Positions 1 through 64,000 of a stretch of 64,000 nt of DNA are shown here, one piece after another; positions within the stretch are counted from its first letter, which is position 1, and every line of letters begins with the position of its first letter. Under the pieces are notes generated by a model. That model saw only the letters and a list, made by a program, of their open reading frames with translations, had not been told where the DNA came from and did no database searches. The stretch is from Eledone cirrhosa (taxonomy: Eukaryota), in contig OZ024741.1 in the NCBI GenBank assembly GCA_964016885.1, positions 98,208,001 to 98,272,000 on the forward strand. The letters are read 5' to 3'. The translations under genes and the position numbers were made by a program.

Positions 1-28
1 GGGATTGCGAGAGCGTGATAGGCTCTAT

Positions 29-238
29 GCTTAGTGCGGGGTCTTTCGGCTGCATCCCGTGGACAAAACTGCAAAGGCATTTCTGCGGATAATGGCCTGC
101 GACAGCGACCCCAACTCGCTTGCTCCTTCCTCAGACAGGCTGCTGACGTTCCGATTTTATGGAAGAGGTCAGCAGTACAGGGTCTAATGCCTTTGCAGTT
201 TTGTCCACGGGATGCAGCCGAAAGACCCCGCACTAAGC
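29..238. repeat. Perfect 53-bp inverted repeat around a structured GC-rich loop
   Basis: 29-81 GCTTAGTGCGGGG...GGCATT is the exact reverse complement of 186-238; an internal stem CTGCTGAC/GTCAGCAG lies at about 140-176. Confidence 0.9.
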
Positions 239-426
239 CGGTGCGAGGAGGAAACGGCCAGCCAAGCCCCTGTATTTTCTTGTCTCCTTTTCCTATACGT
301 GGTGATGGATACCAGTATATATATATGTATATATATATATATGTATACCGGAGGAATTGTGGTAAGGAACCAGATGGACCATAACGCACCAGAGTACTCA
401 ATACTTAGGGTAGTAGTGGGTAATAG

Positions 427-542
427 GAAAAGGTATGACCCGACGGCAGAGCTCAAACCGTTTCGACGGCTATTTCTGGACTCAGTGTCCAGAAATAGCC
501 ATCGAAATGTCTTGAGCTCTGCCGTCGGGGTCATACCTTTTC
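427..542. repeat. Near-perfect fold-back hairpin next to (TA)n
   Basis: GAAAAGGTATGACCCGACGGCAGAGCTCAA...TTCTGGAC-TCAGT-GTCCAGAA...TTGAGCTCTGCCGTCGGGGTCATACCTTTTC. Confidence 0.9.
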
Positions 543-988
543 TTATATATATATCATTATCTATAAAAGGCAGCTTTTTGTGTCTGTATGTATGTTTCAA
601 TTTTATACATTTACACAATTCCTAAAATATTGAATGAATAATTAAGCAGAATGTTTACAAATATTCTAACTTGGGTCACGGGCGAACTTATTGGTTTAAA
701 AAAGGCCACAATTACGTAAAAATCGATTTATTTCAACAATCGATGATTTCTCCTCTCTCATATGATATACGTTTCCTATATCTACTCCCTTCATCACCTC
801 CCCTTAAAATTGCTACCTTCTCTTATAAGTGTTTGTGAAAAAGAGAAACATTGAAAAAAACATATACACACATATATGTGGGTGCATACACACACATATA
901 TGTTGGTATGGTTACGATTGACGTCATAGAAACAGGAACGCGGGAATTTCAATTAATCAACGCATACACAGTTTGTTTTAGAAATAAC

Positions 989-1100
989 TGTTTCTACTTT
1001 AGGCACAAGGCCAGCAATTACCCAGTGCATTACTGGTACTTTATTTTATCGACCCCGTAAGGATGAAAGGCAAAGTCAACCTCGGCAGGATTTGAACTCT
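989..1100 (-). mobile_element. Partial tRNA-derived SINE (family S1) inserted in the Helitron
   Basis: Core TACTGGTACTTTATTTTATCGACCCCGTAAGGATGAAAGGCAAAG shared with more than 12 copies in the window. Confidence 0.8.
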
Positions 1101-1469
1101 GTTTGTTTTAGAAATAACAATAGCATATTATGATAAAGAGGGATATACTGATAAAGAGGGAAAGAGAAACAAACAGACACACTAAAAGACGGATATATGT
1201 GTGTGTGTTTGTATTAGCGCGTTCAAACTCCATTTCGAAGCTGACATTCATTTACTAAACTGTAAGTTTTTCAATCGGCCTTACACTTTCAAGCTATATT
1301 TTTCTGTGTAAGTAACTTTAACCCTTTATTTTCGACATAAAAATACACACATACATACAAAGACCTGTAAAGTTTTTTTGGTGCCTTTCTTATCAATCTT
1401 TTTACGTTCAATTATCAGCCTTATACTTTCAAAGTCAATTTTTATGTTGAAGTAACTTTCAACCTTTAA

Positions 1470-1501
<32 letters not shown>

Positions 1502-1844
1502 CACACATACATACATATACACACATACATACAAATACCTGTCACTTAATTTACACACACATCGGCCTTACACTTTCATACACACATACATACATATACA
1601 CACATACATACAAATACCTGTCACTTAATTTACACACACATCGGCCTTACAATTTCAAACTAAATTTTTCTGTAGAAGTAACTTTAACCCTTTCTTTTCG
1701 ACATAAAAATACACACATACATACAAATACCTGTAAATTTTTAGGGGGGGGGGCCTTTCTTATCAATCTTTTTACATTCAATTATCAGCCTTATACTTTC
1801 CAGTATGAGCAAAATGTTAATTACTCGATGCGCTCTGACATAAA

Positions 1845-3110
1845 TATAGGCGACATGCGCTTCAATTGCCAATTCTGCAATGCTACAAAGTGGGCTGGGG
1901 AGCCACCTGCAATGTGCTGCTTAAACGGTTAAGTCACCTTGCCCCTCTTATGGAACCGCCAGAGCCTTTGAAGGAACTACTGACTGGTTATACCTCAAGG
2001 TAAAAAAAAAAAAACCTGATCCCCCCAATAGAAAACGATCCTGGGGGTACCGGAAAAACTTTTGTAACGAATTTGATTATCGCTAAGATTCGTCAGGAGA
2101 AAAAAGTTGCGTTGTCGGTTGCATCGTCCGGGATCGCTGCTACTTTGCTGCCGGGAGGCAGGACAGCACATTCAACCTTTAAACTCCCTTTGGATTTAGT
2201 AAAAACTGAGACACCAACATGCAATATCAGCAAGAGTTCACACAAAGCTATGGTTCTCAAAATATGTTGCCTCATTGTTTGGGATGAGTGCACAATGGAA
2301 CACAAGGGTGCCCTTGAGGCATTGGACAAGGCCCGGAAAGACATTAGGGATTCTACGGCTCCTATGAGTGGCGTAACCCTTCTGCTATCAGTGGATTTTC
2401 GGAAAACGCTGCCTGTCATCCCCAAATGGACAAGAAGAGCTGATGAAGTGCGTGCCTGTCTTAAGTCGTCCATGTTGTGGCTCCAGGTGAATAGTTTGTA
2501 CCTGAACACAAATATGCGTGCTCATTTGCATGGTGACAACATGTCTGCAGCACAGAACATTTTAGCACTTGGTGAGGGCAAGATCCCTGCGGATGACAAG
2601 GGCGGCATAGCAATCGACACCCTGTGCAACATTGTGAGCAGCCCTTCTGACATTTGGGAAGCAGTTTTTCCTAATGTCTCATCTAACTTTAAAACCTTCG
2701 ATTGGCTCAGCGAAATAGCCATCCTTGCTCCGAAAAATACCATGGTTAATTTTATTAACTAGCAGCTGATTGAGAAGATTCCCGGTAAAGAGCACATCTT
2801 CAAATCAGACAACGACGATATCGTTAATTATCCGGTTGAGTTATTAAATCTCCTTGAGCCCCCAGGGCTCCCACCTAACATTATTAAGCTTAGGGTTGGC
2901 TGTCCCATTATGCTAATAAGGAACTTGCATCCACCAAAGCAGTGCAACGGTACTCGCATAGTCGTCAAGTCACTGACACCCACTTGATTGAGGCTACCAT
3001 TGTAACGGGGTGCGGAAGAGGGGAGAATGTTTTCATTCCAAGGATGAACCTTTTCCCCTCGGCGTCAGATATCCCGTTCGATTTCCGGCGATCATAATTC
3101 CCGGTCTACT
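1845..3110 (+). pseudogene. Helitron RepHel remnant (N-terminal Cys-rich motif joined to a PIF1-like helicase)
   Basis: IGDMRFNCQFCNATKWAGEPPAMCCLNG; Walker A PGGTGKTF at about 2040; [59 protein letters not shown]; contains stops and frameshifts. Confidence 0.9.
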
Positions 3111-3572
3111 AAATTCGCTATTGGAAGATTATTAACCCATCATTGATTGACCAAAATGCTAATTGGTTCGTAACTTTTAATAACCGGTTCAAATGCTTTA
3201 TGCACTTAATTGATAAGCTTATTCGCTTTCAAACCACGTTTACCTGTATGTAACTTTTCATAGCAAATGAACAAACCCGAGCAACGCCGGGCTAAACTGC
3301 TAGTATATATATATATGTGGGTGTGTGTGAGCATGTGTGTGTGTGCGCGCGTGTGTGTGTCTGTGTTCGTGTGGGGGGGGGGGGCGTGTGAACAAATATA
3401 TAAATGCCTAATCACTTTTTAAATGCCTCCATAATGCAGTAGATATAAAACAAGACGAATTAATATTTTACCCAGTATATTTCAACGTGATATTCCAAGC
3501 CTAATATCCTCTGTTCAAATGTGAAACGAAAGCACTTCAAAACAAAACGAAAGATTTATATAAGGAAAAGAG

Positions 3573-3607
3573 CCCTAACATTCGGACACTAGTTCTTCAT
3601 CAGAAGA
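3573..3607 (-). ncRNA. Degenerate type-I hammerhead motif (family B-like)
   Basis: Minus strand TCTT-CTGATGA-AGAAC TAGT GTCC-GAAT-GTT-AGGG; GAAA core is mutated. Confidence 0.55.
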
Positions 3608-3715
3608 GAGAATGAGAGATAAAAGAAATACAACGATACAGAATTGAGAACAAGAAAGAATGGAAAGATTTTGAGGATATAAAGCACGTGTGTGTTCTAT
3701 CAGGTATTTTGATGT

Positions 3716-3776
<61 letters not shown>

Positions 3777-3939
3777 TGTGTGTGTGTGTGTATGTGTGTA
3801 TGTGTATGTGTGTGTGTGCGTGTTTAAATATATTTGCTTGTAATTACGTAATTAGATGTATGTGTGTATGTATGCACACGTCTGTAATTGCCTAAGTATG
3901 CTATATCCATTATTCTCTGCCAACCATTACTATCAATAA

Positions 3940-5124
3940 ATAATACTGGGCCCGTTTCAGACGAAGTGAACGATAACATAGAGTTTGATTTAAACGAATA
4001 TCCACTGTACTTCCATAAACGCCCACAACGTTCGTTCGCCCATTGAGGCAGGCACTAAATATAATGTGCCAACGAACTCCTGCTTCATTCTCACTAAACT
4101 CACTTATATTCTGCAGGGGACTATAAATGTATAATACACACTCAAATATTATATATTATTGTCCAAACGCGTGGATGACAATGAATGTTTATTGGATTTC
4201 ATGTTTTTCTTGGATGAGAAACGATAACGTCCAAGGTATTTGAAGGATAACAATCATAGTAGCGGTTTGAGATATTTCAGTTTTTATAGTACAAAAATAT
4301 ATCATCTTTTGTATTAATAACTGTTCGCTTTACCAGTGGCATTTGAATTAAATCCTTTCCGTTCGAAATAAAAAATCTAATAGTGGATAAATTTTGTTTC
4401 GAATCTTACACATAAATGTTGTGCTTTCAACAGAAATTAATCTTAACTATTCTAGACTTACCACTAATACAATACTATCCCCCTTATTTTCATCTCCACC
4501 ATAATCTTTCTAAATCTTAAATATTTTGTACTTTAAACATATACACAGGTTTACTAAGTTGGTTCAATAAATTGGCTGTATTATTTCATATGAGACATAT
4601 CTAATATATTTTTTCCCAGACGGACGTCTCGTTTCATTATAGGATTCCTACAATTTGGATGAAATTATACCAATTTATGTAGGAGCTTGTATACCATCAA
4701 TAGATATATATTCAAGTGGGCTCCTATAATTCATCAGTGGGTGCCCCAATAATACTAATATTGATAATCTAACCAACATCAGTATTTAGCGATAATCATC
4801 ATCCTCTGTGCCTGAGGTATCTGTCAGGTTGCCAGTCCAGCAGTTCTTAAGAAGTGCTCAAACTGATTCAAAAAATGAGGAAGTAAATTAGCGCCAAAAA
4901 AACAATACATGCGCATGCCAATAAATTCCGAAAGGAATTCAGGTCACGTGCTAAGAACTCAATTGGAAATTGAAAAAATATCTGTGTGTACAACATTTGA
5001 TGACACACACAGATATTTTCTCGGGCAAAATAACAGAATGAGATATAAGGAACAATCAATATTCATATATAAAAAATAAACAAAGAAATGCTAACCTTAT
5101 ACCTGGAATTTTTTCGAATCTGCT
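3940..5124 (-). pseudogene. Possible highly decayed EnSpm/CACTA-like transposase remnant
   Basis: Frameshifted fragments LDY..LVLLG, CHW(K)AN and CGRLWKYSGYSF occur in the expected order; read by eye only. Confidence 0.3.
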
Positions 5125-5815
5125 GCGCCAAGAGTAAATAAATAAATACAATATCGGAGAAAGCTTTTTAGCGATACTCCGGCCAAATTCCAACTCACTC
5201 AACAAACATTAGGAAATAAGTGATTATATTCCCAATTATGCGTTCGGGGTGCTAACTGAAAGTATTGCGTGGAAAATTGGCTGTTTTATTTCATATGAGA
5301 CATATCTAATATATTTCTTCCCAGACGGACGTCTCGTTTCATTATAGGATTCCTACAATTTGGGTGAAATAATACCAATTTATGTAGGAGCTTGTATACC
5401 ATCAATAGATATATATTCAAGTGGGCTCCTATAATTCATCAGTGGGTGCCCCAATAATACTAATATTGATAATCTAACCAACATCAGTATTTAGCGATAA
5501 TCATCATCCTCTGTGCCTGAGGTATCTGTCAGGTTGCCAGTCCAGCAGTTCTTAAAAAGTGCTCAAACTGATTCAGAAAATGAGGAAGTAAATTACCGCC
5601 AAAAAAACAATACATGCGCATGACAATAAATTCTGAAAGGAATTCAGGCCACGTGCTAAGAACTCAATTGGAAATTGAAAAAATATCTATGTGTGTACAA
5701 CAGATATTTTCTCGGGCAAAATAACAGAATGAGATATAAGGAACAATCAATATTCATATATAAAAAATAAACAAAGAAATGCTAAACTGATACCGGGAAT
5801 TTTTTCGAATCTGCT
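4569..5815. repeat. Direct duplication of about 550 bp (4569-5124 and 5274-5815)
   Basis: Near-identical blocks from AAATTGGCTGT to TTCGAATCTGCT, offset about 705 bp. Confidence 0.92.
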
Positions 5816-5884
5816 ACAGCAGATATATATATATAATAAAGTTAAATAAAAAGTCAAATGTTTAAAATTTAGCTTCGCTTATTG

Positions 5885-5937
5885 CTGCTATATATATTTC
5901 AGTGACAGCCATCTTTGGCTGTGACCTCTTCGGGCAG
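5885..5937 (-). ncRNA. Type-I hammerhead motif (U4 to C variant) near the end of a (TA)n-anchored element
   Basis: CTGC-CCGAAGA-G GTCACAGCCA AAGA TGGCTGTCAC T-GAAA-TATATATA-GCAG. Confidence 0.7.
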
Positions 5938-8900
5938 TTTGAACTAGTGTGGTATAGACAAGTACATATGTTGTCGAGGTGTATAATTTTGTCAATACTC
6001 TGATATGCCCAGTTCCTGGTTGGGTTGTTATTTCACTGAGGAACTGGAATCATATGAATTCAAACAAACGAATTTCAGTGTCAAAGGGCCTCTTCTCCTC
6101 TCATTGGTCAGTTATTAGAACATTCCTCATTCTAAGTGTTGTTATTGTTGGAGTTACCTTAAAACATTGATAAAGTGGTAGAAGGGATAAGGTGTTAAAG
6201 GAACAAAATAACAAAAAAAGTGTCAAACTTCCCATTGGTCAGTTCTGAGAGCATTCCTCAGTCAGAAGTCTATAGAATTCTTTCTGGGTTTAAACACACT
6301 ACAGTGTAGTTATGTTATCTTTTTTATTAAGATTTGTTTCATATTTTCGTATGAACCTCATGCAGTTTGTTTCTGAATTCATGGTAAAAAAGTTCAGTTT
6401 TATCTTCACACACCATATATATGTCATATAAACGAAATAAATACAAATGACGACAGAAGTATACATTTAACAACCAGATATTGCTGCCAAATCACATATG
6501 CCTATCAGAGAAACATTACAGAGGCCTACAACATTTTATATCATTAAGAGGAGAAAAAATACCTTTAGTATAATGAGGAATTCTGCCCAAGAATGACAGT
6601 TGAGACAACACTGAAATAGGAATTATTTGAACTTAATTAAATATAAAATACAGGGACATCTTTATATACGTATGTGTCTCATTTAAGCTCATTAGAGAAA
6701 TACTTCGCTGAGGAAATCCAATATAACTGAAAATAATCATTAACCTCATAATTTCTCTATGTTGAATACGGGAGCAACTCTAATAAATTTAAGCTAATTG
6801 GATATTTATCGTAATTATATCAATATAGATTTTCTATTTTTTAAACAGACATAATTAGAGCTAAGCACCAAAACATAGCAGTTAGAGCTACATTGACTTA
6901 CTTCGTTACGGAGAGCTAAATGCTCTGTTATTTTGACATTATGAAATTACACTTGTCATAAGGTGTAAACTGAAACGTACACATTTGTTTGTCCACTACC
7001 TTATTGTCTCGTCATTCTGACACCTTATATTACTGGCATTTAATTAAGTCCCACAAAAGTGAAAGTCTGAAATACTTTCAAATACTTTTAAACCCAGATG
7101 TCATAGACAATATTATCTAAACACTGAAACGCATGTTAACACTTCAAAGTAATTCAGGTTTCTTTTATCAGAATTTATATAATTTATTAAATATGCTGGT
7201 GGTGAGAAGCCTGCGAGATGATTTCGATATCCACTTGGAATTACTGTGGCTTTCATTACAATGACTTTCGGCACGATATGAAAGAACGAAATATAGGATA
7301 AATGCGATCAACCTGCTAGAAATGTGAACCAAATAGCTCTCAAATTTCCCCCACCTATTGTCTTTAGATGAGATATTACCATATAGGTTAATATACTCCT
7401 CGATAAATTGTATCTTGAACGATATTGGACGGTTACGGCTAGAACAACTTTCATAAACATTGACCTGAAGCTAAAGAAAAAAATAGAAGTAATGAATGCC
7501 TTTACCTTCCTTGTTAACAGGAAATGTCATGCCATAAACATTATATATGGAGGGGGAATACAAATTATATATATGGATATGTTGACGTTATGAGAAACAT
7601 CATATTTATTTTGTCCATACATCTTGTGTATATACATCATATACTGGAAATGTAAGTTGATAAACTTTTCCTTGTCTCGATAGTTTTACACAAATTCTTG
7701 GCTTTCTATATTGTTACCAACTATAGTTATTTCTCTATGTCTCTAACACTCTTGATATTTTCCTGTTGAGAAACGTTTTAAGAAGTACGTGTGACGGATT
7801 TAGGGTATGTTCCTCAAAGTATTTTCATCAAAAACTAATTCATGATTAATTTTGAATTACTTTACATACTGAAGAAAGGGATCAAAGTGGTGTTCGCGAA
7901 TCTATTTTTGGATCCACGTATTTCATACTTCACTTAACAAAAGAAAAACCTCTAGGTATTTATTTTGACGATTTTCATAAAAATGAAGCCATCCAATCTT
8001 GTAGTGAAGTTGGAGATTGGTAAAAAGAAATTGGGGAAAAGAAACAAAAAATATAAATGAATGAGCCTTGATTTCCATGCATCGATGAATGAGGAAACGT
8101 GACCAAAACAAGCACAATGATTCTTCTGGATGAGATAGATGTATGGGGGCAATTGCGATACACTACAGGGTAGATAGTTGCTGCGGCTCTGTATGTCTTA
8201 AGTTCAAATCTCGTCTATGTTATGTTTACATTCATACATTCGGGCTTCATAAAAATATAGTATCTGCCAAGTACTGCGGTTAATTTTATCTTCTTTACCC
8301 TCCATTTATATTGCCGGCCTTTTGCCTGACATGTAAACCATTATTAATATTATTTTATACCGACATTTGCTGCATTTCATTATTTTCTTATTCCCATATA
8401 TTTCTCAACCACAAATCTCGCACTTTGCATTAAATTGATAACTTGATAATTTTATACAATGAGCTGACACCAGTCTATACCTGGGTCAGGGTAGTTGTCA
8501 TACGGTTCATGGGAACAGGTGGATGTATATTATTCTGAAACCTAGCAACCAAGGTGTGCTGAAAATGATCTGAAAATAATTGGACTTTCATTCATACGAT
8601 TAACACCCATACACCTTTTTCTTATATTGCTTGCTTCCTTCAAATTTCATTCTATTTCGTTGTCAATTATCCATCTCGACTACACCGCTATTTAGAAAGA
8701 AATCCCTTGAATCATCTTAGATTTCTCTTGCACGACCACCCATACCCACACCTGTTTGTGTATGTGTGTGTATGTTCATGTTTGCGTGTATATCTGTGTG
8801 TGCATATGTGTGTGTATGTGTATGTTTGCGTGTATATCTGTGTGTGCATGTGTGTGTGTATGTATGTGTTTGCGTGTATAAGTGTGTGTGCATGTGTGCA

Positions 8901-9267
8901 TGTGTGTATGTATGTGTGTGTGTGTGTGCGTGTATATGTGTGTGTGCATGTATGTGTGTATATATTTTATAGACGGTGTTAACTGCACTGCTGACAAACT
9001 TAATCTTAAATGTTCATCTCATCATAGAAGATCCTTTCGGGTATTTCCTACTTATTTTTCCTTTCCTTTTATGTCTTTCTCTTTCCACAGTTGCTGCTGT
9101 TGCTGTTTAGCTATGTCTTATTTTCACTAGATGTTATTGATCTTGCTGGATGCCGATGTCTTTATACGTTTTTTCACTCTTAAAGATTTTATTCGATCTT
9201 ATCTCTTCCTTATTGGATTTTAAGATATATTCCTGTGTGCATATAGTATGTTTTTATATGAATGCAC

Positions 9268-9422
<155 letters not shown>

Positions 9423-9944
9423 AGAATGTGTATGTGTGTGTGCACGCCTGTGTGTGTGTATGTGTTGAATGTGTGTGTGAGTGCGTGTGTGTGTGGGGCT
9501 GCCTGTGACGGCCTGTCATTGTGTAAGTGCGTGTGCAGGTGTGTGTATGTATGTATAACGTAATACATATTGATGTTTAAATATGGTGCTCTTCGAATAG
9601 TCTTGATAAGACTATTTGCAGACACATAACATTTTATTTATAAAATTTCCAAGCGTAATTGTTTGTAAAATATACATTTTTTATAAATAATTTTCTGCTT
9701 AAGTCTCATTGAATACTATTAGGGATGATTCCCAATGTATAAATATGACTTATTTTTTGTTATAGATACTTTAGGAAAACTGCAATGGATGTATTAATTT
9801 AAAATTAAGTTTAAAACAAATTCCATTTAAAATGTATAGAGAACAAAGTTAATTGGCTGGGGAAAGAAGCACATATTTTTTCTGGCTCTGAAGACATACG
9901 TACGTGTGTACACAAGAAATCACACACGCATGCAAACATAAACA

Positions 9945-9984
<40 letters not shown>

Positions 9985-10132
9985 GGGGATTTTGAATGCT
10001 CATATATATATATACATGCGCGCAAACATAAACACATATATATATATGTGTGGAATTGTGAATGCTCACGTTTGTATATTTATTTATACGTACGTATATA
10101 TATATATATACACACACACATATATATATATA

Positions 10133-10678
10133 TTATAAATATAAGCTATCGCCGTATTTTGACTAAAGAAATTAAAGAAAATTATTTAGCCTGATAGTGG
10201 GGTTAAGAACCCTCGGAGAAATGGAAAAAGATGAGTATTGACGTACATGGGAGTCGAACCCACATATTTGGTTATCCAGACCACTGTGCTACCATTACAC
10301 CAACACATCACCCGTCTTCCTCCATTCAAATTAGAAGCTATAATCTTAGCAACTGTAAATGTCAAGTAAGAATATTTTCGAAACAGCGAGCAAGTATTCT
10401 TACTTGACATTTACAGTTGCTAAGATTATAGCTTCTAATTTGAATGGAGGAAGACGGGTGATGTGTTGGTCTAATGGTAGCACAGTGGTCTGTATAACCA
10501 AAGATGTGAGTTCGACTCCCATGTACGTCAATACTCATCTTCTTTTCCATTTCTCCGAGGGTTCTTAACACCACTGTCAGGCTAAATAATTTTCTTTAAT
10601 TTCTTTAGTCAAAATACGGCGATAGCTTACATTTATAATTTCAAACTCGCTTGCTGTTTCGAAAATATTCTTACTTGA
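10133..10678. mobile_element. Fold-back element with about 240-bp arms containing a tRNA-like segment
   Basis: 10133-10374 is the reverse complement of 10395-10638; A box TGGTCTAATGG and B box GAGTTCGACTC at about 10456-10530; the loop sequence is re-copied in inverted form at 10646-10678; TA runs on both sides. Confidence 0.8.
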
Positions 10679-13600
10679 TATATATATATAATTGTTTACC
10701 CCATAAAATGCCTTATTTTGTTCCAGATATCTTTCCTTCATCTGTCAGATATTGAAATAAATATAGTGTTTTATTCCCCATTACATTTCAGTTAGAACTA
10801 TGATTTTATTATTTGGCTATTTCCGACATAAGCATGGGATTGGGTCGGGGAATCCGACGATATTTCTAACATTGATTTCCATCACACTTCTGAATATTGA
10901 GATGAATCTCAGATGAGGGACTTCCTCATGTGTTTCTAAAATCTTTAAACAATTTTAACTCACATTTCAATCACTCTCCAAATGTACTCGTTCTCGATTA
11001 TAAAGCATAGATTACCACTGCATAAATGACTCCTGTTTAAAACCATCACCAACACATAGAAAAAACACAACACCAGAATATAAACTGACATAAAATCTGA
11101 AGTGAATAATTCAGTCATTCTTCCCAAAATAGAAGGTTTTCTGGATCACCTCACCACCTCCATGAAACATTGTTACCTTTCCTGATGGCATCTCGAGAAT
11201 TATATGGGTCGATCAGTCAATGTGTGCAAGGATAGATTTAACCAGCATGCACATTCTTTTAGATATAAAAGTAGAGAAAATTCCAGCTCCTTTTTTCAAA
11301 TAATGGCATCCTAGTAGGGACATCCCCTTACTGCTTGAGGACTCCTACTGCCAATTTTGTAGACATAAGAACTTGCACATAGTCGAGCAACATACAATAT
11401 CCCTCAGTAGAAAATCCGACTTAAAGGTTTGCTCACTTGGGAGTAACATCTTTTAAGAGAGTATCAAGTTTCTGGCCCCAGATATCAGGTAGAACGCCCT
11501 TAACTGCCCGTAAACTTGTGCAGGGGTAGAGTGCACTGGCTGCAGCCTGCAACAAGCATTCGTTAAACATGTGCATCGATTTCCAGCACCATTATACACA
11601 ATAGATGAACGCCTCTATTTACGGTCACACCTACCTCACATCAACAGAAGAGATAGCAGAATGATACACACATTGACCTTGTAGCTACATTAGATACCCA
11701 GACATTTAGAGCGCCGTCATGTCTGCCTCGGCTGGGTGGGATTAATGATCTTAAAACAACGGTTTATCAGCTTCTTCATTTGAAATTTCACATACTCTTC
11801 CACCGTATCTGAAAGAACTAATCGGGAGAGCTTTTAAAAATGCAACAATAAGTCAAACTCGTGTGTATGGGTGTATGCATGCGTGTGTATATTTTTTGTT
11901 GGCTATAGCTTTTACGCGGTCTCATACACCTGCTACCCCTACAATAAAGTATCTATTACTATCCCATGGATTATATCACGCTTATCTTCCTTTTTATTTA
12001 TGAATTCTAAAATCTATAACCACCATGGTGTTATTCAATAATATTACTATCTCTCCTACAGATGTTTCTACACTTATATAAGACACAATATATAAGATTG
12101 AAACATTTCTTGGCTCACAGTTGCTGTTGCATCCACCATTTGTAAACTATTCATGGTGGCCTGATATTCATCACCATCATATTCATGATATATATCACCA
12201 TCATATTCATCTTGATAATGATGACGATGATGACCATGATGATCATTATGATGACCTTGATGATGATCATGATGATCAGCAAAAGGATTATCAACTTATC
12301 AAAAATTATGAAGATAATTATATGAACGACCGAAACAAAATATGTTGCTAAATCTGCTGCTAATTCTGTTGTTAGTCTTGCTGATGCTGTTGCTTTTGTG
12401 TTGATAATGCTGTTAACATTCATTACGACGATTTTGGTCTTGATCATTCTGCTGCTACTGTTGATGATGACATACTTGCCTGAATCTGTTGATCCAGTTT
12501 TTCTTTCTGTTGCTTTTTATAATATTGTTGTTTGCGGCAGTTATTGATGTTATTGTTATTTGTTGCTTTTTGTTTTCACTGTAGTATTACATACTTTTCT
12601 TATCAGTATTGTAGAAAGATTATTTAATTAGTTGATTAATTCATGCAACGTTAATAAAACGCCTGGTAGAGTGTGGAGTTGATAGGTAATTGAATTAATG
12701 TTCTAGTATCTTACTTCTGTTCTCTGAGTTCAAATCATACTGGATTCTAAACGGCTTGCTTTTGAATATATTTTCGATGTCAATAAAGATTTCGTGCAGA
12801 TTCAAAGGATGTTGGCAATCAAATGCATCTCTCCTAATATTTGACCGATATTTTATTTTATCGATTCCAAATTGATGAAGGACTAAATTAACATCAGTAA
12901 CATTTGGATTCAGAAACCACAGGGATAGAACTGGATAACGTAAATCTTTTCCCCGATAATCAAACAATTCTGCCAATACGCTGCACATCTCCGATACCAA
13001 TAAGAAATATAGATTATATCATAATGTAAGAGTATAGGTTATTAAGATCACGTAATAATCAGTAATACTGACATAGTGTAGTTCATAACAGAGGTGTATA
13101 TGAAGACATATAGCATATGTTTATATATAATAAACGTAAAAGAGTCTCACTCTGAATTTCCTATGCTGTGATCATGCCAGTGCTATCTCAGTCGCCACCA
13201 TTAAAATTTTGGTTATTTCCTATCTTAGTAACGAGTGCTTAGATATCACCGATGTCCGATAAATATGCGGAAACACGTGTTGGATATACACCCGCTACTG
13301 AGATAACTTTGACATGATCCCAGCTTAAAATATTTATAGTGAAACATTTGATTATTATACGTAAGCGCATGGTTTATGTCTTCATATGCACCCCTATTAT
13401 GAACTGTCATTGTGTATTTCTTCCATGTTTATAATAACTACATTACGTACAAAACTAAATCTATCTAGATTTACATAGGAAACATAGTAGTATGTGTGTC
13501 AGCGAATCTAAGAAATCATCAATATGAGTGGCGTTGCGCCATCATAAACTAGATCAATTCGAAATTGTGATTTCCATCTGAAACAATGATCCTTTTCAAT

Positions 13601-13959
13601 TTCTTTGAAATTGCTGCATGGATCAAAAACAAATTTGTTGTACATATTACCACAATTTATGATCTAAGTGGATAGTTTTATGGTTTAAAATCGAGAGACA
13701 ACGGGGCGAGGTGTAGTGCGGGCGTAGTTGCTTATTATATAGAAAATATTGTTATATGACAACTACAGCTTGATAACGTCTGACTTCCCAATTAGGTGGC
13801 TGTTGCGCTCCAGTTACATAAGCCGAGTTTGTGACGATAAGTGGTCCGCGTATGATTTGCCGTTAAATGTAGAAGCTATAGAGTTAATGCTGGTAAATAT
13901 GAATACAACTGTGAAAGAGGATACTACATGATCATAGATTTTGAAATTAGTATTAGATA

Positions 13960-14130
13960 CTTTGACCGTAAATTGACTACAGAAAATAATCTATTATTAC
14001 GGTTTATGAACCTCCATAAGAGAAGAAAATGGAGATTAGCGTGCGAGGGAATCGAAACCCTACCTCACATTATTAAGATAAGTCTGCTATACCGATTACA
14101 CAAACAAACCCACCCCATTCTTTACTCATG
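13960..14130 (-). mobile_element. Diverged single-copy relative of the tRNA-containing element at 10133
   Basis: tRNA-like TGTGTAATCGG...GGTTTCGATTCCC at 14037-14111 followed by a similarly organised tail. Confidence 0.5.
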
Positions 14131-14326
14131 CAAACATGAGACTAAAGAGGGAAATTGAAACTCATAGGCAAACATCCTACTGTGTATACAGGTTTCTACA
14201 CGCACTTCATCACCCAATGTAACGATATATGATGATAAACTACATAGCACATTACGGAAATACAAACCTACAGATAAATTCACATATATACTGAAGTACA
14301 TTAAGATGTACGATAGTTATATATAT

Positions 14327-14433
<107 letters not shown>

Positions 14434-14764
14434 TTTATATTTGAAATATTATTGAATATTTACAAATATTCTGAAATATTGAAGAAAAAAACGACCAAAA
14501 GCTTTATAAACCTAGCTATTGTAAATGATTATATCTAACATATATAACAATATACGCAAGTACGTACACAGGTGCGAACGACTTAGGTATAGAGAGAACG
14601 TACTTAATACATTATAACCATGCACATGTCCACACAAGTCGAATTACTCTCTAAACACGCATATATATATACACACACTCACACAGATATATATATATAT
14701 ATATACATATATAGTAATAATAAATTTGAAGACTAAAATCCAAAGATGTATATATATGTATATA

Positions 14765-14871
<107 letters not shown>

Positions 14872-15271
14872 ATATACAACACGCTCATACATGCGTACAC
14901 ACACACACGCACAACGATATACATACATGCGTACATGCGTGTATCAATATAGACCAATTCACATCATTAATAGTAAAGATTTATGTTATCTACAAAATTA
15001 ATCGAAGTCGAAGATTTTAACGATGCCATAACTGCCATAAATTACTATGGCAAAGATAACATTGACTTAGTAGAACTCCAAACGTTTCCTGTATTTCGAC
15101 AGAAAACCGATAGGTTCCGATTTCTCGCAGCAATATGATGGAATGATGTAGGAAAACTTTAAGGCGGAAAGACAATAATAATGCAAGAAGATATTTTAAT
15201 AAACATTCACTATACACATTAACGAATATATTTGTGTACATATATAAATAACATACACACGTATTTATGCT

Positions 15272-15727
<456 letters not shown>

Positions 15728-17624
15728 CATGTTTGTAGGAATCAGTGCACTCAATGTATGATGCAAATGTTATAGTTTTTATTAATCAATTGGTGATTTA
15801 CTTCAATTTTATATTAAATTTGTACGTTTAATCAATCAAAATGTATCTTAATTCCTCACACCCACACACACTCACAAACACACAAGCATATACACTGACA
15901 TACACTGGCACACACACATAACCACACACGCGCACAAACACACACACGAACATATATATATATATACAGTTTTAAAATGTACATGTATGGATCTGAGTGT
16001 ATGAGTGTGTGTATGTATCAGTGTGTGTCTGTGTATGTACCAGTGTGTGTCTGTGTTTGTGTGTGTGCATATTAAATAATGAAGACGATGTTTACGTAAT
16101 GATTCTCCTTTATCTGCCTTTCAAGTGGTGAAAATATTACAAAATTCAGAAGCTAATATAACAATTATATAAACTAAAACAATACTAAGTGTAATAAAGT
16201 TCAAAGAAAACCACAGTCTGCGTTCTAATTTTGTATATAGCTGGGATTGGGAGATCTTCCATGGATAAATTAAATTACTAATAAAATAGAGTTTTCACCT
16301 TTACCATTAGCAATTTTCTAACATTCTATCTCTGGTCAGTCTTCACACTTCGTTTCTAAATACACTCCTAGCTGCATCATTATAAATATCAAAGGAACTA
16401 TAGTAAAGTAATTACCATATCATTTTGAAAACGGAATATAAAGCTGAATTTCGAAGCTATTTTGGAAAGTTATCGAATGTCGATTTTTACATTTAATCAC
16501 TTTAGTTGATTTTACGTTTAATTTCATTCCTGAACAGTGTCCTGTAAATATAATATTAAAACTCACTTTACTTTTCTGTATTTTTAATCGACTGATCTTA
16601 GTGTTTTTCTGCTTCCTTTGTTTCGTGCAAGTGAACAAGAAATCGTGTAAAAGAAATTTGAACAAAACGTTATGCTCTACAATCGTGTACATTATTGTTC
16701 CGAGTTATGATATTCTTATAGTGCCAAGCAAAATAATGACATATATTTCATATATTTGACATTGATAATATTTAATACACAAGTACGGTCAAATTGCAGA
16801 TTAATGGATTATATTTCATTCAATACCTAACAACTTGTACGGTTGATTTATTCACGACCCTTTATATGCATTTGTATATGAAATACTTGTTAATATGCTC
16901 ACTTTTTATCGATAATCAGCGCAGTCTGTATACCTTGTGCTAACAACTTCATACATCATACATATTAAACTTCTTCGTCTTCTTGAAATGTTGATAAAAT
17001 GAAGAAATGTGGAGTATACTGCACTGTAGGCAATAGCTATCGTATGGTGGATGAGACCGCCAAAGCCCGACGCATCCACAACAATCACTGTAACATCTTA
17101 AATAATAACCAAATTTGCAATCCCAACAACACAAACTACATCTAACACATGAGCATCGAATACTGAAAAATGCAAAACTACAATCACTACAACAATAACA
17201 GAAGGAACAACAATAACAAAGCACTGGATATACTCCTCAGGTTCTGATCTTGAACATCATGTGATGCAAAACTATCTATATGGAAACATTGGGGCTTAAT
17301 TGTTGAGAGACTTTTCTTGGTGAAGTCTACAAATATTGGCTGTTGAAATACCCTAATGATATGAAGATTTTCAAAGGGAAAGAATTAACTAGCAACTATT
17401 TTATTTAACAAATTATTTCCTATGTTAGCAAATCAGTGTTTTACTAACATTCTTACGTCTAATGTCAGCCAAATAGAACATTTTGGATCTAAATATAACT
17501 TCTTGAAGTTACACTTTTGTTGGAAGTGTACAGTGGAAAACTCATGCCTCACACGCGTTCCTAAGTTCTTCAAATCTTAGCATATTTCTTTCATGCTGCA
17601 CTTCCTAAATACCGTAATCTTAAT

Positions 17625-17805
17625 AATTGTTTCTACTTTAGGCACAAGGCCAGCAATTATGCAGTACATTACTGGTACTTTATTTTATCGACCACGTAAG
17701 GATGAAAGGCAAAGTTAACCTCGGCGGGATTTGAACTCAGACTGTAAAGGGACATAACTATGCTAGAAAGCATGGCGTCCAACCCTCTACCGATACTGCC
17801 AATTC
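17625..17805 (-). mobile_element. tRNA-derived SINE S1
   Basis: B box GAGTTCAAATCCC plus conserved core GCCGAGGTTAACTTTGCCTTTCATCCTTACG, which resembles the Meta-SINE domain. Confidence 0.85.
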
Positions 17806-19273
17806 ACAATATTTATAGAATCAGTTTATAACATCATTTCAGGGATTTGCTTCACCATTGCAATATGGATTGTGAAATTTTCTAAAACGCATAACTTTAC
17901 CTTGTTCTCTGAATTAGTTTTCATTTTAAGCACCTAGCTGTACGAACATTAGTCATGTTTGAAAGTACGCAAAAATACTATTACGTTTGCTTATTAACTT
18001 TTCTACATTCCTTTTTTAGCAAAGGCGCAATAATATTCACAGGCAATGGAGCCAATTACATTTTGCAATATATATATACACATATACACACAAATACAGG
18101 CTTCATTTTCATCTCATGCACACATTCATTTATTCTTCATTTGCAGTTTGCTCACACATTCATGTAAACATCACTTTTAACTTACATATATATTAGAGTG
18201 AGCTTCGATAGCGTCTTAGGTTTACATCATGCAGATCCTACTTGCATTTTCCGCAGACATCATGCAGAACGTCACTATATATATTATGTTTATTAGATTC
18301 TAAACTCACTCACCATGTATACAATTCATTCTTTTCAGTGTATATTTATATATATATATATATATATATGTATCAACGTTCGATATCCTCTGTGTTTTGT
18401 TTTATATTGAAATTATTGATTGACGTTGATGAAGATATCTAGAATTAGATTAATGTAGAAACACAATTCTGATCGTCGTGCAAGATAAAACGGTTTGGTA
18501 GTTCACCGGTTTTATTAGCTTGTTAGTGATTAGTCATCCGTCAACAATATCAGCTATATGATGTATTTCTGTCCGTGTCTTGTTATCTTCCTTCGCACTC
18601 TTTTTCACTTGGCAACGGCCAATTTGAGCAGCCGTCTGTTTCTCTTTTAAAAGCAGGCCATCGCAAAAGCCGTAATACAGTATAGATTCACCTCACTTTT
18701 GAGCTACATTAGATAACATGCTGCGTCTAAGCTAAATAAGAAACCATTTGTCGATTTCTATTTTGACCAAGTTAAAACACATACATTAATATTTTTGTTT
18801 CTCTGTTTCTTTTTGCTCCATTATTCGCCTGCATCCATTTCACTCAAGAGAAACTTGAACTCAAAATACATATTTTTACGTTATTTCTACAACATGGAAT
18901 TTCATATTTGACCTTGCTATCATGAACAAATGCAATATAGATCTCATTTTTAGAATGCTTTAAATGACACTTGCTTATGGATATATGATTTTCTGCCCAA
19001 TCATTACTTCTGTTTCGCAGTCTGCAGTGCCGTCCAAAATTATATTCCCAACATTTTTAAGAACATATATGGTTTAACTGCTTTAAACTCCATTGTCCCT
19101 TCCTTCGCAAGATGTTTACAGTTCCTATGACACGTGCAAAAATAAGCGAAGACTGATATAAATAGTTTGATTTTCGCTATCATTGTGGATACCTTTATTT
19201 TCTACGACTGTAACCAGTTCGGAATGAATAACCTTTTTTTTCTGTTTACATTTTTTCTATTTTGCTGATTAAT

Positions 19274-19445
19274 AATTGTTTCTATTTCAGGCACAAGGCC
19301 AGCAATTACCCAGTAGTTTATTTTATCGACCCCGTAAGGATGAAAGGCAAAGTTAACCTCGGCGGGATTTGAACTCAGATCGTAAAGGGACGTAACTATG
19401 CTGGAAAGCATGGCGTCCGACCCTCTACTGATACTGCCAATCCAC
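19274..19445 (-). mobile_element. tRNA-derived SINE S1
   Basis: Same core and B box. Confidence 0.85.
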
Positions 19446-19560
19446 CACCCACCACCCTTTTGCTGATAAATAATGAATGTTCAATGGTAGAAGAATCAAG
19501 TTTTATTGACAACGCCCTCTATACACAAGCCCTGTTAATTGTTTACAACTAGCGTAGCAA

Positions 19561-19631
<71 letters not shown>

Positions 19632-19822
19632 AATACATAATCGGAGAAAGCTAAAAGCGATACATATATACATATTTCTTTGGGGTTTTTGTGGTGGGGA
19701 CGGGGCATTTTTTTATATAATCAAATCCCCCTTCTTCAGATTCTCAATCGTCTTCTCTTTCTCCTCCTTTCCCATCCAAACAAGAATCTATACCACTATC
19801 AAAGCTGCTGTAGTTGCTACTG

Positions 19823-19823
<1 letters not shown>

Positions 19824-19897
<74 letters not shown>
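19824..19897. repeat. (ACT)n microsatellite
   Basis: Seen directly. Confidence 0.97.
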
Positions 19898-19898
<1 letters not shown>

Positions 19899-20897
19899 GT
19901 TTTACTTTTTGTGTGATGATATGCCTTTTGCCTAATCTCTCACCCGCCTGTTTACGTCTATTCTGCACTCCTATTAATCATCGTGACAATGGTCGGCAGC
20001 AGAAGAAGCAGCAACGGCAGTAACTTACACTTTTGTGAATGTCATTCCATACTAACTTCCATCTATTTGTCACCATCATAATTTCAACAATAGCACCTCA
20101 CCTCCTACCACGATCAACATTCACACCAGCAACAGCAGCAGCAGAGAAGCAGCAACAACAACAATAACGACGCCCCGACCAATATCTCCGCCAGCACCGT
20201 CATAATAATTTTCTAATCATCATATATCACAACTTATAGCCCTTTTCTTTACCATAGTAACCAAGACATGGAATCGCTCCAAGAAAGGGGTGAGAAAGAG
20301 AGGAGAAAGAGTGAAAGAGGTGAAGATGCATTAATTTTCACACATACCCCTTGTTGTCAAAAGACATTGTTGTTCCTCTCCCCTCTTCCTTTTCCCCATG
20401 ATATCCTGACAACACGAGTTAGAGAACACTCTGATGAAAAATAGACAACAATGACCGCTATTTGAACCCTTAATGTCAAATAATCATGATCGGATTGATT
20501 GCGCTGTTGTAAATTTTCGTTTATTTTATATATTCTCCAAAGTTGAGGACAAATTTTAAGCCCTTTGTTTTGGGTGATCTTCATTGGTTATTGCTCTATT
20601 TTCTTTTAGCATGTCCGGAATCATTGACATACAATCAGAGTCGTTCTACCAGTAACCATACTGTACTTTCGTATAGCTATAACAACAATGTTCTATGTTT
20701 ATGACTTGTTTAAATGCGCTAGGATGTGAATGTTGATTACAGTCCAATCGTTTCGCTCTGCTAGACACTTCATGCATATTACGAAGATTTCTGTCAACAA
20801 AATAGAAACAACAACACTGAAAACCACATTGGACTTATAGAAGGCACACAAGGCTGTGTTCAGTAATTCAGTGACGCTGCGAAATAAAACTAATAAT

Positions 20898-21298
20898 AAT
20901 TGTTTCTACTTTTGACACAAGGCCACCAATTACTCAGTGCATTACTGGTACTTTATTTTATCGACCACGTAAGGATGAAAGGCAAAGTTAACCATGGCGG
21001 GATTTGAACTCAGACCATAAAGGGCCGTAATTCTATGCTGCAAAACATGGTGTCCGACCCTCTACCAATGCTGCCAAACCACCAATAATGGTTTCTTATG
21101 TTGGCACAAGGCTAATGATTTTGGTAGGAGGGGTAAGTCGAGTAAATCGACCTCTGTACATTACTGGTACTTTATTTTATCGACCCCGTAAGGATGAAAG
21201 GCAAAGTTAAATTCGTCGGGATTTGAACTCGGAACGTAAATGGCTATAACAGTATGTCGCAAAGCATATTGTCCGATGCTCTACCGATACTGCCAATA
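20898..21298 (-). mobile_element. Two tandem SINE S1 copies
   Basis: Core repeated at about 20940-21010 and 21160-21230. Confidence 0.85.
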
Positions 21299-21606
21299 TA
21301 ATAACATTAACAGTAATACTAATCATTGTTATCTATTGGTCACAAAGACATAGGATATAATACAAATATATATCACACAGAAAATGTTCAAAACATGTGG
21401 AATACAGATACAATGAAAGGCGATTAGGGCAAGAAACAATACATGTAGAACTGGTCATAATTTTAATACAATCTCAATAAACAAACTTACACACAAAAGA
21501 AGGGAAAACCAAGTCATGGGCAGGATCAGATCATTCACTGGTCCTAATTATATTCCATCCCTCTTCCTGCTACAAACTACAAACCGAATTCAATATTTGC
21601 CCCGCT

Positions 21607-21705
21607 CGGGTCGATAAAATAAAGTACCAGTCACGCACCGAGGTCGATTTAATCGACTTTGCCCTCCTCCAAAATTGCTGGCCTAGTGCCTATATAAGAA
21701 AGCAA
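21607..21705 (+). mobile_element. SINE S1 3' fragment
   Basis: GGGTCGATAAAATAAAGTACCAG...AATTGCTGGCCTAGTGCC. Confidence 0.75.
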
Positions 21706-22225
21706 TATTTGCTCTGCTCAATGTTGTATGTATATCAAAAGTGGAAATATACAATCAAATCTCAAAGGAGGGTAGAAAGAAACTTATAGATTGTGATTGC
21801 CAGCCACAGAATGAGGCAGTTGCTCAATGTCTATATTATGCAAAACAAGTGTTAAGAGTTAGGTCAAAGCGTGGAAAAAGTTAGTGATGCATTTAGGAAA
21901 TAAGCAGAGCATGTACATTCAAATGTATTTTGAAAAAAAATCAACCTACTTTCAATAAAAACATATTCAATCACTTACAATTTTTCTGGTAGATTGTTAA
22001 ATGACTTCGTCTTGGTGTCGCAAAAGACCAGCTTGCTTTGTTTTTAATGCGAGCGATTCATACGCAGGCAGGTATTTTGGGTATGGATCGCTCGAAGTCC
22101 GTTCATTAATAAAAACTAGTTGATCGTTTGCGACACACTAATTCATTTCACAATCTACCAGAAACAATTGTAAGTAATTAAAAGTGTTTTTATTGCAAGT
22201 AGGTTGATTTTCTTCAAATATTTTT

Positions 22226-22316
<91 letters not shown>

Positions 22317-23538
22317 GGAGTGTATGTGTATACCAATTGATCGGTTTCCAGTTATCTTCAAGTTATATCAATTTAAACATATATCGGTGAGATATGCAAG
22401 ATATTGTGTATTCCGTCAACACGTTACAAATTGTAGCCATGTCTTCCCCGAATCATACATAATGTTGTTATAAATACATTTTATCTGCATGGAAACGGTG
22501 TTTGTCGCTACTAGTATACTTTGAATTCTATGTCAGACAGGTCAAGTCTGACTTACTAAAATTAACTGCTAGCAAGCGAAAAATAATTTATTTATACTTG
22601 TTACATATAGCGATCATCTGAGCATCACCGTGGATCCTATTAACCGTCAACGGTTAAGATTAAAAATAACATTAATGTTGTGTCATAAACATGACCCAAC
22701 ATATTCAACACCAACTGCTACTAACTTAATATAGAAGAATAGATAACATAAATCTTTATATTTATTATAACGTTATATAAAATAATGATAACAACAATAA
22801 CGATAATGATATTAAAATAAAGGTCAATTTTGCTGACCTTTGGTTGTTTACGAACTCAGTGAAGAAGCAAATGATAATCTAGGACACGGGTTTATTAAAA
22901 GAGAAGTAATAATGTTAATCGATCGAGACCTGTGTAGGGGGCATGTCTGTACCGGATATATACCAGAATTCAATGCGTCAATACATTAATTTGCAACGAT
23001 AAGATCCAAAAGCTTCCTTGAAAGTAATTTTGAGAAGATGAAAAGCATGTACTTACCTTTTTGCAGAATTATTTTACGAATCATATCTTCAAACTTCTTC
23101 CCATTTCCTGTACGATGGAAATTTTGCAGAATAATGAAAATCGATTACTAGATTACAAAACCGTAATAGAACATTTTAAACTATTTATTAAATGGAAGTA
23201 GTTCAGTGCATCAAAAAGAACCAGACCGACATAAACCATAATACTGATAAGTATTTTAGCTTAATATATATATATATATATATATACATACATGTGTGTG
23301 TGTGTGTATGCGTGTAGAGAGACAGTTTGTTTGTGTGTCGGTGTGTGTGCTTCGGTGTCTATGGTAAGATTCTCGTTTGTGTCTGTGTTTTTATCTCTGT
23401 TTGTTAAAATTTAGAATGATAAAATATGTACACAACTGGAAAATGTACTGAAGTCGATATAATCGACTAAATAATGACGTTGGTCCAGCATAACCCCCGC
23501 AATCTAATGACTGAATTGAGTAAAATAATAAATGAATA

Positions 23539-23582
<44 letters not shown>

Positions 23583-23681
23583 ATATATATATATATATAT
23601 GCTCAAGGGTTCTTATATATTTGATATATATTTATCCTTATCGAGCCCTCTTTGGATTTTAGTCTTCACATTTATTATTAT

Positions 23682-23769
<88 letters not shown>

Positions 23770-24628
23770 CAATGATATTAAATAAATGGAAACTATATTT
23801 ATAAAACCATATTTATTCTATTATATATTTCAATGGTACCAAAACTTTGGTTCGCTCTCATCAGATAAAATACAAAGTTTGTTTATAGATTTTGACATAT
23901 CCAGGAAGAAGATCTTAACGTTTCAAATTTTTCCTGTATTTTGTCTGATGAGAGCGTACTAAAGTTTTGATACCCTTTAAATATATATAATAGAATAAAT
24001 ATGGTTTTATAAATATAGTTTCCATTTATTTAATACTAGCAGTGGTACCTGGCGTTGCACGGGATAAGGTATTTTGGAACGCGGGCCGCCAACAGACCTA
24101 ATTGTGGAAAAACTGCATGCATGGACAATATGTAAAGAAAATAAACCGAATACTCTGATTGCTGGATAATATTTAAGATTTTCCACGATGAAGCAGGAAA
24201 AATGCAGGTTTTTCACCTAATGCGGGCCCTATGCGATCAAGAAAATGATTTTTTTTATGTGAATAATATGCCTTGAAATTTCGGGGAAAACGGCTAGACG
24301 TAACGCCTCAAAAAACCTTAAAAAGCTGAACAAATGAAGCTTTTCACCTAATGCCGGCCCTAGGCCATAAAAAAGTTGGATTTTCTTTGCTCACGGTATG
24401 ACGGGGAGATTGACTAATACATAGTTACAATTTCAAGGAAATCAGTCTGATGTAACAACTTTAAAAACCCCTAAAAACCTGAAAAAGCGCAGTTTTTCAA
24501 CTAATGCAGGCCCTAGGGCATCAAAAAGTTGAATGTGCATAACACTCCGTGAAACAGAAGTAATACACGTGTAAAGTTTGAAAAAAGTCGGTTGGGTACT
24601 TCTCGAGTTTTAGGTATTCAAACTCACA

Positions 24629-24686
<58 letters not shown>

Positions 24687-25115
24687 CACACACACACACA
24701 CACACACAAATCCTCAGGGAAGTGACGTAATGCAGACATCCAGATATACAGACAGATATTATAAAGGCGCGACGTTATATGTATGTATCTATCTATCTAA
24801 AAAGAGAAAGACTAAGAATTATAGAGAGAGATCACTAACTCACCTAATGCGGTCCCTAGGGCATTGAAAATTTGAAATTTGTTTGCTCAGACACTCCGTG
24901 AAACATAAGTATTACATGTGTAAAGTTTGAAAACAGTCAGTTGGGTGTTTCTCGAGTTTTAATTTCAAACTCACACACACACACAGACAGACATCCTCAG
25001 TTTTATATATATCGATCATTGATATTATACTCCAGAAAACCAGTCGAGTGCTTCGATTCAGTTGTAAACATATATAATTGTTGAATTACCAACAAATTAA
25101 ATATCCCTTTTACTT
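23770..25115 (+). mobile_element. Short non-coding fold-back derivative of the Penelope-like family at 54082, interrupted by a Helitron
   Basis: Arms 23770-23873 and 23935-24035 (continuing at 25016) match the termini of 54082-57009; tail 25016-25115 resembles 56913-57009; CTGATGA core at 23945. Confidence 0.8.
24036..25015 (-). mobile_element. Non-autonomous Helitron
   Basis: Minus-strand 3' hairpin CCCGTGCAACGCCAGG plus CTAG at 24036-24039; 5' TC at 25014-25015; inserted at TTAATA^TCATTG with no TSD; internal repeats of CTAATGCGGGCCCTA. Confidence 0.88.
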
Positions 25116-25127
25116 ATATATATATAT

Positions 25128-25480
25128 AAGGAAAAAAGGTGAAATCGAAAATGCAACTGGAGTCTTTTTTTTTTTTAAATATATTTACCTGTTTCTCGGT
25201 TCTTGTGCTTTTCAAAAGTAGAATTGAGATGAGGGGTTTGTGGTTTTTCTCACATCACATATGACAAAACCCACAAACCCCCCATCTTAATTCTACTTTT
25301 GAAAAGCACAAGAACTGCGAAACCGGTAAAGGAACCAAATAAATATATTTAAAAAAAAAAGAATCCACTTGCATTTTCGATTTCATCTTTTTTCTTTATA
25401 CTTTCACTCGTGTAGGACACCTCGATTTTTTTTCATTTTGTAAAATAACCTCACTTTCTAATATATATATATATATATAT
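25128..25480 (+). mobile_element. Fold-back-plus-tail element with an eroded hammerhead-like core
   Basis: About 25128-25250 is inverted at about 25263-25400; CTT-TTGAAAA-GC...GC-GAAA-CCGGTA-AAG at about 25296-25332; flanked by TA runs. Confidence 0.7.
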
Positions 25481-25574
25481 ATGCAGTGTTGAAGAGATGA
25501 TTTCAGCGAGATCATGCGGTAGATCTATAATTTTTGTAGTAAATTTTCGAAGATCCTAAATGAGCTACAGTAAT

Positions 25575-25710
<136 letters not shown>

Positions 25711-26683
25711 GCGTGCGTGTGCATGCGTGTGTGTTTTAAACAGCGAAAATAAAAGAAAAGGCGGAGATAGATTCTTAACTATTTCATTGATTTACGACAG
25801 TTTCGTCAATGAACAATACTTTTTTCCTCAGATTTTTCTGAGAAACTCGGTGAGATAAATCTACCATATCGATTTATCATTATCAACCAACCCTCTGAAA
25901 CGGTCGTAAAACAATGAACTATTTCAGAAATTGTCTTCGCTTTTTGTCTTCATTTGATTGTTCAAAACAAACACCACCCACACACACATACATACACACT
26001 CATACACTTATATATATATATATTAACACATTAAAAGTTCATCAGTCTTAGCATAAAGAATAAATAATTCTGAAGAATTCGAAATAGTCGTTCTTTACTT
26101 CCCTATATCTCATGAGTGAAATATTTCATATTGTTTATACAAAACATATGAACATAAGATATATAATTTGCTTTCATATCGTTGGGGTTTATATTCGTCG
26201 GAGTTATTGTGTCAAACAGGTATATATGGAAATTTCAGAGAAAGTTAGTAGTCTAATTTGTGAGAATTAAACTGCCGACGCATAATCATTCACAAAATTG
26301 AAAACGTCATTTTAAATAAACTTAAATATAAACATAATTTGAGAATATATGGACTGATCCAAAATATAGCACATTTGTTTTTGTTGTTTTTATTGTTGTT
26401 ATCTCAACTTTGGCTATGGCATTTTATTTTTTATCCAACATTATGCATTTAGGATCATATTATATTTCTCCTTATTCATTTAAGAGAAAAGATATGAGAG
26501 AGAATTGGCTGCTATTTCTAGTAGGTCAACCGACCGTGTAGCATCTCCGTCATTTACACGAAGTGTATTTGTTAATGTTTAACTGGGAGGAGATAGCTAA
26601 GTTATATCTAAATTCACACACATATATGTATTAAATATGATGATTTCTGACGAATGAAACAGTTCTAGTGCTGTAGAAGCTTT

Positions 26684-26744
<61 letters not shown>

Positions 26745-26776
26745 GTATTTATGCATCTATACTTGTATTTATACGC

Positions 26777-26816
<40 letters not shown>

Positions 26817-26862
26817 CTATATATGGTTTCTTATATATATATATATATATATACCTCTATAT

Positions 26863-27065
26863 ATGGTTTCTTATTTAGGCACAGAGCCAGCAATTTGGGA
26901 GGAGGGAAAAGTCGATTAAATTGACCCCAGTGCGAGACTGGTACTTTATGTTATCGACCCCGTAAGGATGAAAGGCAAAGTTAACCTCGGCGGGATTTGA
27001 ACTAAGAATGGCAAGGGCCGTAACTCTATGCATCAAAGCATGGCGTTCGACCTTCTACCGACACT
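26863..27065 (-). mobile_element. tRNA-derived SINE S1
   Basis: Core present; a further fragment lies at 27408-27497. Confidence 0.8.
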
Positions 27066-27074
27066 GCTGTGGCA

Positions 27075-27300
27075 GAATCGGACTACTTTCTAGTAGCACG
27101 TTAATTTTATCTAAAGACATATTTTTCAAAAAGCCAACCCGCCCGTCCCCTCAATCTATCTTATTTCTCATTCTTTCTTCTATTGAAGGACTAGCATCCG
27201 AAACGTTAAAACTCTCTTCCTGCTATATCAAGCGTTAACCTAATATATCCCTTCCATATACTGTACCGATTGTGTTGTTATTTCTGTTTACCTTTTACAT
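27075..27300 (+). mobile_element. Family B repeat (putative PLE pLTR end) with degenerate hammerhead
   Basis: CTATTGA-AGGA CTAGCA TCC-GAAA-CGTT at 27180-27207; homologous to 47384-47600 and 53836-54062. Confidence 0.7.
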
Positions 27301-29299
27301 ATATATATATATATTCACTCTTTTACTATTTTACCTGTTCCAGCCATCCGGTTGAGGCCATGCTCAGGCACCGCCCTTATATATATATATATAATAATAA
27401 TAATAATGGTTTCTACATTTGGCACAAGGCCAGCAAATAACCAGTACATTACTGGTACTTTATGTTATCGACCCTGTAAGGATGAAATACAAAGTTAATA
27501 ATATCTATATCGATCTGGCCCGATTCTGGAATCAAAAGCTCATCGGACCTCTGTTGTAGTAATTACACTCTGCCTAGCTCTACACCTCGATACTGAAGTG
27601 AACCTAAACATCGAGTGCTACAGTAACTTCGCATTACACACCCTGGATATATATATGTATGTATATATATATATATATATGTATATACATATATATATAT
27701 AAGCAAGTATTGCACAGATAAAAACAAATATATATATATGTGTGTGTGCGCGCGCGCGTGTGTATGTATGTGTGTGTGTGTGTGTGCGTGTGTGTGTGTG
27801 GGTGGGTGTGTGTGTGTGCGCGTGTGTGTGTATTCCGGTATATTCCATACAGAAAACCAGTGGTAGATGTTCTACAATTAGATACAGTGATAGATGGATA
27901 GAGAAAATATGATATATACATATAGAGAGATAAATAGAGAGATAGATAGAGAGAGAGAGAGGTGGAGAGGGGTAGGGGGATAGAGAGTCAGAGCTTTCAC
28001 CATCATGAGATCACAGAGATATGCTGAAGCACATCTCGCTTACACAAGCCAGACGTCTCTCAGAAGCAAGCGTCGAACACAAAAGTGTGTGATGAAAGAT
28101 ACTTTTTAAATTGGTTTCAGTCACCATTCTCTCTTCTCTCCAATAAATGCGGCCTCTCCGCCCCATCAATAACCTCTCTAACCGCATGGATATTTCCCTA
28201 ATTTCGCTAAGTGTTGATTGAATTACTAAAAATGCACGAATGAATACATGAATGGCTGTGACTGAACCTCTTTAAAACCTTAATTGATACAGTCCTGATC
28301 TCCAATCCTAGGAAATTTATGAATATTTAACCCCGTTCCTTTTTTTCAGAAGCATATGTGTTACATTATGATAATATTGTTTTGTTGAATGTTTTAGTCT
28401 GTGTGATGGCAGCTTCACACTAAATTCAAGGCAGAAACAAATATTTCAAATAAAATCATTAAAGACATCCGCCTTCTTTGCTATCATAAACACCATCAAA
28501 TACTCCCAACTTCACACATAACATCAACAATAATACCACACTAAAAACAAAAATTGATAACAAATTCTTTCTCCACTACCAGCATCACAACTCTCAACAT
28601 GGTCAAGACTATTGCAAAACAATTACTATCTTAATATGTTAGCACAACCACCATTATGCCACCCCTCGTTCTGTTACTATTAGTTCCTTCACATCCACCA
28701 CTACCAATGTCACCACGACTATATTAAAACAATTACCACTCTAATATGTCACCGCATCACGGCCAATACCAGTACCCCTACATCTAGTAATACGAACAAA
28801 CTCGGCATTGTCGTTAACCCTATCACATTTACAACTATCCCTACTACAAAATAAACTACAACCCAATTAGGGCTACGTCTATATTAATAGCCGCTAGAAC
28901 CATCACCATCACCATCAGCCTTAAAACACATTTCTATAAAAGCAACTATTTCAATCATAGAAAAATCAAAACGCCAAACCCAAAACATCACCATGATCAC
29001 AATATAGAAAAGCCAAACATCACTAAGTCTATTACACCCATCCACTTCCACTTTTAACACGACGCCACCACAGAAATCACACTCCTGCCATTACAAGATA
29101 TTCATCACTACTCTAACCACTACCACAAATAACAGTATGGAGAATAATTGGATTGGGTGGTGTCATTTACTGGGGAATTAGCGAACATGTCATTTCCGGT
29201 TGTGACAGTGCATATTTGAGAATTGAAATGCTGTTGAGTCGCAGTGGTGGTGATGGTGGTGTGGACATCACATACTGTTTTAATTGCTGTTTTTTAAGT

Positions 29300-30660
29300 C
29301 CCAAAGTTCTTCCTGAAGACCTATACTCAAATGCATTCCGGTCGAGACAATCAGGGATTCTGATCTGGTATTTCTAGAGCTATATTATTCTATGTATCCA
29401 TTTTTGAAAGTGTGGATTTATGTGGTGAAAACTGACGCTGGTGTTATTGTTTGGCCCGAACTCAACACTGAGCGAGCAAGTCTAGCCTCAAATGTGATCG
29501 ATCCATGACATTCCGTCTTCTTTTACTTTTTGCAGGTTTAGTGATGTTGACGGTTTAGAGTGGTGCAATTGATTAGTAGGCATATGAGCGTGTATATATT
29601 CATCTCTTGTCTTAACTAGAAACGTAAACATCAATTTAACAGCTGTCCCATATCCAGACAGACGCTGGTTTCCATAATATTTTAAAGGCACTTAACATCA
29701 TGATTTTGGAATATCTTTGGGTTTCTTATTCGTTGCTGGATTTAGAAGTGATTATGTGTTATATGGACTATTAATGAGAAAGAAAATTTCGCATGCGGTA
29801 TTGATACTTTGAGGTTTAGCCGTAGAACTAAACGAAATGATGTCAGCTCCCAGTCTTCTCTTGATTGTTCATCAATAGGATAAAAGTGCTAATGTCGTCA
29901 TTTATAGGTTTCATGGCGTAAAATATAAGATTAGGAGTGACTGACAAATCCAAATCTGGCACGAAACTTTATGTTGCATATCGGTCAAACATAGTCGTTG
30001 TTTCGTGCTAAAGTACTGGCGGCTCTTGACCTTCGTGGGTCAGCTTATGATTAGCTTGCTCATCAGCATGGTTCTGCTATGGCAGATGATTAATTCTATA
30101 GATTTTCAGGAAGTGATTGACCTTTCTTTTTTTATATATTTTTATAGAGAGTTTACGCTGCTTCAGTACGAACGTTTCGGGCGTGATTCGAAATCCATTC
30201 TAACTAACTACCAGGTCATTAAAACGTGGCTGCTGGGCAACATCATAGATGATTTTTTAAATAGATTCCTGTATAATGGGAGAAGTATTCTGTGGAATAT
30301 TATCCACAGGAAGGTATGTAGTGACAATGAAACGTTGGCATTTCATTTGAAACTAATAGAGATTTAATGACCTTCAATGGTTTTAGTTACCTAAATGAAT
30401 GACTGGTTGTATAAAGAATGATCTGGTGTTTGCAGAGCTTCAATTCTAATTATAATTTTCTGATGCCGAGTTAACACTGAACACAGCAATATTGTTTGAA
30501 ACATCGTAAAATGTAGCAACAGAAGATTATAACATCCGATGATAGAACCTGGTCTTTTAACAAAATTTTTATCGAATTTTCAATATTGATTTATATCAAC
30601 GTAAAATCTAAGATTAACAATGCCTTATGGGTTTTTAGAGGACACAGTATCATTGTGATT
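29300..30660 (-). pseudogene. Possible decayed L1/Tx1-type LINE ORF2 remnant
   Basis: Eroded fragments resembling GYWKLN and SPGxDG..E.Y (RIPDCLDRNAFEY); many stops. Confidence 0.3.
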
Positions 30661-30704
30661 CCATATCTTCTGTTCATTTCTATTTCTAGAAGTTAGAATA
30701 TATT

Positions 30705-31167
30705 TGTAGTGACTGAGATGGTCGCTTAGCAACTAGCAGTTGCCTCCCCTTAACAACTCTTCAGAGAGCGGAGGCAATATATATCCGGTCACAGACGCGG
30801 GTTGGCTCACTCTCTTTGGACCGCGGCCATGAACAGACGTGAAAGGATTCGCTCCTAAAAATATTAACCATGCTGGCTTCGTGAGGGACTATGTGAAAAT
30901 GCTCTCCTTCGGATCAAGGACGCCACGATATCTCGACTAATATGCATTCGCTTATTCCTTCGTTATTCCTGCACCGGAGAATATAATTACACTACTTCTA
31001 TTAACCCACAAGGTATTGTTTGAATTGACATTGTACATAATTTATTAAATGTTGCATTTAATAAAGGATCGTTGATTTTTTACTGTTCATCCCCCTTCTG
31101 GAGTCATTTATTTCTACAAAGAAAAACGATGTATTGTCCATTCATCCACAATCATTCGTTTCCTTTA
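30705..31167 (+). repeat. 5' LTR
   Basis: TGTAGTGACTGAG...TTTCCTTTA, with AATAAA inside. Confidence 0.92.
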
Positions 31168-31168
31168 T

Positions 31169-31187
31169 TGGTGACCACGACGTGATT
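31169..31187 (+). other. Primer-binding site (tRNA-Trp)
   Basis: TGGTGACCACGACGTGATT, complementary with one mismatch to the metazoan tRNA-Trp 3' end. Confidence 0.8.
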
Positions 31188-31236
31188 CCAATACGCGGAT
31201 ACTAAAAAAAAAAAATGTTTTCTTTGGGGGTTGAAC

Positions 31237-31267
<31 letters not shown>

Positions 31268-31649
31268 ACTCTTAAATGCAAGCCTTCTACACTGTGGAAA
31301 TTTTTTCTTTCCTGATTTTCACCGTCATTTCCTCATGAAAATGTTTTAAATGGCCGACATTTTCCCGCCATTCTGCGTGTCTTTTTCCTTTCTTCATTCT
31401 GCGTGTCTTCTTCCTTTCCCGCGCACAGTGTATATTCTTCAATCCCACCAATCTGATTGGCTGCATCGTGCCACGTGACGGCGTCTTCACCAAAAGCATT
31501 TTTTTTCTCAACCGGCCATCTTGGATTCTTCTACTGATTTCAATTGAATTCACGTGAACTGATTTCGGAATTCCAGTATAACCTTTTGGTCGTATAGCTG
31601 CTTCAAAGACATAATTCGTCCTTAAAAATTCTTCAAACCTTCGGCAATC

Positions 31650-32579
31650 ATGAATCCACATAATTTGCCGACCTTTGCAGGCGACATCAAATTATTGTTT
31701 TCGCAGCTCGAGTGCTATTTCGATTTGACCCACACCGAAAAACAGCATAAATTGAAGGTGCTTATTAACGGCCTGCCTGTTTCTTTGGCATATTCCGTAA
31801 AGGATGTTATAACGAATTTAGCTGAAGATGTAACCTATGGCTCATTAAAACTAGAAATTCTTCGTAGGAATACTAGGTCTGTGGAGAGCCGTTTTCGGGA
31901 ATTATTGGAGGATGCACAGAAGGGTAACAGAACGCCAACCTCCTATTTGCGACATCTACGTGAGCTGAGCGACTCCCAAGGAATTGATACATTCTTCATT
32001 AAACAGCTATTTTTTTCCCGTTTACCGCCAAGTGCGCAAATGGTCTTGGTCAATAATTTGGAGAGGGAGTCGTTAGATCAACTTGCCGCCTCCGCGGATA
32101 AAATACTAGAGGTGGACTCTAACAGCAGTCGGCATAATCCTTGTATGGCTTCTTCTTCTGTTCCTCCACGCAATTCTTCTGTGGTCGACAGCAAACTGTT
32201 GGAAATGATCGAAGCGCTCACCAAAAAAGTGGAGGATTTGACCGTACAACATAGAGATCCTTCTCAACGTTTAAGGTACCGTTCGCCTCCGTCTGCTATT
32301 CCTCGAAACCGCTACGAGTACCGTTCGCCACCGTCTTCTGTGCCTCGCCAACACTACACTTCAGGCAGCAGTAATTCTTCTATTTGTTGGTTAAATGTTA
32401 ACTTTGGCAGTCGGGCGCAGCGCTGTCGGGCGCCTTGTAACTATAGGAGTTCGGAAAACGCAAAGCAGAGCCACGAGGGGCGGCTAGTGAACTCCTGGGA
32501 AAATCGACCGAACCGCCATCTTTTCGTATACGACCTGCGGTCGAAAAACTTTTCCTTGTCGATACTGGCGCGTCGCTGA
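31650..32579 (+). CDS. gag: Gypsy Gag, 309-aa ORF
   Basis: LPTF..DIKLLFSQLECYF, GNRTPTSYLRHLREL, LFFSRLP and degenerate knuckle CWLNVNFGSRAQRCRAPC. Confidence 0.8.
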   Translation: MNPHNLPTFAGDIKLLFSQLECYFDLTHTEKQHKLKVLINGLPVSLAYSVKDVITNLAEDVTYGSLKLEILRRNTRSVESRFRELLEDAQKGNRTPTSYLRHLRELSDSQGIDTFFIKQLFFSRLPPSAQMVLVNNLERESLDQLAASADKILEVDSNSSRHNPCMASSSVPPRNSSVVDSKLLEMIEALTKKVEDLTVQHRDPSQRLRYRSPPSAIPRNRYEYRSPPSSVPRQHYTSGSSNSSICWLNVNFGSRAQRCRAPCNYRSSENAKQSHEGRLVNSWENRPNRHLFVYDLRSKNFSLSILARR

Positions 32580-33082
32580 GTATTTGGCCAGTCAGTTATC
32601 TCAAAAAAAACCCATCTGAATCAAATATCAATTTACGAGCAGTCAACCACACGGCCATTCGAACGTATGGGCAAATTTCGCTTCCTCTTCGGTTTAAAAA
32701 TTTGCGTCGTGAATTGAAGTGGAAGTTTACTATCGCCGACTTGCCATATGCCATTTTGGGAGCGGATTTCCTCCACCATTTTCCCTTGTCGATTGACATC
32801 CGCAGACAACGACTTTTTTATGCTAATACAGGCCTATCGTTCGAGGGTACACAGCCGGAGATCGCCACAGTAAGCCCTACTTTTTTCTTGGCTGAAGTGG
32901 GCAACCAGTATCACAGTTTGTTAAAATCATTCCCACAGCTGACGCAAGGAAGATTACGAATTGCTAGTCCGGATCATGTGATTGATCATTTTATATCCAG
33001 TACAGGTCCACCTGTTTTCTCACGTCCTCGAAGATTATCTGCAGAGAAGTTGAAAGCTGCACGTCTTGAATTCGACCACATG
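32510..33082 (+). pseudogene. pol: Gypsy protease and truncated RT N-terminus
   Basis: FLVDTGAS in a shifted frame, AILGADFL, GPPVFSRPRRLSAEKLKAARLEFDHM, then truncated. Confidence 0.85.
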
Positions 33083-33161
33083 ATCCGGACTAGCAATCCG
33101 TAATCTTCCTTGCGTCAGCTGTGGGAATGATTTTAACAAACTGTGATACTGGTTGCCCACT

Positions 33162-33303
33162 AAATAACGACGCGGGACTCTGTCGAGGCCCCGCGGTCGG
33201 AATGAGTACACTTCAAATCCGTTAACGAGGATCGACCGGAGGGCAAGTCTGGTGCCAGTAGCCGCGGTAATTCCAGCTCCGGTAGCGTATATTAAAATTG
33301 TTG
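33162..33303 (+). rRNA. 18S rRNA fragment of about 140 bp captured inside the LTR element (not a functional gene)
   Basis: GGAATGAGTACACTT..AACGAGGATC..GGAGGGCAAGTCTGGTGCCAGTAGCCGCGGTAATTCCAGCTCC..TAGCGTATATTAAA matches the universal eukaryotic SSU 530-loop region. Confidence 0.93.
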
Positions 33304-33392
33304 ATACATGCTTCCACATTTTGTAAACGACCTTGTGGGTCCTTCGCTTCATCGTTAACGATTTTTCGACAAAAAATCTGCTCCGAGACGAA

Positions 33393-33855
33393 TGTAGTGA
33401 CTGAGATGGTCGCTTAGCAACTAGCAGTTGCCTCCCCTTAACAACTCTTCAGAGAGCGGAGGCAATATACATCCGGTCACAGTCGCGGGTTGGCTCACTC
33501 TCTTTGGACCGCGGACATGAACAGACGTGAAATGATTCGCTTCTAAAAATATTAACCATGCTGGCTTCGTGAGGGACTATGTGAAAATGCCCTCCTTCGG
33601 ATCAAGGACGCCACGATATCTCGACTAATATGCATTAGCTTATTCCTTCGTTATTCCTGCACCGGAGAATATAATTAAACTACTTCTATTAACCCACAAG
33701 GTATTGTTTGAATTGACATTGTACATAATTTATTAAATGTTGCATTTAATAAATGATCGTTGATTTTTTACTGTTCACCCCCCTTCTGGAGTCATTTATT
33801 TCTACAAAGAGAAACGATGTATTGTCCATTCATCCACAATCATTCGTTTCCTTTA
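33393..33855 (+). repeat. 3' LTR
   Basis: Copy of 30705-31167 with a few substitutions. Confidence 0.92.
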
Positions 33856-35191
33856 TATTCATTCATTCTGATCATTTGTCGATAGACATGAACGCTAAAT
33901 AAAGGAAAAATAGATTTCATTGAAGTTTATGACTATACAGAAGTCGCTGAATATTTGGTTTCTTCTGATCTTTGACACGTGCAAACTCTGGGTTCTGGAC
34001 CATTTACTTATAAGTGTGTGAGCATTTACTTACACACACAACACACAACAGACAGGGAGGCATCGCAACAATTTTGTCATACTGTTTCCCTTCCTCGAGC
34101 GGATGAATAATTTGGTAACACAAGACCGGGAGTTACGATTCAAGAAGCTGTTCATTCAATTTTTCTCTTTCTGTTTTTAAACAAAATACATTATTTCCAT
34201 GTATACATTTTATGTGGAATAATCCTTTCATGCATTACAATCCTTACCATTTGTTGACACACATAATCAGTGTATTTTCCTTTCTAAACATGTGTTGTCT
34301 TCTCAAACATGCTAACTGAATATGCTTCGCTGAACAGATGTATTAAAATCAAAAATTGTCATTTGCTTTCACCAAATTGGCTTATAAATAAGGTTCACTA
34401 CTACTGTATAGTTTTAAAATATCCAAGACACCTTGGATCAGCGAAAGCTACACGAGCTCTCTTCCATGTTTACTTTGCGGCGTCTGCCCCCTCCTCCATG
34501 AGAATTTAAGTCATGACATTACGAAGATAGTTTCTCTGATTGAAAGGATTATTTTTTCCACATGGCATATTCTGACAGCGGGATTCTGCTTGTATATATA
34601 TATATATATGTGTGTGTGTGTATATATATATATATATCAAACACACATTTTCACGCGAACACACACACGTTGACGTGTACGCATACACACACACACAGGT
34701 GCATGCTCACATCCACGCACGCACGCACGCGCCCGCAAACAAACAAACAAATATAAACATAGATGTAAAAACGAATGAAAAGAGCACCGATTACTTATCG
34801 TGAAGGCTAAATGTTTTCATAATTTGATTGAGATTTGCATTACGCAATTCAAAGAAGCAAACACGCACGTTTTGGATTCCCACGAGCAGCTCTGTCTGCT
34901 TTAATCATTCTCTTGAAGTATATATATGCCCAACATTTTCAATCATTTAAATATTTAAACCAAACTAACATATTTTGAAAATTGAAATTTGTTCAACCTT
35001 TCGTGAAACTTTTTTATTTAGGGAATTTATCATTGTTGGTTTGAAACTCTGGCATATCGCATATATTAGTTCAATTGCTTGAATCGATTCTCTGCACTTG
35101 TTTTATCTCTCTAGGTGTTTACGTCCCCACATTGTTCGACTATTAAATAGTCAATCCTGCATTATATCAATTTACAATATACTAAAACTCA

Positions 35192-35330
<139 letters not shown>

Positions 35331-35542
35331 CCGTGCGTATATAAGGAATAGGGATAATATTCAACCACTCTCAGACTCGAATCAACATGTTAAAACATAT
35401 CTGAGGAGCTTCCGAATCCAGAGTCAGGTTAGATCATTAATAGATCGTTCCTCGAGCTAATTGACAGTGAAATATATGTAATATGTGATTAAATATTTAT
35501 ATGATGCAGCACTGATTCCTTGTTCAATTATATATATTAATG

Positions 35543-35719
35543 GCCGTATTGGTAGAGGGTCGGACGCCATGCTTTGACGCATAGAGTTACGGCCCTTGGC
35601 ATTCTGAGTTCAAATCCCGCCGAGGTTAACTTTGCCTTTCATCCTTACGGGGTCGATAAAATAAAGTACCAGTAATACACTGGAAAATTGTTGGCCTTGT
35701 GCCTAACGTAGAAACAATT
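35543..35719 (+). mobile_element. tRNA-derived SINE S1
   Basis: B box plus core. Confidence 0.85.
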
Positions 35720-35747
35720 ATATATATTAATACTATATATATATATT

Positions 35748-35780
<33 letters not shown>

Positions 35781-36488
35781 TTGTGTGTGTGTGTGCGCGC
35801 GTGTGTGTGTGCGTGTGTGTGTATAAGCAGCAGGCAATGTAAACAGACATACCTCGCTGCTCTCGCTAACAAAATGTCAGTTAATAGGTTAGAAACATCT
35901 ATATAAGGAAGCTATTTGTACAGGTTCAAATATTCTTATATATTATATCGAGACATTTAATGAACCACAGTATTTGACTAGTATATCATATATCGACTCA
36001 AGAGGCATATAACAAAAAATCAGCCCTAGAATTATACCATCTGTAAATGGAAGTAATATATTAATATAAATAAATAAGTTATAGTTTACTTATACAGAAT
36101 GCAGATTTGCTTTCTAATGTAGGCATGAAAACGAATAATGAGTGAAATATAGAATTGATTTTGTTAAAGTCAACATTTGTTCATCATTTATTTATCGATC
36201 CAAGGGAGTTAAAAGACAAGGTGGACTTCGAGCGTGATTCAGTTTAGAAATAACGGAAAAGAACTTAAAAAACACAAGACAGCTTAGATAAGATATAATT
36301 GTTATTACACATTTTACCTCTCAACAAAGAATACACCATGTTTGAGATAAGATAAGGTGGAATAAAACACTATATATACATGCGTATATATATATATATA
36401 TATATATATATAACGATAGAGAGAGAAATGTGCATATGTATGCATATAGGAAACTACACTAAAAAATGTATGCACACACAAATAAATG

Positions 36489-36533
<45 letters not shown>

Positions 36534-36895
36534 TATATAACTCTACTCATATATAAGGCATAAAAAAGTATTATGTTCTATGTAATACACCGTTAGAGAT
36601 GAGGGAAGTGGTATGTTATTGAAGAAAACAAATGTAAACTGTTATTGCAATTGTGAGATGCGGTTTCTGATGAAGCAGCCTGATAGTGGTGGGGATGGCA
36701 TCAGGCAGAAACCTTAGTGATAATTGGAACTGAACTGAGTAAGTTAGCAGATGTGAAACTAAGGAAATGGTACGTTTGCGACACCAGACCATTATCAGGT
36801 ACGAAGCCCTAGGTAAAAATAAAAAATAAAAAAATCATACGAGTGTCATTCACTCATTTTACACACATAAATCTCCCCTCCACGCACACATATAC

Positions 36896-36987
<92 letters not shown>

Positions 36988-37057
36988 TATATATATATGT
37001 ATATATATACAATTGTGTAGATGTGCATCGCTTTGTATGCTTTGTATGTTCGAATAC

Positions 37058-37569
<512 letters not shown>

Positions 37570-37689
37570 CGTTTCTGAATTTGTTTAGCAAGATTCTTTA
37601 TCTGAAATAGTGTGTTGAAACCGATATTGTTATACTTTGGGAGGGTCATGTTGCCAATAAGACACACACGCACCAGTTGCTTTCACTTC

Positions 37690-38182
37690 AATTTATTATA
37701 TATTTATAAATTTATAAATTTATAAATTTCTGGTTGGTTGGTTGGTTCCACAACCAGATAGTTGTTTATATATAGTCATAGTTCTTTCGTCACACACTCT
37801 GTGACCTCTTCAGTGACTGGGGATTCCTTTCTTTGTATCTGTGCCTGTCCTTTGTTCTGTCCTACGCCATTTTGTTTCTGTGTGTGTGTTGTGTGCTCAG
37901 TCTGCGCATGCGCCACATCCGGGTGTCTGTGTGTGTTTATGTTCATTTATTTATTTGTTTATTTACATGTTACTGGTTGGTTGTTTGTTCTATGTGTGTG
38001 TGTGTTTTCATTTTGTCCTTAATTGTAAGTTGTGATGTTGCTGTTCCACTCATATTTTCTATTTAATTTTGGTTGTAATTCTTTTATGTTTATTGCCTCT
38101 GTAATTTGTCTAAACATTGCGTCTTTTCTGTGTGTAGATTCTATTTTTATTTCTATGTTCTCTAATTTACCCTTGTGTTCTA
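37690..38182 (-). mobile_element. Penelope-like element 3' fragment (GIY-YIG C-terminus, 3' UTR and HHR)
   Basis: DAMFRQITEAINIKELQPKLNRKYEW parallels DPADRQIREASEIELRRPRLNRKNEW of the element at 57074. Confidence 0.8.
37774..37818 (-). ncRNA. Minimal type-I hammerhead ribozyme, intact core
   Basis: AGTCA-CTGAAGA-G GTCACA GAGTG TGTGAC-GAAA-GAACTA^-TGACT. Confidence 0.85.
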
Positions 38183-38420
38183 TAAAAAGTGAAATATCCA
38201 AATCTTATGTGCTTATCAACAGGAATCCAGTAAAATTAGTACATTCCACCTTCAAACATTTTGAAGGTCTGATTACACGTGGTGTAGCCAGCTATACTAG
38301 CCATCCCGTATTCCCGTACACCACGTGTAATCAGACCTGCAAAATGTTTGAAGGTGGAATGTACTAATTTTACTGGATTCCTGTTAATAAGCACAGAAGA
38401 TTTGGATATTTCACTTTTTA
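38183..38420. repeat. 104-bp inverted repeat with a 30-nt loop
   Basis: 38183-38286 versus 38317-38420, about 3 mismatches. Confidence 0.93.
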
Positions 38421-38810
38421 TTTCAATTTCATTTCGATTCTCTTTATTTTTCAATTCATGTACCATCGTTGCGAAACATATTTGGGTTTTGAAGTTCAAA
38501 TTCATCTACGGAGCGAGTTTGGATTTTGAAATTTAAATTTGTCCAGGAATCACGGCTTTTGCCAATATAAGCTTGTCTTTATTGACTTATATCGAGACAG
38601 ACAAATTGTATTCACTTTAATTAGTTTATTTCATGCTAGCTAACTTTGTCTGTTACAATACAAACACGTTTGCGTTTATCATATATATTAATATATAACT
38701 TATATTTCACTGCTCAGAAATGCCTCTTTCTTTGAGCTGATTAATTGTAAACGACTATTAGTTTAATCTCTAAATATAATATAGTATTGTATATATACAT
38801 GTATATATAT

Positions 38811-38860
38811 ATAAATGGAAAACTGAAACGAAATTTCATTTCTCACTCTTAGTACGGCTG
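38811..38860 (-). repeat. Solo terminal fragment of the 468-bp array family
   Basis: AAACGAAATTTCATTTCTCACTCTTAGTA is shared with the start of each array unit and sits next to a TA run. Confidence 0.75.
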
Positions 38861-38887
38861 TTATATATACATACATATATATACATA

Positions 38888-38958
<71 letters not shown>

Positions 38959-39065
38959 CTTTAATCTTTTACCTGTTCCAACAGACAGAGAGAGGACATA
39001 CTGTGGCATCACCATCGCCGCTAAACTTTGTCCACTCCACACCCATATATATATATATATATATA

Positions 39066-39749
39066 TATATGAATAAAGTTGGTCTTTCATCAGTGATCTT
39101 CCAACCATCCTTAGTATTATTTCGCTTTAAAGACCATATACCTCCGGTTGGTGTGAGCAACGGCTAAAGAAAGTCGTTGGGACACGTAAATAAAGGGAAC
39201 AGCGAGAATGTAAACAAACAAAGATGGTGAAGCAACGAAAAGTGAGGAAGAACGAGTCAAGTCCCAAATTTCCATGAATATAAGTTGGGTGAAATCGTGA
39301 ACGAGAGAGAATAAAGACCATCAAACCTGGTTGAAATGTGAGCAAAGAAGGAATTCCGCACAGGTCAAACGGGAGGAAGAAGGAGTCTAGTCCGTGAAAT
39401 CGGTGAACATAAGTTCTGTGAAATCGTAGACGAGAGAGAGAAAAAAGGGGAACCGGCCTGGCCAAGCGTGCGAAAGAAATGAATTACACACAGGTCAAAC
39501 GGGAAGAAGGAGGAGGAGGAGAGGTAGTAACAGAGAGTGAGTGAGTGAAGGGTGAGGAAGAGACTAACAGAGAGAGTGTCTGTTAGAGAGGGTAAAGATA
39601 CAGAGAACGAGGAAGCAGTAAGAACGAAATAGACGGGTCACAGAGAGGGAAAATATATGTGTAAATATGAGAATAAACGTGCTGCGTGGTTGCAAATGGG
39701 TTACATATGAATAAAGTTGGTCTTTCATCAGTGATCTTCCAACCATCCT
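39066..39749. repeat. Element bounded by about 45-bp direct repeats, with an internal imperfect duplication of about 120-130 bp
   Basis: ATATGAATAAAGTTGGTCTTTCATCAGTGATCTTCCAACCATCCT at about 39067 and 39705; CACAGGTCAAACGGGA at 39359 and 39489. Confidence 0.8.
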
Positions 39750-40492
39750 CGGTATATATATATATCTGGTGTTTGTGAAGTGGATATATATATATATATA
39801 TATCCACTTCACAAACACCAGACCATAAATCTGGTCCGCATATTTCTGTTCGTTTAACCCATACACTGATATTTATATATATATACATGTGTATGTGGTG
39901 AGCTGATGTGCGGAGATGCTTATAAAGCGGATATATGTACAGGTATATATAAATATATATTTGTGTGTGAGTGCGAAGAGGGAGAGAGATATACATAGAT
40001 AAAGAGAGAGGAATGAGAGAGAGGAGAGAGGCGTTTGCATGCATATGTTTCTCTATCCAGACACGTATACGTATCTATAAGCATGGAAAATGTAGGTAAT
40101 ATATTTATGAGTCCGTGATTATGAACGTATGTATGTAATGATGGGTGTGTTTTTCTCTGCACGGATAGCGACGAAAATATGTAATATTCTATTAAGCTTT
40201 ACTAGCAACATCAAGATACCTTTTCTCTCAGCGATAGCCTGGCTGTGTACATACATGTATAGGGGTGTTCACTACGTGTATTGTTCTCTTACTCTTCATG
40301 CCTTTGTTTATTAGCGTGTATTTGTGTATGTTGGTGTATATGCATGCATGTCCTTGTATAACAATTGTCATAATTTTTCTACCAAAACTAATCTGTCGGA
40401 CATTTGTTTGTGTAAAGCGTACAATTTAAGTTAGATAAAGAAATGTCTACAATTGAAAGAAAAAATGAATCTAATAAGATTAATACTAATGA

Positions 40493-40549
<57 letters not shown>

Positions 40550-40565
40550 CAGCAGAAGGTGCAGC

Positions 40566-40616
<51 letters not shown>
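40493..40616. repeat. (AGT)n microsatellite
   Basis: Seen directly. Confidence 0.95.
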
Positions 40617-40792
40617 TGTCTTCGTGAATTAATCTATTCGGAGATTTAGTGATTTATTAAAAGGTAAACTCGAAAACGGCCCTTTGCTATTTTCGTGGTC
40701 CCTCTTGGAGATTAGTTTGCTTCAGGGCTTGAACAATATGCGGGACACCACGTTATTGAACGGCGTTTGGGTATTATATACACAATTCTGTG

Positions 40793-40978
40793 GTGGATTG
40801 GCATTATCGGTAGATGGTCGGGCGCCATGCTTTGACGCATAGAGTTACGGTCCTTGCCATTCTGAGTTCAAATCCCGCCGAGGTTAACTTTGCCTTTCAT
40901 CCTTACGGGGTGGATAAAATAAAGTACCAGTAATACACTAGGATAATTGCTGGCCTTGTGCTAAAAGTAGAAACAATT
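40793..40978 (+). mobile_element. tRNA-derived SINE S1
   Basis: B box plus core. Confidence 0.85.
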
Positions 40979-41464
40979 ATATATACAATTCTGGAGATTA
41001 TTCTTTTTAAAGTTCGATGTATTGAATGAAGAGTAGAAAATGTTCTGCCGAGTCAATCAATGAGACTACATTTGATTGCTTAGCAAGTATTGGCTAAATA
41101 ATTATAATAGTCAGCAAAGAATTTGCCCTATCCTTTAACATTATTAAAAAATACTTAATATTGTCCGATCGATTTCATCTGGTTGAGATGTTTTCGACTT
41201 CATAGACTAGTAGCCTATGTGTCTCCTTTTTTCTGGATAATTAGTAACATACATAAAAAAGAGTGACACTCTTCAGTCATGAATGTCCATGGGTTTTGCA
41301 ACTAGTAAGTTCACCTCTGAAATATAAACCCGGGTAAGGTGTTTTTGTGGAGGACCAGCAATTGCCCATCCATGCCAGTCTCCCATCTCCACGCATTGAC
41401 CGATCCATAATCTAACTCACAACCTCCTCCCTATCGTGAAACCAACTCTCTAAATGCTAAACCA

Positions 41465-41836
41465 CATACATACATACATACATACATACATACATACATA
41501 CATACATACATGGTGGCTGCCAACTCGTTTTCGAGTACGGCCACTACTTTACATCCATGTAGGATAACCCCTACCGAAGCGCTGAACGAGTGTGACTTTT
41601 TAGTCCAGCCAGCGACTTGAAACCTCTGGTACAAACACTACACCTGTGACAATTATTGACACATAGTGCTAGGCCCATGGTAGGACAATTATTGACACAT
41701 AGTGCTGGGCCCATGTGAGGACAAGTGCAGAGAGATCTCCAGATATAAAGCAATGCCTGTGCCGTGAAGCTTTTATAGTGAGCAAAGGCACTGCACAAAG
41801 CCAGTCCCACTCTCTTAACCAAGATGCTATTTACCA
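41465..41836 (-). mobile_element. 5'-truncated RTE-derived short element with (TATG)n tail
   Basis: Nearly identical to 43183-43495; C2H2 remnant CSVCTRGFKSLAGLKSHTR, as at RTE-type LINE C-termini. Confidence 0.65.
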
Positions 41837-41889
41837 TACATACATACATACAGACAGACAGACATACATACATACATACATACTATATA

Positions 41890-42365
41890 TCAAATATTAG
41901 CGAAAAGGAGAATAATTATGCAGAACTGATGAGAAATCTGATTATGCCTTCAGATTTATGCCTGTGATTATTGGGGCACTGGGATATGTTAGTAAATGCC
42001 TCAATACAAATCTTGAGAAGCTGGGCTTCACAGGAACAGAAAGAACACAACTAGTTAGGAAATTACAATTACAATCCATTAATGGAACAGTAAAAATATG
42101 TAAAACATTCCAAAAATGTTGCATCTAATAACTGCATATAAACATGTACAGATACTAAGCATATACACATGCATACATATAACTCAAAACATACACATCC
42201 ACACATACAATAACATCCATATCTACACATGCATGCATGCATGCAGACGTGCATACATATCTACCTAGTTGATGTTGTGTAAATTCCAATGAGAGAGTCT
42301 TGTGTCTATGTCAGAAACCGACTCTCACACTCTATTGGCAAAAATGTGTTAAATTATAAAACCAG
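41890..42365 (+). mobile_element. R4/Dong-like (RLE) non-LTR retrotransposon 3' fragment
   Basis: YAELMRNL..FRFMPVIIGALGYVSKCLNTNLEKLG..KLQLQSINGTVKICKTF; sits in (TACA)n. Confidence 0.6.
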
Positions 42366-42749
42366 AACATACATACATGCATACATACATAATGGCTGCC
42401 CCCTCGTTATCGAGTATGGCCATTGCACGATATACCATCATTAATAATTATTAATTAATTCTATCGTGCAGTGCCTGTGCGTGAAGATATTTTTTAAAGT
42501 GAAGAAAGACTGTGCACTGAGCCAATCCCACTCTCTGAGCGACAGTAGCTATAACCTGAAAAGAAGAAAAGATCAACATCGTCGGTAACTACTGATCAGC
42601 CGGTTTTATATCGGAGTTATCCCAGTTTCCTGAGTTGCCTTCTCCTAGAAGAATGTCCCGAGAGTGACTAGGGGTCCTTCACTCCCAGTGGTTTAACCGC
42701 GCGATCGGGTGTCCATACATGCATACATACATACATACGTACATACATT

Positions 42750-43082
42750 ACTACAACTGGCACTCCGTCAAATACTTCGGCGACTGTTCCAGTTGATAAG
42801 TTCAACTGAACAGCCTGCCGCTGAAAATTAACGTGTAAGTGGCTGTGCCTTCGACAGACAAGCGTACATTTAACGTAGTTCTCAGGGTGATTCAGCGCGA
42901 CACAGAATATGACAAGTCTGGCCCTTCGAATTACAGGTACAACTCATACTTGCAAGCTGAGTGGACTGGAGCAAAGTGAAATAAAGTATCTTGCTGAAGG
43001 ACACGACGGGCCGCTGGGATTGAACTCATGACCTTACGATTGTAAGCCGAATACCCTAGCCACAAGGCCACGGGCCTTCACA
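42750..43082 (-). mobile_element. tRNA-derived SINE (family S2)
   Basis: A box TGGCCTTGTGG, B box GAGTTCAATCCC, core TTGCTCCAGTCCACTCAGC. Confidence 0.75.
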
Positions 43083-43806
43083 TACATACATACATACATA
43101 CATACATACATACATACATACATACATACATACATACATACATACATACATACATACATAGATACATACATACATACATACATGGTGGCTGCCAACTCGT
43201 TTTCGAGTACGGCACTACTTTATATCCATGTAGGAGAAACCCCTACCGATGCGCTGAACGAGTGTGACTTTTTAGTCCAGCCAGCGACTTGAAAACTCTG
43301 GTACAAACACTACACTTTTGCACAATTACTGACACACAATTACTGACACATAGTGCTGGGCCCATTGTACCCTGTGATGACAAGTGCAGAGAGATCTCCA
43401 GATATAAAGCAATGCCTGTGCCGTGAAGCTTTTATAGTGAGCAAAGGCACTGCACAAAGCCAGTCCCACTCTCTTAACCAAGATGATATTTACCAAAAAG
43501 AAGAACAAGTCAACATCATTGGATACCATCAGGGTTGCAGGTGTTATATCAGAGTTTTCCTTCTCCTAGAATTCTGCCTTGACAAAGGCTAAGGGGTCAT
43601 CTCTCCCGGTGATTTTGGATGGCCATTGACTCTTAAGAGCTCCTTTGCCCTTTGACAGGTTTTGTTTGTAGTCCTGCAGGATGTCCAAAGTCACCCTCCT
43701 CACCAAGAAACCTTGGTGAGGTTGCCAGTTTAGTCGCCAACGACCCGACCATGAGACAGGTTGTACTGGGATACATGTTACCAGTAGCACCAACTGGTGA
43801 CCTGAC
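43081..43806 (-). mobile_element. Bipartite RTE-derived non-autonomous element inserted in (CATA)n
   Basis: RTE 5'UTR-like CTAGGAGAAGGAAAACTCTG, then a zinc-finger remnant and (TATG)n tail; a diverged relative lies at about 42380-42715. Confidence 0.6.
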
Positions 43807-43871
43807 ATACATACATACATACATACATACATACATACATACATACATACATACATACATACATACATACA

Positions 43872-43903
<32 letters not shown>

Positions 43904-44459
43904 CTGTAACTATTACTACTCTTGAAATATTATTTTTTAGACTAATTTTCGGGCTAAATGTATGCTGGTCGAATACTACTTTTAAGAGGCTGAATTTCAT
44001 TAATAGGAATATATATTAAATAATGAGGATGGTGACAACTTAAATGTCTTTTATAATGAAAATAACAGATTAAACGACAACACTAAAAAATATCAGTAAT
44101 GTATACATGCTCGCACGCTCCCGTTTCAAGTGCCAAAAGCGGCAGACATCCAGACAGCCGGACAGCCAACTAGACACACCGACAGACAGACGGAAAATCA
44201 TCTACATAGTACATACAATAGGAGGCGAGATGGTATGTAAATAGAGACTAAGTGAGCTGTGACTATGAAAACATCAACGTACCTGCTCACATCTGCTAAA
44301 ACCAACAAAACATTGCATACGATCTGTTACTAGATCAGGGAAAACATAAACAACATTTCGTATACACTTATGCGCCGGCTGTTATATGCGTGCGATGACT
44401 GAGTATGTGTGGTGTGTGTGAATGCAAACGTTTCGATAGTACTATATATAAAGGGAGCG

Positions 44460-44643
44460 GTGGATTGGCAGTTTCGGTAGAGGGTCGAACGCCATGCTTT
44501 GAAGCATAGAGTTACGTCCCTTTATGATCTGAGTTCAAATCCAGCCGAGGTTAACTTTGCCTTTCATCCTTACGGGGTCGATAAAATACAGTACCAGTAA
44601 TAGACAGAGTAATTGCTGACCTTGTGCCAAAAGAAGAAACAAT
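44460..44643 (+). mobile_element. tRNA-derived SINE S1
   Basis: B box plus core. Confidence 0.85.
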
Positions 44644-44727
44644 TATATATAAAGGGAACTGATGAGAGGTAAACGCACATACACACAAACACACGGAAAC
44701 ACATACATACATATATATATATATACA

Positions 44728-44759
<32 letters not shown>

Positions 44760-45104
44760 CACGTACACACACACACATATATATATATATTTATTTATAT
44801 ATAAATTGAAACAAAATGAAAACGAAATTTCATTTCTCACTCTTAGTATGGCACTTACTTAAATGTAAGTATGCATGTATACGAACATACACATATGTAT
44901 ACAGACGTACAGTAGCATGCACATATATATATATATATACATATATATATACATATGCATACAGGTACACATACATATATGCACGTATCAGTTTAGCGGC
45001 GCTAACGCCGCTTTGTTCGTTTGTAAACAAACTGAACAGCCTGAATTTATGCCATACGGTGTTAAGGCAACCACGTCACCTTTTTGTTCAACACTGACAC
45101 AGGA

Positions 45105-45147
45105 ACGATGTACTAGTTTCAAGCTTGTTAGCTATCATCAGCACCGT
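45105..45147 (-). ncRNA. Type-I hammerhead ribozyme, array copy 1
   Basis: ACGGTG-CTGATGA-TAGCT AACA AGCTT-GAAA-CTAGTA^-CATCGT. Confidence 0.85.
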
Positions 45148-45572
45148 TTACCCATCTGCCAGATAGTTGAACGTTCGAAAGTATATACTTTCCTTATGAA
45201 AATTAACGGCTGAGCAGCCTAATTTGCATATTGAGTGAGTTAAATCGGTCAGGCATACCGAAAACGATAAATTGAAACAAAATGAAAACGAAATTTCATT
45301 TCTCACTCTTAGTATGGCACTTACTTAAATGTAAGTATGCATGTATACGTACATACACATATGTATACAGACGTACAGTAGCATGCACATATATATATAT
45401 ATATATACATATATATATACATATGCATACAGGTACACATACATATATGCACGTATCAGTTTAGCGGCGCTAACGTCGCTTTCTTCGTTTGTAAACAAAC
45501 TGAACAGCCTGAATTTAAGCCATACGGTGTTAAGGCAACCACGTCACCTTTTTGTTCAACACTGACACAGGA

Positions 45573-45615
45573 ACGATGTACTAGTTTCAAGCTTGTTAGC
45601 TATCATCAGCACCGT
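45573..45615 (-). ncRNA. Type-I hammerhead ribozyme, array copy 2
   Basis: Identical to copy 1. Confidence 0.85.
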
Positions 45616-46040
45616 TTACCCATCTGCCAGATAGTTGAACGTTCGAAAGTATATACTTTCCTTATGAAAATTAACGGCTGAGCAGCCTAATTTGCATATT
45701 GAGTGAGTTAAATCGGTCAGGCATACCGAAAACGATAAACTGAAACAAAATGAAAACGAAATTTCATTTCTCACTCTTAGTATGGCACTTACTTAAATGT
45801 AAGTATGCATGTATACGTACATACACATATGTATACAGACGTACAGTAGCATGCACATATATATATATATATATACATATATATATACATATGCATACAG
45901 GTACACATACATATATGCACGTATCAGTTTAGCGGCGCTAACGTCGCTTTGTTCGTTTGTAAACAAACTGAACAGCCTGAATTTATGCCATACGGTGTTA
46001 AGGCAACCACGTCACCTTTTTGTTCAACACTGACACAGGA

Positions 46041-46083
46041 ACGATGTACTAGTTTCAAGCTTGTTAGCTATCATCAGCACCGT
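46041..46083 (-). ncRNA. Type-I hammerhead ribozyme, array copy 3
   Basis: Identical to copy 1. Confidence 0.85.
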
Positions 46084-46506
46084 TTACCCATCTGCCAGAT
46101 AGTTGAACGTTCGAAAGTATATACTTTCCTTATGAAAATTAACGGCTGAGCAGCCTAATTTGCATATTGAGTGAGTTAAATCGGTCAGGCATACCGAAAA
46201 CGATAAATTGAAACAAAATGAAAACGAAATTTCATTTCTCACTCTTAGTATGGCACTTACTTAAATGTAAGTATGCATGTATACGTACATACACATATGT
46301 ATACAGACGTACAGTAGCATGCACATATATATATATATATACATATATATATACATATGCATACAGGTACACATACATATATGCACGTATCAGTTTAGCG
46401 GCGCTAACGTCGCTTTCTTCGTTTGTAAACAAACTGAACAGCCTGAATTTATGCCATACGGTGTTAAGGCAACCACGTCACCTTTTTGTTCAACACTGAC
46501 ACAGGA

Positions 46507-46549
46507 ACGATGTACTAGTTTCAAGCTTGTTAGCTATCATCAGCACCGT
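46507..46549 (-). ncRNA. Type-I hammerhead ribozyme, array copy 4
   Basis: Identical to copy 1. Confidence 0.85.
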
Positions 46550-46974
46550 TTACCCATCTGCCAGATAGTTGAACGTTCGAAAGTATATACTTTCCTTATG
46601 AAAATTAACGGCTGAGCAGCCTAATTTGCATATTGAGTGAGTTAAATCGGTCAGGCATACCGAAAACGATGAATTGAAACAAAATGAAAACGAAATTTCA
46701 TTTCTCACTCTTAGTATGGCACTTACTTAAATGTAAGTATGCATGTATACGTACATACACATATGTATACAGACGTACAGTAGCATGCACACATATATAT
46801 ATATATATACATATATATATACATATGCATACAGGTACACATACATATATGCACGTATCAGTTTAGCGGCGCTAACGTCGCTTTGTTCGTTTGTAAACAA
46901 ACTGAACAGCCTGAATTTATGCCATACGGTGTTAAGGCAATCACGTCACCTTTTTGTTCAACACTGACACAGGA

Positions 46975-47017
46975 ACGATGTACTAGTTTCAAGCTTGTTA
47001 GCTATCATCAGCACCGT
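46975..47017 (-). ncRNA. Type-I hammerhead ribozyme, array copy 5
   Basis: Identical to copy 1. Confidence 0.85.
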
Positions 47018-47277
47018 TTACCCATCTGCATATATGTATGTGTACCTGTATGCATATGTATATATATATGTATATATATATATATATGTGCATGCTACTG
47101 TACGTCTGTATACATATGTGTATGTACGTATACATGCATACTTATATTTATATATATATATAGCAAAAAGTAGTTAAAAATGCAGTTGAAGTCTTTAAGA
47201 AGGTGCATTCACAATGATACATATCTTTACTGGTTTCACATATTGCATGTTATTCAAAGGTTAAGAGCGATGGAGAG

Positions 47278-47324
<47 letters not shown>

Positions 47325-47335
47325 TATATATGGCT

Positions 47336-47593
47336 GTATGTGTTTCCGTATGTTTGTGTGTATGTGTGTTTACCTCTCATCAGCATTTTTGCAAGAGATG
47401 TCAACATGAATGGACCTGTTACTTTTACCTAAACGCATTTTTTCCAATTCCATCCCGCTCGTCCCCTCAATCTATTTTATTTCTCATTCTTTCTTCTGAA
47501 ACATTAATGCCCTCTTCCTGCTATATCAAGCGTTAACCTAATATATACCTTCCATTTACTGTACCGATTATGTTGTTATTTCTGTTTATCATT

Positions 47594-47600
<7 letters not shown>
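47336..47600 (+). mobile_element. Family B repeat with hammerhead core deleted
   Basis: Matches 27075-27300 but reads CTTCTGAAACATTA where others have CTGATGAAGGAC..TCCGAAACGTTA; 47336-47383 is the inverse of 44659-44706. Confidence 0.7.
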
Positions 47601-47636
<36 letters not shown>

Positions 47637-50600
47637 GCGGGTGGCGGGGTCAGTGTGTGTGAGTGAAGGCGTATGTATATATATATATACATACACCTCC
47701 ACATATATATGTGTGTGTGTAGAGAGAGAGAGAGGGTGTGAAGGAAAGAGAAGGAAGGAGAAAAGAGGGGAAAATTAATTACACGGTAGAGAAAATAACG
47801 TTTTATACTTATTGATGCTCTAATTTGAATTTCAAGTCACCTCTCTGTGGGTCAAATTTAAAAAAATGACACAGAAAATACTTATTATGAATAGATGGCA
47901 AATAGATAGTTTAGAAATGCTACCAAGTTCATAATACTTTATTTTTAAAGAAGAGCAAAGGAGAAATAGTGAAAGAAAGATAAAGGTATATTAAAGGGAA
48001 AGAAGATATTAAAGAAGAAATAATAATGTATATAGAAATATATAGAAGGACTAGGAATCTCGTTGAATTTTGCATTTTCCAATATACTAAATCATTCTAT
48101 GCATAAAAGAAGTTTAGTGTTTCCAATGCACTTGATGTAGCACTGTAAGATAATATGTATAGAGAAAGTGAGAGATAATGAAAAATACGAAGTGCAAACG
48201 AAGAAATGTCGTGTAACAAAAACAAACATTGAAAATAATGATTGTAAGCGTCAAATTCAGAGTATCTTAACTTAAATTCTCCGATTCGATAAATAGCTCA
48301 TGAAACTACCTCCAATATCGAGTACTTTCTTTTATCCTTCCAGTTTACCTACATACCTAGTCTTGTTCTTCGCTGAGAAGTACACTGTAATACCCCAGAT
48401 TAACAAAGCTGAATAAGGAACAATACCCGTTTAATTTTTTTCCGAGAATACTCCAATCCTTTCAGAGATATATTCCTAAAAGGTTCAACTGAGAAAATGT
48501 AAGATATTGTAAGGAGATTTGAATGACAGGCATACTTCTTTAACAAGAGAATACCTGTACTGATAGAAGTAAATACGTATTGTAGATGTGAAGAATCCTA
48601 CCTCAAAACAATACCCAGATTTATTCGAAATTGTTCTGTTTAATCTCGTGAAAAATGTCAGAATCCGAAATTTAACCACAGATTCCAAATACATTTAATA
48701 GTAATCAGAATTCCTTAGCTAATTCAGATAAAATACACTTTAGTTTTGATAAGTATAAAAATCTTTATAGCTTAGATAAAACACGCATTAAAGATTATTG
48801 TTCAGCAGCATCACCGGCATCTATAAAAAGTCCATGATAACACCTATTATTCTATCAACCTTGAAACTAAGGATATTACCTCCACACGTAATATAGATGA
48901 TTGAGTAGAATTATTTGCCTCTGGCTTACCTTTCACGCATAAGTATCATAAACGCAGATTTTCGTAGCCGGAGAAATGTAGGTTAATCAACCTTCGTCAA
49001 ATCAGAGTTAGGTTTAGACAGTAAGAGAAATTGACCCCATCATTCGTAGAACAAGAAACATTATTTATCTCCCTCTGTGGAATAATAGCTTGTCAATAAT
49101 AGAATGGTAAAAAATAAGTTGCAGTTTTACTCGGTTTTACTAAATCACCTCTTTTAAAAGTTATTGCCTTCCTTTACTAAATCACTTCTTTTAAAAGTTA
49201 TTGCCTCTGATAAAACAGTCTTCGCTATGAGTGACTGATGTATTAACAGTATCATGCAGACCAAATAGTCATTCTAATTTCTTGAAAAAGCTGCAAAGAT
49301 AAAACAAAAATGGAAAAAGATGATCTATTCGGCTAGAATATATATGATGATATTCAAATGTGTGAAACTTTTTCATAATTACTACACAAGCCGTTCTAAA
49401 TGCTGGAAGTTAGCATCAATCGTAATAGACGCTTCTAGTGTGAAATAATAGTGATTACTGCATAGACAAATTTTGGAAGGATCTTATTTTACTTGTTAGT
49501 GAATTAATTTTAAAATTAGGATAATTCGATTGTTAAATCATAAATATCATTTCCAATTTGGACTCTAATAAAATTATCTTAAGCTTAATGAATAGGCATT
49601 ATATATTAATAAGAATTGTAATCACCCAACCGATATTTTCTCCATCATTTAGTCCCCAATAAAAACAAGCTTTAAGAGCGTTCATACTCCGGTACTGTTT
49701 AGATCACTTCTACAAGCAACACAGGTACATAAATTGTTTTGATTTTTTTTTCAAATTATTCATCGTGATATTTTTAAAACTTGCTGACCAGTTGCCATCA
49801 ACCCAGTATCCAACAGCCAGGTCTCAGAATCATGTAGGTAAGGAATATAAGACAATTTCTAGCCCTTCCAATAAATTACCTCGTCAAAGATAGCGCCATA
49901 TTATGAAGCCAAAAAGAACGCTGGTATCAATTCATTTCTCATGTTCTCGCTCAATTGTCTTGTTAGAGTAGATACAGATATCTTCAACCAGAAAGAAGAA
50001 ACAAATTACATGCTAAATTATTCAAAAGAAGTTGACAAATATATTTTTTCTTCTGTATGAAAACCTAGAGATGCTAAATTCCAATATTTTAATCGGTATT
50101 TTACCTTTTTAACTCACTTTTATTCATTATATTCAAAGACAATACGACTCATGTTGATCGCCATGATAAGCTTGTGGAACGGAAATTTCCATCAATTATA
50201 ATGATAGACCTGCAGCTATATTTAGCTGAGGATTCTTTCTATGTAATTAGTTGGAGCCTGGTGGTTTTAATTCATTTTCATCCCACTCCTTAACCTTCTC
50301 CTTTCTTTTAATTATCATTTTTCTTGTCGTTTCTTCTTTATGTTATTATGTTATTACATGTTTATATATTTTCCCTTTGTGCTTTATTTTATTTCATTTT
50401 TCGAAAAATGAAATATGTTATAGGGGGTTCCGCTACACGCTATAACATTTCTTGACGAAAACATGGCTGTAATATTCTTGTCTTCAAAAGATTTGTTCCA
50501 GTGCCTCTATTTTCCGAGTGTTTGTAAAGGCAGTGATAGGGAGGTGAACGCAGTGGTGACAGTAGTGTTGTTTGTTGTGGCGGTGAAGTTGGGGATAGTG

Positions 50601-52014
50601 CTGGTGGTGTTTCGTGGTTTTGGCGGTGGTGGTGTTGTTGTTGTTGGTAGTGGTCGTGGTGGTGGTGGTGGTGGTTTTAGAAGTCAATCCATTTCCTATT
50701 AACGCCCAATTAAAATATGCAAGCATCCAACATCCCGACACTTAGATTTTTAATTAATTTGAATTCTTCGGCATAAAACGAAAAGTACTTTTGGTTTCTT
50801 ATTTTACATGAAGCAAATTGTGTCACCTTCTTTATAGAGACACGATAACAGCAATAATAACATCACCACCAGAACAAAAAACAGCAATGGGGATGGCGGC
50901 CATAATGATAAATTATACGAACAACATCAGGATCGATGAATTTCACGTTAGATTTATGAAGAATGAATATAGGCCTCACAGTCATAAGAAAGAAAAAGAA
51001 GATAAAGAAAACGACAATCACTAAAATGAATAATAATAATAATAAAAATAATTTCTTTTAATTTTTTTTTTTTAGATAAAAATAATAATAAGCCGACGAC
51101 AACAATGATGGAGAAGTCCAAAATAACATAATCAAAACTATATAAAAAAGCAAAACTATCAAAATATAATTAAAATAGAAAACACAAGGCAGCAAAAATT
51201 TGAGGAAGAGGAAGAATGACAAAAGACGAGAAATATTCGAGTCTTGTGTTCTAGTTAATTTTCGAATCTTCGCCGATGGATATGTGCTTGTAAGAGATGT
51301 GGCTAAAGAGTGTCTAACTGATTAGGAGATAATTAAGACGGTTTTGTGTTAGCCACGAGCAAAACAATCAAACAACATTCAAACATCAAAATATTTTAGG
51401 AAGGCTGTGAACTAAACAGGGATATATCTAGATTTTAACAAGTTATACAGAAACACACACTCACAAAGATATGTGTATATGTCTTCTTTGTGTGTGTGGG
51501 TGAGGGTGTATGTGTGTGTGGATGTGGGTGTATGTGTGTGTATGTGTGTGTGTGTGAGCGGGGGCGCTTATGTGTAGGTTTCAGTTTATAAAGCAGGATG
51601 AAAAAGTAATCATTTCAGAAGTAAAGAGCAAACATGCGTTGTGGAGCTGAGATTATTTTCTGCTACTGCTCAGTGTTCCATGTATGTAACCGATTGTGTA
51701 ATTGGTTTATGATATATGAGACATGGTATATTATAAGTAATATGTAATATGATGATCATTGCATGGTATATGTACAATATGATAATGAAAAATAATATCA
51801 AAACGATGCATTTATAAATACCAAACGAACACCCACATATACAAATACATATTCATCAATATAATTGTTTTACTATCGGTGTATGTTAATTGTCAGTGCT
51901 GTATTGTAGCACGGTATGAACGAAATAGGTGTAATCGGCATTCTACGGTAGTTCTAGGTAAGATCTGGTATCATGTAGACGTGTAGCCGACTGAGTATTG
52001 GTAATGTAATAAAT

Positions 52015-52332
52015 ATGAAGAAGACACAGTTCTACATTTCCATACAACAATTTATTAAATAATGACCATTATGTACATTTCAGAGGCGTTAGAATATGTT
52101 AGGTAAATCTAACATGTCATCATCAGAGGGGAATTAATATGGTATGTGATATGCAGACTCGGGAACTATCAACATCTTGCTCTCGGAAATCTCCATATCA
52201 CATATATTTTTATTTCCTGTCTGATGTTGATGCGTTACACTTACGTACAACTCGAAGATGCCTCCGATATGAACACAACAGGCAGTTATTTAATAAAATA
52301 AAGTATTGATATATTGTCATGTCTTCATTTAT
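52015..52332. repeat. Old, diverged fold-back element
   Basis: Inverted pairs ATGAAGAAGAC/GTCTTCAT, TTATTAAATAA/TTATTTAATAA, CATCAGA/TCTGATG and ATGTGATATG/CATATCACAT. Confidence 0.55.
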
Positions 52333-52971
52333 ATATATATATATAATATTTAGAAAACGTAAGAGAAACACAAACATGAGGACACTTCCTGCTCATCGGC
52401 TGTTTGTTGTGGATCGCTGATGTTTCGACGCATTAAAGAGAGTACATCTCACCACAGTGCGTTGATAATTAAGAGGAATAGTTATCCGGGAAGGAAAAAA
52501 AAACACAAAAAAAAACAGAAACGATAGCGAAGCGAACCACAAGAAAGAAAATAAACAAAAGAAAAACATACCGATAGAGGGGGAAACACGAGACAGTAGT
52601 ACATGTAAGTTGCAGTCACCAGTGGGAGAGAGGGAGAATTCAATAAGGAGACCAAACGTAAGACATGAATCCGTAATAACAGCACGACGGAGAACGAAGA
52701 GAAATACGTCTGATCATTGCGAGAACAAGCGCAAAGAGAAAGAGACGAAGGAAAACTGAAGATAAAAGAGGGAGTGGGAAGTAGTAAGTTTTCTTCCTAC
52801 CCATTCCAACCCATTCTAACTAACCGTGGACCTCAGCGAAACATGTATCGTGGAGATGAAGATAAACCTGGATACATCTGTCAATGGCGTTCGATGTATT
52901 TAATACTCTATAATGCTCCGGCTTTGAAGAATTTAAAACGTTGGTGATAAATATAAAACAAATGTGAATAA

Positions 52972-53390
52972 TAATTGTTTCTACTTTAGGCTCCAGGCCA
53001 GCAATTTTTGTTGGCGGAAAAGTCGATTAAATCGACTCCAGTACATTACTGGTGCTTTATTTTATCGACCCCGTAAGGATAAAAGACAAAGCTAACCTCG
53101 GCGGGACTTGAACTCAAAACGTAAAGGAACGTTATACTATGTCCCAAGGCATAGCGTCTGACTCTAAACCGATACTGCCAATCCACCGCACTAATAATAA
53201 GAATAATGGTTTCTTATGTAGCGATTTTGGGAGAGGGGAGAGTTGATTAAATCGACACCAGTGCTTGACTGGTACTTTATTTTATCGACCTCGTAAGGAT
53301 GAAAGAAAAAGTTAAACTCGGCTGGATTTAAACACAGATCATAAAGGGCCGTAACTCTATGCTGCAAATCATGGTGTCCGATTGTCAACG
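52972..53390 (-). mobile_element. Two tandem SINE S1 copies
   Basis: Core at about 53045-53115 and 53268-53335. Confidence 0.8.
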
Positions 53391-53835
53391 CAATAATAAA
53401 TGAAATTAGACAGTTAGTATGAGCTTAAATAATTAAGGATAAAAAGATATGAAATATTAGTAATATTATTGTAGTTAACACACATGGATGTATGTATGTA
53501 GGTATTTACATACAAGTACATGGATTCATTCACATAGAACCACACAGAGACACAGACACATACACACACGCACACTCTCACACACAAACACAAATATATA
53601 TATATGTACACATATATATATATATACATATATGTATATACATATATATATATATACATATATATATACATATATATATACATATATAAAATGGTATGGA
53701 TATTCCCACCGCGGTAACAGCAATAGAACAGATGAATATTTAAATCGTTTTTTAATTTATTTAAAAGATTTATTTAAAAGATTGTTTATATACACACACA
53801 CACATATATATATATATATGTATATATATATATGT

Positions 53836-54062
53836 ATGTAAAAGGAAAACAGAAATAACAACAAAATTGGTACAGTATATGGAAGGTATATATTAGGTTA
53901 ACGCTTGATATAGCAGGAAGAGGGTTTTAACGTTTTGGACGTTAGTCCTTCATCAGAAGAAAGAATGAGAAATAAAATAGATTGAGCGGACGGGCGGGAT
54001 GGAATTGGAAGAAATATCTTTAGATAAAAATAACAGCTCCATTCATGTTGACATCTCATGCA
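53836..54062 (-). mobile_element. Family B repeat with hammerhead motif
   Basis: Minus strand TT-CTGATGA-AGGAC TAAC GTCC-AAAA-CGTT-AA at about 53925-53960, a G12 to A change. Confidence 0.72.
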
Positions 54063-55334
54063 ATATATATATATAAATATACAATGATATTAAATAAATG
54101 GAAACTATATTTATAAAACCATATTTATTTTATTATATATATTTCAAGGGTAACCAAGACAAAATTGGTACGCTTTCATTAGATAAAATACAAAGTTTGT
54201 TTTATAAATAGAGACATACCCATGGAAATCATACCTTATCGGTTGGAAATTCACTGGATTGTGGAAATATATTAGGGATTATTCAAACTTATGTGTGAAT
54301 ATGCAAATGAATATGTAAATAATTGAAAAACAATCGTTTATTTAAATGACATGGAGAAAGAGAGAGAAAAAATAAGAAATATTACGAGAGAGATAGAGAG
54401 AAGAAATTAACAAGAGGATAAATAGAACTCATGTAACGTTAATTTGGGGGAACATATTTTAAGTATATATCTACTAATGGTACGTGTATTTACGATTAAT
54501 TAGTTGTTAAAATTCTTTTCTAATATAATATTTACTGTTATAAGTAGATAGAAAAATAAATAGATAGAAAAATAGATAGAAAAATAGATAGAAAAATAGA
54601 TAGAAAAATAAATAGATAGAAAAATAGATATAAAATAAATAGAAAAATAGATCAATAAATAGATAAATAGATAAATAGATAAATAGATAAATAAATGGAT
54701 AGATGGGTATATCGTGTTATAAATAATTGTTTTAATGAGTTATGAGGGATATTGGTTGATATTTAATGTAAGTAAATATTAAGTTAAATTAAATTAAGTT
54801 AACTGAGTTAATAAGAATATTTATATTTATATATATTAAAATGGGAAGACACGGAAAAAACTCCAGTTTTGTTTATTTATTCGTTAGTATGAGACTATTT
54901 TGTCAAAATAAGTATAAATGTTAAAGATATAAATGTTGAAAGATATATTTAGCCTGAATTAGTTAGTGGTTATAAATCTAATAAAAGATATTAAAAAATA
55001 TTACAAATTCGGGAAAAGTTTTTAAAAAATAATTTATAAGAGATAAGTAATTTTTTTTAAAATAAGTAATTTTCAAAAATATATGAAAAATTTAAGAAAT
55101 AAAAAATAAAAAATTAAGAATTAAAAAATATTAAAATTAAAATTAAAAATTAAAATTTAAAAATTAGGATCATATATGTATATATTTTAAGAAACTTTAA
55201 GAGGTGAAATTATAGCAAATATTATAGATATGATTAAGAGATAACAATATATTAAAACAGAGTGGATAAGATAGTTATGGAAATAAGTAGAAATATTATA
55301 AGTGTAATTATAATTTATATATAGTTCTAAACGT

Positions 55335-56220
55335 TGAATTTAGGCGATGTCTACAAGAACTAAATAAATTCGTCCTTACATTAATAGAGTTCTTAGATTT
55401 AAGTATGAAGAAAATTTCCTCAACACACAATTTGCAAAATCTAGATAAAGCTGTGTTACGGTATGCGGGTGCTTCCGAAACTATTTCTCAAGTTAAAGAA
55501 TAGTCCATATTCTTGCATTTTAAGTTCCATATCAGGTGTGAAAGAGAAGTTGAAGATTTGTTATCAAGTCTTTGGAAAGAGGATTTGTGATTATTCCAAC
55601 AAATTTTAAATTCTGTAGAAGTTGCACCTACATATTTAAATATATTATCACTGATTTTGACTGTACATTTATAGACCACGTCCTTATCTAAGCACATATT
55701 TTTTAAAGGACAGTTTCATTTAATTCTACAGTTACATTTTGCGGAGTTGGTGTTATTCGGAACGGTACTATTATGTAGGATATTACTAGAGATATTACTG
55801 CTATTTTGATTATGGTTTAAATTTCTATTATTGATTCTATTTATATTTTGTGCTATGTTCATAGTAGTAGATTAAGATAGTTTTATTGTATGTCTGTTAA
55901 AGATTAAGTGGTATCTATGGGCTTTAGGAAAACATTTATTTAGTGCTTTAACGAATAGCTTTGCTAAAGGTGTTTTAACGCTTAATGAGAATGGGGGTGG
56001 GTACCAAATAATATTTCTAGTTCTATTTTTTCTGTTAGTTTTAGAGTTTAAGTTAGATATTTTATTGAAATTATTAGTAGGGTTATTTGCCTTATCACTG
56101 TTGTCGATGTATTTAATCTTATTTACATAGCCTGCTCTATTTAAAGCTTCATTACAATATTCTGCCTTATCGACAAAAATGTGTTTATTAGCGGAGATGC
56201 GTGAAATACATTGTTGGATA
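55335..56220 (-). pseudogene. PLE linker and GIY-YIG endonuclease remnant
   Basis: IIWYPPPFS..CFPKAHRYHLIFN, CNC..CP, CLDKDVVYKCTV..KYVGATSTEFK..NH, LCVEEIFFI..LNVRTNL..CRH. Confidence 0.85.
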
Positions 56221-56811
56221 GAATTTACGTTTTTAAAATATATAAATATAAATATTCTTATTAACTCAGTTAACTTAATTTAATTTAACTTAATATTTAC
56301 TTACATTAAATATAAACCAATATCCTCATAACTCATTAAAACAATTATCTATAAGACGATATACCCATCTATCCATTTATTTATCTATTTATCTATTTAT
56401 TGATCTATTTTTCTATTTATTTTTCTATCTATTTTTCTATCTATTTATTTTTCTATCTACTTATAACAGTAAATATTATATTAGAAAAGAATTTTAACAA
56501 CTAATTAATCGTAAATACACGTACCATTAGTAGATATATACTTGAAATATATTCCCCCAAATTAACGTTACATGAGTTCTATTCATCCTCTTGTTAATTT
56601 CTTCTCTCTATCTCTCTCGTAATATTTTTTTTCTCTCTCTTTCTCCAGTGTCATTTAAATAAACGGTTGTTTTTCAATTATCTACATATTCATTTGCATA
56701 TTCACACATAACTTTGAATAATCCCTAATATATTTCTACTATCCAGTGAATTTCCAACCAATAAGGTATGATTTTCATGGGTATGTTTCTATTTATAAAA
56801 CAAACTTTGTA

Positions 56812-56872
56812 TTTTATCTGATGAAAGCGTACTAATGTTGTCTTTGTTGCCCTTGAAATATATATAATAAAA
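56812..56872 (+). ncRNA. Type-I hammerhead motif in pLTR
   Basis: TTTTAT-CTGATGA-AAGCGTAC...GTTGCCCTT-GAAA-TATATATA^-ATAAAA; the mirror copy at about 54127-54188 reads CTAATGA. Confidence 0.72.
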
Positions 56873-57073
56873 TAAATATGGTTTTATAAATATAGTTTCC
56901 ATTTATTTAATATCATTGAATATTTACTCCAGTAACTGTTGAGTGCTCTAAATCAGTTATAAACATTTATGTTTGTCGGACTTCCAACAAATTAAATACA
57001 ACTTCTACTTATATATATATATAAAACATTAAAAGGAAAACAGAGTCATGATATAAGTCAATATATATATATG

Positions 57074-59310
57074 ACGAGACAGAGGCACAGTTCACCATAG
57101 CTAGAAATAAGATAGACAAATAGTAGACCGGTAGGAAACTTGGGAGGAAACCTGGGAGGAAACCTGTAGAAGGCTTCGTTAGCCTCAAGCAGCCTACAAG
57201 GGATGGTGAGGTAGTATGTCTACCCACGGATAAGTCTGGTAGGATGTAAATAGATAGCATGCCGAACTACATCAAGGCTATGCAACCCCACATCACCAAC
57301 ACGAGCGAAATTGCACAGCAAATACATGATGGGAGAGAGAAAATCCTCAACGCTCGCATCATGATGTGGACCGACATCCTAAAGCCAAGCAGACGCACTG
57401 CCAACAACTTCCAGGCGTCTAACAATGGCATACCACCCTTGTATGGGCTCCGCAAAGACCACAAGACAGTCGACAACCCGACAACAGGACCACCAACAAG
57501 ACCCGTATGCGGAGCTAATATAGCTAGCAACTACAGGATCTCCTACTTCCTCTCAATGGTTATACGCCCCATAATCAAGATGTCCACAGATGTATGTGAC
57601 AGTACAGAGGACCTCCTCAGCAGAATCAGTGAGTGCAACAAAAACAGGAACCTATCCAACTGCATAATAGGCAGCATGGATGTGGTATCACTGTACCCAT
57701 CCATTAACATTGTTTTGCTGTGGAAAAATGTGTGGAGATGATCATTGAGAGTGAGGTGGAGTTCTGCGACGTCGACACAGACGAACTGGGCCTCCTACTT
57801 AGACTTACCTACGACACTGAATACCTAGACAGCCATGACCTTAGACGTTTCTGCCCCAGTAGACCCATAAGAGGTAGACCCCCCCACCATAACCTCAATG
57901 GCTAAAAAGACTCCCATCGGAAGGTGGATTGGGTGGACCAAAGCTATACGGACCCCCAAAACAATGATCAGGTAAGAAAAATGGTCGCACATGCAATAGA
58001 AGCTAGTATCAAAACTACCCTAAAGAGCCACATATTTAAGTTCAACGAGAAGATCTACACCCAAAATGAGGGAGCAGCCATTGGCGTCAGCATAGCTGGT
58101 GACGTTGCCAACCTTTTTATGGTATGGTGGGAAAGGAGACTTAAAGATCTCCTTAATGAGAGCGCCATAGACCTCATCATGTACTCTCGTTACGTAGACG
58201 ATATCAATATAGTTATAAGAACATCCCCACAAGAGAGCACTAACAAGTTGGATTTAGAACGTAGCACAAAGGAAAGCATCCAGCAGATAGCTATTTCCAT
58301 ACACCAGAGTATAACTGTAACTATCGACTACCCTTCCAAACACCCTAACAATAGACTACCTGTATTAGACACGGAACTCTGGATTAACACTATAGACGAG
58401 AGAGCCCAAATTCTCCACTCACACTATGCTAAACCCATGGCCTGCAAATACCTGATACTCAAAAACTCAGCAATGTCCAGTAGTGCTAAGTTTAATATTC
58501 TGATCGCAGACTTGGTACGAGTGATGAAGAACGTGTCCCGCATATGCGACCCAACAGAAATGGAAAGACACATCCAACACTTCAGCAACCGCATGCAGTT
58601 CTCTGGCTACAACCAAAGAGACAGAGTCAAAGTATACGAAGGAGCCACGGAGAAGTATAAGACCCTCATAGAACTTGACATGAAAGGAATTTGCCCATTA
58701 TACAGGAGCAAATCATGTAATAGCTTAGATAGGGCTAGACATAAGATAGGGAAAGCCACCTCATGGTACGACAACCAGAGATACCAGAGTGTCATTTTGT
58801 GGACGCTACCCCTGGAGGGAAATTAGCAAACCAGTGTAGAAAGGCCCTGAGAAAGACCCACTTAAAGATTAAGGTGGTAGAAAAGCCAGGAACCGCCATA
58901 AAATCCCTGATCAGCTAAACCTACCCTTTTAAGAAAACCCACTGTACTAATAGGAAATATATCATATGTAAGGTAAACCCCCGGATAAACTGTAAAACTA
59001 GAAACGTAGTCTATAGCATAAGATGTACAGAGGGTACTTGCAGAAACATGACAACAACATACATAGGCGAGACAGCTCGTAGCATAGGTGAAAGGATAGA
59101 CCAACACTGGGGGAACTAAAAGGACGAAAAAACGGTTCAGTACTATGCGAACATGCCAGACAAAAACACGACGGTAACATAGACAACATAGAAATAATAG
59201 AATAATATCTAAATATAGAAATGACCCAGCAGATAGGCAAATCAGAGAGGCCAGTGAAATAGAACTTAGAAGGCCAAGGCTAAACAGAAAGAATGAATGG
59301 AATAACAACA
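57074..59310 (+). pseudogene. PLE reverse transcriptase-GIY-YIG ORF, frameshifted
   Basis: PTDKSG, LYGLRKDHK, TRPVC, SMDVVSLYPSI, GAAIGVSIAGDVANLFM, RYVDDI, LPVLD, NVVYSIRC..YIGETARSIGERIDQH. Confidence 0.93.
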
Positions 59311-59617
59311 ACACCCAAACAAACAACACTGACCTAAGAGAAGTATAAATAAATAAATAAATAAATAGATAAATAAATAAATAAATACATACACAAGCAC
59401 AATAACAACACACACATATAAACACACACTAGTAAAGATAGAATACATTAACCAATACACAGTCACCCAATCACGAACACACATCAAACAAAACACTATA
59501 CACACACGCAAACGCATGCGCAAAGAAGACAACATAAAATAAACAAATAAATAAATATATAAACAGACTAAATAAAGACGGCGTAGAAAATCCAATGCAA
59601 CGGGAGGAAACAATAGC

Positions 59618-59659
59618 ACCACTGACGATGTTGCAGATGTGCAACGAAAGAACTTTGAT
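59618..59659 (+). ncRNA. Minimal type-I hammerhead motif
   Basis: ACCA-CTGACGA-T GTTGCA GATG TGCAAC-GAAA-GAACTT^-TGAT; one mismatch in stem I. Confidence 0.75.
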
Positions 59660-59862
59660 AAACTATATATATGTGTTTGTGTCTATATTGTATCTGTATT
59701 ATTTGTTACTGTTGGTCAGTCAATGGAAACATTGAGGACCGAATAAATTAGATTACCGATATAAAAGACACAGAAGCGAAAAGCGAAAACCAACCAAACA
59801 GTGAGTGTGTTCTGTTATTAATTCTGGCAATATTACACAAATATGACCCTCCCCAAGTATAA

Positions 59863-59910
<48 letters not shown>

Positions 59911-60419
59911 TGACTGATGAATAGCTTATGTTAATTTTAACCCTTCTGTTGAGAACTCTATTCGATTTGTGATGTTTTTGCATTCTTGCAAAAATATACG
60001 CAACTGAATTTATTCGCCTGATATAGGGGCTGCCTCCCTTGCCGATCCCCACGTGGAGTCAGCAATAGTCAGTCCTTGTATTAACATTGAACTAAAACCT
60101 GTTGAGAAAGTGGCTTCCTTGTTCAATCATCTTACCAGAAGCCTGACATTATTTATGTAAGCGGACGGTACTTGATTTAGGAGCCGCAGAAACCCAAATA
60201 CTGGATTTTTCCAGGGGTCCGGGTAAATTTTCAATACCCGAATTACTTGATCGTTTTTTGGGCTATGCGAATGATTGTTTAACCATCGTCTCAGTGTGTT
60301 TGGCCTTTAACGTTTGTTATAGCTCTGGTTCATCTGAATCATTGAGCCTCACATCTCGTAGGTTGTTTTTCGTTATTTCGTGGGCCGAAATGCGAATCTC
60401 GCGAATCTCGATAATTTAT

Positions 60420-60460
<41 letters not shown>

Positions 60461-60502
60461 AAAGAACACAAGAACGTCTACAACATCAACAGATTTTTAT
60501 TG

Positions 60503-60547
60503 GCTTACAATGTTTCTTCCTTACGTAACCGTAGGGTTCGTCAGAGC
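60503..60547 (-). ncRNA. Type-I hammerhead motif in a (TA)n-anchored element (about 60457-60825)
   Basis: GCT-CTGACGA-A CCCTACG GTTA CGTAAGG AA-GAAA-CATTGTA^-AGC. Confidence 0.65.
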
Positions 60548-60853
60548 TATAAAAGGGGTTTGATTGGTGTTATGGACTCTACCAACCAAATATTCAAGAA
60601 CAAAGAGTAAAGAGAGTAAAGAGCAAAAGCAGGGGACGATAAGTCTAATTTTGGTGCGGGAGGGTGGGGTTTGGGTCCTTGTTTACTAGCTGTGGTCATA
60701 TTCATTCCCGGGAGTCGAGTGGTTAGCTGAGCCATAGATGGGGTGGCGTCGATAGTAGGGTGCAGAGGGTGTGCAGAGGCTACACACACACAAAAAACAT
60801 ACAATATATATATAATATAATGGAGGAGGTAATTAGAAATGGAAAAAGAGTAA

Positions 60854-61015
60854 TAATTGTTTCTACTTTTGGCACCAGGCCAGCAATTATCCCAGTGCAT
60901 TACTGGTACTTTATTTTATCGACCCCGTAAGGATGAAAGGCAAAGTTAACCTCGGCGGGATTTGAACTCAGATCATAAAGGCGCCCGACCCTCTACCGAT
61001 ACTGCCAATCCACCA
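60854..61015 (-). mobile_element. tRNA-derived SINE S1
   Basis: B box plus core. Confidence 0.85.
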
Positions 61016-61379
61016 ATGTATAATAAGGCATGGGGAAGATTACACTATAATAAGGTATAGGAGTAAGACTAAGGTAAAATATAAAGGAGGATAAAAGTGA
61101 AAATAAGAATAAAGATAAAAATTATATTTAAAAAATATATAGACAATATATAAAGAAATATAAGCAAGTATTAGGAGGGGAAAACACAATGTAAAAAAAA
61201 CCAATCTTTTCAAACAAAAATATTATAAATATAGGGGGAGAAAACGGGATAGAGAAATATAATCAAATGTGATTATTTGAGAGAATATAAGATGATAATA
61301 GTTATGTCAAGTTTATACATCCTAATAATAAACAATCTGTATATCAGAGTTACACATCCTTCAATTCACCTGCAGGTTC

Positions 61380-61935
61380 AAGCCACGTGGTATAGTCCAT
61401 TGTTCATCCGTGCGGTCATGTGCGTTTGTTTTTGACACCACAGCAGATGCACAAGTTGGTAAATTCCAATGCAGATAGAAATCTATTTTTGCTCACCCAG
61501 ACATTGACGGAGGATCCAATATTCCTAGTTCAATATGTGTGTGGTGTTCTTTTTGTCGCGCAAATCAATCACTTGGTTCAATATTATGGAGTATGGTTTT
61601 CTGGTCTTCGTAACAGTGTCAATGGTTGTATATCTCGAAATCACAAGGATCACAGTACTCCAGTTTGGTGTGAATATCGGTCATCCAACTATGTTGTCGG
61701 TGGTTGGATTCAATTCTATTGCCCCGAACGTAGAACTTTGGTGTCGATTGAACATTAACGAGGCAGAGTAAGATCGCATCTGTGGTGCAAAACGGTACGC
61801 AATGAAATTCTTCGTCTTCGTTTCATCCGGGTCCAGCAGTCACGTGCAAGAACCGCTACGTAGTAATTGTGAGGGTAATCGGTCAAGATAGCAACTTACC
61901 GAGGATTCTCTTAGGAATTCAGACAGGCATAACAG
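61380..61935 (+). pseudogene. Decayed Gypsy integrase remnant
   Basis: Ordered eroded motifs VGKF..FAHPDI, GCISR, IQF..ELWCRL and LPRILLGIQT. Confidence 0.45.
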
Positions 61936-62005
61936 GTACATTTAGGTCAGCAGTTTCTTTATGTGTACGTGTGTCCGATACACACAGACACATATTTATA
62001 CGTAG

Positions 62006-62050
<45 letters not shown>

Positions 62051-64000
62051 TTATATGAAGTTAGATGGCCACCTTGATGCATGGATTGATAAGGAGTTGA
62101 GAGAATGTTTTGCCGACACTTTACACATTAAGCAACATATAGCTAAACATATCGTACTACTTAATAGCTACGAGTATGGACATTGATAGAAATGGATACG
62201 TACGATAAATGTTGATCTTATAGGTCACCGATATCTTAGTAATATTTTACTGCCAGTGTAGACTATGATGATTGTTATTTAATATTTATTCTGGCTACAT
62301 TTTCATCACTTACGTTCACATCTCCCAGATTTGATAAGCTCCGAAAAATCACTATTGGTGACAGCTTGCTAAAAATCTGAATGAACATATCGTTTATTTT
62401 TTACGAATTTTCTCTCCCGTATTCTCTTTCACCACTGTATAACCTTAACTGTTTTCTCTACAGATGGTTTGTGTCAGGCGTGGTCCACACATACATGGCT
62501 TTTCCCAGAACCTATTATATATTTTTATTATTTTTATTATTTCATATCTATTTTATTTTATATATCTTCTCAACATTAGATTTTGCTTTTTGGGGTAATA
62601 TATGGTATATTTTATTTTTATCTTGTTCAATGATTTTGTATAATACTTACATGTGTGGATTGGTTGAGAAAGTGAAATGTTTCACTTTTTTTATACGCCG
62701 TGTTAAAACATATTCCGTCTTATCAATAGAACAATAACCTGGTTTATATTTCACTAATTTATTGTTGTTTTTGTCTTGCCCTTCTGATATTTTTTTTTTT
62801 TTACATTTAGTACTTTTTCCTATTTCTTTACTGTGAAACCTTACTTTCTGTAATGAGAAAGCGCTGTTTTACAGCTCTTGTAAACTTCCTCGTCTCTAAT
62901 CGATAGATAATACTAAACTTTTAAGTCCTCTACAGACTACTTGCATATGCTCGCTGGAGTGGTGGGATAAGTCTGTGTAAAGCAATCAATTTGAGTCAGT
63001 TTCGAATACTAGCTTAATTGTTTCTCTTAAATCTATGTTTGTAAACGTCCTTTCTATCTAAAATGGTTACACATTCGCAATATATTCTTCATATTCCTTG
63101 GGATATGTTATAAACCAAATCAAAATCTCCTTTCTGGAATCACATCGAGTTTATTGATTAAGCAACTACAAGCCGGTTGCTTAATCTGCGAGAAATATCA
63201 GTCAAATCACACACTGATATCTTAAAAAAGAAACACAAAAATTGGGTTATGTAGTCCCCGGTACCTTACGATTGAAAGGCAGAAGATATTACAACAGACG
63301 CAAAGCCTCTCCTGTAGATTATAACTGAAGACTGGAACAAACATCATCACCTCGACAACAGAAATCATGAGAGAACCGCAATCATTTCTATAAGCCAATG
63401 AGTAAGCTTTTACGCGTTGAATCGATCTACCAGAAATAGAAAACAAATATTACACAAATCATACCCTTTTGCCTTAATAAACAAATTTCACCTTGAGTCA
63501 TATATCCTTGAAAATAGACAAGATGATTATAGATAGAATACATTTGATCACATATGTGCCGGTTCGAGGCTTATCATGTGATAAATAACATAAGGGAAAT
63601 TGAGATTCTGTTCGGTCATTCCACATGCTATAAATATCAGCAAAACCCCATACAAGATGCTCAAGGAATTAAAGAGGTTTTATATACAATTCCTTAAAAT
63701 AAAAGGCGTTGTGCTCATAGCCAGAACGACTGATGTGGCGCTAAATCACAGAGGAAACAATCTAATACAGTAATATTCAGGTGAATGCTGACGAAATTTA
63801 GAAACTGCTATTTTTAGAAAGAACAATTATAATAGAAATATCAAAAGCTTGGCATTTTCGAATTATTACATTCTATTATGTCTGACGTAAAACTGTACTT
63901 CAGAAAGCGGTTATTCAAATAAGAGCAAATATGTTCTTGTAAAAGGTGAAAGATTTATTCTCATCAAAGGCAGCTTAATCTCACATGCTAGTGAGTTGAA

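What the first reader, a model, noticed from the sequence alone, without database searches (positions are those of the whole stretch)
32896..33392. Gypsy element whose pol is replaced by an inverted self-copy and a captured 18S rRNA fragment
Seen: pol stops at FDHM and folds back through a CACATG microhomology into an 85-bp inverted copy (33077-33161 versus 32896-32980), then about 140 bp of sense 18S rRNA, about 90 bp of unassigned sequence, and the 3' LTR. There is no obvious polypurine tract, yet both LTRs and the TATT TSD are intact. Inference: serial RT template switches, including one onto co-packaged rRNA, gave a chimera that still integrated; later double-strand-break repair with RNA-templated filler is the alternative.
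Basis: partly seen in the sequence, partly recalled or inferred. Interest (0 to 1): 0.72.

Follow-up and report, generated by a model that had tools for sequence, protein, structure and literature searches.

The report
Broken retrotransposon patched with ribosomal DNA
A dead jumping-gene copy has lost 2.9 kb of its enzyme gene and carries in its place a short reversed copy of itself and a 142-base piece of the ribosomal RNA gene; no second copy turned up, and it is most likely the scar of a repaired DNA break, not a new kind of mobile element.

Summary
The anatomy is real. A CsRn1-like Ty3/gypsy copy (463-bp LTRs, 11 differences, TATT target duplication) has lost 2,860 bp of pol. The gap holds an 85-bp inverted self-copy and 142 bp of sense host 18S. 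One correction: the 'unassigned' 33304-33392 is the element's own 3' end, and the weak polypurine tract is a subfamily trait. No second copy of any junction was found, and 0 of 59 other family copies hold rRNA sequence, so a mobile rRNA-carrying subfamily is not supported. Both 6-nt microhomologies extend imperfectly on their left side only (10/12 and 8/9). That points to left-to-right (plus-strand) synthesis on DNA templates and against the simple minus-strand switch onto rRNA. Best reading (0.58): fold-back synthesis at a chromosomal break, capture of an rDNA or rRNA-cDNA piece, then end joining, as shown in yeast. Reverse-transcription error at birth remains open (0.30), because the filler is about as old as the LTRs. 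Read support for the three inner junctions is untested. Ordinary one-off; interest low.

The parts
30701..30704 (.). 5' target-site duplication TATT
   Evidence: sequence; 4-bp TSDs in relatives
30705..31167 (+). 5' LTR, 463 bp
   Evidence: LTR end fixed by relatives' TSDs; flank-LTR junction held by contigs of runs X1-X3
31169..31186 (+). primer-binding site of tRNA-Trp type, one substitution against relatives
   Evidence: published CsRn1-clade PBS (PMC2582038)
31650..32579 (+). gag (DUF7041); CHCC-spaced knuckle without its His in this copy
32447..33082 (+). protease and start of pol; single-base indels near 32494 and 32548; ends at the fold-back junction
32896..32980 (+). source of the inverted copy
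33077..33082 (.). junction J0: 6-nt exact inverted microhomology, 10 of 12 with the family state of the source (9 of 12 today)
33077..33161 (-). inverted self-copy, 85 bp (79 new bases), one private substitution at 33098
33161..33162 (.). junction J1: no microhomology
33162..33303 (+). host 18S rDNA piece, sense, nt 672-813, two substitutions against the array (33196, 33259)
33295..33303 (.). junction J2: 6-nt exact microhomology (33298-33303), 8 of 9 with the rDNA base kept at the mismatch; next to the family's T tract
33304..33392 (+). element's own 3' internal end with the short purine stretch before the LTR
33393..33855 (+). 3' LTR, 463 bp
33856..33859 (.). 3' target-site duplication TATT
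   Evidence: sequence; loose end of an X3 contig reads this flank

Best explanation
This is a single CsRn1-like Ty3/gypsy copy in which 2,860 bp of pol are replaced by an inverted self-copy and an 18S piece, most likely through repair of a chromosomal break after a normal insertion. Shown: the deletion, the three junctions and their microhomologies, common origin of the two LTRs, no second copy. Inferred steps: (1) a break or collapsed fork with loss of most of pol; (2) the left 3' end, ending at 33082, folded back onto a 10-of-12 inverted match about 95 nt upstream and was extended 79 nt; (3) the released strand was joined without homology to, or jumped onto, a DNA form of 18S (an rDNA fragment or a cDNA of rRNA); (4) the 18S end annealed to the right-hand end through 8 of 9 bases and the gap was sealed. 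The event would have come fairly soon after insertion. The copy is non-coding and has probably never moved since. Whether the 18S donor was genomic rDNA or reverse-transcribed rRNA is unresolved (about even).
For: Polarity: at J0 the pairing extends on the top-strand primer side only (4 of the next 6 with the family state; 271 of 6427 random 6-nt matches do so, 4.2%; 1 of 6 on the other side). At J2 it also extends leftward and the product keeps the rDNA base at the mismatch (145 of 2537, 5.7%). The inverted piece copies upstream sequence, the natural product of a left 3' end. The layout (imperfect inverted microhomology with a spacer, short synthesis, homology-free join) matches yeast foldback inversions at breaks, 2 to about 150 bp (PMC11724301, passages). 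rDNA and cDNA capture at breaks is shown in yeast and mouse (PMC11372161; PMC4516963; passages). In this family L026 has an 830-bp fold-back with 0 arm mismatches against 8 of 434 between its LTRs (Fisher p 2e-4), so that fold-back postdates its insertion if it is real. Short 18S pieces also lie outside any family copy (L006, L085; 2 of 24 rDNA-hit loci).
Against: The filler is as old as the insertion within error: 3 substitutions over 294 lineage-sites against 3.5 expected at LTR age, likelihood ratio 1.5 for formation at birth. The piece is sense and lies in mature rRNA (48% of the rDNA unit), about a 1-in-4 chance for a random rDNA donor, and its microhomology is at the end where reverse transcription of rRNA would begin. 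Six-nt microhomologies with replaced internal ORF and intact LTRs are the signature of LTR-mediated retroposition (PMC5131818, passages). The polarity test was chosen after seeing the junctions, rests on 2-4 extra bases, and is also met by plus-strand jumps in a particle. L026 is one case and a perfect palindrome may be an assembly error or homogenised.
Confidence: 0.58

Rival explanations
1. The chimera arose during reverse transcription in the particle and integrated as such. A minus strand switched from the 3' end of the element onto packaged 18S rRNA (or an 18S cDNA was present); a plus strand made on a second genome folded back at 33082, jumped end-to-end onto the 18S cDNA and ran on to the 3' LTR.
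For: Age compatible with birth. Sense, mature rRNA donor. Both LTRs share three rare variants, so they come from one progenitor, and the TSD is intact. J2 lies beside a T tract, where the similarity to another LTR subfamily also ends. Median 6-bp microsimilarity and multi-switch chimeras in fly LTR retrocopies (PMC5131818); patch repair with packaged host RNA in retroviruses (PMC4997597, passages).
Against: A plain minus-strand series cannot make the inverted piece: it needs a minus-sense template of a region not yet copied. A minus-strand primer at J2 would leave the element's base at the mismatch, and the product has the rDNA base. The plus-strand version needs about 100 bp of duplex to open and two half-molecules to be joined. 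0 of 59 other copies hold rRNA. Intact LTRs and TSD are expected under both routes.
Confidence: 0.3
2. The junctions are a sequencing or assembly chimera (fold-back read plus rDNA).
For: Single copy; fold-backs and rDNA are common sources of library chimeras (own knowledge).
Against: The inverted copy differs from its source at 33098, and the 18S piece differs from 24 of 24 rDNA loci at 33259 and from 23 of 24 at 33196. That is the divergence expected of aged genomic DNA, not of a fresh chimera. Both flanks, LTRs and the TSD are coherent.
Confidence: 0.06
3. It is a member of a mobile non-autonomous subfamily that carries an 18S piece.
For: LTRs, PBS and the 3' end needed in cis are present; fly LTR retrocopies do re-transpose (PMC5131818).
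Against: Only this locus spans any junction in four searches (40 of 389, 40 of 79, 40 of 118 and 40 of 71 candidates scored). PBS and purine stretch carry substitutions.
Confidence: 0.04

Closest known systems
Foldback inversions and templated insertions at double-strand breaks in yeast (PMC11724301; PMC11372161; passages read)
   Same: Imperfect inverted microhomology with a spacer primes short synthesis; the new strand is joined with little or no homology; rDNA and cDNA pieces are captured; complex insertions occur.
   Different: Here a natural germ-line event in an animal, with a 2.9-kb deletion, a roughly 95-nt loop (41 nt in the yeast case) and fold-back plus rDNA piece in one scar; the break is inferred, not induced.
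LTR-mediated retroposition in animals (PMC5131818; passages read)
   Same: Internal ORF replaced by host sequence, both LTRs kept, 6-nt microsimilarity at junctions.
   Different: Donor is rRNA rather than mRNA, so no lost intron proves an RNA step; one junction is blunt; an inverted self-copy is present (the term search found no inversion passage in that paper's main text); no re-transposition.
RT-product-mediated break repair in mouse zygotes (PMC4516963; passages read)
   Same: Captured cDNA with microhomology at one end and end joining at the other.
   Different: No rRNA donor mentioned in its main text; induced breaks.
rRNA-bearing mobile elements: Cassandra and Ajax TRIMs (5S), SINE28 (PMC10946416; section 11 read whole)
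   Same: rRNA-derived sequence inside a retroelement.
   Different: Those are amplified families, mostly using the 5S promoter; this is one copy with an internal 18S scrap that has no promoter. The review's table lists no 18S case.
CsRn1 clade of Ty3/gypsy elements (PMC2582038; passages read)
   Same: tRNA-Trp-type PBS, 4-bp TSD, CHCC knuckle in the family, PR-RT-RH-IN order in a relative.
   Different: This LTR subfamily has only a short purine stretch; RT phylogeny not tested.

Membership tests
Ty3/gypsy LTR retrotransposon | Direct LTRs with TSD and PBS | tested here: met
Ty3/gypsy LTR retrotransposon | Domain order PR-RT-RNase H-IN | tested here: met
   PR in the window copy; RT, RNase H, IN in that order in relative L030; deleted in this copy
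CsRn1 clade | Gag knuckle C-x2-H-x9-C-x3-C | tested here: met
   33 of 59 relatives have it in a sense frame; the window copy keeps the spacing but not the His
CsRn1 clade | tRNA-Trp PBS and 4-bp TSD | tested here: met
   against the PBS and TSD given in PMC2582038; the host tRNA itself was not matched
CsRn1 clade | Polypurine tract before the 3' LTR | tested here: inconclusive
   only an 8-nt purine-rich stretch in this subfamily; a classic tract in another LTR subfamily with the same pol (L036)
CsRn1 clade | RT groups with CsRn1 in a tree | not tested
   no reference RT sequences fetched
LTR-mediated retrocopy | Internal ORF replaced, both LTRs present, microsimilarity at switch points | tested here: met
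   2 of 3 junctions have 6 nt
LTR-mediated retrocopy | Donor shown to be RNA, copied in the minus-strand direction | tested here: inconclusive
   sense and mature rRNA but junction polarity points to top-strand synthesis; rRNA has no introns to lose
LTR-mediated retrocopy | Chimera present at integration | tested here: inconclusive
   likelihood ratio 1.5
Foldback/templated insertion at a DNA break | Imperfect inverted microhomology next to the end, short synthesis, homology-poor join | tested here: met
   against PMC11724301
Foldback/templated insertion at a DNA break | Event postdates insertion (unrearranged allele at the same site) | not testable with these tools
   no second haplotype or relative genome held
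rRNA-bearing non-autonomous family (Cassandra/Ajax/SINE28-like) | Several dispersed copies with the same rRNA module | tested here: not met
   one locus; 0 of 59 relatives

The most novel reading that the evidence does not exclude
A Ty3/gypsy particle packaged 18S rRNA, reverse-transcribed it, and built one integration-competent DNA by serial plus-strand jumps: a fold-back onto itself, an end-to-end jump onto the 18S cDNA, and a return to the element's 3' end. It would be a fossil of rRNA capture by an LTR reverse transcriptase in an animal germ line, the founding step for an 18S-bearing non-autonomous element, which my searches did not find described.
Probability: 0.3. Interest if true: 0.5.

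Novelty: new member of a known kind. Interest (0 to 1): 0.25.

Why it matters
As it stands, little: one dead copy with a complex repair scar. Its use is as a clean natural example in which fold-back synthesis, capture of ribosomal sequence and end joining can be read from three junctions. It also gives a cheap test, the side on which imperfect microhomology extends, for telling break repair from reverse-transcriptase switching. That matters because host pieces inside LTR elements are usually credited to reverse transcriptase. If a genome-wide survey showed sense-biased rRNA pieces in LTR elements, the rival reading would give a route by which rRNA-bearing elements are born.

Tried and rejected
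Read support: contigs of runs X1-X4 were laid on 30500-33225. X1-X3 (one sample, possibly the assembled one) hold the 5' flank-LTR junction with no differences at depth 5.6-8.8. No contig of theirs covers 33139-33225, the depth of the bin 33048-33138 is accounted for by family contigs that end at 33082, and no joint is listed. This is uninformative: the same contigs also lack this copy's private bases at 32986 and 32989 and the host rDNA itself. X4 matches only through rRNA. J2 was not examined with reads.

Donor copy: dispersed rDNA locus L002 shares the change at 33196, but it ranked first for that reason among hundreds of candidates. By my hand estimate, some copy among the 24 would share one of the two changes about a third of the time, so it is not taken as the donor.

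Recombinant of two parents: rejected, since both LTRs share three rare variants and the 11 differences split 5 and 6 (one site is polymorphic in relatives).

Other 'inversions' in relatives: L027, L067, L046, L053 are 180-bp insertions of a common repeat. L041 and L051 share an old inverted 5' segment. Only L026 is a fold-back.

Folding 32965-33082 as DNA does not predict the J0 stem as the minimum-energy structure, so the fold-back would be transient. snoRNA hits are below threshold.

Papers: PMC2168973 and PMC114779 were not held; PMC4189041 gave nothing relevant. No supplements were read; those of PMC5131818 might list rRNA or inverted cases.

Full report
Observation. The element runs from 30705 to 33855. 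Its LTRs are 463 bp and differ at 11 sites. Relatives fix the LTR end and show 4-bp target duplications, so TATT at 30701-30704 and 33856-33859 is the true TSD. A tRNA-Trp-type primer site follows the 5' LTR, with one substitution against relatives (PBS as given in PMC2582038, passages). Gag carries DUF7041 and the next frame a retroviral protease. The frame ends at FDHM, 33082. Bases 33077-33161 are the reverse complement of 32896-32980 with one mismatch. Bases 33162-33303 match Rfam SSU_eukarya (E 4e-29) and host rDNA at 98.6%, host 18S nt 672-813, sense to the element. Against the natural copy L025, 2,860 bp are missing; in relative L030 the pol region holds RT, RNase H and integrase. The short purine stretch is a subfamily trait (14 of 15), with two substitutions in this copy.

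Family. The tRNA-Trp-type PBS, 4-bp TSD and C-x2-H-x9-C-x3-C knuckle (33 of 59 relatives) match the CsRn1 clade as described in PMC2582038. The lead to that clade came from earlier scan notes; no RT tree was made. The genome is 3.0 Gb with a 2.86-kb 18S in a 19.55-kb rDNA unit.

Copy number. Four searches of the genome, one across all three junctions and one at each, found only this locus spanning any junction (40 candidates scored in each, of 389, 79, 118 and 71). I fetched 59 other family loci: all 15 family rows, 35 new ones, and 9 of 10 new ones. None has rRNA sequence inside (L036's hits are to the rDNA spacer). None of 24 rDNA-hit loci has family sequence in the fetched flanks. The sample favours copies that keep the queried regions.

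Junctions. J0 has 6 nt of exact inverted microhomology. With the base that relatives have at 32986 (private in this copy) the match is 10 of 12, and 9 of 12 as the sequence now stands; the extra pairing is all on the left. J1 is blunt. J2 has 6 nt exact and 8 of 9, again extending left, and the product keeps the rDNA base at the mismatch. Random joins reach 6 nt in 0.12-0.16% of trials. Given 6 nt, the extensions occur on a named side in 4.2% (271 of 6427) and 5.7% (145 of 2537) of cases. Imperfect pairing is kept on the primer's side of a switch (inference from polymerase logic), so both junctions point to a top strand growing left to right. A top strand that writes sense 18S reads the antisense strand, which is DNA: rDNA or a cDNA. 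This test is post hoc and rests on few bases; annealing of two DNA ends gives the same pattern at J2.

Age. The 11 LTR differences split 5 in the 5' and 6 in the 3' LTR, and both LTRs share three variants rare among the 13 closest LTRs, so they stem from one integration. The rate is 1.2% per lineage. The filler has 3 substitutions (33098, 33196, 33259) over 294 lineage-sites, against 3.5 expected if it is as old as the LTRs. The likelihood ratio is 1.5 for birth over a uniform later time, and the 5% bound is 0.28 of the element's age. The event is old, which argues against an artefact, but birth and early repair cannot be told apart.

Background in this genome. L026 has an 830-bp fold-back centred on an A/T tract, with no arm mismatch, while its LTRs differ at 8 of 434 sites. 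If real, it arose after insertion. Short 18S pieces lie outside family copies: 394 bp at 100% in a TA repeat (L006) and 289 bp at 88.6% (L085). So both ingredients occur here without capture by this family.

Mechanism. Best reading (0.58): a break after insertion, fold-back extension of the left end by 79 nt, blunt joining to a DNA form of 18S, and microhomology annealing to the right end. Yeast breaks give foldback inversions from a 10-bp imperfect inverted match with a 41-nt spacer, followed by end joining (PMC11724301, passages), and capture rDNA and cDNA (PMC11372161, passages). Mouse zygotes capture cDNA with one-sided microhomology (PMC4516963, passages). Rival (0.30): formation in the particle. 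For it speak the age, the sense orientation and mature-rRNA origin (48% of the unit), the T tract at J2, the 6-bp microsimilarity of fly LTR retrocopies (PMC5131818, passages) and patch repair by packaged host RNA (PMC4997597, passages). Against it, a minus-strand series lacks a template for the inverted piece, and the polarity requires plus-strand jumps between two half-molecules. Artefact 0.06, mobile subfamily 0.04.

Reads. Contigs of one sample hold the insertion's flank junctions. The inner junctions remain untested; see Tried and rejected.

Novelty. Known rRNA-bearing elements are amplified families built mostly on 5S (PMC10946416, section 11 read whole). A search for 18S rRNA, LTR retrotransposon, captured and rRNA fragment returned 0 papers; searches listed no matching case (listings and abstract starts only). 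The library lacks most subscription papers. The scan's notes hold no same finding. A single, dead copy made by known processes is a new instance of a known kind. Interest 0.25.

Noticed in passing
L026:893-2557 in element orientation (G000:C3:296237100-296244600, minus strand): Family copy with an 830-bp perfect fold-back of 5' UTR and gag centred on an A/T tract, far younger than its LTRs; real late fold-back or assembly error.
   Followed up: partly
L006:1373-1766: 394-bp 18S piece, 100% identical to the array, inside a TA microsatellite; it starts 6 nt from the start of the older 289-bp piece in L085.
   Followed up: partly
L021-L079: One pol is shared by at least three LTR/3'-end types; similarity to one type ends at the T tract next to J2, and that type has a classic polypurine tract (L036).
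   Followed up: partly
L041:1163-1289 and L051:1193-1302: A subfamily carries an inverted 110-130-bp segment of the 5' untranslated region in at least two copies, so an inversion has been propagated by transposition.
   Followed up: no
window 10239-10309 (-) and 10460-10530 (+): Two near-identical tRNA-like sequences in divergent orientation 150 bp apart (Rfam tRNA).
   Followed up: no
window 38182-38421: 105-nt inverted repeat, 97% complementary, 30-nt spacer.
   Followed up: no
window 35541-35726, 40799-40984, 44466-44651, 20896-21083: Common repeat of about 185 bp, SINE-like by appearance; also inserted into 4 of 59 family copies.
   Followed up: partly
L080-L082 and L002-L020, L083-L087: 18S of about 2.86 kb in a 19.55-kb unit; many decayed rDNA copies dispersed over at least nine contigs.
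   Followed up: partly

Follow-up and report, generated by a model that had tools for sequence, protein, structure and literature searches.

Judged from its sequence, a 468-bp tandem repeat of Eledone cirrhosa that carries a hammerhead ribozyme in every unit is a new and abundant animal non-LTR retrozyme. All of the features of this class that can be tested in DNA fit, except for a U-U variant in the ribozyme. The repeat was recognized as an array in a 64,000-nt stretch of the genome (contig OZ024741.1 of GenBank assembly GCA_964016885.1, positions 98,208,001 to 98,272,000 of the forward strand; "the window"). The genomic evidence that the 468-bp retrozyme is mobilized by Penelope-like elements (PLEs) is unusually clear, and mobilization of such repeats by PLEs has already been proposed in print (PMC7229834; 10.64898/2026.07.22.740005). 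We somewhat favor the reading that the array is one insertion of a high-copy retrozyme, targeted to (TA)n by means of a borrowed PLE enzyme and probably copied from a unit-length RNA circle.

A first-pass annotation of the window had proposed the retrozyme as a family of which it knew no description. Our literature search likewise found none; supplementary files and repeat databases may list the family. The rule for the tails and the octamer promoter box, both set out below, were also without prior description in that search, and supplements may hold some of this material. Cephalopod terms were absent from two of the three supplementary files of PMC4209133.

The array, its family, and its ribozymes

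As the first-pass annotation had it, the array comprises about 4.8 near-identical, non-coding 468-bp units (Tandem Repeats Finder: 44801-47029, period 468, 4.8 copies, 98% matches). The extent given there, 44801 to 47150, holds for the tandem part, which ends at 47029, whereas 47027-47150 is a 124-bp inverted copy of unit positions U128-253. The main and inverted arms have ~3 bases in common at their junction, where they overlap (47027-47029). Unit coordinates run along the minus strand, with U1 the base directly 3' of the predicted cut (Table 1). From cut to cut, the four complete units measure 468, 468, 466, and 468 nt. The units, 466-468 bp long, lack an LTR and a long reading frame; the sole frame of at least 120 aa that overlaps the array traverses the inversion and the microsatellite. 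At U96, the five units read C, G, C, G, C, and the G also occurs in scattered units at other loci of the family. No target-site duplication could be read around the insertion (44740-44800 and 47151-47161).

Table 1. Positions in the window of the array, its parts, and its predicted functional elements
Feature	Position	Strand	Remark
Main arm, 4.8 head-to-tail units	44801..47029	-	5' end U420; 3' end is the "long" end U312, then (TA)n
Inverted second arm, U128-253	47027..47150	+	its "short" end, U253, runs into (TA)n
59-nt "tail", U254-312	44801..44859	-	only one of the insertion's ends has it; hairpin also in sister family
Microsatellite-like internal segment, U128-253	45794..45919	-	predicted long hairpin; length differs among copies
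Target tract, (TA)n/(CA)n, left side	44740..44800	.	right side: short (TA)n at 47151-47161
Type I hammerhead copy 1	46972..47023	-	predicted cut 46981/46980
Type I hammerhead copy 2	46504..46555	-	predicted cut 46513/46512
Type I hammerhead copy 3	46038..46089	-	predicted cut 46047/46046
Type I hammerhead copy 4	45570..45621	-	predicted cut 45579/45578
Type I hammerhead copy 5	45102..45153	-	predicted cut 45111/45110
Octamer-containing 12-nt box, U349-360	45687..45698	-	matches -78 box of host U6, U6atac, RNase MRP
Further copies of the 12-nt box	45219-45230, 46155-46166, 46621-46632	-	sequence match
TATA-like element, U391-398	45649..45656	-	42 nt past the box

Several other sequences in the window deserve mention. 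Two 101-nt inverted arms, 84% alike and each starting with CTGATGA, flank the insertion (44659-44759 and 47283-47383); they have no hammerhead stems, and no further copy was seen in the fetched loci or the window. An LTR-retrotransposon gag/protease fragment (DUF7041, RVP) lies at 31626-33450, apparently interrupted near 33235-33282 by a short piece resembling small-subunit rRNA. A PIF1-like helicase frame at 2004-2762 on the plus strand (Pfam E 4e-49) is, we presume, probably a Helitron fragment. Two tRNA-like sequences in opposite orientation, 10239-10309 (-) and 10460-10530 (+), are probably SINE heads.

How large is the family? In the 3.0-Gb genome examined, there are 10,541 exact copies of the 34-nt ribozyme core and none of its reversed control. 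In keeping with an octopod host, though no proof of one, the best named relative of one retroelement protein of this genome is from Octopus vulgaris (65%). As an unbiased sample, we took all 52 loci behind the first 100 core matches listed on one contig (C1). These loci carry 117 ribozymes: 21 have one, 14 have two, 10 have three, and 7 have four to ten. The dispersed, non-coding tandem family of variable unit number that had been envisaged is thus borne out. Longer arrays also exist: L084-L087, selected from the first search, hold 14-21 or more units inside the 10 kb fetched, are internally mixed, and display recurrent higher-order patterns of variants, as is typical of local expansion or unequal crossover.

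There is also a sister family, with 9,522 pattern matches genome-wide and units of 461-469 bp (L083:4200-6100 on contig C9; L124-L153). It has a G-C pair at the base of stem II and a GUC or GUU triplet, together with the promoter box and tail hairpin of the 468-bp family. The two families are ~61% alike in a global alignment and have their length and ORF-less design in common. At L083, sister-family units are joined directly to units of the 468-bp family, and one sister-family array on contig C1 runs to ~30 units. At L034:6295-7225 lies a further hammerhead repeat, the third, arranged in tandem with a period of 310 bp and with a palindromic stem III.

All five type I hammerheads of the window array are identical and lie on the minus strand (CTGATGA starting at 47011, 46543, 46077, 45609, and 45141), in agreement with the claim of one per unit. 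Stem I has 7 pairs, then a UA bulge, then two further pairs; stem II has 4 pairs above the U-U; stem III has 1-2 pairs within the palindrome ACTAGT. The canonical type I features are all present (CUGANGA, GAAA, an NUH triplet, stem I of ~6 bp, stem II of ~4 bp, and a palindromic stem III). Stem I, stem II with its U-U base, GAAA, the GUA triplet, and the predicted cut between 45111 and 45110 are all as first annotated. The motif had also been called complete, which is right for the core, stem I, and stem II, but it is complete only with the stem III of 1-2 bp in ACTAGT, which had gone unmentioned. The label "minimal" does not fit: by the description in PMC4209133, the ribozyme has the canonical tandem-repeat architecture instead of that of the "minimal" PLE hammerhead. 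The canonical metazoan type I hammerhead is described there as having a short stem III and as requiring a second copy to fold. Since stem III here is palindromic and only 1-2 bp long, cleavage probably requires two ribozymes paired through stem III.

Is the motif real? Two observations place it beyond chance: the 10,541 exact cores against none in the reversed control, and the change of 6 of 16 stem pairs on both sides between the 468-bp family and its sister, with the core and stem III fixed. Paired cells make up 93.8% across 10 sequences, against at most 46.7% in slid controls. Covariation is 0.383 against 0.140 after shuffling, a signal that comes mostly from the one split between the two families. 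Per-site conservation within the family was not used for the ribozyme because the loci had been selected by an exact core match. Core position 7 varies in the 468-bp family (T, C, G, or A), and the stem II base (10.1-11.1) is an unpaired U-U, as opposed to G-C in the sister family. An axolotl ribozyme with a U-U at this place is active: 22% of the monomer is cleaved, and the dimer does better (PMC7229834). We estimate -22.2 kcal/mol for the double hammerhead, whereas a pair of active monomers reaches -5.4; when the motif is folded alone, its most stable structure is an inactive one in which the core pairs with stem III, and it lies below the double form too. In a covariance-model scan, a check that the first-pass annotation had proposed, the Rfam hammerhead models stayed below the gathering score in the window and yielded no hammerhead among the 150 of 201 weak matches listed, which are microsatellite artefacts. 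Taken on its predicted structure, the hammerhead is quite likely to self-cleave.

The footprint of insertion

Where do the insertions end? Their 3' ends fall at two fixed points 59 nt apart, ~U253 ("short") or ~U312 ("long"), followed by (TA)n. Automatic calling gave 45 long and 39 short ends, a few of which are false. Where both ends of an inverted insertion could be called automatically, long is paired with short in 24 of 24 cases and like with like in none; one of these pairs (L039) is doubtful and probably a false call owing to a palindromic microsatellite. Beyond the 24, L034 and L073 satisfy the rule by eye; in about seven more inverted loci, one end is uncallable, and L042 could be short on both sides. 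The window insertion obeys the rule, with its long end at 44801 and its short end at 47150, and the arms of the sister family stop at the corresponding place, past the shared hairpin. In contrast to the fixed 3' ends, the 5' ends are scattered (50 ends over 43 positions), and the 3 of 50 that fall in U420-428, around the projected transcription start, are not a notable enrichment. Pol III terminators were considered as the origin of the long end and ruled out, as this end lies ~8 nt past the T-run.

The two fixed 3' ends, one-sided tail, 5' truncation, inverted adjacent copy, and (TA)n target are all features of the PLE type. PLEs have been described as leaving an inverted, 5'-truncated copy and a one-sided tail (10.1101/2021.04.23.441226); for an anole PLE, in vitro work showed that reverse transcription starts at two internal sites and that the tail is the sequence between them (PMC11167929). 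Because fixed 3' ends, a one-sided tail, and an inverted arm together make up the PLE layout, the 468-bp family has very probably been inserted by a PLE enzyme. No scar of cleavage or ligation, and no 5' end at the cut, came to light: of 246 junctions, 244 are seamless, and neither of the remaining two begins at the cut. This sample was chosen via the ribozyme core, and lone inserts ending at the cut lie outside it.

Which PLE might provide the enzyme? The candidate partner is a young, abundant PLE with copies ~99% identical and 1,473 candidates (L154-L173; L047:230-2870). It carries a type I hammerhead of its own and forms inverted insertions, and its two fixed ends lie ~90 nt from each other; pairing is long/short in all three of the inverted loci that could be resolved among 20. 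It has no Pfam match; we take it to be Neptune-type. Two of the 52 loci (L044 and L047) are mixed insertions with coding sequence of this element, and the one-tail rule holds across both elements. In one of 30 similarity-ranked loci (L009/L121), an array is joined to a second PLE with an unbroken 485-codon stretch. This PLE (L121:2260-4300) is 5'-truncated; its RT-to-endonuclease frame matches RT and GIY-YIG weakly, its 3' repeat contains a hammerhead, and its 5' end is fused at unit position ~U98. Direct joints with PLEs fall inside the reading frame, and the PLEs involved carry other repeats. Indeed, comparison of the unit with the two PLE families yields matches of only 9-13 nt, each PLE having its own unrelated hammerhead repeat, and an autonomous partner with a homologous repeat was not found in either family. 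Direct joints also occur with LINE ends (at the 5' end, 3 of 52 loci) and with a small two-ended element (2 of 52), so the mixed insertions are suggestive rather than decisive. PLE fragments that are merely near arrays (~10 of 52 loci) were discounted as evidence because both elements target (TA)n.

The small element is very common (L031:3300-3550, L038:4155-4200, L061:3530-3600, and others). It ends at two fixed points in (TA)n and its insertions are palindromic, with 39 motif matches in the fetched loci and a 10-nt word in common with the unit; no canonical hammerhead core was seen in it. The window itself contains fragments of two PLE-like frames at 57250-58826 (+) and 55872-56279 (-), 9-12 kb from the array and not joined to it; L067 and L079 hold copies with 87-93% protein identity to the former. 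At 53900-53990 (-) and 3560-3630 (-), the window also has degenerate cores that resemble hammerheads of the minimal PLE type and have no relation to the array.

Promoter, template, and rival explanations

How might the unit be transcribed? In an alignment of 11 units from both families, the 12-nt box does not vary. We viewed the upstream regions of 15 host Pol III loci (9 U6, 5 U6atac, and 1 RNase MRP). In seven of them, which represent five independent promoters, the box is at -77 to -79, and in two it is displaced by an insertion; the remaining six, in which it is missing at that place, are lower-scoring copies resembling retrocopies. At the corresponding place upstream of U1 and U2, it is absent from all 13 loci viewed. 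A matrix built from the five promoters has 98 matches in 802,870 positions, 97 of them within the 468-bp family, and scores the unit at 18.6, compared with 16.8-18.9 for the host training sites. The box together with its downstream motif has 17,645 copies in the genome. The host spacing is not reproduced: box and TATA-like element are 41-42 nt apart in the units versus 46-48 nt in host Pol III genes. Each unit has four T4 runs, and 45 of 119 internal units have a run of at least seven T's, which would be expected to stop Pol III. The spacing mismatch and the T-runs make Pol II transcription from the octamer and TATA-like element at least as likely as Pol III transcription. On the strength of these matches, we think it probable that the unit carries its own promoter, with a borrowed U6-type box; the projected start would lie near U420-428, ~10 nt ahead of stem I. 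Regarding the host genes (L088-L120, L174-L183), U1 and U2 promoters have TCAGT near -57, whereas those of U6, U6atac, and MRP have the octamer-like box at -78, and a TATA-like element is found in both classes. This difference could help in the design of small-RNA expression tools for this animal group.

A possible mechanism would run as follows. The octamer/TATA-like region would start transcription ~10 nt ahead of a hammerhead, giving an RNA that spans several units. Two hammerheads are predicted to pair through the palindromic stem III and cut, and the 468-nt monomers would be ligated into circles. To judge from the footprint, a PLE protein would nick both strands of (TA)n, and reverse transcription would begin inside the RNA, at U253 on one DNA strand and at U312 on the other. 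Each copy would proceed for a variable number of rounds until the two truncated copies joined head to head, leaving a tandem arm, an inverted arm, and a one-sided tail. Later, some insertions would expand locally into satellites, a step that is evident in the long arrays.

What is the evidence for a circular template? Over 214 positions, units differ on average by 2.5 within arrays (89 pairs, a mean inflated by partly aligned units) and by 6.2 between arrays (2,326 pairs). There are no differences among the four units of L046, and 0.29 among the seven of L034, versus 2.14 to the nearest other locus. Variants common to every unit occur in both arms at L034 and L035 and on one strand at L080. 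Short arrays that are near-uniform across both arms and have array-wide variants favor the copying of one unit many times, and an origin by rolling reverse transcription, as the first-pass annotation suggested, is plausible. The alternating U96 of the window array is not expected from a single monomer circle without later change. A "468 back" joint in the contig was ruled out as evidence of circles because tandem DNA gives the same joint. Elsewhere, one of nine retrozyme dimers tested was cleaved (10.64898/2026.07.22.740005), and circles are abundant for other animal retrozymes (PMC7229834). We consider it fairly likely that RNA circles of the 468-bp family exist; that a circle was the template of insertion is slightly favored.

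The rival closest to this reading keeps the PLE enzyme and dispenses with the circle. The family could be a non-autonomous PLE passenger copied from an uncut, linear read-through multimer, with cleavage and circles as a side product or later processing. For the anole PLE enzyme, cleavage is unnecessary for insertion in vitro and unprocessed RNA is the main substrate (PMC11167929); the seamless junctions, the U96 alternation in the window, the weak stem III, and the U-U at the base of stem II all point the same way. However, linear copying cannot add units or spread a new variant to every one of them, and it is the short arrays (L034, L035, and L080) that have array-wide variants, whereas the long arrays that might have been their donors are mixed. 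The abundance of circles for other animal retrozymes also speaks against a linear template, which we regard as unlikely, if by no means far-fetched.

Alternatively, an autonomous PLE yet to be found could be the source of the units, as multimers of its pLTR or as copies with internal deletions. This would account for the complete PLE insertion signature and for the PLE fragments near many loci. It has a precedent in Xenopus, where 24 of 57 retrozyme families match 22 Repbase elements, 21 of them PLEs, within pLTRs (10.64898/2026.07.22.740005), and a rare parent could escape genome searches that score the best 40 candidates. Among the 52 unbiased loci, however, no copy is in the pLTR position, flanking an RT and GIY-YIG frame, and the tail always runs on into the promoter region of the next unit. 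The first-pass annotation would have called the unit an ordinary pLTR multimer had it always lain beside a PLE ORF, which is not the case at these loci. In addition, both PLEs joined to arrays have unrelated repeats and hammerheads of their own, and two families only ~61% alike retain the same length and ORF-less design. Descent from a hidden PLE is thus improbable. Finally, the hammerhead could be vestigial and the arrays a satellite, with DNA recombination or LINE enzymes responsible for the spread. The variant patterns of L084-L087 and the LINE ends at three loci are what such a history might leave, but neither recombination nor LINE 3'-end priming would be expected to give fixed 3' ends inside the unit, a tail on one side only, or insertion into (TA)n, and the ribozyme stems covary; we consider this explanation very improbable. 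A PLE enzyme, probably acting on a circle, stays the preferred reading.

Relation to known elements and implications

The metazoan non-LTR retrozymes of Cervera and de la Pena (2020; PMC7229834) are similar in being non-coding tandems of low GC with a canonical type I hammerhead per unit, in having thousands of copies (~5,000 in mussel), and in co-existing with PLEs, which those authors name as the likely mobilizer. Their units are ~170-400 nt rather than 468 nt, and their expression and circles have been demonstrated, whereas those of the 468-bp family are predicted; two fixed 3' ends, tails, inverted arms, and an internal promoter are not described in the parts of that paper available to us. 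The vertebrate non-LTR retrozymes of Li, Clavereau, and Pollet (2026; 10.64898/2026.07.22.740005) have likewise been proposed to be non-autonomous PLE passengers. Their unit range of 51-972 bp encloses 468 bp, which corrects the first-pass view that the unit is at the long end for animal retrozymes. The case made there is based on co-occurrence and pLTR homology in Xenopus, and the present one on the insertion footprint, with no homologous pLTR found; the portion of that preprint we drew on names no mollusc group.

EN+ PLEs (Craig et al. 2021, 10.1101/2021.04.23.441226; Frangieh et al. 2024, PMC11167929) share the 5' truncation, inverted second arm, one-end tail, AT-rich or (TA)n targets, and a hammerhead upstream of two internal start sites. 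They differ in their pLTR-ORF-pLTR arrangement, as opposed to whole-unit tandems without a reading frame, and in having a tail of 30-40 rather than 59 nt and a minimal rather than canonical hammerhead. Non-autonomous Chlamys PLEs such as MRC1 have a 3' end resembling that of their autonomous partners, and no hammerheads are reported in nearly all Chlamys (Craig et al. 2021, 10.1101/2021.04.23.441226), whereas the 468-bp family has a hammerhead and no such partner was found. Newt satellite 2 (Coats et al. 1994, cited in PMC2220036) likewise consists of hammerhead units in tandem, has a stem III that is weak and palindromic, is active as a dimer, and has an internal snRNA-type promoter. That promoter is reported to be of the Pol II type (PMC2220036), whereas the box found here matches U6, U6atac, and MRP and not U1 or U2. 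One axolotl retrozyme type has the same U-U at the base of stem II (PMC7229834). The newt and axolotl repeats belong to another phylum and are likened to the 468-bp family by architecture, not by sequence.

What would the family mean for the biology of retrozymes? The class is already known, so the surprise is moderate. The enzyme that moves animal retrozymes, and how it does so, have been posed as open questions (PMC7229834; 10.64898/2026.07.22.740005). The 468-bp family offers a countable PLE footprint with start sites predicted to the base, making the mechanism testable with purified PLE protein, in the way already used for the anole element. A broader reading is possible, and we put it forward tentatively, as somewhat less than an even prospect: the twin families may be self-transcribing RNA circles that have captured a host U6-type box and that offer two fixed internal start sites to a dimeric PLE RT, with two RNAs copied together. 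Such a dimeric enzyme would sometimes combine a retrozyme arm with an arm from some other element. If true, this would be the first genome-scale footprint of animal retrozyme insertion, and it would provide exact start sites and a candidate partner for in vitro work. The promoter box suggests that each copy may be transcribed wherever it is inserted, an arrangement reminiscent of the newt repeat and its reported snRNA-type promoter. Given ~20,000 units in the two families together, circles could be abundant among the RNAs of Eledone cirrhosa.

Follow-up and report, generated by a model that had tools for sequence, protein, structure and literature searches.

Penelope-type insertion ends on a candidate hammerhead retrozyme array in Eledone cirrhosa

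We have found in Eledone cirrhosa a tandem array of noncoding, hammerhead-bearing units whose two ends have the form of a Penelope-type (PLE) insertion. The array lies in a stretch of 64,000 nt of contig OZ024741.1 (assembly GCA_964016885.1, positions 98,208,001 to 98,272,000 of the forward strand), referred to below as the window; all coordinates are those of the window, which is AT-rich and contains many TA microsatellites. Our preferred reading, to which we give a probability of about 55%, is that a non-LTR retrozyme was inserted here by PLE machinery priming from both nicks of the target and that the array was born whole. The involvement of PLE machinery in some form we regard as quite likely.

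The array occupies the following interval:

44801 to 47029, minus strand: retrozyme array of 4.8 head-to-tail units, with the RNA 3′ end at 44801.

Tandem Repeats Finder reports a period of 468, 4.8 copies and 98% matches. The units start at 44801, 45267, 45735, 46203 and 46669, have lengths of 466, 468, 468, 466 and 361 bp and a GC content of 0.366–0.367. Head-to-tail units of a few hundred bp are characteristic of retrozyme repeats, as are the noncoding sequence, the GC content below 50% and the lack of LTR organisation (judged with no separate PBS/PPT search). One long frame of the array has no candidate homologue, with just four weak matches (identity 31–45% in the three that have values). 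The interval 44801–47156 contains no ORF for a PLE reverse transcriptase (RT) and GIY-YIG endonuclease, and the array itself is not classed as a PLE. The window holds one other piece of the unit, a solo fragment described below; searches with translated frames for further unit copies found none.

Each unit carries one minimal type I hammerhead:

45104 to 45148, minus strand: hammerhead of unit 1, predicted cut at 45111/45110.
45572 to 45616, minus strand: hammerhead of unit 2, descriptor match.
46040 to 46084, minus strand: hammerhead of unit 3, descriptor match.
46506 to 46550, minus strand: hammerhead of unit 4, descriptor match and weak Rfam HH9 match.
46974 to 47018, minus strand: hammerhead of unit 5, predicted cut at 46981/46980.

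These are five of the nine matches to a type I descriptor on both strands of the window. With what we take to be the core motif of type I, the descriptor search finds the core intact in 5/5 units, as is characteristic of metazoan non-LTR retrozymes. Read from the sequence, stem I of each array hammerhead comprises 7 bp and stem II 3 bp above a U-U pair, while stem III is self-complementary but too short to close by itself. The short self-complementary stem III suggests that the predicted ribozymes would cleave as dimers; in axolotl, motifs with a weak palindromic helix III have been reported to act as dimers (PMC7229834). No hammerhead in the window reaches the Rfam gathering score, a 326-nt TA-free stretch gives a weak HH9 match (18.5 bits vs a threshold of 52, E 0.046), and an Rfam E-value scan of 44700–47300 is dominated by TA-driven microRNA matches, with no hammerhead among the best 150 of 201. 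With this single weak match, Rfam was rejected as proof of a ribozyme. Minimum-energy folding did not produce the catalytic hammerhead fold, and in a recent study only one of nine predicted elements cleaved (bioRxiv 10.64898/2026.07.22.740005). The RNA sense was taken as minus because the hammerheads sit on the minus strand. This sense places the 3′ end at 44801 and the inversion described next at the 5′ end, in agreement with the initial annotation.

At its 5′ side the array runs 11 nt beyond stem I of the fifth hammerhead (which ends at 47018), close to the distance of about 10 nt noted initially, and switches into an inverted piece of its own unit. The features at this end and at the flanks are:

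47027 to 47029, no strand assigned: TGC microhomology at the head-to-head junction, in the centre of a short unit hairpin.
47027 to 47144, plus strand: inverted arm of 118 nt, unit positions 66–183, identical to unit 4.
44792 to 44803: left copy of a probable target-site duplication (TSD), 12 bp, in a (TA)n microsatellite; its last three bases equal unit positions 1–3.
47145 to 47156: right copy of the probable TSD; bases 47146–47150 also match unit positions 60–64.

The segment 47027–47150 is 99% complementary to 46262–46385 (BLAST E 3.6e-57). Its exact inverted match, 47027–47144, has no differences from unit 4, one from unit 1 and a 2-nt indel relative to units 2, 3 and 5. The switch at TGC is real, with 47027–47029 common to the direct and inverted sides, while the inverted piece, at first given as 124 bp, has to be shortened to 118 bp. 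The single mismatch of the longer segment is at 47145, because the TSD copy begins there. The TA run seen after the inversion is present; it consists mostly of the second TSD copy, which the initial annotation had missed. The microhomology is weak evidence by itself, with at least 3 nt expected at 6.7% of random inversion junctions in the unit. A 5′-truncated inverted arm, set head-to-head with a direct arm, is the structure of PLE-type insertions.

The 12-bp direct repeat TATTTATATATA is identical at 44792–44803 and 47145–47156 and is the longest one anchored at the junctions; its right copy starts exactly where the match of the inverted arm stops (47145). As the repeat is of low complexity, a null was built from other TA runs and TA sites in the window: 10/436 other TA runs could match at least 11 nt, and 23/2696 TA sites at least 12. 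Outside the array body the 12-mer occurs 12 times, both TSD copies counted. The unit likewise matches five of the 12 bases, and an 11-bp TSD with one substitution is therefore equally possible. Judged from sequence, the repeat is probably a target-site duplication; its 11–12 bp exceed the 4 bp that retrozyme TSDs are expected to surpass, and the combination of a (TA)n target with a short TSD is that of PLE-type insertions. ATT, the cleavage preference of the lizard PLE, adjoins only one of the putative nicks at the array insertion.

Two further features bear on where reverse transcription may have started:

44801 to 44865, minus strand: 65-nt ‘tail’, unit positions 1–65, on the direct arm and missing from the inverted arm.
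38811 to 38858, minus strand: solo fragment, unit positions 1–52 and thus almost the tail alone, sharing the 3′ end of the array and set in (TA)n.

The array ends at unit positions 1, 66 and 361 and the predicted cut is at 310–312, so an array ending at the ribozyme cut site was rejected. As neither end is at the cut site, both would be internal starts, 65 nt apart, and with internal ends the template would have been read through five cut sites, uncleaved or circular. By analogy with published PLEs (PMC11167929, PMC8557442), the 65-nt segment is interpreted as a putative tail lying between two RT start sites. No poly(A) or repeat tail is found at the array ends. The left target end could pair through 6/6 terminal bases at 11 unit sites, 10 of them in the TA block of the unit; despite these better-pairing sites, the actual first start is position 1, with just three shared bases, the caveat being that the TA block is buried in a long hairpin. 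At the second start (position 66) 5/6 target bases match, and an equal match exists at 19/466 sites. The bases of the second start lie in a hairpin loop, with a mean unpaired probability of 0.80 (top 10% of 5-mers, a post hoc figure). In terms of the 65-nt difference between the arms, a start at position 1 is seen twice and a start at 66 once.

The second instance of the position-1 start is the solo fragment, which has 86.5% identity to the unit (E 2.3e-11); the alignment stops at position 1, and the local alignment scores 67, a value that 0/100 shuffles attained. The array end at 44801 and the solo end at 38811, already noted as matching beside TA, are thus the same unit base. The solo fragment has TA on both sides, and the search for its TSD gave nothing informative, the best candidate being 8 nt of pure TA. 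By sequence it appears to be a copy of a related, older or divergent element, and a fixed 3′ end is suggested by these two copies, array and solo. A start at position 1 in both fits homology-independent initiation.

Four decayed PLE-type elements in the window serve as comparators:

54064 to 57025, minus strand: PLE-B, decayed Penelope/Poseidon-like element in (TA)n, with a ∼770-bp inverted 5′ arm (56240–57010), a ∼85-nt tail and a hammerhead at 56818.
23755 to 25129, no strand assigned: small head-to-head copy of PLE-B, split by a ∼1-kb insertion, with TA at both ends.
57250 to 59866, plus strand: PLE-A, decayed RT and GIY-YIG-like element with its short end at a TA run.
37568 to 38198, minus strand: diverged, 5′-truncated relative of PLE-A, with a hammerhead at 37813 (minus strand) and an end 58 nt longer, at a TA run.

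PLE-B, 7 kb away from the array, is built like a textbook PLE. Its frames are broken and comprise an RT end and a GIY-YIG-like part, with one homologue (E 6.8e-12); the inverted arm extends from about 56240 to 57010, and the arms differ by the ∼85-nt tail. The small PLE-B copy is noncoding and has two hammerhead-like arms with the same short and long ends as PLE-B; both copies have 15-nt flanking repeats of almost pure TA, which are little informative. The insertion that splits the small copy spans about 24036–25008, and its start resembles what we take to be a Helitron end. PLE-A has an RVT_1 match (E 1.8e-4) and 55 homologues, the best homologue of its RT frame being an Octopus vulgaris protein with 65% identity; its 3′ region has a minimal hammerhead-like motif at 59622 (plus strand), which is a loose match only. 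Pfam called GIY-YIG in 0/7 sequences, and a PDB search of the PLE frames gave weak RT matches only. The clade labels are based on RVT_1, homologues and sequence motifs; on such motifs we assume PLE-B to be Poseidon-like and PLE-A, by its linker, to be Neptune-like. Two decayed PLE families in the window have the two-end tail anatomy beside (TA)n that the array appears to have. Because the ORFs of the in-window PLEs are broken, none of them can be an active donor.

The initial annotation suggested looking for an autonomous PLE with the 3′ end of the array, and the window contains none: on the RNA strand, 0/7 PLE-type terminal regions resemble the unit, with 8 to 100 of 100 shuffles scoring as well. 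The best score of a PLE end on the opposite strand was equalled by 2/100 shuffles, among 14 such tests. A 3′ motif common to the unit and PLE-B (11/12, found by eye near the short end) was rejected as not above shuffles (24/100). The unit and the terminal repeat of PLE-B further have in common, in opposite sense, 11 nt that include an octamer-like motif (46628–46638 and likewise in each full unit; 54298–54308 and 56692–56702 in PLE-B), and this match too is not above shuffles; newt satellite 2 has an octamer promoter. In a third repeat family (27100–27298, 47389–47596 and 53838–54063), 3/3 copies have a common 3′ end, at (TA)n; by eye, the family has a decayed hammerhead-like core that is deleted in the 47.4-kb copy, and it is possibly another PLE terminus.

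The duplicated 12-mer, the target, the two arms, the end positions and the end shared with the solo fragment are seen directly in the sequence; from them we infer an RNA intermediate and the kind of enzyme. In the proposed sequence of events, (1) a PLE protein would bind a minus-strand multi-unit RNA, which could be an uncleaved multimer or a circle larger than one unit. (2) Its GIY-YIG endonuclease would nick both strands of the (TA)n site, 11–12 nt apart. (3) From the top-strand nick, cDNA synthesis would be primed at unit position 1, a fixed internal site, and the RT would run about 2.2 kb across the five ribozyme cut sites. (4) The bottom-strand nick would prime a second cDNA at position 66, in the hairpin loop and 65 nt further into the RNA, and this cDNA would run 118 nt; that the second site is a fixed one is presumed. 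(5) The two cDNA ends would join at TGC, and repair would fix the insertion with its TSD.

The inverted arm could also have arisen within the same PLE insertion by fold-back: the first cDNA would stop, anneal through its TGC end to earlier cDNA, copy 118 nt backwards and join the target by microhomology, in which case position 66 would not be a fixed start. The junction does sit in a small hairpin loop, PLE inversions by self-priming at palindromes have been proposed (PMC3846280), and at the outer end five of the six terminal bases of the target agree with the unit. This match is, however, equally good at 19/466 sites, the arm is identical to unit 4 while the nearest template, unit 5, differs by the 2-nt indel (later slippage could explain this), and PLE-B uses the same two ends in two insertions. 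As a sub-mechanism, fold-back seems to us unlikely, though it deserves some weight.

The differences among the units consist of six private substitutions over 2229 nt, a single 2-nt indel polymorphism and a variant common to several units; with six private substitutions and identical TSD copies, the insertion is young. The shared variant, at column 217, alternates over the five units as G,C,G,C,G (probability 0.016 for independent mutation) and disfavours a one-unit circle as the sole template. The alternation is compatible with a circular template of two units and with a multimer derived from a parent array, as well as with an early two-unit duplication after insertion. The last of these corresponds to a history in which PLE machinery inserted a shorter array of two or three units with the same ends, which then grew to five by unequal crossover or two-unit duplication. 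The pattern at column 217 is the trace expected of a two-unit duplication, and an unequal crossover model is discussed in bioRxiv 10.64898/2026.07.22.740005. Against later growth, 0/6 private substitutions recur at a distance of two units, a mild argument against a late duplication, and the indel order (short, long, long, short, long) is not of period two; the duplication would therefore need to have come very soon after insertion. We consider such growth unlikely on balance, if a serious competitor. The ends date the insertion only, and a count of five units at that time is presumed. The initial annotation had taken the array as one retrotransposition product of Penelope machinery: the PLE-type ends, the TSD, the (TA)n target and the inverted arm bear out the Penelope part, while the claim that the whole five units are one product did not hold to the same degree, the arrival of all five in one event being likely.

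Mobilisation of the RNA by a LINE through twin priming would also yield a 5′ inversion with an internal deletion and TSDs, and the architecture fits the published description of twin priming in its TSD, inversion and junction microhomology (PMC2837659). The array, however, has no poly(A) or repeat tail in which twin priming would start; its first start lies inside the unit, at a distance of 310 nt from the predicted ribozyme cut, better-pairing sites were left unused, and the solo fragment begins at the same base. No LINE ORF was recognised among nine frames scanned of the 66 listed. We therefore hold a LINE to be improbable.

Still somewhat less probable is a pre-existing satellite altered by a DNA-level template switch or fold-back repair, with the flanking 12-mer a chance match in TA-rich DNA. 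The inverted piece is indeed a TA-rich, strongly self-complementary block, the 12-mer is found 12 times outside the array body, and an older inverted pair flanks the locus. Such a history requires that the flanks match by chance (about 2%), that a substitution fell precisely on 47145 and that the solo start coincides, and it leaves the arrival of the array unexplained; moreover, the outer pair is 84% alike vs 100% for the arm, which marks it as a separate event. This older pair (101 nt, 84%; 44659–44759 on the plus strand and 47283–47383 on the minus strand) surrounds the whole insertion, and both of its outer ends start at the same base with CTGATGA. No TSD was found for it and no third copy in the window; it may be an earlier element into which the array inserted, or a chance similarity. 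A larger fold-back including the pair was rejected on age and on 126 bp of intervening unique sequence. An assembly or chimeric-read artefact is very improbable: near-identical tandem units and TA hairpins are difficult to assemble, but the inversion is no simple mirror (173-nt offset from unit 5), the sequence re-enters unique flank via the TSD, the units retain distinct variants and the window has no N.

The window has other repeats as well. A remnant of an LTR retrotransposon (30705–33856) has 464-bp LTRs (97.6%) with gag-like and protease frames and contains an inverted repeat (32896–33161) and a small-subunit rRNA fragment (33235–33282). A 240-bp palindrome (89%; 38182–38421), MITE-like or fold-back, lies where the truncated relative of PLE-A breaks off on its 5′ side. 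An abundant interspersed repeat of ∼190 bp, which we presume to be SINE-like, is found at 44457–44661 and at least 12 other sites; it often ends at TA, and one copy is 140 bp left of the array. Two similar tRNA-like sequences (10239–10309, minus strand; 10460–10530, plus strand) point away from each other within a small inverted repeat. A PIF1-like helicase frame at 2004–2762 (E 4e-49) is probably a Helitron remnant, and a direct duplication of about 550 bp with 94% identity covers 4569–5124 and 5274–5815.

Several points count against insertion by PLE machinery from both nicks as set out above. There is one complete insertion only, with the second start site seen once; no partner PLE similar to the unit is present among the seven in-window ends; and the 65-nt tail is longer than the 30–40 nt of published tails, though the in-window PLE tails have 58 and ∼85 nt. 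If the reading is extended, animal hammerhead satellites in general would be born whole as multi-unit arrays, when a PLE protein nicks both strands of (TA)n and, beginning at two fixed internal positions, copies an uncleaved multimer or a multi-unit circle; the intervening ∼65-nt tail would be a cis signal kept by structure and not by pLTR similarity, and would itself be mobile as a mini-element like the solo fragment. This extension we offer tentatively and at less than even odds. If true, array ends would be a genome-wide record of the mechanism and of the PLE clade that drives each retrozyme family. Genome-wide, one would predict fixed starts at 1 and 66, TSDs near 12 bp, ends off the cut site and a variant periodicity that reads out the template.

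How hammerhead satellites spread to new sites has been an open question since the newt repeats. Non-LTR retrozymes and their suspected dependence on PLEs are already known (PMC7229834; bioRxiv 10.64898/2026.07.22.740005), and the link has so far rested on shared ribozymes, co-occurrence and pLTR similarity, the latter paper basing its argument on co-occurrence and on the phylogeny of pLTRs. As to the origin of arrays, the two papers disagree, one view being reverse transcription of circles and the other local crossover. In the available portions of both there is no analysis of array junctions, inverted arms or tails, and the words ‘junction’, ‘tail’ and ‘mollus’ do not occur in the text of the bioRxiv paper as available. 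A literature search over titles and abstract openings, covering few subscription journals, returned no description of animal retrozyme array junctions or of an octopus retrozyme. The present locus holds the insertion scar itself, and this scar matches the in vitro behaviour of a PLE protein: both strands of AT-rich DNA are nicked and extended by the purified lizard protein, which begins copying at two internal positions of the RNA, the boundaries of the genomic tail. It needs neither homology to the target nor ribozyme cleavage, and uses uncleaved RNA (PMC11167929). It is a single locus that confirms an expected link between PLEs and retrozymes, and is more useful to specialists than surprising.

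Compared with known systems, the array resembles metazoan non-LTR retrozymes (PMC7229834; bioRxiv 10.64898/2026.07.22.740005) in its tandem noncoding units with one type I hammerhead each, a GC content of about 37%, the lack of LTR features, a TSD of more than 4 bp and co-occurrence with PLEs. Its U-U pair under helix II and its helix III, which is weak and palindromic, resemble the axolotl motifs (PMC7229834). Its unit is slightly longer than the 150–450 bp of PMC7229834 and within the 51–972 bp of bioRxiv 10.64898/2026.07.22.740005; its minimal hammerhead is nearer to PLE-type motifs than to canonical invertebrate retrozyme motifs, and, unlike in these retrozymes, its variant pattern disfavours a one-unit circle as sole template.

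PLEs are described with inverted 5′ copies, tails, a (TA)n bias and multicopy non-autonomous insertions (PMC8557442), and those of rotifers have direct and inverted pLTRs, a one-sided 31-bp tail and 8–10-bp TSDs, also around trans-mobilised cargo (PMC3846280). With such EN+ PLE insertions (PMC3846280, PMC8557442, PMC11167929) the array has in common tandem direct repeats, a head-to-head 5′-truncated inverted arm, a TSD of similar size and an AT-rich or (TA)n target, and its putative one-sided tail and internal RT starts would be a further likeness. It differs from them in lacking an RT or endonuclease ORF, in that every repeat is the whole element, in a tail of 65 nt vs 30–40 and in having no similarity to the in-window PLE ends. 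Non-autonomous Chlamys PLEs such as MRC1 (PMC8557442, PMC9977147) are likewise moved by PLEs, are often multicopy head-to-tail, insert into microsatellites and frequently leave short 3′ fragments, like the solo. They belong to green algae, however, use (C)n or (CA)n targets, mostly have no hammerhead and share 3′ sequence with a known autonomous partner; for the array, no such partner was found in the window. L1 twin priming (PMC2837659) offers the same two primed cDNAs, inversion, TSD and junction microhomology. In L1, however, pairing within the poly(A) tail provides the start, and the second site varies, whereas the first start of the array is internal, shares three bases with the target and recurs in the solo fragment.
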